Assembly: GCA_002633005.1 (NCBI GenBank)
Contig: NMRA01000709.1
Span: forward strand, 1-44,872
Direction: 5' to 3'
DNA from: Phoronis australis
Lineage: Eukaryota; Animalia; Phoronida
DNA length: 44,872 nt
Shown in pieces: positions 1-44,872 of the stretch; positions within the stretch are counted from its first letter, which is position 1, and each line of letters begins with the position of its first letter. The notes below the pieces were generated by a model. The model worked only from the letters and a program-made list of their open reading frames with translations. It was not told where the DNA came from and searched no databases. The translations under genes and the position numbers were made by a program.

Positions 1-41
1 ACACTTTGATTTCAAAACCACAATTACAGCCTTTATCCACT

Positions 42-148
42 GTTGTGTGACATCACTGGAGTTGTGTGACATCACTGGAGTTGTGTGACATCACTGGAGT
101 TGTGTGACATCACTGGAGTTGTGTGACATCACTGGAGTTATGTGACAT
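42..148. repeat. 19-bp minisatellite (GTTGTGTGACATCACTGGA)x5.6
   Basis: Identical units start at 42, 61, 80, 99 and 118; a partial variant starts at 137. Lies upstream of the first visible USP48 exon, so probably intronic. Confidence 0.97.
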
Positions 149-224
149 GCCCAAGTGTCATCATACATGCTCTTAAAGCTGCTACTATTTGTCAAAGTTT
201 CATGTGTGGCCATTTTAATTTCAG

Positions 225-3200
225 GGTCCAAGTGCGAAGAAGAAGAAGAAATTAGATAATGACTCACTTAAAGTATCCGAGACATCGGTTCCATCTAGAC
301 GAAGTTCACGTCACAAACGAATTAGGGGTGAAAAAGAGGTCAAAGTCTCTTCCAAACAAACTCTCCGAGATTTCAAGCTACAGGTAATGACCTGAACACA
401 AGTCTTTAAAACAACATCTTTTGTCATGGAATGGCTGAAATCATGTTTTAGCATTATCTAGTTCTCAGGCATGAAAGCAGTCTATTCCCTAACCTGTGAA
501 CAGATTTGTTACGTTCGGAATGTAAGTGTTGGCACATATGCTGGCCAACTTAGTATGCCCAGTCCTGTAAAATACCTTGTGTGTCTGTTCTTACTAAGCT
601 CTCTCATCTCGTCTAATGTTGGTCGGAACAAGTTGAAGTGACCGTGAACATTTATGTGCTCTTCTGGATAATGATAATAGCTGACTAGAGATAACTTTTC
701 AAGCTTACAAAGTGTCCTGCTGAAGATTTTGGGCAGTGTTTTGTCCATATCATGAGGTTCTGTTTCACTGCCTGCTTCAGTGTGGTTCAAGACAAAATTT
801 GGTGTTTCGACAATCACAATCCCTGAAATTGGGAACCAGCATTTTGTGGTTATATCTGTCCAGTAGATTATTGCTTTCTGCCAGTTTCTCTTTGCTATAA
901 GCCTCTGGCACTTTGATGAGGCTTAATTGCTCTTAGACAATCGTGTAAATCATGACTCGAAATGAATTGTTGTTTATTTTCGAGTGCCCAAGATTATCAA
1001 TCTTTACTCGAGATTCGACACGAAAACCTACCAATGACGTGCCACCCTTCGAATAAACTTGGAAACTTTACACTGCTTGGTTGGTTTTCCTGGTTGGTTT
1101 TCCTGGTTGGATTGTCTCAGGACCTGTTGTACATAATTCTCTTTGTGCAGCTTATGAAAGAATTTGGATGTCCTCCAATGGACCAACACATCATGATAGA
1201 TAATGTGGAGTTGGATGGGGACAAGGAAACTCTGGGTAGTCTCAAAATCATGCCAGAAACAATCATCTATTTAAAGGTAAGTTCAAGGCTTGGAATTTTC
1301 CGCGGAAACGCTTATTTCCGCTTTTTTCAAATGTTCTGTCCTCGCATTTTATTGTATTTCCGCGTAAAAAAAAATCGGATTTGATATAAATTTTCCGCGG
1401 CAAATTGGCAACTTCCTTTCTTACCGCGGCGTTGCCGACGACGTTCACCTCGAAAAGCGGAAGTTGCTCTTTATGTTTCGGGGGAACGTAAATTGTCAAC
1501 ATTGCCAGGGCATCTGGGATAGCGTGGTGGGATTTTCAATGGCGTCTCGTGTGATTGTAAACCGCGGTGACAAATACTACGGCTCTGCTGCCAAACATGT
1601 GCGGGGGTGGGAGCGGACGGACGAGCTAAAAAGACGCAGACACATCCTAGTGATGGTGGTAACGTTTTTTTTTAGTCCTCCCGATTTTTGTCGGCGCAAG
1701 GTTCGTGTCGACTATTTCAAGGCTGGGTAGCGCGTATGTTTTGGGCCGTAAAAGTTTCCGCGTTTTTTGTCTTTGGTCATTCCAAGCCCTGTAAGTTACT
1801 CTTTGGGTGTTCACAGACTGATATGACAAGCGACCTCGTGTAACTTGTCATCACATAACTTGTTATAAGTCATAAATTTTTCTAGGTCTAGGTACACGAC
1901 CAGTCATTTACATTGTAAAAGTTTGTGATTAAGTTTTCGTTTTCCCTTAACTCAAAAGCAGAATCTCTGACATTCACATACAAATATTTTGCATAAGTCG
2001 TCAACAAAGTACTTAATATGCTGTCATGCACCTTATATTTTGCATAAGTCGTCAACAAAGTACTTAATATGCTGATCATGACACCTTGAGTGCATGTATC
2101 TGTAGCACTCATGGTAACAAGGAAAATTTTGTAAAAAAAAATGGCAGCTCAATTATTTTACATATAAACGCTCGTGCTTACTTGCATGGTTTGCAGTGTT
2201 GTTTTTTATTCAAAGTTTAATAATAGTCATGACAGTAACCCTTTACAGGGGAATTAGTTTTGAAATATAAATCATGCCGAAAATAACCTTTTATCAAATT
2301 ATTCATTCTGATCAGAAATGATGATGTGGAAATTTATGCACCCGGCTACCATTGCTATGATAGTACATGTATATTGCACTCAAGTTGTCAAAATTATGAC
2401 TTATAAATTAGGTGTAACTTGGATAAGTCATGGTTTTTTCAGTTAAGTGAGGTTGCTTGTATTTGCTGCAAACAAAAGAGACATTTGTAGATAACCATTT
2501 AAAATCAGCAAATTGATTGTTCTCTGCTGTGTTTACCTGTTGGTGAGATATCGCCTGACTTACTAAGTTTCATGAAAGTTGTGGAAATTGTGAAGGAAAA
2601 AATTGCAAGTCGCCTGATAACTGACTGAACGTTTCAGGTCCCAAGGTTTCCAATGCTAAAATGTCTATCAAATGTGTTTGATAACTTCTGTTAGTTATTT
2701 TGATGAGACAGAGGAAGCCATCATATTGACAGACTCCTACTGGTATCTTGTGTTTTACATTATCTCTGCTTGACAGAGATAAAACTATCAATGTTTATCT
2801 GCTGTGTGTATTCTCAGTTTAATACTAACAGTTTATGCTTATCATACGTACACACTGTTCACCCTTTAGGTTGATGAGCCGGCGACTGAGGGTATACTTC
2901 TTGAGGATGTAGCTCAAGGTAGGTGTCTTGTGTAAGCAAGGGGGCGTTNNNNNGGGGGCGTTGACCACACACTCCTCTATGGCAAAAGTTTCAAGCAACA
3001 AATTTGAACAGAGTTGATGTTCTGTGTACTGAAGTGCACGTTCAACAAATTGGAGGACATTTAAAGTGGAAATTGCAGGCTAATTACTTATCTCTGTGAT
3101 TGCTTGGCCAAATTAGTAGGAAACACAACATACAACGATTATGTGAATATGAAGTAGCTTGAAAATTGCCAAACGTTTTTAAAAATAAGTTTTGTGGTGA

Positions 3201-4088
3201 AAATAATTCTTCACAAATCATTGAAACGTGTCCAGTAAGTATGGTGAGGTGATGCTGGGTAATAGCGCTGCATGATGCAGGCTGCGTGAGCCCACTAAGT
3301 GTGTTATTAGTACAAACATCACCTATTTTCAGACTTTTGTTTTCACATTACACATGGTCAATGAATATGCTGCACTTAGTTTTGCATAGATTATGTTAAA
3401 ATAGGAGCATTGTCGTTTAGTTCCTGCTATAGTTAGGAGCATGCAACTACATTTCTTTAAAGTGTCTGATGGGCGAGACAATCGGAGCAGAGGCTTTCAA
3501 ATCGCACAAGCTTGAACCATTTTAATGCCTTTAATGTAAATTAAAGACGAAACCTCGTAACAAAGACCTCCAGCTCAACCAACTGCCACTGCTATGCAAA
3601 ACCTCAAAAGTCTACTATTCTCGTAATGCAAGTTAAAATTGTCTGTTGACCACGTTGGGTTATTAGGCTTATACCATTCATTGACCCAATGGTACATGAT
3701 CCTTTTTACTTGAACTTTATCTCTGACTCTTTTGTGATTTGCTTTCTGATGGTCGTTGTTTCCTGTCTGGTTTTGCCTGCTGTACTCGCTGCTTCCATAC
3801 ACTGCTTCCAAAACTGTGTTTTTATACTTCAACAAAAATTTTGAAAGCTATCGAACAATTTTCAACAACTAGGATTTGCTTGTGGTTTTCTTCCATAACT
3901 GCAGCTGTACTGGACTACAGTACTTCAATAAATTTTGTCAATATACTTGAATACTACCTGAGTGTAGAAAGGATCAGTTTTATTTGCTGAATAATGAGAT
4001 TACATTTTTGACATTTTATTTTCCAGCCAGTTGTCCTGAGGAAGGCTTCAAAGGTACGGGACTGCTGGGTACCATGGCTAGACTGTGA
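225..4088 (+). CDS. USP48: Ubiquitin carboxyl-terminal hydrolase 48, last four coding exons (C-terminal ubiquitin-like domain); 5' part outside window
   Basis: Exons 225-383, 1151-1276, 2870-2918 and 4027-4088 have GT-AG junctions with compatible phases. Translation: ...RRSSRHKRIRGEKEVKVSSKQTLRDFKLQ|LMKEFGCPPMDQHIMIDNVELDGDKETLGSLKIMPETIIYLK|VDEPATEGILLEDVAQ|ASCPEEGFKGTGLLGTMARL*. This matches the recalled USP48 C-terminus (RRS.RHR..RGEK...QTL...DEP...PEEGFKGTGL). Confidence 0.95.
1284..1791. mobile_element. Non-autonomous DNA transposon (MITE, hAT-like CAGGG terminus), 508 bp
   Basis: Terminal inverted repeats CAAGGCTTGGAAT (1284-1296) and ATTCCAAGCCCTG (1779-1791) with 1 mismatch. Flanking direct repeat TAAGTT at 1278-1283 and 1792-1797. 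The interior is CpG-rich, unlike the surrounding intron. Confidence 0.8.
1984..2074. repeat. Short tandem duplication, 51-bp period
   Basis: ATATTTTGCATAAGTCGTCAACAAAGTACTTAATATGCTG occurs twice. Confidence 0.9.
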
Positions 4089-6083
4089 CTTAAGAAAGGC
4101 CTGACAATTATGCTGCTTCGGTTTTACGATACGAGATTTGTTGGTGAACAGTTGTCGTTCATCGACTGATTGACAGACCAATGTGACCAGTTTCTTGCAC
4201 TGTCTTCTTAACAGGTTTTATCTCTCTCTGCAGGCTGAAGTTTAGATTAGTTTGAATTGTGGGTTTCAAACGATTTACGTACTTTAACCTTGGTCAGTAT
4301 GTGTTTATTATTGACTATGTTGTGCATACTTGAATTAGTATGTGAATGAGAACAGCTGGTAATGAGTTTATGCGTTTGTTTGTGTGTATGTGTGTGTGTC
4401 TTTGCTTATTGTTTGAAAGTATGTGTTGAATTTTTTGATGAAGGTTTGGATTTGTTAATCTTTCAAAAGACTAAAGTGTATTGTCTAAGCAATTTTTTCT
4501 GTAGTGTATATTTTTGTAGCAGGTACTTTTAAACTAGTTGTGTGTTTTTCCAGCAGATTGCACACTGGTGAAGCTCTGAGGGTTAATGAATTGTTCAGGA
4601 GTTATGTTCTATTTATTATTCAGTGACTGTTATGCCTCATATACTGTTACATGCTTTGTCATACCAAGGCAATTAATCTTGGCGGGATCTCAAAAACAGG
4701 GAAAATCCAAGTCGACCAACTTGTACAATTTAGGTAAGAATCCTGTCATCTGTGTGACCTGCAAGGCCTATTTTTGGCCAGCGTTGCCAGTTTCCAGCTG
4801 TCGCCAGCCAGTTTCATCTTGGTGGTAGAAGTGGGCTCAGATGTTCAGAGAATGAGTCCTGCGGGACTTGGTGTTATAGATAAACACAGCTTGTGATCTT
4901 TAATGTTATTTATTCAGTGCTGCAGTAAAGTGCTATCAGTACATATATTTGGTTGGTACATTGTCTGTTTTGTGTTTTCTTTTGTTTTTGCAAATTTATG
5001 AATTGAACTGTGTCATTGTGACTTTCTCGTCCATACTGACTGGTTGTTAAATTATTGTTGTGTATAATACGGTTGTGTTATGTGACCTGTGGCATGAAAC
5101 AGTCCCAAATAGGGACTCAGTTAAGTTCCCTCAGTCTACTTAGTATTTGTGGATTAAAATTTTGTGAAAACACCGATTGTACTTTCTTATAATGTTTTAA
5201 TTTCCTTACTAAGACACTTTTTGGCTTTGATACGAATCGAGAGTGAACTCTTCCTTAAATTCTCAATATTATTGGAAACAAGTAGGGATATTTCCATGCA
5301 ACATCCTCAATTTAAGTTTTTAGTACCTGTTTATTTTCATTGAATTAAGGGCTCGGTTTTTACATTATTAGAAAATATTATTAGTTGAAGAGGACATAAT
5401 ATTAAAGATAAAATGATAATATTACATTTGTGAGTAAAGACAAATAATTATGCAAATGGTTTAGGGACTGTTTCAATGCAACTGGGCAAAGATGTCTTGC
5501 TTGCATTCAAATTGCTGTAACAAGGAAGTGTTTCACAAACTCTGCTTTGGTTGAAGATGAAATGACAGTAGATGACTTGATGACTTGAGGGCGTGAATCG
5601 AGTTAGACCAATATTTGGGAAATGTCTTAGTTTTGACTCAGGAACCAATGTATTGTTTAAGCATTTTATCAACACAAGCAGCACTCAAATGCTTATTTTG
5701 TTTACTTGCTTAATTTTCCATAGGCATACCTTTCACTCAAGTTGCTGTAATATCTAACTAAGTGTTTAATGTCAACCGCAGAACACTTTTTATCAAGTCA
5801 TTAAATGTGAAGCGTGACCATTTGATTTTAAACTTTGTATAATTACTTGTTTCTGGTTTTCCAAACCCAAAAGGAATTATTTTACAATTTAGTCTTGTCA
5901 ACCATTACCCTATATAGAGACATTTATAGCAAACTAAATATAAAAATAAAATGGTGAATCAATAATTTTCATTTTTGGTTCCTGGTTTTGAACTGACAAT
6001 CCTATACAGACTTGAACAATACTGAAACCAAGAAATTCATGCAATTTAGTCTGTTATTGCAGTCGAGGCCTCTTTAATGTTTG

Positions 6084-9000
6084 TCATACTGTAAATACTT
6101 CCGGTTTTGCATAGAGCAAATTGAAAACATGACAAAGATGAGTGGGTTGTGAAAATGTCACTTTGTGTGTTTTTAGTTCTATGTGAAGAATTATATCTGC
6201 TTGTGAGTCGGCGATTCGAAGAACATGATAAAGTATTCCCGTTGACTGGTCTATTCCATTCAGAACTGTGCCACCGTAATAGTTTTCAAATATTCCTGCT
6301 TGCGTCGCTTGCACCAAAGGTGTTATTTCTCCGTTTTGGGGATTGACTTCGACTAAATACCAAGCAGGATACTTGTTGCCATATTTCCCAGGAGACATTG
6401 TAAGAAGTTGTCCTGAAAGTAGAAATTCAAAATTGTAACAAGCGTAGTGTGTAAACTACGAAGTTAATAATAAAAACATTTTTGTTTTTAAATAGATTGT
6501 TTTTATTATGTAGCTTTCAAAGAGCTATAAACCTACATATTACGTACTTCAAAGAAGCGAAATTTTCATTTAGATCACTCACTGCTATATAAATGAGACA
6601 ACCCTACGCTAACATTTGGGGTTTTGTTACCCCAACGTCTAAGCGAGCTTAAGCCGGGACAGTCAGACTCGCCCGTCACAATTCATTCATAAATTAATGC
6701 TTTTGGCTTAGCCGCGATGCTGAAGAAAACCATTTCGCTCATTTCTCTAATAATGCAAAGACGGCTATTGTTTACTTTTCAATTTTAAAAACAGTCATTT
6801 GGTCGTTGTCATTACTTATTGTTCATTTTTGGCTTTAAAACTGTACGTAAATGTGTTGGTTTACGACCGTAATTATCTCGTCCAACACGTTCACCCAAGC
6901 CCACGATTAGCTCACTTCAATTAAATTGTGAGGGCTTTTGACGTGCCGAGGAATTCAATGGATAATCTGTGGTTAACAGCGCACGCTTTCTCGTCCTGGT
7001 GCAAGTCCTGTTAGTGCAAGATTTGAGTAAAAGGTCTCAACATGTTCCCCATTCATCCGAGAAGTGATTTGTGGGTTTTAGTTGCAAAGCACTATTGGTC
7101 GATTTTTCCTGGAGACCATGCTCGGCGACTAAGTAAAATCACCCGCCGTGGTCGACACGTCTATAAGCCTAATCTTGAGTATTAACAAGCTGAGAGTTCT
7201 ACGAAGACCTGAAACTACCCCTAGTTTGCCCAAGGGACAATATGAGACTAACTTCTTAACGATAAAAAGTGGCCACAATCATTTTTTGTGATGAGAGGCT
7301 TGTGCCAGCGTTTTTTATTTAAACTACGCACTATAACAAAATCACTGTCATCTTTTGCCTAGTAACTCCGATTTAGAAACGAGTTCTGGACTTGAGAAGA
7401 ACTGCCAGGTTAAAATGGTTTCGTACAGTGACAGTGAGCTACTGTCCTGTCGGTGAGGTACTTTCCTGACAGTGAGATACCTTCCTTACAGTGCGGTACT
7501 GTCCTGACAGTGAGGTACTGCACTGACAGTCAGGTACTGGTCTGACAGTCAGGTACTGGTCTGATAGTGAGGTGCTGGTCTGACTTTTAGGTACTGTCCT
7601 GACAGTGAGGTACTGGCCTGACAGTGACCGTCAGGTTCTGGCCTGACAGCGACAGTCGGGTAATGGCCTGACAGTGACAGTCAGATACTGGCCTGACAGT
7701 CAGATCGTCTTAGCGCAGTCGCCGCTGCAGTATGGCCGACACTGGCCATTCCAGTTATAGTATTGTTGTATCCAATTTGTGTGACTGATGTACGTTAACT
7801 CACCTGTCTTTTTATAAACTAAAATTGAGGACACCGAGAATTTTGACTGGTCGAGCTGTACGTATCGGGATGCCCTACAAAACGTAATTGTCAATGGAAA
7901 ATTATTCTGTACGACTGAATGTAGAGGCACTTCTATCTCTAGTTAAGATTTTATCATCTCTAATTGAATGTTCCGCCTTGAGTGTCCCACATTTATTGCA
8001 TGGCATTATTTGCAACCTGAAACGCTTTCGGTTACACGCACAAGTTGTTCAAAATTCTAAGTCCAATTGCGACAGCAATTCACGGCTCTGGCTGACAGTG
8101 TCACGTTGATGGAACTGTTTAATTGGTACACAGCATACTAGCTAGTGCTTCCAGCCCTCGTGCCAATCTGGCTGGATCACGGCAGCTGAACAAATGTTTT
8201 CCTTCACCGTTTTAGGACTCTTTCAAAGTGCCATTTGGCCACTTTCTTACTTCTCATGCAAACGACTGGATTGTGTGGCGGAGATACGAAAAAAAAAACA
8301 AGTTACAACATTGCCTAATGTTTCTCGAATTCAGGATTATATTAATTAGGTATGGATGTTGACTTGATGTACAGTGATGATGTGAAAGCCAGGTCTCTCG
8401 TGAGTTGACACTTCATTTCTTACCCTGACGGGAGATCAGTGGTGTACAGCCTGGTGTCGGAATGTTGCAAATCATCATCATGTGCCATCAACGCATACAT
8501 AGACCCGTTTTTCGTGTAGTAATTTGTAGCTGACCAAAGGAAGCTTACGTAAGGAGGACTTAGATTTACAGAAGCTGACGTAAGGACCTCACCGTCGAAC
8601 ATCATCCACGTGTACAGCAGAGTAGTGGATGAACCTGTCGAAAATTACAAGCCAGCAATAAGTTTCGACTCCAAATGCACTTTTGTTCTAAATAACAGTA
8701 AATGTGAAATTGCAGGGAACTTGAAGTTGTGAATGTCTTCTTTCTTTTCAGTATTAAAATCTCACGTAAGAATATGCTTGCATTGTAACAACGTTTGTCA
8801 CGATTTAAAAATTTGATGTTTTCTATTTTTCTTTGGTTATGTATTAGAAGCATGAGCTGGTCAAAATAATTGCGCATTTAAAGAAGTAACTACATCCAAA
8901 ATATGTGTAGATGCGAAAATACTACATTAGCGATCATTGAGCAACTATTCTTTGACTAGAGATTTTTAAGCAGCCCATTTCCTGCTTGTTCTCACTATTT

Positions 9001-11831
9001 TCCTCCCTACGGTAGGTGGATTAGAGAAAGCTCCAATTTACGACGTGGCATTTTTGGAGCCATTTGCTGCGCCAGTACCTGTTACATTTATCTGTGTCAT
9101 GACGTAGTTGGAGTTTCCGATACGATCCAGGAACATTGTACGCGCGCTTTTATAGAACAACATAGGACCATACGTAACCAAACTTCCATTAAACGTTCCG
9201 ATCATGTATCTGTTGTGTGATGTTTCTTCCAACGACTGAGAATGTTCATGCGTAATGAAAATCGTAATATTCCTGTCTTTATCATGCATCGCTACTGGAA
9301 CCAACACAAACGACGGAATCTTCGGCTGTGAACAACACTCATTCTGAGTCGATAGAGTTGCAGTGTGTGAGAACACTGCTCCATTAGGAACTCCGAATGG
9401 AAGAGTGGAAAGTTTGCTGACGGTCCCAGAATGTAAATCTACGGAGACGTAGTCAGACTGCGATGATTTCAAAGGGTTAAATGACAGTCCATACAGTTTT
9501 CCAACTGGGAACCCATGCTCTTTAGACTTCTTAAAGTGGTTGTACACCTGGAACTTGAGGTAGTCATGCGCGCGCGCCTTTTCCTCGTTTCTGTGTTTCT
9601 CGTTGGGAAGTCTTTCAAACGGTAACAACGTTGGTGTCTTGTTAATTCGAATATCCGCGCACTGGTAAAATATGTTTCCTGGTCCTGGTTTGTGAGTGTG
9701 ATACGTAAGCTGCACAATGCAATGTGAGCAGTCTGTATCGGGCAAATCCTAGGAATAATAATGTAGTTAGGGTAATGAGAATATCATACAATTTGAATTA
9801 TTCGCTTGAGTGATACACAATGTATTGTCTTGTAGCTTTACTTTACCAAAACATGCACGACCATAGTACTGAAAAGTTTGTAAAAGTAAAAAAAATAAGT
9901 AAAACATTTTCTTTTATTGTTTTTCAAATGGTAGTGTCCGTGACAAATCACTGGCTAAAAACCCAGGTGAACAAGAACAGATGAAACTTCACATGGAAGT
10001 CCCCGCCCCTCGATGGCAACCTTGCCTGTGTTCAACGCGCATCGTTTGGTGATGCAAAGGTTTACACTAGTAGTTGTCGAAAGATTGTTAAGGAAAAGTT
10101 GTTGAACAATTAGCAAGTGAGTTACATGGCAAAGAATCTGTGATGTCATTACATTCTTATTCAAATATCTTTAAAAACGAACCCATAAAATTTCGAATTC
10201 ATTAAAAGAAAAGAATTTTCGATGCAAACTAAGTGTTCGTTAATCAAACTGGAGGAAATATCAGGGCTTCGATTGTCATTTCTTAAGAGCAGGCTCTACT
10301 AGTTGTTTTGTCAAGTGATGTTACTTTGAACGGCGAGCATGGTCTTGGGAATAATAAACTGTCAGTTATTTGCCGCAAATCCAGAAATTACTTCTCATCT
10401 GAGTAAGGAACATCGATCGATGGCAGTTTTCGTAACGCTAATTGGTTGGCTTCATGCACTCGAACAGTGTTTATGTACAGCGGCCTTAAGTCGGCTGAAT
10501 TTTGAAAAACAGTAGATTGATGTGGGATTTATTAAAAACTTTATAGGTTCATTTTTGTGTCGAACATGTGTAATACTCAACCACAAGTATTGTGTAGTTT
10601 TTAGCGTTGTCTCGACGAAAGAAGTTCTCGTCCAAAATCGTAGCTAGGGTAGTCCAGTTACTCATTCGAACTGAAGTTGCGAGTGCGACTACCATGTAAC
10701 CTGTGGAATAAAACTAATATCATCGGTCTCTAGGTCACAGGGTCGACTGCTCTTAATAGCGAGTCTTACTATTTCACACTCGCACTACACTAAACAGAAA
10801 ACGAACACTAGCTCTTGATTTATTCTCATAATCAACAAATTTTGCTTTCTAGAACTACCATTGAACCAAGTATTCGCCAATAATTGGAAAAAATGTTTTG
10901 AACCATTACTTTATGCCTTAGTGTCCTATGGCTGATTATGCGACAACAGGCATGTGACGTGTAACTATTACAGTGCCAGTGTGTATTGAGATTATTGCCA
11001 ATAAAGGTCATCTCATGATGGCTGCAGCCGAGCTTGAGAGCTTAATTCATGATTTTTCCTTGCCCATTCACTGACGGAATATGTTAAGGGTTGCAAATTT
11101 AAAAGAGATGTTGTACGAATTTGTAAATCCTAGTGGTTTGAAGTTGCCCATACTAAACCTAACTACATTGAGAATTAACATTCTGTCATTTACCTGGAAA
11201 GCCAGAGTTGTAGTAGTTCAAATTTTGCTGGAACTTAATGAATGCCTGTCGTCCTCCAATGTAGGTCACATGAGGTGATTCTATCGGTTCTCCCCCACAT
11301 GGCGGGTCATTGCGGGCACAACTGGCACTTCCTGGCTAATGGATCAAATGCTTTACATCAAATCACTTCTAAACTCGTTTCAAAATTCTATATATCACAC
11401 ATGTGACATTCAGTTGCACAACCATGACTATACTACACACGGCTGAGCTATTGGTATAGTTCATGCCTGGCAAATTCAAAATAAAATGCACTGAAAATCC
11501 AAATGTCATGTAGCGGTATTTTTAATGTGTCCCGAAGAGACCGACATGCAGGTCGACTTACGCGCGGCACCCGGCGCTGGGCCAACCTGAACCGGCCGCT
11601 CTGGTCGGCCGAACTCAGTGGTATCACTGAGTACATTGTATACTCGCCGGGTGTTCTCGTTGCTATGTCGTTGTAATTTCAGTTTGTTTTTTGTTCAAAA
11701 TTAATAGGTAAATAACCAACCTTTGAAATATCTAGAATGCCCCTTTGAGGAGGAATCACGAGACAAACATGAGAAACACTTGACCGCATTTGTGCGTGAA
11801 GAAGAGACAAGAGAATCAATTCAATCCGCAT
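6084..11831 (-). CDS. Secreted 550-aa protein: signal peptide + N-terminal-His LPMO-like/copper-binding-like domain + beta-rich (probable beta-propeller) C-terminal domain
   Basis: Exons 11831-11721, 11335-11194, 10700-10582, 9748-9079, 8634-8424, 7874-7804 and 6412-6084 are all GT-AG with consistent phases; 1653 nt = 550 aa + stop. The N-terminus reads MRIELILLSLLHAQMRSSVS/HVCLVIPPQRGILDISKPGSASCARNDPPCGG...FQQNLNYY...DLPDTDCSHCIVQLTYHTHKPGPGNIFYQCADIRI. Many N-glycosylation sequons are present (NWT, NYT, NKT, NIT, NGS, NVT, NLS). The gene model is solid; the domain assignment is by motif recall. Confidence 0.85.
6596..7025 (+). repeat. Old dispersed repeat, copy A (homologous to 14294-14764 on the opposite strand)
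   Basis: Collinear shared blocks: CCTACGCTAACATTTGGGGTTTT, AATTAATGCT.TTGGCTTAG, TGAAGAAAACC, TTTACTTTTCAATTTTA, TGTTGGTTTACGACCG, GTGCCGAGGA, TCCTGTTAG. Confidence 0.85.
7426..7704. repeat. Degenerate 19-bp minisatellite (consensus GACAGTGAGGTACTG[G/T]CCT), about 14 units
   Basis: Repeating CTGACAGT[G/C]AGGTACTG units in the last intron of the minus-strand gene. Confidence 0.93.
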
Positions 11832-11896
11832 TGCTTCCGTGTTTGTATGGTCACAAAATCACGTGCAGTATCACGTGACAACAACAGATAAACAAT
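11832..11896. promoter_or_regulatory. Candidate bidirectional promoter with two E-boxes
   Basis: Only 65 nt separate the two divergent ATGs. CACGTG lies at 11860-11865 and TCACGTGAC (CLEAR/USF-type) at 11871-11879. Confidence 0.7.
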
Positions 11897-14800
11897 ATGG
11901 CGAACCATGGAAAAAAGAAAATTTGGGTACTTGTAAAACGTTTGGATTTGGGTGGTAAGTTTTGTATATTGACGCATATTTTTGAAGCGAATACAATGTT
12001 TGCTTATATCATTGTTACATTCGAGTATTCAGGTGTACACAAAAGGCACACTTACAAATTGTTTGCATACTGGGTTTGACTAATGTCTCACTGTATGAAA
12101 ACCTGTCAGTGTCACTGTTATGGCTGTCAAGCTACCAGTCTTTTGCCTTAGTTGGTCATCTACGAAGCGCCTAAAGGTTCTTAAACGAGGACCTTTCTCA
12201 AGGTACCTAAACTACACGGTTAACAGACTCATAAACACGGCCCACGGATGCATGAACACGACTCAAGGATCTGCAAACACCGTCCACTGACTCACAAACA
12301 CGGGAACGGACTCACAAAACACGATCCATTCACCCAAATACACGAGACACGGACTCATATTCAAGAGGAAACAGGGTTAATGCACCGCCAAACACGGGTC
12401 ACGGACTCATCGACTTCCTGGGTCAGCTGACATCTACACTTTGTCGGTAAACTGTGTTTGGCGGTCCGTTAACCGTGTTTCTTCGTGAATGTGAGTCCGT
12501 GTCCCGTGTATTTGGGTGAATGGATCATGTTTTGTGAGTCCGTTCCTGTGCTTTTGAGTCCGTGGACGGTGTTTGCAGGTCTGTGAGCCGTGTTCATGCG
12601 TCCGTGGGCCGTGTTTATGAGTCCGTTAACCGTGTAGTTTAGGTACCTTGATTCTGTGCGTTGAAATATGCTTATTCCATGCGCAATTTTGCTTAATCAA
12701 CACATAGTATTGCTAAATCATCGTGCTAAATTAGTTCTTAAGGGATTTTCATCCTGCTCTTATTCAAAGGGCACTAGTATATTGGCTACTTGTTCAACGC
12801 GCACTTTAAATGAGTTCATATGGTCCAATCATGTCTGTGCTCTTCAATTCCTTGTGGCAAAAGAATTCACATGTGTGCACGGCCAGTTTTGAAGATTACT
12901 CAAGTGAGCATGTAAATTATGGCACCCGGTAACTTTGTATTGTCTTTGATTGCCAGTGGACACAACAAATAATTAATTCAGCACATTGATTAAGCTGCTA
13001 GCGCTAATCTGTGAGGTGACCAGTTGAAATTGTGCAATTAGGAAGCAAGGTGACGTAAAGAACAAACATTGCGCGCCCCCCGCCAGTCAACGTCTTCTCG
13101 GCGCCCCGCTCAGTCAACAAAGAATCGTTGGTGCATCCCTGGTCGGTAGCTGTGTGACCCCCCCCCTCCCCTGGGCTAATTCTCTTCAAATCTTTCATGA
13201 AAAAATAAAGAACTAAAATTTCACTTGTGTCTCAAATTAATGAGATTTTACCGTAAGTATATGGAGACCAAGTCGCACTGAAAATTCATGCACAAGAACT
13301 TCTGCTGGTTCGCTACAAAAAGTTGGCAAAGTTACCCCCACTGGGACAATGTAACCAAGCCAATGCTCTATCCATCTTCATGGAAAAAGAATAATGTGGA
13401 AATAGTGTTGTGCATTAGAAAAACATGGGACTTGTGAAATAGATGGCTGTTTTCCATAGAACAGCATAAACCAGTTTAGTTATAACGTGAATCAACTCTA
13501 CCTTGATCTTATTTGTTGCCCTTACTTTAGTTTGTACCTTTCAGTTTTGTGCTGTGTTGTAATATATTGTTGCATTTTATTATATTGTATTATGTTTTAC
13601 GATAAATCATTACTAAAAAAATCAATTGATCAATTATGTCTTTCACTGATTCTTGAAAGGTTTCAATTAAGTCCTGTATGACTTTGGTTTGGTTTTGCAA
13701 AAATCACAAACTCAAGTGAAGCAGACTATGAAATCTGTTCAGTCCCTCATGTTGTCATACATATAATTAGGAAAGCTAACTTGCAATAACCAGGACAATT
13801 ACTGTTCACTTTTTGTTTTATTTCAGAAGACAAAGAAGCCTTGAAAGAAGTCCAGTTCCAGACAGCCCTTTCATCTACTGATTTTAACAGCACCCTCAGA
13901 TCAGAATGTTCCATTCCAGAAAACGTGATCCTTAAGGTAGTACATGCTTGACTCTCGTTATCGTAGAAACACTAAGTTGGCGAGATGAGAATGAATTGTT
14001 CATTTTTTACTCACTAGACCAATTTTGTTTCCTTAGTCATTGCTCTGCATTGGAAGAACTGACACTGCTTGACTGCTGAATCAAGACGAATAGATGAGCA
14101 ACATGGAACTGGTTCCACTGGAATTTAAAAACTTTGAAACGTAAATAATTGGCATACACATTTTGGTACTGTGCAAAAACTAGATTGTCTTTTGAAAGAG
14201 CTCATTGTCTGCAATACGTGCCTTATAGGAGCTGTATTGTAGTTGTATTCTGATCATTTGTGTTTCTAGAGGCCTGGTATTTGTTACATTAGACAAATCT
14301 TAAGCTAACAGGATTTGCACACAAATGGACAATAATGCATGCACTGTTCACCCCAGAGTATCCAGGGAAGTCCTCGGCACATCAAAGACTTGATGACGCA
14401 GCCACGGATTGAAATGAGCTAGTCGCTATTCATGGGCTTGGCTAAATGTGCTGGATGATATGAATGCGGTCGTAAACCAACATCCCTGTTTAGCGTATGA
14501 GTTTCAATGACAAAAAAATTAAGCATTAATTAAGGCTAATGACCAACTTGTGTGTAAAATTGAAAAGTAAATAGTAGCAGTCGTTGAATTTTTAAAATTG
14601 ATGCATTATAAGAGAAGTTAGTGAAAAGGTTTTCTTCAGGATCCTTGCTAAGCCAAGAGCATTAATTTTTTAATGGATTAGGAGTGGTTGGTCACAGACT
14701 GGCTTGGGCTTGCTTAGACATTGGGGGTAATAAAACCCCAAATGTTAGCGTAGGAGTTGTGTCCTGTATGAAAAATGCATGTCAATAAGCTATCCCAATA

Positions 14801-16883
14801 ATTTGCAGTTAGAAGAAGGCTAATGAAATTACTCTTGTTTGTTTTAGCTCAGAAACCACCGTGGTTCTCTCATACCCATCACCTCTAACATTGCAACCAA
14901 TTCAAGGAACGTGCCATATCTGTTGGAAGTTGTTAATGTAGCGCAAAATAGTAAGTGTGTGTGCTGAGAGTCACGGCCAGTTATAGGATGTCAGGGGGGC
15001 CATTCATACTGTCTGAAGGATGAACGTTTGTGACAACCTTAAAAACAGTGGTATCACCATTTTCTTGTGCAAATTTGTGAAATCATCTCTGAAAATTTGA
15101 AGACACTTCCTTTTGTAAAGTTAGGTAGCTATTCGGTCAAAAACAAACTTAGTTATTGATTTAGACCACGTACTGTTTGTATATTAAATGGGTCTCATCT
15201 TGTTCCTTGCTCAGGAGGATTTTTGGGCATGGGCACAACTGATAGTCCATCACTGTTTTACAGCAAATTATTTTGCATTTGATGATTAAGTCTTCAATAT
15301 TACACAGTGGGGTACTTTTTAAAATAAATTGAAAAACTTGGTAATGAACGATGTGCTGTTTTTCTTGTCCTTTTCAACTCAGAAACATTTTTGTCTGACA
15401 TTTCGAAACTAGGGAGATCATGTTATGCATTTTCTACCTCCGCAATAGAGGATAGTTGAATTCGAAATTGTCCTATTGTCTAGTTGTTGATAATCTTCGT
15501 TGTGTCTTATTTTTCAGTTGAGCCCCAACGGAGAACTATCGAGTGGCCCTGTTACAATGAGACAATAGCTGCTAATTTACAGAACATTGTTAACAGGGTA
15601 AGTGGGATACTTTTGTTGTAATTTTGTAGTTTTCTACTTAAAATTGCAACGATTTACTTTCAAAAATGACAAAATCTCATCTTTTTGAAAATCCAGAAAA
15701 TGTATACATAAATCATTGTTGAAAACTGAAAATATTAATAAGTACTTGCTTATGGCAAAAGGAAAAATTTTAGGAAACACATGGAAAATTTAAATTTTGT
15801 TAAACATACTGTTTTAGTGGTATCTTTACTTAAACCTGCTTTTCTTGATTTAGACCATCTACCATGAAACTGGTCTCAAAATTATTCATTTAGTTAAATT
15901 GGCTTCAAAAGAGCTATTGCTTGAGACCAAGCTATAGTCATGTTGATTTGTTATGATGTGTCATTTAATGCACCAAGCATAGCATCTGATGGAATAAACA
16001 ATTGTCAGAAATCATTGCTAATCTGAGTCAGAACAACTTGAAACCCATTTTATAGTGGTAAGTGGTCTTGATAAAAATTTGCTTCTTGGATAGTACACTG
16101 TTAAGGGTTCACAATCGGACAAACCTCCATGCAACAGATATTCTTGTCCATGCGTTTGGACATTTAGATAAGTCAGATATCATCTTACTTTATTGAGTTA
16201 TGGTTCGATTAGATCCCACGGGTTGTTCTGTAGATTCTCATAATCTGCTCATTTTTTTTTTGAAACACATTGTGATTAACTAGTTATCCCAGGCTGTATT
16301 CGACAGTCCTGCCACCTGGTGTCAAACTGGAAAACGTTGGATAATCTGTGATGCAGAAAATGGTTCATCCTTTATTCCTTTGTATTGCAGGTTGAAAAGC
16401 TTGAACAGTCGATCCCTGACTTGGAAGACAAACGTTGTTCTAAAATTTCACTTGTAGGTTTCTTTGAATATTTTTATTATTGTTAGTACAGTATTTGGAA
16501 TTGATATTTCTGCACGATTGTATATTTTTTGTATACTATCATTTTCTATCGATATTCTTTATTATGGAGTGAACAAGGAGACATAATACTGTCCATAGCT
16601 TAGAAGTTGTTTGACTAAATATTCTTGTTGCATTGCACACTTGGTTTACTGTTCTCTGTACTTTTGAACTTCTGTTATAGTTATCAGCTAAATGTTGACC
16701 TCAGTGATGTGCAAAGCTCTCGAAACCTGTGTTTAGAAGGCATGTATTCTGAAACCAAATCTTTATTTGCTTCAATAGGAGGTCCAAGACATGGACAGAA
16801 AGATGGAATTTCTCAACAAACGCTTTGATGAGGCAGATAACACCTCTTGGAAGGGTATGTTCAAAAGACATCCCTTGTGGTGA
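11897..16883 (+). CDS. Uncharacterised 172-aa protein: small alpha/beta domain + coiled coil, resembling the PDE9 N-terminal region without a catalytic domain
   Basis: Exons 11897-11954, 13827-13936, 14848-14950, 15518-15597, 16391-16453 and 16779-16883 are all GT-AG with consistent phases; 519 nt. Translation: MANHGKKKIWVLVKRLDLGEDKEALKEVQFQTALSSTDFNSTLRSECSIPENVILKLRNHRGSLIPITSNIATNSRNVPYLLEVVNVAQNIEPQRRTIEWPCYNETIAANLQNIVNRVEKLEQSIPDLEDKRCSKISLEVQDMDRKMEFLNKRFDEADNTSWKGMFKRHPLW*. The ORF track catches only exon 1. The gene model is strong; the homology call is tentative. Confidence 0.85.
12198..12651. mobile_element. Foldback MITE, 454 bp, with ~200-bp inverted arms
   Basis: Begins TCAAGGTACCTAAACTACACGGTTAAC and ends GTTAACCGTGTAGTTTAGGTACCTTGA. 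Arms pair over about 12198-12395 and 12453-12651. Flanked by TTC on both sides (possible 3-bp TSD). Confidence 0.92.
14294..14764 (-). repeat. Old dispersed repeat, copy B
   Basis: The reverse complement aligns collinearly with 6596-7025, with many substitutions and indels. Confidence 0.85.
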
Positions 16884-17049
16884 TGCATGTGTCCTCTAGA
16901 CAAGATCTTGAGAGGAGACTGGCAATGTACGTGTACTCGGGACTGTGATATCATTGGGTGTTAGATGTAATCGTTTCCATGGCGCCATGTGCTTGAGATA
17001 AGGACTTGCCATGGATGTAAGCATTAATTTGTAGTCATAGTCAGAGTGC

Positions 17050-17068
17050 AGAGAGAGAGAGAGAGAGA
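17050..17068. repeat. (AG)n microsatellite
   Basis: AGAGAGAGAGAGAGAGAG run downstream of the stop codon at 16883. Confidence 0.9.
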
Positions 17069-18876
17069 TCTGAGAGGTGTAAATGTTATGTATCCAGGAA
17101 GCACCTTTTGTTGCCTTAAAATGTTGGCTACTTGTACTTAATGTCGTGAAAGTGCATGGTGTAAGCACCTTGAACTGTATTGTAGTGCAATCTCAAGATT
17201 GTGACCTTGTAATTCTGTTTGTTAAATGCGATATTACTAAATAGTAAATTTTTTATATTAAGAATGAAGAAATTATACAGATGACTAAGTAAGACCTGAT
17301 TTAATTAGTATCACTCTTCCAATATGGAGATGTGTTTATTTGATCGTTATTCATGAAAATGCATGCATGGCAGTTTTACAGACAGTTTTACATACTGTGA
17401 TTTTGTCTTGTAATCAGTAGTTTGTCATAGGGTGTTGTTAGTGTGAGGTGCATTATGCCTTGCTACTGGACACCATAGTCTAGCGCTTCCGATGAAACCA
17501 TCGGCACCTTTAGTCAGCCGATGGTCATGACACTAGTAGAACGTCAAGTAGCTGATGAGAGTGCCTTTGATGAAATTAGAGGGACGGGAATCTCTTGACC
17601 AACCCACCATGATTGAACCTACTGATTGACAACAATGTTACTTCCAGTGTGCACTTGGTAATAAGCCCGACTGCCAATTCCATCGTTCATTCACTTGCTA
17701 AGACTCATCGTTTGTTTTCTTGCAACATCAAAACCAGATTCAATTTCAGCAAGGTATAAATATTGAAACTTGCTGATGGCTGATTTGTTGCAGACGTTAG
17801 TCTTGAGGAGTCATAAAAGGAAAACATTTGGTGCGTGCGAGGGTGTAGGTGTGTATTTGGAAGAATAAGACCTGTGGAGATTTGATTTTGGACCTTGAAA
17901 AACTACAAACATTTGGACTGTGAAGAATCAAAAGTAGGCCAGCATAAGTCAAAACACTAGTACTCACATACTTTATTAGCAACTGAGCAATCATCAATCA
18001 ATGTTCATAATTTTCTACCCGTCTTGGTGATGAATTATATTTTAAGGTTATGTAGCACCTTTTTGACAAGACTGCGTACTTAAGCAAATGTCTACAAAAT
18101 TATAGATTTTAAATTGGTAGAAATATATTCTTCAAGCGGAACGCCAATAGAATCTGATTTTTGACTTTCAGCTGAATTTGGAATCTTTCTAAGGTCCTAA
18201 GTAACATTGAGGCGTTAAATCGAATTAAACATAGAAAAAATATACTACTGTGGTATTACCAGGTTAAACTGTATGTTGTAACAAATCACAGAAAGTTCAT
18301 AGCAAACCCAGTGTAATACATGGAGCTCAACTGTTATTCACGGCTAAAGGCCAAAATCGTGGAACAATGTTGGAATATTTCTATGGTGAACCACCGTCTT
18401 GCTCATTCTGTGCATCCACTACATGGCGTAGTCATCTGGACAAGTCCATATCTTTCCAGATTGGGTAGGTGTATATCCTAGGGAGTTGGAATTGTACACC
18501 ATCTCTATTTAGGTTATAGCCATGGAGAGCAATTTTGGACCCATTTCCAGTGAATGTGACACTACAGGGAAATTGGTACATCTGAATTGTCTGTGTTCTG
18601 CTAGATGAGTGCTGTGAAAATATTTCAATAGTATGTTAATTCCACTACTTTTAGCCGTGGTAACAGTTTAGCTCATTTTATTTTGTGTGAACCACGGCGG
18701 CTAATCCTTCGACAAAACCCAACAGAACTGAACATACAAAAATAGACATCTCTTCTACCAATGATACAAACATGTCAGCTTTGCAATAGAATTTTACACA
18801 GAAGTCCTGTTGGTATAACACTTGTGAATGGTTTGTATCGACTGCTATCAAAGCCATAATAAACCGATTTCTGATA

Positions 18877-19171
18877 CATAGGCGTATGAGGACGTGGCTG
18901 TTCATACAATGTAAATTGGCCTGAACATAGGCCTGGGAAGGTATTCCTATGCCCCCTGGTTGCCACCAATATCACTCTCCCCCCATTGCCACCAATCTTT
19001 CAGGGGTAAATAGTTTATGTTATGTGTATTTCCTATTTGATACAGTTTCCCTAATGTCTATTGTTTTTCTATTGGAAGCTGCACTCCTCATGAATTCGAT
19101 TTGTTCTGCTCAAAATTGTTTCATAAATTTTTGTCTGAAGGAGGGGGCAACCCCCGCCTAATACGCCTATG
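18877..19171. mobile_element. hAT-like MITE, 295 bp
   Basis: TIRs CATAGGCGTATGAGG / CCTAATACGCCTATG (14/15 match). The flanking 8-mers TTCTGATA and TTCTGGTG (6/8) fit a decayed 8-bp TSD. Confidence 0.8.
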
Positions 19172-20798
19172 TTCTGGTGTGAAAAACTCTTTACAGATGT
19201 ATGCTCTTGCATAGCCAACACCACCACCTTGTTCTATTGATAACATATCGGTACGCACACAGGCACCCCATTCTGGGCGTACAATATCATAAGGCAAACA
19301 GTAATGTTTTCCTGTTATTAACTTAAACGGCAGTTGTCCTTGGTCTCACATTGGAATAACAGTTAAACTATTGCAGTGCATAGAATCGTTAATCAAAATC
19401 TAATCAATTAGTACATGAACCCTCCTTCACATTATGCAAATTTTATCAAAATCAATTGGCAGTACTTTAAAGTTGTCCCACACACCACAAATCAAAACCA
19501 ACTCCTACATTGTAGTTTATAAAACACACAAAGACAAAACCATCCAAGTTTCACTTGGAGGAAGTAACATCTAGATGCCACTCATACACACGCCAGTTAA
19601 GACACACTTGTGTCATAAATACAAGGACAACGAAGAAATATAAACATCAGTCCATAACTTCAAGAATGAAGTTTAAATAATGAAACACTACAGACTGAGG
19701 TAATTAAAGTTCATGCATTCAAACTCTGAAAAACTGAATTTGTGATTGCATCACCTTTAGTATAATTATAAATCATTCTTGGATATGTTTAATATGCTGT
19801 TAATAATGTACTAAAAAGAAAAAAATCAAAATCCCATTGATTACAAAAATATACGTACCACTTAAGTACTAAGTAAAACACTTTTCTGATATGTTTGAAA
19901 TCTTTATGCTATAATTGCAAAATCTGAACTTAAAATAAATGTGTAATCTCCAGGAATACAAAAAAAATCTTTAACGCATCCGATTGTGAGCTCTTCTTGG
20001 ATATGCTTCGAGATACTTTGTGAAATTTGATATTTATTGCGGTTTATCTAGCAAATACCTGATCACACTAATCATGACAACGGGTGGAAAGTAAAATGTT
20101 CATTAGAATTAACTTAAATTCCAACCTGCAAGACTCACCCCATCCACGCAATACACATCACGCTTACATACTCAGGAGCTTTCAAAATAGGTAACATACG
20201 TCTACTCAAAAAGTGTTCATGCCATTTTTTGTTTAACAGAAAGCCAAGAGTAATTCTTACTACAATTGCAAGAAAAAACATGTCTGCCAGTTAACAATTA
20301 GGGTGTAAATTTCTGTAACGATAACACGACTCGCTATTTGTGTGTCTCATACCAGGCATTTCTCTCTATAAGTGACTCGTAGTTGACTGGCTTTACTTGA
20401 ACTGAGAGTGCCTCAGAAATTGCTCACATGATGTGGAAAATACTGAAACATTGAGCTTTTGGTGGTAACTGGTTGCTTAATAAATAATAAACTTTACCAA
20501 AAAAGACACTAAGTGTATCTACTGTAGAAATGGCCCAAACTCTCTTAACAAACAGGTGTACCCAAAATATTATTAAATAAACTCTGTTTCCCTGAAAACA
20601 CCATTGTTAGCTTAATGCTGTTTACCACGCGCACGAATAAAGATGACCTATATATAACTAATTTGGCAGAACATTAATTTGAGGTGTTATATGACATAAA
20701 TTTGTCATTAATAAATATTGACGATTATGATGACGGAAAGCCCGATAGCAAGAATAGCAGCAGTGACAGGGAGTTGCTTCAGATCTGTATAAGATGCT

Positions 20799-23700
20799 TT
20801 ATGTCCACAGTGAGGTGGGAACAAGCGCTTCCTTGGTGCCAGGGGCAGGCATCAGGTTCTCTTTACACAGGAAGTTGAGTGGAAAGTTCACCAAGTGACC
20901 TCTGACCTTTTTCAGCAGGATGAGAGCCTGTTTGACATCAGTCTGAGTGAGTGGGGGATGTTGTTGCCACACGCGAAGCTGCTCAAATGAGTGAACTGTG
21001 TCGCAGGGTATACAGTGAAACACCTATATGAAAATATACATTCATGAGGCACAAAGCCAACTTACATGAGCTGAGTCCCTTACAGACAAAAAGGAGAATC
21101 AACCTATTCAATAAATGTTGAGATATAAAAAAACAGACTCGAGAAATGTGTCATTAACAGGCAGTGGGAAGCAACCAAGTTACCTCCATTGGATAAGTTC
21201 CATGTCAAATATTAAATCATGGAAACAAAATAGGTAATCAAGACGAGCATGATATAAATCCACATACAGTGACAAATAAATACCTTTTTAGAGCTATTTA
21301 TTTTATATGGCACGTTTGCACTCACTTCCCACCTGTACACCAGAATATGGACCAATTGACACAACTTGAATTCTACTCCTCTCTTTTGTGGAGGTGGAGA
21401 ACAGAGTTGAACAATTGACCTAGTTTCCCAAAGGTTATGCCACATACTTCAGACCTCACCTAGACATTGATTAGCCAAGTAAAGAATGCGTTATCGAAGC
21501 CCACTTAACCAGCTTTTTAAGTCGGCATTGTAACCCACAATGCAAATTAAAGTAAAACATGTTGGAAATTAGCAGACATCAAATGATGAACTAAGTTGAT
21601 GGAAAATAGAGATAAGCAGAGTAACAATGGTACAAGTGCCAAGTGTGCATCACTGTGGGTAAACGGTGGAGAATCGTAGTAGTGTAGGAACATAAAAACA
21701 GCAATTTCTCCAAACAAAGATAACGTTTTGGATATTACTAAAACTTTTAATTGAACACCCAGTCACTCAGTAAAAGGGTGATTTTTGTCCAATAAAAAAG
21801 TTTGTTGAGAGAAAGTAAACATTCAGCATTGTTTCTACTGTACAACAATACTCTCCTCAAACGTCATGGATCTCAAATATTGGGTGTACTACAGAGATCC
21901 ATTGGAAAACAGAAAGAACAACTATTGCGGAGTAGTATTTAACAAAAATAGATTTTTTACCATTAGTAATAAGTGCAAATTGGTTGTGCATTACCTGTTT
22001 CAAGAATGTGTTTGGGACTCACCTTCTCTAGTGAACGAGTATTGTCTCCTGCTGTCTTTGCCCAGACAAACTTATAGAATGAATCACATACTGGATCATT
22101 TAGGTTCACACTGGTGTCTGTGTCAGCAATACCTAGGTGCTCCCTGATGAGAATAAATGAAATGATAAATAAACAACAGAATGAATGTTGGCAACAGCTT
22201 CAAAACTAACGTTTATTATTGTTTCTGTCCACCAACAGTTGGTCACTAGTTTCTAAATATTTGTTACTTCATAACTTCTAGTTATGGTCAAGAAGTTCAC
22301 ATAGGCATGTGCCTCAAAATAATCAAACATACAACATGTTACCGACACTAAATGATACGTTATCAAACATTTTTTTGATAAATTTGTTTAATCAGTTCTT
22401 TAGCTCAGCAGTTCTGAGATAAGCAACAAAAAATATTTCAACTGCAACCACAAAAAATATCTCTGATACTGTGATATTTTCAATTTACTTGATGTGCAGC
22501 TTATAACAAAACAGTTATATAATAATTAAAAATTCTTATAAGCATTTTGATGACAGACCTTTTGGATACTAAAAACTTTAGTTTATTGTCGCTCCTTAAC
22601 TCTAAACATTTTGCAGCAGTTCAGAAATCCATTCAAGCTTTGATAAGGGATAAGCTATCAGCTGATGGCTTTGACAAGGGACACTCAGTATAAATTGGGA
22701 CTTTGAGTGGAAAGGCAGCTCTTGTAAGAAGACACTTCCACTAATTTCAACCAAACCAATTAACTTGAGCTCGTTATTTAATTTCAAAATTTAATGTAAG
22801 TTGATGAGTTTCTAATTAACCCAGCAAGATTATTAATTTTTAATTAATTAACAAAAACTTTTAGTGTTCTAGAAATTTAGTTAGAACAGTGAAAATTGAT
22901 TATTTTTCAAGGAGGTTGGCTTAAATTTTAGAAACTAGCAAAGTAAGTTTTCAGAAATAAGGGATGGCAAAAAAATGGCAAATTTACTAATGTCTGAAAT
23001 TTTGGAGTGAGCATAGTATTACCAATTGTTTCTATTTCACAAAATAACATCAGAACGCCTGCACTTTTTTCTTTTTCTATTTCACATTATTTTTATATGT
23101 TCACAGTGCCCAGAACATAAGAAATCAAAAATTATCCAATGAAGATGTCTCATTTTTCAGAAGCAATCAATGGGAATTACCAAATTCAGATTTCTTATTA
23201 TAATTGAAAAGTCTTACAGTAACTATCCTTCATGCAAGTCTTACTTGAAAAGAGTTTTCCTCAAACTACTGGCGTACATTCCAGCTCGGTATGGCCTGCC
23301 ATTCATGACAGACTGGCGTGTTTCTATGTCTTTGACATACACAGCTATTTCACTATCTCTCTTGCCCAACATGCTGCGATCATTGATATTGGCTGAACCC
23401 ATTATGACCACGTTGTCATCCACAATCATGAGCTTACTATGCACATAAATTAACTCGGTGATCTAAAAAAAACAAAATTAAAAATGACTAAAGAAATGCA
23501 ATACACAATAATTTTAAGGGTCATTTCGTCACTGTTTAACTCATAATGCTGCCTTTTTAACCAAACCAATCCAAAGCTTAAAAATACCACATTTATCTAA
23601 TTCTGAATTGTTGCAAAACGAGACAGGAGCTCAGATTAAAGGCAAATGTGTATGTGACATTTTTATATTAATGCATATTTATTTTAGACTTGGACAAATG

Positions 23701-26700
23701 TATCAACATTATTTTGAGAAGTGTTTTTTGGGCCATTGATGTTTTTGTTGGTAACAAAAATCAAATCCTGTCATGGTAAGGAATATAACAAGACCAATTT
23801 TATGAGCTTCAATAACTTAATTGTTTCTGGCACCTAAATACTGAGCATTAAATGTACTATTAAAATATTCACATGCACTCACGTATTGTGATGTGGAATT
23901 GTGGGTAATTTTGCCGATTTCTGAAGTGTATTCTATACACAGTCACGTAACCACTGTAAGTCATAAAGACAATGGGGAAGCTTATTTAATAATTGAGAAT
24001 TTCTCATATGTATGGCAAATCTTAAATTCACCAGCTTTAATGATCAGCTGGTACAAAGGCCTGGGAAATGATCTGACCGTAATAAAATCTGAAGAGAATA
24101 ATATTTTCCAGCTACACTTCTTGGCGAGGAGTTTTGTCACCACACAGCGTATTTGACAATTTTATTTCAATTTCAAAGTATGTTTCTGTAAAAAGTCCAT
24201 AATTCCGGAGAGTTGCTCAGTTTTTAATTCAAACAAGAACCTTAAAACAACATATCAGCAATCAAACCGCTGAAAAACACTTCCAAGATTTGACTACGTC
24301 AGTTCTATCAGTCACAGGCTTCTCTCAGTAAATAAATGCTATCATGTCACAGAAATTACAGTTACATAACGTCAGAGGAAAAGCAAAGAAAGCGCTTCAT
24401 TAATTTACGAACAATTTTTAACACCTAATTAGTCTCAATTGTATCAAATGTTATTATAATCCCACCTCTTGGATAACTATTCATTTTCAGCGATCCAAAT
24501 TAAATCTTTCCTCAAGACTCAATAGAACTCATGATTGATACACTCACCAGTTGGTCTCCAAGTCGCCCATATTGACGAAGACCATAGAAAGAAATGTACT
24601 CCGTAGTGTCACTCACTAAAACAGAGTACAAAGATAGGGTTTTACAAGGCTGCAACAGGTCAGAAAATTATCATTTTCCACTGGTTCTAGCAGAAGTGCG
24701 TTTAATTTCGCTCTTGGTTCTCTTGCTTTGGTGCTTTAAAAAGTATGTAATTATGTTTTGTGCTAAATTACTAACGCTTTTCTGGTTTGAAAATTTAACA
24801 AAAAAGTTTATCGAACTGCAATTAGCGAACAAGTTCATAACACAGAAATATGATTAACTGAAAAATATTCCACAATTCATGTTGTGCAGCTTACAGACTA
24901 GAACAAATAACTACCAAACCTTGCCCCCTCTATTGGCAAAACTCATTTTCACTGCATACCACATACTATCAATCCACACACCCCTCCCACTCCCATGATA
25001 GACAGCTGAATCAACACGGATAGTCAAAGTCTAGAAACTTACCTCCAGCAGCAGTTAATTTCTCCAGCAAGCTCCTCCCTCCTCTGCTGATTGACAGATA
25101 GCTCCAGTGCAGTATAGCCTGAATAGCAGCTCCCTTATTGGTGCCAATCTCTCCCTCAAACCCGGGTAGGAGGGGCATCATAACATACACCCGAAACTTC
25201 TCGCCATTTCTGAAGTAAGATCAGGCAATATTTGACAAGCCTTACAATGCTTCCAAACACAATATTAATAAGACTAACACATCGGATTATCATGAATTCA
25301 GTTTCTCACAAATAACAAATTCATAAGAGAGATGGAGCTAAGCGTAATGCAACATCATTTCCAAGACTTTAAACACTTATGTGATGTGACTTCATATTTT
25401 GTTTAACGACCTGGTGAAAATTCCAGGTCGCCATGCCACATCTAAGCACGATTCAAAATGCACTGGCGAACATTTGGCGTGTTGAACTTCAGGTATCTTG
25501 TTGATTTCAATCTGGTTTGGTGATCTCAGTTCCTGTAGGTTGTATTTGGTGAGTTGACATTATGTCAAGTGTCAATCACTGGATTGGCAACTCTCCTATG
25601 GGCATCACAAAGCATGGAAGTAATAAAGCGACAACAAAATTATGTCCGGCAGTAAAGTAATCACAGTCTGCCATGTTTGTTTTGATGGAAATGGCCATTA
25701 CACACAGGCACTTTAACCAACGGTGAACATCTGAACGAAAACCAGGCGCTAGTATGGAAAAGGGGTTACAAGGACATCATAGCTCTCTGTACATTAAGTA
25801 ATGACTATTATTCAGTGTGCACGTGACCTTGTATTCTTCAATACATCTTGATTGCCACAAATGTTACTGGTTATCTCCTAAGTTAATGAACAATACAAAT
25901 CTGTAAGTAAATAGAATGTTAAATTTGTAAACAAACAGAATGATTTTAAAATTCTTGTAGAGTAAGACACTTACTTATGAGCGCGAAGTATCCTGTTGTA
26001 AAGAGCATCAGCGATGCCATTACTAACTTCATTCCTGTCAGGAATACTGATGAAAAACTGATTCTGCAACAAACATTTATAAAGAACTATAAGACTACAT
26101 CCTTTTCGTTTGGTAAAATCTTAATCTCATTGGGATCAAGTTCACATGGTAGCTACAACAAAAATTCACACATAAAACAAACAAAATTCAAGGTAGCTGA
26201 TGAGTGTCTGGATAGTAGCATATCATATTTAAATTTCCCACAGACTATCACAATTTTGCCCATTTTTTGCACGAAACTTATAAATCCCGTTTAGGCTTAG
26301 CTACCACATTTTTTGGATTATTGGTCAAGACCTTTCTGTAAAAATTGTGATATCCACTTGTGGCAGTCAACTTCTGAAGTTAAAACATTTATAGATAGAA
26401 AATCTCGACAATGTTTGTGCAAAAAATTCAGCCACATCAGTGGAAATTACAATGCAGAAAATGTTCAGTCCATCCAAAATTTGACTTCCAGAAGAAAACT
26501 GTAAATTTCGCCAGGCCAGGTAATGCTCACACAGTCATTAGTGATCATGCGCCCCAGAGTTGAACCCCAGTGACAGACATATAGTCCAGAAATGACTCAA
26601 AACCTAAACTCTCCCACCAAACACAGTAGCTGAATATGCAATTTTTATGTACAATCACTCAACTGTAACAGAGACAGTGAACATCCGAGGTAGGAATCAA

Positions 26701-29700
26701 ACCCAGGATCTCCAAAACACTAGTGGAACACTCTGACCACTGACTGACCTATTAAGACCACGCAAGGAACAGGCAATAATAAAGCTGGCATGGCAGTTAA
26801 GTCCAGTCACTTAAGAATGGTAGTACAGTTAATATCTTCCAATGGGCAATTCGTTTGCAGTGCAAAAGTATCCACTGAATACGGCAAATAGTACTTTCCA
26901 GAAGAATAAGTCGTCATTGGACTCACCTCAATATAGATGTAATGCTTGGCATTCTCTATAGAGTGAATGTAGGCCTTGTGAATGGAGTCTTCCATCTTTT
27001 TTATACCCGCAGACCAGTGGCAAGCACTGCGCAGAATCTGGGGACAAAATTATATTTGTCATTGATATTTATTTGATTTGAATTCAACTTTTGGCAAGGA
27101 AGCGTCAGCACAGGAGAGAGAATTATAGTCAACATAACGTGTAGAACGTACTGACTGTGTGTCATACTTGCACCATTATATAAATCATACAAAAATAGTG
27201 AGCTGCAATAAATTTTGTATCAAAACAACTGAGCATGCCTGTATTTATGAAAACATGCAATATAATACGTTAGTTGCATGGCTTTGTGTTAATGCTTCAC
27301 CTGTAGGCAGTTGTTATCTCACATATAATAATTTTATGCGCATATTAATTATCCTAATTTGGATGGATTAATGTGTTTTTGATCCATACTTTGAACATTT
27401 CATTTAAAATGTCGGTATAAACTGAAGTCAACACCAATAATTTTGTAAGCAATAAATCCAACTTCACTCACAAGTAATTTCTTATACTTGTTCCTTTCAA
27501 TTGGTTTTCGCTCACAAGTGATTCACATAATGAATGCATTTAATTTTGGACATAGGTGCACCTTCACAATCAGGCAAGCACATGGGCCTAAATACAGATG
27601 TGCACAGTAAACAACAATACAGTTTACAGACGAAGTGTTGAAGAAAGATTTATAAGCGTGTGAACTGTTGCCTTACATGAACTCCTAATCACTCCTAACT
27701 ACCGTCTGTAGCCGTTTGGAAAATGTTCTGGACAAGTTTTACTTACCTGTGCATCTACTATCATGGCCGTCTCTCTGAACAGTGTAGCTGGAAGGGTGTA
27801 TGTGTAACACTTGGGAAGTAGTAGTGGGAACTGACCATTGGTTTTAACTTTCTTCATCTAATCATAAACAAAATGCACTTAGCCATATGAGGTTCAATAA
27901 GCAAGATTTAGATGATAGATTGATTTAAGATAATTGGTAAAAAAAATAATTTATCCAAACCTGGTCAACTTTGTAACAACTCATCTCAAAACTGGATTCA
28001 CACAAAACTTTCAGATACTATGATTTATACGTTATATGTTCCCCTTATGCTTGAAAAGAATTCAAAAATAAGACTTCTATGGTTTTCATGGAAAAAAACT
28101 AAATTTGGATAAAAAGAAAACAAAGCACATGTAGGAAACTGATTTTACATTTATCATTTATATCAAATGAAATTTGATCACATGTTACTGAAACTTATTT
28201 TGCTATCAATGTAATACTATTTCCTTTTTAATTTTTACAAATTTTAAAAAGATATGGTCATGTGACCCAATTAATAACAAAATGGTAAAAAGTAATTCTA
28301 CATACTTTCTACTATCAGCAAATAATTATTTTACTAAATAACTCTTTTACTGCAGAGTATGGTTTTCCAGACAGTCATACAGTCAATAAATAAGCTTAAT
28401 CACTTGCTTGATTTTGCCATGATCAAAACATTGATCGGGGTAGAAATAACAATAGCTGGAGACCAGAAGTTAACTCTGTTATCATGTCAGTGAAGAAAGT
28501 GAAGGAATGCAATTCTTAGTCAAATAAGCATAACATTATTTTTGCCCTGATCTCTGTTTTAAAGCACTGAGTATTATGATCATGGCAATGCTGATAATTT
28601 GATCATCAAGCTAAAATCACGCCATTCAAATTAAACAAATTTGCATTGGCAAATGTTCCCACAATCAGACAACTCTACTTGTGGTCGGTACGCAGTTTTA
28701 TCATGCATAACATTAAGCCAGGGCAGGTAACTCATTAAAACAAGAGATCCAGTCCAGAACATGAAGCAAACAGTGACCTTCAAAGATGGTGCAACATGGG
28801 AAATTTTAATTGCTTAGTGCAATATGCCGTGCTGCATTAAACAGTACCAAGCAGGGACTCAACTTAGTTTCCTAAGACGAGTGGGTATTCGTGAAAACAG
28901 TAATGCGACTCAAACAGCAATCAAGAGAATCGGACTAAGTCGATTTTTGGCTTTGATACAAATTGAGACTGAATTCTAAGTTGAATTCCCAATATTAATG
29001 AAAATACGTAGGGATCTTCTTATGCAGCACCCCTAATTTAAAGACTAAGTCCCTAACTAATATGACTCAATTAAGGGCTCATTTATTAGAAAATGTCATC
29101 AGTGAAACAGGAGCTCATAATCAAGATGAAATGGTTCAAAAATATACCATCTGTGAGAAAAAAATGAAAAAATACGCACGATTTAGGAAATTTAATTGCG
29201 TCACTATTTGGGATGGTTTCAGGCAATGGACTCTAAGGTGCTATATTTTAAATTAGTTATTATATTCAATGGTGGTTTTCACTGTCAAAACAAACTAAAT
29301 ATTAGGGACATTACAGTAACGAATATCTGTTTGGATAACATCAATGGATATAAAGTACCTTAGTGAAGTTCCATCTCTGTATAAAGTGTCGTGACACATC
29401 CCTGGCTGCCTTGCCAAAGAGAACACATCCAATATCGTGCCATGGCATGCGTGGCATTGTGGTGCGGTCAATAAAATCTGAACAGATTGAAACAATATTG
29501 NGTGTGGGTTGTACAGGGATTCCTTGAATTTTGGCTTTACAACCAGAACATGACAACAGAGATCACTTTTGAGGAAAATCACACTGTTTCAGCAAAAAGG
29601 ATATCATGGCAACAATTTTGAATGAAGAAATTAACCCGTGACTGTAATGTTTTAGTTTTCAAATACATGAACTTGCTACTCCTAGGAAAACCCCCTCCAT

Positions 29701-32700
29701 ATTGACAAATCAGACAAATTCAACAAAGTGGTATTGACAAAATGTTTTTCATTACAACCACTTACTTGTGAAAGTGGTATCAACTTGATCTTTACTCATA
29801 TCAGAAGTGAGTTCTGGGCTGACAACTAGTTACTACTTCAGACCAGATTTGACACGTAAAATAACCTGCCATGGCAAGCCTCAAACAATGGTGGAGTGTC
29901 ATTTCTTATAAAGCCTAGAATTAATCACTTCCAATCTGAGTGAGGAGCAACACAGTTATAGCAGCCTTACAGTCAGTGACAAGTGATCTAAATTGAACAG
30001 TAAGTTGCGGAAGGCAAAAGTTCATAGGTTCAATTTAAAAAGTGCAGAAAGACTGGATGAAGATAGAAATTAAAGCCAAAAACCAACAGTCCAGTTCGAT
30101 GTCAAGTACCAAATGTTTTTGACAGATCACTTACTGCAGTCATATAACACTCTGAACTTGTTCTTTTATGATTATGAGAAGTGTGTGTTAATCTAACAAA
30201 AAGAACTGAAAGCACATTTATCCTATGGGACTGAATTTAAAATATGGACTTGTATAAGGTCACAACATTTGTATGCCAAAACCAATATGGCTGCAAGCTG
30301 GCCAGGTACTGTATCCACACCAAAACCCCAGATGGAGTACTGCAACGTGATCTAGGGTGCTCTTGTGTAACGAAAAACAATTTCAAGTCAAACCATGACA
30401 CTTCATGCATATCATTATTCACAAAAAGCCTGAACGTGTAACAAGCCGTAAGTCCAAAGTACAACAGGCAAACCACTGACTCCCTTAATAGCCTCAGCCT
30501 AAAATCATGCAATGTCACAAGGCATACCTAAAATTAGTAACAGTTGAAGACAGCTAAGATTGTATTTGTTTAGCTTGTCAATACAATCATGTCGATTGAT
30601 TGTAAAGACTATAGCAGCAAAACAACTCTATAACAAAGATTCCTCATTTCTTCCAAATTTCTCAAAACAACTACAAATAACAGTATTTGAAACAATAAAT
30701 ACAGTTTTAATTGTAATAGTGACTGTCATGATAACTTCTAGTAATTACTTTCAATATTTCATTTTAATCATTTTGATCATGTACCAGAATGTTGGATTGT
30801 GATCAACCAGACAGTCAGAAACTTACAGACAAGCTACACTGCAACCTGTGGTAGGTCTTTGGAGTTAGTTTCAACACCTTTCATAGTTCAACTGTACTTT
30901 ATTTTGTGCAAAGTTCTCAAGAAGACCCACCAGATTTGAGAATTATTCAAAACACAGGCTTGCAACTAATTTTAAGAACATCCACTACGTGTCTTAATTA
31001 GGAGACAAAACTGAAAAAGGAATCACAGTGAAAAGGGGCAAAAGTGTCAGATTCAAACATAGGGCTTCAACAACATCAGGTAATGAAAAACAGCAACTGT
31101 AGCTATAAAAGTAGGCAAATTATATGTAACAACAACATATATACATCACTCGTTACCTTGATCCGGCTAAAGCAAGAAAAAGAGACACATTCAAAATCAC
31201 ACAAGACATCACAAGAGATACAAGTTACAAACACTTTTTCTTAATGTTCGGTAAACTAAATCACCAGCCTGTCAAGTGATATTTCATTTCAAAATAAGGG
31301 TAAAACTACTGTCGGTGGCAGTATATAATTAAGTAAACTTGGCAGCCACTTAATATCCTATTTTTTTCCTGCCACTTTCATAAAACATGTTTTTTTGAAT
31401 ATAAGTACCTGAAGAGAGAAACCAGCGAACTCAGAAAAAGTGCCTTACATCATGCGATTAACATATATTTTTGCTCTAATGGCCAATATCCGCAAACAAT
31501 TCAGACTTCTGTCTGTTTACTTCCTGTAGCAATTTGAGTGCATGTTCAGATGTGGCCTAGTGACTTCGGGGTGGCGTGGGATTTTTACCAGGTCGACAAA
31601 CAAAATCTGAGGTCCCCCTGATTATAGCTTTTGAAATCCTTGGTTATCAAAGCACCTGTAGTATGCATACCATAACAATATTCACACATCACCTATAGTC
31701 ACAAGAGATGTTTTTTTAAAAAAGACAAATTTTCAAGGAGACCCCTGTAACTTCCCCTGGTTCTTGCATAAAACTGACAAATTCTGTTTCTTTATAATTT
31801 TAGTGGCTTCATGACGGTGTCTACCCCATGATTATGACTTACGTCAGCATTTTTGGAAAGTTTGGAAGTTTTGATTTTTGATAATCCATTTTGTGTTGAT
31901 TTCGAGGAAAGAAAAGCAGTGCCCCACTCATTATGCACTCACTGCATTCTTTTTACTTCTAGAAAAATAGGTCACGCAAATAATGCAATGCATATTTGTC
32001 ACTAATTTCTGGAATGGAATAAAACAGGTGATTGACAATCAAAACTGTGAGTAAAGAGGGATTCTTTGGAAAAAAAACATAGCAAGGAAAGAGTATGAGT
32101 TAACCGCCGTCTTGACAGGTACTAAGACTAGGCTGCTGTTCACATATGACGTCCCATTCTCATATTGACGAAAGTTGAAAAAAAAATTAAATAAGTGCAT
32201 TCTGACAGCTAGTAGGAAATCGGAATTTGCATTGTACCCGTGTGTTTTTGAAAGACAAATTAAATCCACCAATTTATGCAAAACAAAGTCTGAAAACCTA
32301 GTATTTCTATAAACGACAAGCATCTTAGTTAAACATACATTACATAAACACACCTTCATAAGGTTTAGTCAACTCTACAAAGTCCTTGGCTATAAAGTTG
32401 ACATAATCCTTTCCTATCCACAGGCGAGTGCCTTCATCACCTCCCACTTTGTTCACATCCAATTCGTTCTCCATGGACTTCAACTGAGGCTCATTGGCCA
32501 CGAGTCTTTACAAACAGAATAAAATCAATGGTTGATGTAAACATCCAGTCACATGTGATGAAAATGAAAAGAACAAAATTTTAAAGCTCCGCATGCTTCC
32601 TCCAGAGTACAATAACAAGGCTGGAGACAATACACTCTAACCCTGTTACAATGCATTCTTGTTTAGATTATTCTTAAACTGGATATAAGGCACAGATTTT

Positions 32701-35700
32701 CAAATCTACACCCGTTACTACAATATACTATAGTGTACAGCTTTCAAAGATCCCTCATTATATATTGTAAAGAGGTTCAACTGTCATACAAATTTATTAA
32801 CAAGTCACAGATCACTACCCAGTAAAAGGAGGGCTTGCTAAAAACAAAGTGGTCATTGCAGACAAAATTATTCCACTGTAACAAATAAACCAGTCAGCTT
32901 TTATAAAATTAATATATCACTATGCAAATTTCAATGAGTGTTAGCAGGACTGATGAGAACCATGTGAAGAGCAAGCCTCAGAATAATCAAATCCAGCATT
33001 AGACAAGTAAAATCTGTATCATGTGTTAATTAGCCAACAAAACTATGAAAGACTATTCAAATGTTGAAATAGTATACACCACAATTGTCACATGATTTGC
33101 ATCAGACTTATCCATTCCTGACAGTTCAAACTCATTGCAATTCATATCTGATTCAGTTCCTTGGAAAAATTTGTATAGCAAGTATTAAGCAAGAAAGTGA
33201 AACAACTTACAAACTGGTGTCCACAAAATCGCTCTCATCCAACTGATTCTCTTCATCTTTGTTTTCAATGCTGTATTTAGTCAATAAACTCAGAGTCTGA
33301 AAGTCAAAGGTGGAATTCAAAACACAAATTTCAACTAAACGCAGAACAAACAAATTTACTACAAACTGACTTAGAATGCCAGTATTAGTCATCACCATAC
33401 TTAACATGGTCATAGTCATAATCAAGATATTTTTTAATCAGAAACGAATGAAACAAGCGGACCCATAAACTGTAGTTGTCTGGATTAATGCCCAGAAGGC
33501 TTAGGGTGGCTATGAACTCGCCTTGTCACAAAACCCCATTTTTATAAAGACCACTTTCCATTATGAAATTGTTCTCAATTTGTATCTTAGTCAAAATTGA
33601 TGCAATTTTTGGCCTTGAAAAGAATTGACAGGTTTTTATTACAGTAACTGTTCACCAGGCTGTATAAGTTGACTTGTCACAGCATGTTATTTCATGTGCC
33701 AAGCATAGTCTTGTGAAATGACAAACCAATATTATCACCTCTCATCCAAATGAAGGCAAGTTGAGACCAATTTTACAAGGTGGTCAAAATCAAGTTTGTT
33801 TATTCGACAAAACACGGGTTTACTTATTCTAAATTGGGAAATAATCCTATCAGCGACTAGAGTTTAAACTGAGTACGGGCATTCAAAAATTCAAAAAAAT
33901 TGTTGACAGGAATAAATTATTCACCCATCAAACAGATGATTCATCCAACCCCATGCCTACAGCATTGTTCACAAAAAGTATTACTTACTTCTTAGAATGC
34001 GCACGAGCCCAAAGAACCATTTCAAGTCGTTTTAAATAAAAAGAAAGTAACTTTACCCACCCGAATGTGGCATGATTGCTGCTCAAATTGCCGTTATCAA
34101 ACACAAATCAAAAATCCGACTTTGACATTCTTTATGCTGATATCAAAATGCCAGAACTTACGAATTTCCGTGTCTTAGTCACGAACTGGGGCGTTGATGG
34201 CTTGCCAAGAACAGTCATAGCAGTGCCAGCATGCCATGTTTCATAAGACTTGTCATTGTCATCATCCTCATCATTCGTAGTCATGGCTGGTTTAACCGAT
34301 GATGCATGCCACGTCTGGTACGACTCATCCTCACCAGGTGGTGTCAGCATCAGGTCTGGTGGCTTGTTCCTCCTTTCCAATCCAGAAGAGCAGGACTGTT
34401 GCGCGGCAAGGACAGGTTTGTTGGAAAATGAAACTTTAGGCTTTGGTGATTGATCATTGTTCATCTTGTCTGTTTTTAGTTCCTTATCATAAACGTCATA
34501 ACTCGTGGATGGGCCCGTGACAACAAGAGAGTCCACCTCATCAAAGTAATTGGTGTTATCAATCATATTTTTATTCAAACTAGACTGAAGCATCATGCTT
34601 TGACGCCTTTCATCGCACTCAACGACTGGTTGAATTTCAGAAGGAGGAGCATCAGACGAGGATGGATTGTACATGTCATGTGACACAGGAGCCTCATAGT
34701 CGAGAATCGAGTCAACACTGACAAGCCTTTTAACAATATTTCTCATCTCAGCGATGCGCTCCTTCTGCCTAACCACTCCTCTAGCGTATCCAGGGCTCCC
34801 TTCAATCCTAGACTGTTTTCTGAGAGTTCGCGTTTTACGTGGCGGACCACGGGATTGCTCCGACACAGAGCGACCTAACGGTGGTGGGGTCAGTCTCCCA
34901 GCCTCCCATTCAGAATCTGTTGAGCTTTGGATTGAGGCGAACGCCTCCACGTTCTTTGATAGTCGAAACTGGACATTTTTACGTGGTGCACTCTCAACAG
35001 AGCGCCGTGGTGTCGTAGCAGGTGAGTCAACTACATCCTGAGACAAGGCTGGTTGAAGTAAAGGCAGACTTTCATCCAAACTCTGCCCATGCCCACTGTC
35101 CTTCGAACTCTGCTTGGTCGTCCTTCGCTCATTTCCATCACTCTCTGCATAGTTCCTCTCTGGGGCAGGACTAGACTGCGATGACTCAAACAAACCACTA
35201 TCATCCATCAGCTGTTTTTCATTCCATGGATCACCACTCGCAACAAGGTCACTGTTTTTTGTACCTATTTCACTACGATCAACCATCGCCTGGCCACAGA
35301 CCACCTCCACATCAGGTTTTCCACCACCAGACTTCATCCAGTTGAGCAAAGTACAATTTTCTGTTAAGTCAGCATCAGGGTAGTCCAGCTTACTGTGTTC
35401 ACGCATGAAGTCTAATCTATTGGTATCAGTTGTATTAGTTCCATCACTACCAAGAGTTTCCATTAACAATGCTTCCCGTTTCTTGTCTACAACACCTTGA
35501 AGCGTTGGTCCCATGTCTGTTTCATTACAACCTCCAGAAAGTTCCTTCAGCTCTGAATTAAAATTATTTTTAGTAAGACCAGCAAAGAATGCATTGCTAT
35601 CCTCGACACTAATTTTACTCTCACTAAAACCATTTTGATTATCACTGCCTGTTAAATGCCTCGACTTTTCTCCTGGAAAGGTTTCATGGTCACTCCTCCC

Positions 35701-38700
35701 TTCTTCCTTGTCCAATTTAGAGTCATCACCGGTTTTTGCAAGACCAGCAAAGAACACGTTTTGATTCTTGTCACAATTTTCATTTTCACTGTAATTTTTC
35801 AGGTTACTTTCAACGATATTCCCAACATAAATGTCTCCACTATTGTTCCTTTCAGTCACACCTAACCCAGACACAGAACCATCCATTTCAAGGCTAGCAC
35901 TCAACACATTGTGACAAACATCCTTGACACTGAAGTCTTGTGGATCATACTGGTTATCATCACTTTGTTCTACATTCCCCGCTACACCATCACCAGTCTG
36001 TTGAATGACGTGCTCACAATTCACAAGCATGTCTGCCTCCTCATCCGAACTCGAAGAGCTCAGTTGAGAGCCATATTCGTCAGAGAAAAAACGCGCCAGT
36101 GGTGGAACATGAAGAGAGTCTCGCCTCACCACTAAATCTTTAACCGAGCTTTTCTTTTTGGAGCCAGTTCGCGAAAGTCCAACTGTGTCATCGAACGGAG
36201 GGGTATCTACAACATCAACAGAGGGCTCAAACACCGAGTCATCCAGCAGTGACTCGTCTGCAATACACTGAATCTGATTCTCTTCTGACACTACAGTAAC
36301 CTCATACTTTCCAAGTTTTACTGATTCTTGAGGAACATCATGATTGTTGTTCTCGGTGTTTTCAACACTCTCTTGATTTGTTGTTGAATCAAATCTTTCA
36401 CCATCACCTTGACCACTCTCCACCAAAGGGACAATGCCATTCTCATTGTCACGGATACTTAAACGAACATTCTTGGTCATCTCCAAGATGGATTCAATTT
36501 CTTTTGTTGACTTCTGAATGGTGTCATCATTCTGTACAACATTCGATAAAATGTCTGACACTGGCTTTTGCAAAACAAAAGCATCCATCTGAAATAAAAA
36601 CAAGAGCAACGCGGAGCGTTGAAATGCGCCCACAATTGCACCGCATACGGTATCCTTCTAGGGTTGTTTATTGGTACCATCAAGTGGCCAGTAGAGGGCA
36701 TACTTTGCAAAATGGAAAGGCATGGTCATTGTCTCCTCAATAGCCGCGGCTAGGGGCAAAATGTGAGTAATCTTCATAATACAAGCACATCCTATACACC
36801 AGTTGCTTAAAGCACCACAGAAACATAGAATTAAAAACAAATTTACCAACATACGAGATTAGCACAGCATTAGAATGCCAGAAACAAATTTCTACTTGGA
36901 AACTTTTCCTTCACAGTCACGAAGTAACACAAAGTATACACCTGAAGACCTATGAAAATACAGAGGTCAATGTAAAATAGTAAAATTGCCACTAGAGGCA
37001 AATACTAAAATTGGCACTAGAGGCATACCGGTAATCAGAATCATCCTAAAGTCGTCATCGTCCGTTGTCAACATCACATAAATACACTTGCTAAATTTAG
37101 TAAAGATCCTGCGAACAGGATACAGCCATGGGTGCAAAAAAACAAAACTGCCACTAGGAGGCGCCACAGAAGTCCAAATCGTCTGAAAATCATTGTCAGC
37201 TGTCTTCCTTATAGTAAGCACATACACGCCAATTTTCACAATCATCCTTTGAGCGGTTTGGTTGATAGAGGGGTGGACGCAAAAATACAGACTCGAAAAC
37301 AGTAAAAATGGCCACTAGGTGGCGCAAACTACGTTGAATCCATCTGAAAACAGTAGGATAGCGTCATCTCACTAATAGGTGCCTACATACCAAATTTCAT
37401 GAAAATCCGTTCAATACTTTTGAAGATACAAAGGTAAGCGTAAAAAACTAAAATTGCCACTAGGGGGCACACCGGTAGTCGGATCCGACCAAAAGTCGTC
37501 ATCTTCCGTTGTTAACATCATATAAATATACTTACACAATTTGTAAAGATCCTGCGAACGGTTTAGGAGATACAGCCATAGGCGCAAAAAAACAAAACTG
37601 CCACTAGGAGGCGCCACAGTAGTCGAAATCGTCGGAAAATCATCGTCAACCATCCTCTACATAGTAAGCATATACATGCCAATTTTCACAATCATCCTTT
37701 GAGCGGTTTGGTTGATAGAGGGGTGGACGCACAAAAACAGACTCGAAAACACTAAAAATGGCCACTAGGTGGCGCAAACTATGTCGAATCCATCTGAAAA
37801 CGGGAGGATAGCGTCATCTCACTAATAGGTGCCTACATACCAAATTTCATGAAAATCCAATAAGGACTTGTGAAGATACAAAGGTAAGCGTAAAAAACTA
37901 AAATTGCCACTAGGGGGCACACCGGTAGTAGGATCCGTCCGAAAGTTCGCACATGCTGTCCCATTCATGAATGGAACATATGTGCCAAATTTCATGAACG
38001 TATGTCAAAGGGTTTTGGAGATAGAGCAGCGGACGCCGGACGGACGCCGCCCGGACGGACGGACGGACGGACAGAGATGACGGCATAATGCGTCCACATA
38101 TAAATATGTGGGCGCATAAAAAATGTAATTTGTGGTATAACTTCCGGAACTTATGGTAAATAGCTTTCCTGGCGTTGGTCCTTAAATTCGGGGATTGAGG
38201 GCGGATTAGTTCCCATGAAAAAATTTGTTACCCTCTGACAGTGTTCATAGACAGTAAAAGGAGCCAACCGGCTCTCAAATTTTGGGAAAATTATATTAAA
38301 GTAAGCTCCACAACTTCTGTTTGTAATTTTTTGCCCCTTTATTCACCTGGATGAATGACAATGTCCATCATCTAATCGTTATCAGATGCCCTTTCATTAA
38401 AAGTAGCTGCTTAATCATACAAAATCATCTAGTATATCTAGAACATCATTTTGACTATTTCTGTTAACAGATGTTTGGAGCATTAGATGACTTGAATGAA
38501 TCACTATTGACAGTGAAAACTTGCTAATAACTCCCATATCCACTTTTATTCAAGTTAAGCCCTCCTCCGTATTAGTGCAGCAATACTGCTACTACTAAAA
38601 ACACCTGTTTACTGGTAAGTTCCAACATCATTTAAACTTCGACCAAAGGTTACTTTAAGCTTTCTCACTGTCCAAGACTCCATTAAACCACTGACACATC

Positions 38701-41700
38701 AACATCTATGGATAAGATCATTTCCAAAGCATACTTACTATGTTGATAGTTCCCTTAACAATGCCAACAGGTGACAGCACAGACTCTTCAAACTGGATGT
38801 TCACCTGACCCAGATCTGTCAACCTAATAATGTACGATACAACAGAGGTCAGCAGATTATTGTCACTTAATATGCACTGTCCCCAAAAAACAGGGTTTAG
38901 CCAATAAATTAACATGTAACAATAATTATTGTAGTCATACAATGAAATTGCAAACATTACTGATCTGCAAAAATCTATCTGGAATTGTCTTGCAAGACTT
39001 TGAATAATATCTAACATATGCAATCATTGTTTATCATATTGTCATCTTCAAGGTCAGCTAGGTAATAAATAAGCTCTAACACAAAGTCAAGTGACCAAAT
39101 GCCCATGAACCTCGAACTAAATAGAAAAGGGTAAATGGAAAGTGTGTTGACTATCTAAGAGTGTACTGGGTCTATTGCACGATACACATGATAAGTGTGT
39201 TGACTAACTAAGAGTGTACTGGGTCTACTGCACGATACACATGATAAGTGAGTTGACTATCTAAGAGTGTACTGGGTCTACTGCACGATACACATGATAA
39301 GTGAGTTGACTATCTAAGAGTGTACTGGGTCTACTGCACGGTACACATGATAAGTCAACATTATGAACAGTCAAGCAAACCGCACTCAACATAGGACAAG
39401 CATGCTTGTCTTTCTACCTGTGGACTTGGTCATCCCAGCGGCCATAGCAGAGGTCAAGGCCACCGATGAAGGCAATGCGTTGGTCAACACAGACGATCTT
39501 CTCGTGGTGTGCCCATAATAGGACACCACCAGCACCGTGGTCCGGATGACGGAGCACCTGCAAGAACAATGTTCATGGACGACAATGTAAGCAGTCGAAG
39601 AACAGCAGACCGCACATCAACTTTTAATGAATATTGATTTAGGCAGTACAACTTCATGAAGTATAAACATACATCATCAAAAATCTTAATTATGTTTCAT
39701 ATGAAAAAGTGTAATTATTTACAATTAAACCAACACATCAGTTACAGACATTCTGGATTCCCCTGTAGTTCTCTGCCTGTATCTGTAACCTTGTACATTT
39801 ATTGCATACCTCAGCACAGTCAAGCTATGGTAGCTGTTTATACCAAGGGTTACCTCACTCTGTATCAACTGAACAGAGGGATTCCACTCTTCCTAGACTC
39901 CTCGGACACCTACCTTAATGTTGTCATGCTTCAGCACAGTCTTGCTATGATAGCTGTTAATGCCAAGAGCCATTTCTATCTCTTTGTAGAGCAGGATGAA
40001 GATCTTAACTCCTTCACGCTAAAATTAAACAAGAGAGATACCGTAAGGTGAAATGGTCACATGACTGCATCACAAATGGTAGGTATCTAGGAGCTGTTTA
40101 TTAGTACCAATTGTCCAGAATACCTTAAACCTGTCCAAAAATGGAAAGGCGACATCGTCTCCCAAACACAAAACTATTTCCTAAATTTCATGGAGCTCAG
40201 TCATGGAACTCTAAAGATACCGCTCTAGGTAAACATTGCTAAATTTCATGAAACTCAAGTCATGGAACTCCAAAGATACCGCTCTAGGTAAACTTAATTG
40301 CTAAATTTCATGAAGCTCAGTCATTTAACTCTAAAGTTAACATACTGCTCCTGTCTTGATTCACAAAGTTTGTTACTGTTAAGTTATGTAAGTTAAGCAG
40401 TGCATGTACATAATTTGTATGCAATAATATTCTCTGTACCACAACTCAATGCAGTGGGCAAACACTCTCAATGCAAATTAACAAATAACAAATAACTGGA
40501 CTAAAACAAATTCTTAAATCATTGATTTGTAGCTTGAACAATTTGTCTTACAGCTTTCTTGACCAACAGGTGGTCAAGCCTCCATGTGTGGTCATTGACC
40601 ACTGGTCTCTTGAGGTAGAGTTCTGGACTCAGCCACCAGTCAGTGATAAAGATCTCTTCCCTGGCAAGGTCTAAGGCAGTGGCCACCGAGTCAAAGTATG
40701 AACAACCGTCAACAAACCTGAAATTGTGTATCATTATGTCACCACTAATAGTCAACTCAGATTAATTTGTTCTTATAATGAGAGGGCAGATGAAAACATT
40801 TTTCGCATTCCAAATACTGGTAGCAAGACAGCAATATCAAAAACACTGGTCATTAAATATGGAACGTTCTGAAAGATGCTTCTTGGCAAATAGACTAATA
40901 CTTAAGCCAGTGGTAAAGGCTTGCCACAAACCTAATATCTCATTAATGTTTAAAAGTCCACAAGGTTGCATACATGTCACAACAACCAAACCAAATTTCT
41001 GAACAAAGATTTTGTTGGCAAAATTGTAATCATCTCCCGAAAAATGTCACAAACATTTATCAAACGGCGTGTGTATGAGCCATGAGAGTACTGTTTTCAA
41101 GTCTACGACAGACTTTTCTCTGTGACAAAAGCAAGACAATTATGTGTGAAAATGACACTTTCATTGTTTTTCACCTAAATGGCCATCACGGGCAAAGTGA
41201 ACATCATTTAACTCCCAGGTTTTGCATGCACCCCTGCCAGTAGTAAGCTTTATATATTTTTGAAGTTTCACGGCAAAGTGACCAGCAGGACTACCCAGGG
41301 GGTGTGAAATTTCGAGGTCTATGTGAAGCTAACATAAAGCGGTTCGCTTTTGTACTTTGACCCTAGTAGTAATACAGCTAGCTGGCTGGCTTTACGAATG
41401 TTAGCCTGCACATTCTGATTAAAGCACAAGAGCTCGACAACATGTCAGACAAAATGAACCGAAATTTCTCTTCAGGATGGCTGAGCAGAAACATCGTCAG
41501 ACTAACCTTCCTTCTTGATCAAAGGAAAGTAATTAAAATTTTGACACTGTAATAGTTATTGCATGTCATTTCTGCCATAATGATGGGAAATGGCATTTTG
41601 TCTGATTAGTTTTCTCCTGTACTGCACCTATGTGATATCATTCAAACAATCCCAGTTACAAAAATAACAAACCATTGTGTCAAAGTGTCTGTCCTCTCAG

Positions 41701-43422
41701 GTGCAAACGAGTCAAATCTATTGGCTGTAGTGAACTCCCGACCTAAAGTCATGGCTGTCTGCTCCACACATTTCTGCCACTCTTCAGCTTTCCTACGTGT
41801 CCAACATTTGATCAGAAGATGCCTAGATAAGAGAAACATAAAATAACATATAATAGTGATGGGCCAGTCAAAGCAAGGATTGTAATTTTCCGAACGTTCC
41901 AATCATGAAGGAACAGTGTGTAGTGAAGTGTACAACAAATGATTAAAACGATTTCAGTAGGTCGAAACACACTAAATGTTGGTGGTGTGATGGCAGTACA
42001 TTACCAATTGATACACAAAGCTGAATGCATTATCCTGTTTATAACTTCCAATCAGTGAAAGTACACAATGCTTGAATAGAAATCATGCTTTTCCTTTCTG
42101 GTGTCAGAGCAAAACAAGGGCTGCTGGAAAATTAGCTTATATAATGATTGTACCATTAGTCTGAAGAATGGAAAAATGCTGTCACCTTGACAAGTTTGAT
42201 ATCTTCAACCCATGATGCACACCGGTGTTATCAAAGCCAACGTTCACTCTAAAGTCCTGGTCCATCAACAGTACATCCCCTATCCTACCATCTTCAGGAT
42301 GAAGGTATGCTAGGAAAGTGTCCTTAACCACCATCCACCTGGAATGGATAAGAAAGAATAAACACGAAACACAAGATGTGGCGAACTATTTAATAGCATC
42401 AACAGAAAACTTTCTTTCTGTTCCAACTGGCACTTTGGTTTTCAAACTGTCAAGTCATTAAGCTGCACTTTCATTACACTAGTTGGTTGAATGCAAATGC
42501 CAGAAGCTAAATCAAGTATTCCACAGTCATTTTTTGATAAGTGTAGCAAAGTGAGATAACCTGCAACTGAACTAAAGCAGTTTGGAAGGGATACCTTGTT
42601 CTGATTTTCTGAAGCATTTTTGTCTTGCAAATGATCTGGCTGCTTTTGTGGTGTAGGAAAAAGAGTACTATAGACATATGAAAAATTAGGACCAATTTAC
42701 AAGAGGTCCAGTTTTCATCTTCATTTCTTTCACTACTGTGTTCGTCCAAGTATGTTGATTGCTGAAGTGCAACGACAAATAAAGTCAATCATAAAACAGT
42801 GTAAGCACAAAACTTGCTCTTGAAGAAATTTCACGGAGTATCCCTTCTTCACTAACAAATCAATGTAAATTACCAATGCGTCAAGAATGTTTAGTCGTGG
42901 AGCTGTTCTCTTTTGAATTTTCTGAAGGTGAAATTCAATTTGCCAAGCAGACACCAGTTGTACATAAGTTAGGATGACAATAACAACTACGCAAGACTGT
43001 GCGTCACGAGGCAATTGTTAAAACAATTCCTTTGATGACATCCTTCAACGATCAGGTGGAAAAGTTGTAATTTAATGCAAGCGGTCCTTGGCAAAGAAAA
43101 TTGACCTGATTTGACATTTTTCAAGTAACTTGGATACTCAATAGATTCTACAGTTTCTTCAACTTTGCTTCTTTTTTACTCTTCACATTCTTCTTTGTGG
43201 CCTACTTTACATCACAACAAACCAATTTCACAGATTTTAATTTAAATTTATTTTATGTTCAAGTTACCTATCACTCCAGTGCGACGTTGTCACTTGTGGT
43301 AAACAGGAGCAGGATCCAATATTTATGCGTCGGCCACCAGATCTCTTCTTAATGATCCCTTCCTTGGACTTGAAGCCAAGATTGTGCACAAATGATAGGC
43401 GGCTTACCTCAAGAAACTTACG
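20799..43422 (-). CDS. PLD1: Phospholipase D1/2 (PX-PH type), 19 exons in window; N-terminal exons lie beyond the right edge
   Basis: Exons 43422-43268, 42338-42186, 41822-41673, 40717-40552, 40018-39914, 39557-39418, 38823-38739, 36588-34162, 33296-33211, 32505-32354, 29477-29359, 27857-27747, 27037-26927, 26063-25975, 25209-25043, 24615-24548, 23462-23245, 22143-22023 and 21023-20799 total 4848 nt in frame. Motifs: [31 protein letters not shown]1 [36 protein letters not shown]2 [22 protein letters not shown] and the C-terminal LVPTSLWT*. Invertebrates usually have one PLD1/2 co-ortholog. Confidence 0.97.
26683..26755 (-). mobile_element. tRNA-derived SINE head (degenerate)
   Basis: The minus strand reads ATAGGTCAGTCAGTGGTCAGAGTGTTCCACTAGTGTTTTGGAGATCCTGGGTTTGATTCCTACCTCGGATG, with A-box-like and B-box-like (GGTTTGATTCC) motifs at tRNA spacing but no intact cloverleaf. 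Confidence 0.6.
34162..36588 (-). CDS. Giant 2427-nt (809-codon) PLD loop exon, acidic/Ser-rich and probably disordered
   Basis: Acceptor TTTTTATTTCAG|ATGGAT and donor TTC|GTAAGT; uninterrupted ORF; phase 0 at both ends, matching the neighbouring PLD exons. Confidence 0.8.
36961..38123 (+). mobile_element. Helentron-associated (HINE / DINE-1 / Pearl-like) non-autonomous element with internal tandem array
   Basis: About 150-bp core repeats are arranged as a 450-bp higher-order unit (A-B-C-A-B-C-A). They are followed by a (GGAC)n microsatellite at 38030-38072, a stem-loop ATGCGTCCACATAT-AA-ATATGTGGGCGCAT (38088-38117) and an A-run. This is the known modular layout of HINE/Pearl-like elements. 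The left boundary is approximate. Confidence 0.8.
39140..39355. repeat. 53-bp tandem repeat x4
   Basis: Unit AAGTG[T/A]GTTGACTATCTAAGAGTGTACTGGGTCTACTGCACGATACACATGAT; near-identical copies start at 39140, 39193, 39246 and 39299. Confidence 0.97.
39790..39892 (-). pseudogene. Degenerate tandem duplicate of the PLD exon 40018-39914
   Basis: Encodes ...[18 protein letters not shown]..., compared with [19 protein letters not shown] in the functional exon 21 nt away. Confidence 0.75.
40181..40337. repeat. ~58-61-bp tandem repeat x2.6
   Basis: Unit CTAAATTTCATG..GCTCAGTCATGGAACTCTAAAGATACCGCTCTAGGTAAAC..TTG. Confidence 0.9.
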
Positions 43423-44227
43423 CTAAAAGTAGCAGAAAGTTGTAGCAATAAATTGTCTACGAAATTTCAAAGTTAGCAAATTTTTCTGATTAGAAGTAAC
43501 AGAGAATGAAATTTTATGAAAAAAAAATTAAATCAGCCAAAAATTTTTAAGCGTTTTAACAAACGCATCCTGAAGTTAAAATGATACCAAACCTGGTTTT
43601 GGCCTATTAAAAGGTACTAAAAACGACTTTCCTATTCATTTCTCTGAAATAAAACAATGCCTCCGTAACCTTCGGCAACCCTCAAAAGTTTTGAAAATTC
43701 CTTTAAAAGTCTGCCAAACAGGCAAGTGCAACCTAAACATTTAGCGACTTACACGGCAATTGTGGGAAAAGACCACCCACCAAGGACCATTACGTCCAAT
43801 TCGCAAGACAGGGGGTATGATTTTTTAGTTGATTCCTGCTTTTATCGCCAATGATACATCAGCAGGTGGCAGGACAAGGATTGGTTGAAATCATCAAAAC
43901 AACATTTAGTATCTTTTTATTAGTAAATTATGCAAAACCTCATCTTTAAAAAGCCAACAGAGAATCACAAAAAGGTTGTAGTACTTTTTGAAAGCCAGTA
44001 CCGCAGCAGCTATTTTATTGCACTAATTTGAACAGAAATTTTTTCACTGTCACATAAAACTATGAACACCTCTTTGATCAATAAGAAGGAAGGATAAACA
44101 AACCCTCACCATGGGCCAGAAAAGTTTTACCACAAACACAACCCTTACCACGCTCCATAGAAACTTTTACCACATGCAAAAAACTTTTGCCATGGAAACT
44201 GAACTACAACCACACAGAGAGCATCGT

Positions 44228-44872
44228 TACGGTAAAGTCGCGTGATTTTCGGACGGCACGCCATTTTCGACCAAGAATAAATATTTCCGAAATGAGTTTT
44301 TCATGGTCCACGAAATTCGTACAAGGTCCAAAAACTGTTTTTCAATGATCCTCGAATTTTGGACAATGTTATAAACGTCGGATTTTTGTCCCGCGACTTT
44401 CGGACAAGGAAAATTTTAGAAACGCTAATTTAGGATCGACGCAACTCCCGTGTCACTAAAGCGTTCAAAGGATGATTACTACTCGATAAGGCTTGAATCT
44501 GAGAATTGGGGTAACGGGCTTTGTAATTTTTACCTTGTCTTGACAATGTCATGACCGTTACTCGATTGTCTTGCGTTTAGCTTGAGTTTGGCGCTTTAGC
44601 TATGAAAAAAGTCACAGAGTCTCGCATGACGAAAATTTCTGATGAAAATACAAATGGGAAATACACGGAAGGCTGCAGTTTTTCGTTGTAGCGTAACATG
44701 TGCTCTGGTTTAATTAGACCATGTTGTTCAACTTCCGACTGTGACATTGAACTTGCACGCCTCAACTTGCGTGTTTACGAAGCGTTTTTATTTTTAAAAC
44801 GTCCTGGCCTTTGCAAATGCCCTTGTTAGTGGCTAAAATCTCCCGACGACGTGTCTGGATTTTATTCTTGAC
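44228..44872. mobile_element. Possible end of a DNA-transposon-derived element running out of the window
   Basis: CpG density rises abruptly from TACGGTAAAGTCGCG onward, and TTTCGGAC recurs at about 44247 and 44398. No partner TIR is visible in the window. Confidence 0.35.

Follow-up and report, generated by a model that had tools for sequence, protein, structure and literature searches.

The window, a 44,872-nucleotide stretch of Phoronis australis DNA (NMRA01000709.1), contains on its minus strand a gene of seven exons encoding 550 residues, with GT-AG introns throughout. Its parts are as follows.

11721..11831, minus strand: exon 1, with the start Met, the 20-residue leader and His21; the joint 11335/11721 is spanned by 11 reads
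11831-11772, minus strand: the leader codons (20 residues), in exon 1
11771-11769, minus strand: the His21 codon, directly after S-V-S, in exon 1
11194..11335, minus strand: exon 2, with Cys43, Cys50, the Q-Q-N-x-N motif and Tyr78
11215-11213, minus strand: the Tyr78 codon, likely second histidine-brace position (His in 33/33 relatives with a residue there)
10582..10700, minus strand: exon 3, 119 bases, in which Val88 (10692-10690) replaces an invariant Asp
9079..9748, minus strand: exon 4, with the end of the His domain (C131, C134, Q137, T139, H141, H143, P147, F151, C154), a predicted helical linker and, from about 9502, the first propeller blades
8424..8634, minus strand: exon 5, propeller, with A-H-D-D (8485-8474) in place of the family G-N-E-N and Ser378 in place of an invariant Asn
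7804..7874, minus strand: exon 6, propeller, 71 bases
6084..6412, minus strand: exon 7, with the last propeller blades, the closing strand and the stop codon (family profile E 8e-40)

The gene is real, i.e. transcribed and spliced. RNA read depth is low, and all six splice joints are present in reads on the expected strand (11, 8, 15, 12, 16 and 17 reads, as sums over three raw-read runs). Skipping of exon 3, which shifts the frame, occurs in five reads versus eight for the normal joint. In a profile search of the whole window the family profile matched every exon of the gene (E 8e-40 to 3e-4), and no other match fell below E 2.6, i.e. there is no second copy within the window, which is also free of Rfam matches. 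The reading frame is open over all 550 codons, with neither stop nor frameshift, even though the protein is about 65% diverged from each of its relatives. The motifs quoted in a first-pass annotation of this DNA are all present, and its warning that the list of open reading frames misses exons 1-3 holds at a cut-off of at least 60 residues.

His21 follows S-V-S and aligns with His1 of the relatives, which is present in 29 of the 31 that have a residue at that column of the alignment; the conservation among homologues that had been proposed as a check is thus borne out. The first-strand motif, H-x-C-x3-P-x-Q-R-G, is intact in exon 1, and the mature His domain comprises about 140 residues (21-160), with six cysteines. 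The leader is atypically polar, the ten residues preceding His21 being the least hydrophobic among 30 leaders compared. We consider secretion of the protein likely.

Homology across both domains places the protein in an unnamed His-brace/propeller family (P0001, P0013, P0050, P0011 and kin), the members of which, of about 520-570 residues, occur in choanoflagellates, Capsaspora, a sponge, Trichoplax, echinoderms, lancelets, an annelid and molluscs, several of the latter carrying more than one copy. The same two-domain architecture is found in unnamed intronless metagenome ORFs. The architecture had been described as animal; it does occur in animals, but is not special to them. The Phoronis protein is 25-35% identical to its relatives overall, and in the tree its gene is nested among bilaterian rows (96/94), with an end branch of 1.87 versus a median of 0.49. 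A placement among protists was weakly rejected (AU p 0.027, with long branches involved). A HMMER search with exon 4 returned 31 proteins, one of which (P0030) is a spurious Cys-rich repeat; word-index searches with exons 4 and 2 gave no matches, and PDB sequences gave only chance matches to the family profile and two members. Pattern searches gave 53 matches in prokaryote genomes and 83 in viral contigs, among which no relative was confirmed, and four chance matches in plasmids; the patterns were narrow, so that absence of the family from these sources does not follow. We found no paper on the family or its architecture (the supplements of PMC5823890 and PMC8615602, which lay outside the search, might list members), in agreement with the earlier remark that the architecture was not recognisable as a characterised one. 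The family, with its predicted histidine-brace domain and beta-propeller, is ancient and apparently unstudied.

Structural comparisons employed a model of a scallop relative, P0013, which is about 31% identical to the Phoronis protein overall and 47% in the His domain. The model combines an LPMO-type beta-sandwich with a six-bladed propeller, giving the family both the fold and the C-terminal propeller that the first-pass annotation had thought probable. The best structural match of its His domain is TdAA15A (5MSZ; Z 12.9, rmsd 3.0, over 129 residues in an alignment that starts at residue 1), and the second is LaX325 (6IBH; Z 11.2, rmsd 3.1, 117 residues aligned). Counted back from the aligned ends, model Phe130 falls on Tyr184 of TdAA15A, and the loop corresponding to that of His143 runs into the strand bearing this axial Phe. 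Model residues 178-519 comprise 24 strands, including a closing C-terminal strand, and gave many six-bladed propeller matches (Z 14-19); an Atlas search with the C-terminal part returned only generic propeller-like clusters (0.89-0.91). The Phoronis propeller spans residues ~207-544 and, judged from the relative's model, the Phoronis copy likely keeps both the LPMO-like sandwich and the six-bladed propeller.

The column of the second conserved His is occupied by His in all 33 relatives that have a residue there and by Tyr78 in the Phoronis gene, a degeneration that the earlier reading overlooked. Some 17 reads from three runs and one contig from a fourth span the Tyr78 codon, and no alternative letter in exon 2 is among the read differences listed for the four runs; a sequencing error was rejected on the agreement of the reads on Tyr. 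The His of the Q-Q-N-x-N-H motif lies at the end of a strand in the relative's model and is present in 13/13 more distant ORFs, a count biased by one of the fetching patterns for these loci, which contains that His. From its position and conservation it is likely the brace partner of His1 in the family. The loop His of H-K-P-G, present in only one of the 13 distant ORFs, was set aside as that partner.

Other changes accompany this loss. The loop Glu, invariant in 37/37 relatives, is Pro147; two invariant Arg are replaced by Gln137 and Thr139; Asp88 has become Val, and Gln114 is lost. Among near-invariant columns of the His domain, 6 of 19 polar but 0 of 19 structural residues (cysteines, glycines, prolines, aromatics) are changed (Fisher p 0.02, for a polar/structural split made after seeing the alignment). 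Among the 35 relatives scored, four depart from the consensus anywhere in this set, in three cases at a single column. Over the whole protein, 12/50 highly conserved columns are changed, versus 6/48 and 4/53 in the two relatives with equally long branches. His21, His143 and Phe151 are kept.

Variation among individuals is consistent with constraint: 11 synonymous and 10 replacement codons give a pN/pS of ~0.27, an estimate that ignores transition bias and uses 24 listed differences, with 45 weaker ones outside it, and the synonymous excess among coding differences has p ~0.003 by a simple site count. One apparent stop among the read differences proved to be two changes in one codon, actually Tyr to Trp. 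Our verdict is that the gene is a maintained pseudo-LPMO member of the family.

His1, exposed by removal of the signal peptide in intact relatives, would grip a single copper above a Phe jointly with the Q-Q-N-x-N-H His; the invariant Glu, in the loop that leads into the final strand, may be a close ligand analogous to the loop Asp of X325/Bim1. For the family as a whole we consider a role in copper handling marginally more probable than one in oxidising polysaccharides. In the Phoronis copy the second His is Tyr and the Glu is Pro, with Asp88, Gln114, Arg137, Arg139 and the propeller G-N-E-N also changed, such that residues predicted to build the His domain are retained while putative site residues are lost. 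The Tyr at the likely second brace position makes a binding protein more probable than a copper enzyme. We therefore favour, at a probability of roughly 0.6, a predicted secreted two-domain protein in which the copper brace has probably been lost and which would have a non-catalytic extracellular binding or scaffold role.

The retention of His21, His143 and Phe151 and the gain of His141, which is found in 0/37 relatives, are more than a metal-free protein would need and count against this reading. They raise the possibility, which we consider unlikely, of a re-wired metal site, in which His21 acts with Tyr78 (tyrosine can bind metals) and/or His141 and His143 in chemistry unlike that of the family. 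The complete first-strand motif and the course of the His143 loop into the axial-Phe strand fit such a site, but 12 of the 13 distant ORFs lack the loop His, the invariant Lys144 next to His143 is changed in one individual's contig, and with so polar a leader His21 may stay unexposed. A more elaborate proposal, to which we give somewhat less credence still, is that the family is an undescribed, pre-animal extracellular copper protein, its brace domain docked on a propeller that supplies a substrate or partner site, with the Phoronis site rebuilt around His21, Tyr78, His141 and His143. That the gene is instead a functionless, drifting duplicate, whose job is done by an intact paralogue at another genomic site, is improbable: the long end branch, the frame-shifting exon 3 skip, the low read depth and the multiple copies in molluscs are as might be expected of one, but the open frame, the 19/19 retained structural residues, the synonymous excess and the lack of a second copy within the window are not. 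The first-pass reading, that the product is a functional copper histidine-brace protein or an enzyme that oxidises glycans, is very improbable, since, for all the His after the leader, the LPMO fold of the relative's model and the LPMO_10 and BIM1-like matches in 23/33 and 16/33 relatives (E <=0.1), a brace needs two histidines (PMC10952591, PMC8615602), the invariant candidate is Tyr78, and the gene has lost the invariant Glu, Asp and two Arg as well. Its claim of a copper-binding or oxidative family finds support in the fold and His1 of the family, but is not supported for the Phoronis gene, with its likely second His and loop Glu lost.

To return to a probable binding or scaffold protein, the Phoronis copy marks residues that are lost as the function changes, i.e. 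His78, Asp88, Gln114, Arg137, Arg139, Glu147 and the propeller G-N-E-N patch. The joint loss of the His-domain residues and the G-N-E-N patch suggests that the two domains may work as one unit. The Phoronis gene itself is a poor candidate for demonstrating LPMO activity; the family as a whole is more suitable for bench work, with the Phoronis copy as a natural loss-of-site comparison. A second brace lineage, conserved in organisms as far apart as choanoflagellates and lancelets and carrying a propeller fusion, offers a direct test of polymer cutting versus copper movement at such sites in animals.

The known non-LPMO histidine-brace proteins of LPMO fold are listed as fungal (PMC10952591), and the animal ones as AA15. 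Like AA15 TdAA15A, the family has a probable signal peptide followed by His1 and an aromatic at the axial position. AA15 enzymes (PMC5823890) have ten conserved cysteines in about 195 residues and an Ala (Ala89) two before the second His (His91); the family domain has six in about 140, with Leu, Phe or Tyr at that position in 33/33 relatives (Leu in the Phoronis copy), and the proposed distinctness from animal AA15 is upheld. The family further differs from TdAA15A in its Phe in place of Tyr184 and its propeller fusion, and the Phoronis copy in lacking the second brace His.

X325/Bim1 (LaX325, PF20238; PMC7529816, PMC7924993) has a comparably small domain, a histidine brace to which a Gly-rich loop contributes an Asp ligand (PMC7529816), and a C-terminal GPI anchor (PMC8615602). 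The family, in contrast, occurs in animals and protists and ends, in the relative's model, in the propeller closing strand and not a GPI anchor. The acidic residue that all relatives carry in the loop leading into the final strand may correspond to the Asp ligand of X325, residue 122, but is Glu; the Phoronis copy lacks both the second His (Tyr78) and the acidic residue (Pro147). Against PF20238 (cut-off 27 bits), the exon 4 piece alone scored 16.6 bits (E 0.011) and P0016 24.2 bits, and two distant family ORFs passed (L003, 29.5 bits; L005, 28 bits). With PF03067 (cut-off 23 bits), P0016 scored 17.5 bits, four relatives have a precomputed match, and single exons of the Phoronis gene gave none.

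The SCE4755 family (NF043005; bacterial, polysaccharide-monooxygenase-like) matches 31/33 relatives at E <=0.1 (best 2e-12) and ranked second among Atlas look-alikes. Against its cut-off of 75 bits, however, the intact relative P0016 reached 39.8 bits and the exon 4 piece alone 17.9 bits (E 0.0024), and the SCE4755 family is itself hypothetical, no paper having been found under that name. Six-bladed propellers of kelch, YWTD, NHL and TolB types gave many structural matches to the model at 6-13% identity, none clear of the rest, and function is therefore not transferable from them. Frandsen and colleagues reportedly described, in 2019, an AA9 member with an LPMO fold that lacks a complete histidine brace, His1 itself being replaced; the Phoronis copy belongs to another family, and keeps His1 while losing the second His.

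The minus-strand gene at 11831..6084 has seven exons, GT-AG introns and an open frame of 550 aa.

Exons of the studied gene (GT-AG introns)
11831-11721, minus strand, exon 1
11335-11194, minus strand, exon 2
10700-10582, minus strand, exon 3
9748-9079, minus strand, exon 4
8634-8424, minus strand, exon 5
7874-7804, minus strand, exon 6
6412-6084, minus strand, exon 7

All six splice joints are seen in RNA reads (11, 8, 15, 12, 16 and 17 reads; three raw-read runs, single study), and contigs from another study contain three of them; a seventh joint, omitting exon 3 and shifting the frame, has 5 reads, while 8 reads join exon 2 normally to exon 3. With this frame and these joints, the gene proposed in the first-pass annotation is real, and all the motifs quoted there were found. 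Reads of both strands, across 5800-6432, cover its last exon; the overlapping plus-strand transcript, five molecules of which start at 6298 in one run, is probably the long 3' UTR of an upstream gene. A head-to-head plus-strand neighbour (11879-11956; transcription from about 11899, ATG 11897, likely donor after 11956) starts ~50 bases away from where the reads of the gene extend furthest 5', and the two may share a promoter; its 20-aa piece gave no match in a Pfam search. Two short intronic interspersed repeats (6603-6894 and 10375-10412) are deeply covered on either strand by reads with loose ends, intron 6 holds a minisatellite (7429-7700) in which about 10.5 copies of a 19-base unit lead into a 25-base unit, and long inverted arms that contain tandem units of 21 and 42 bases (12188-12645) resemble a small non-autonomous transposon. 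Further away lie the last exons of a plus-strand gene (225-4090), which we take to resemble USP48 in its C-terminal ubiquitin-like region and ending motif, although a Pfam search gave no supporting match, and an 841-codon acidic low-complexity exon of a large minus-strand gene (34132-36657), for which a Pfam search gave no convincing match.

With exon 4 as query, HMMER matched 31 of 1.84 billion representatives, and a profile built from 16 of these matched 37; the named ones belong to Salpingoeca (two species), Capsaspora, Sycon, Trichoplax, Acanthaster, Asterias, Branchiostoma, Owenia and many molluscs and are annotated as uncharacterised, hypothetical or 'chitin-binding type-4 domain'. A pattern scan of metagenomes (123 hits, 26 loci) added intronless ORFs matching both domains (L001, L003, L011, L012) and several others with the same His domain and another C-terminal part. 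Nine loci (L002, L005-L010, L013, L014) carry a Cys-containing C-terminal domain, no propeller, and Asn for the loop His; L019:850-4276 and L020:1979-3207 are spliced relatives with the second His intact, whose exon boundaries roughly coincide, along the profile, with those of exons 1-4 in the studied gene. The family tree, built on 30 rows after 8 partial or redundant ones were omitted, roughly parallels the species tree. It places the studied gene within the bilaterians (96/94) and in a loose group with Owenia and molluscs (93/93); the end branch of the gene is long, at 1.87, the median being 0.49.

Structure models were made for mature P0013, a scallop relative with 31% overall identity to the studied protein (47% in the His domain). 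In the full model (pLDDT 86.7, pTM 0.87), residues 1-139 form a beta-sandwich, 156-170 a helix and 181-518 six blades made of 24 strands; a pTM this high suggests that the two domains have a fixed orientation. Modelled alone (pLDDT 90.4), the His domain matches TdAA15A (Z 12.9, rmsd 3.0, 129 aligned), LaX325 (11.2), AA13 (10.6), AA11 (10.3), AA16 (10.0) and AA10 (9.9), in agreement with Foldseek; for the propeller, kelch, YWTD, NHL and TolB types all score Z 14-19 at 6-13% identity, none standing out. The proposed LPMO-type sandwich and propeller are supported by the P0013 model and are predicted for the studied gene by homology. Among 33 members, profile matches at E up to 0.1 were to LPMO_10 (23/33), BIM1-like (16/33) and SCE4755 (31/33); the member with full scores given falls under all three cut-offs. 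In the main texts of the mostly open-access literature searched, no paper was found that names SCE4755, deals with the family or treats an LPMO with a beta-propeller and N-terminal histidine; a search covering copper, LPMOs, choanoflagellates and sponges together returned a single unrelated paper, and 'propeller' is absent from the main text of a survey of LPMO C-terminal modules (PMC8615602).

In the 37 relatives at least 290 aa long, the predicted mature N-terminal His1 is conserved, as the earlier claim required, in 29 of 31 with a residue there (the 2 exceptions have aberrant N-terminal models; 6 are truncated). A second His (Q-Q-N-x-N-H), present in 33/33, lies at a strand end followed by a loop and a Gly-led strand, the same placement that this brace residue has in AA10 and AA15. 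It is the likely partner of His1, because a third His (H-K-P-G-E; 37/37 close relatives) occurs in just 1/13 distant ORFs while the loop Glu is kept there; the second His occurs in 13/13, a count biased by the patterns used to fetch these ORFs.

The studied copy retains His21, His143, Phe151 and six Cys, and has Tyr78 in place of the second His; about 17 reads (three runs) and one contig list no other letter at this codon, though an allele in <3 reads/run would not show. Asp88, Gln114, Arg137, Arg139 and Glu147 are likewise replaced. Changes in the His domain affect 6/19 polar versus 0/19 structural near-invariant positions (p 0.02), a grouping made after the alignment was seen; among 35 relatives scored (two aberrant models omitted) 4 differ at any such column, three at one only. 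In the propeller 6/14 near-invariant positions differ, the G-N-E-N motif included, and overall 12/50 conserved columns are changed versus 6/48 and 4/53 in two equally long branches. Two Arg and an Asp were lost from the sandwich together with an acidic patch from the propeller, which may point to an interface or shared site. The leader just before His is the least hydrophobic of 30, and therefore cleavage could fall earlier, e.g. after Ala13.

We consider that the gene most likely encodes a predicted secreted pseudo-LPMO (probability roughly 0.6) that keeps both folds and would bind some partner with no copper brace. A metal site re-wired around His and Tyr is unlikely. A decaying duplicate is less probable still: exon 3 skipping, the long end branch and a contig in which invariant Lys144 is altered speak against maintenance, whereas the frame is intact, structural residues are retained, and the 24 listed coding differences in reads (21 among 40 of 85 rows, 3 from another read listing) comprise 11 codons with synonymous and 10 with replacement changes, with pN/pS about 0.27 (p about 0.003; simple site count of the differences listed, transition bias ignored). 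A working brace protein, as first proposed, is improbable: the family with its LPMO-type fold, propeller and His1 is supported, but a copper or oxidative role of this gene is not, given Tyr78 and the replaced Glu147.

The interest of these findings lies chiefly in the family and in the studied copy, which offers a natural comparison for loss of the site. When residues are counted back from the ends of the structural alignment, Glu127 of P0013 probably falls near the loop Asp of LaX325. By the same count Phe130 falls on TdAA15A Tyr184, the axial residue of that enzyme (PMC5823890). For intact members, copper handling appears slightly ahead, because the domain is small and has the loop Glu, with an LPMO-type enzyme almost equally likely. 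X325/Bim1 proteins hold Cu with the brace and with an Asp from a Gly-rich loop, and they leave cellulose uncut (PMC7529816, PMC7924993); this family has a Glu in what may be the matching loop.
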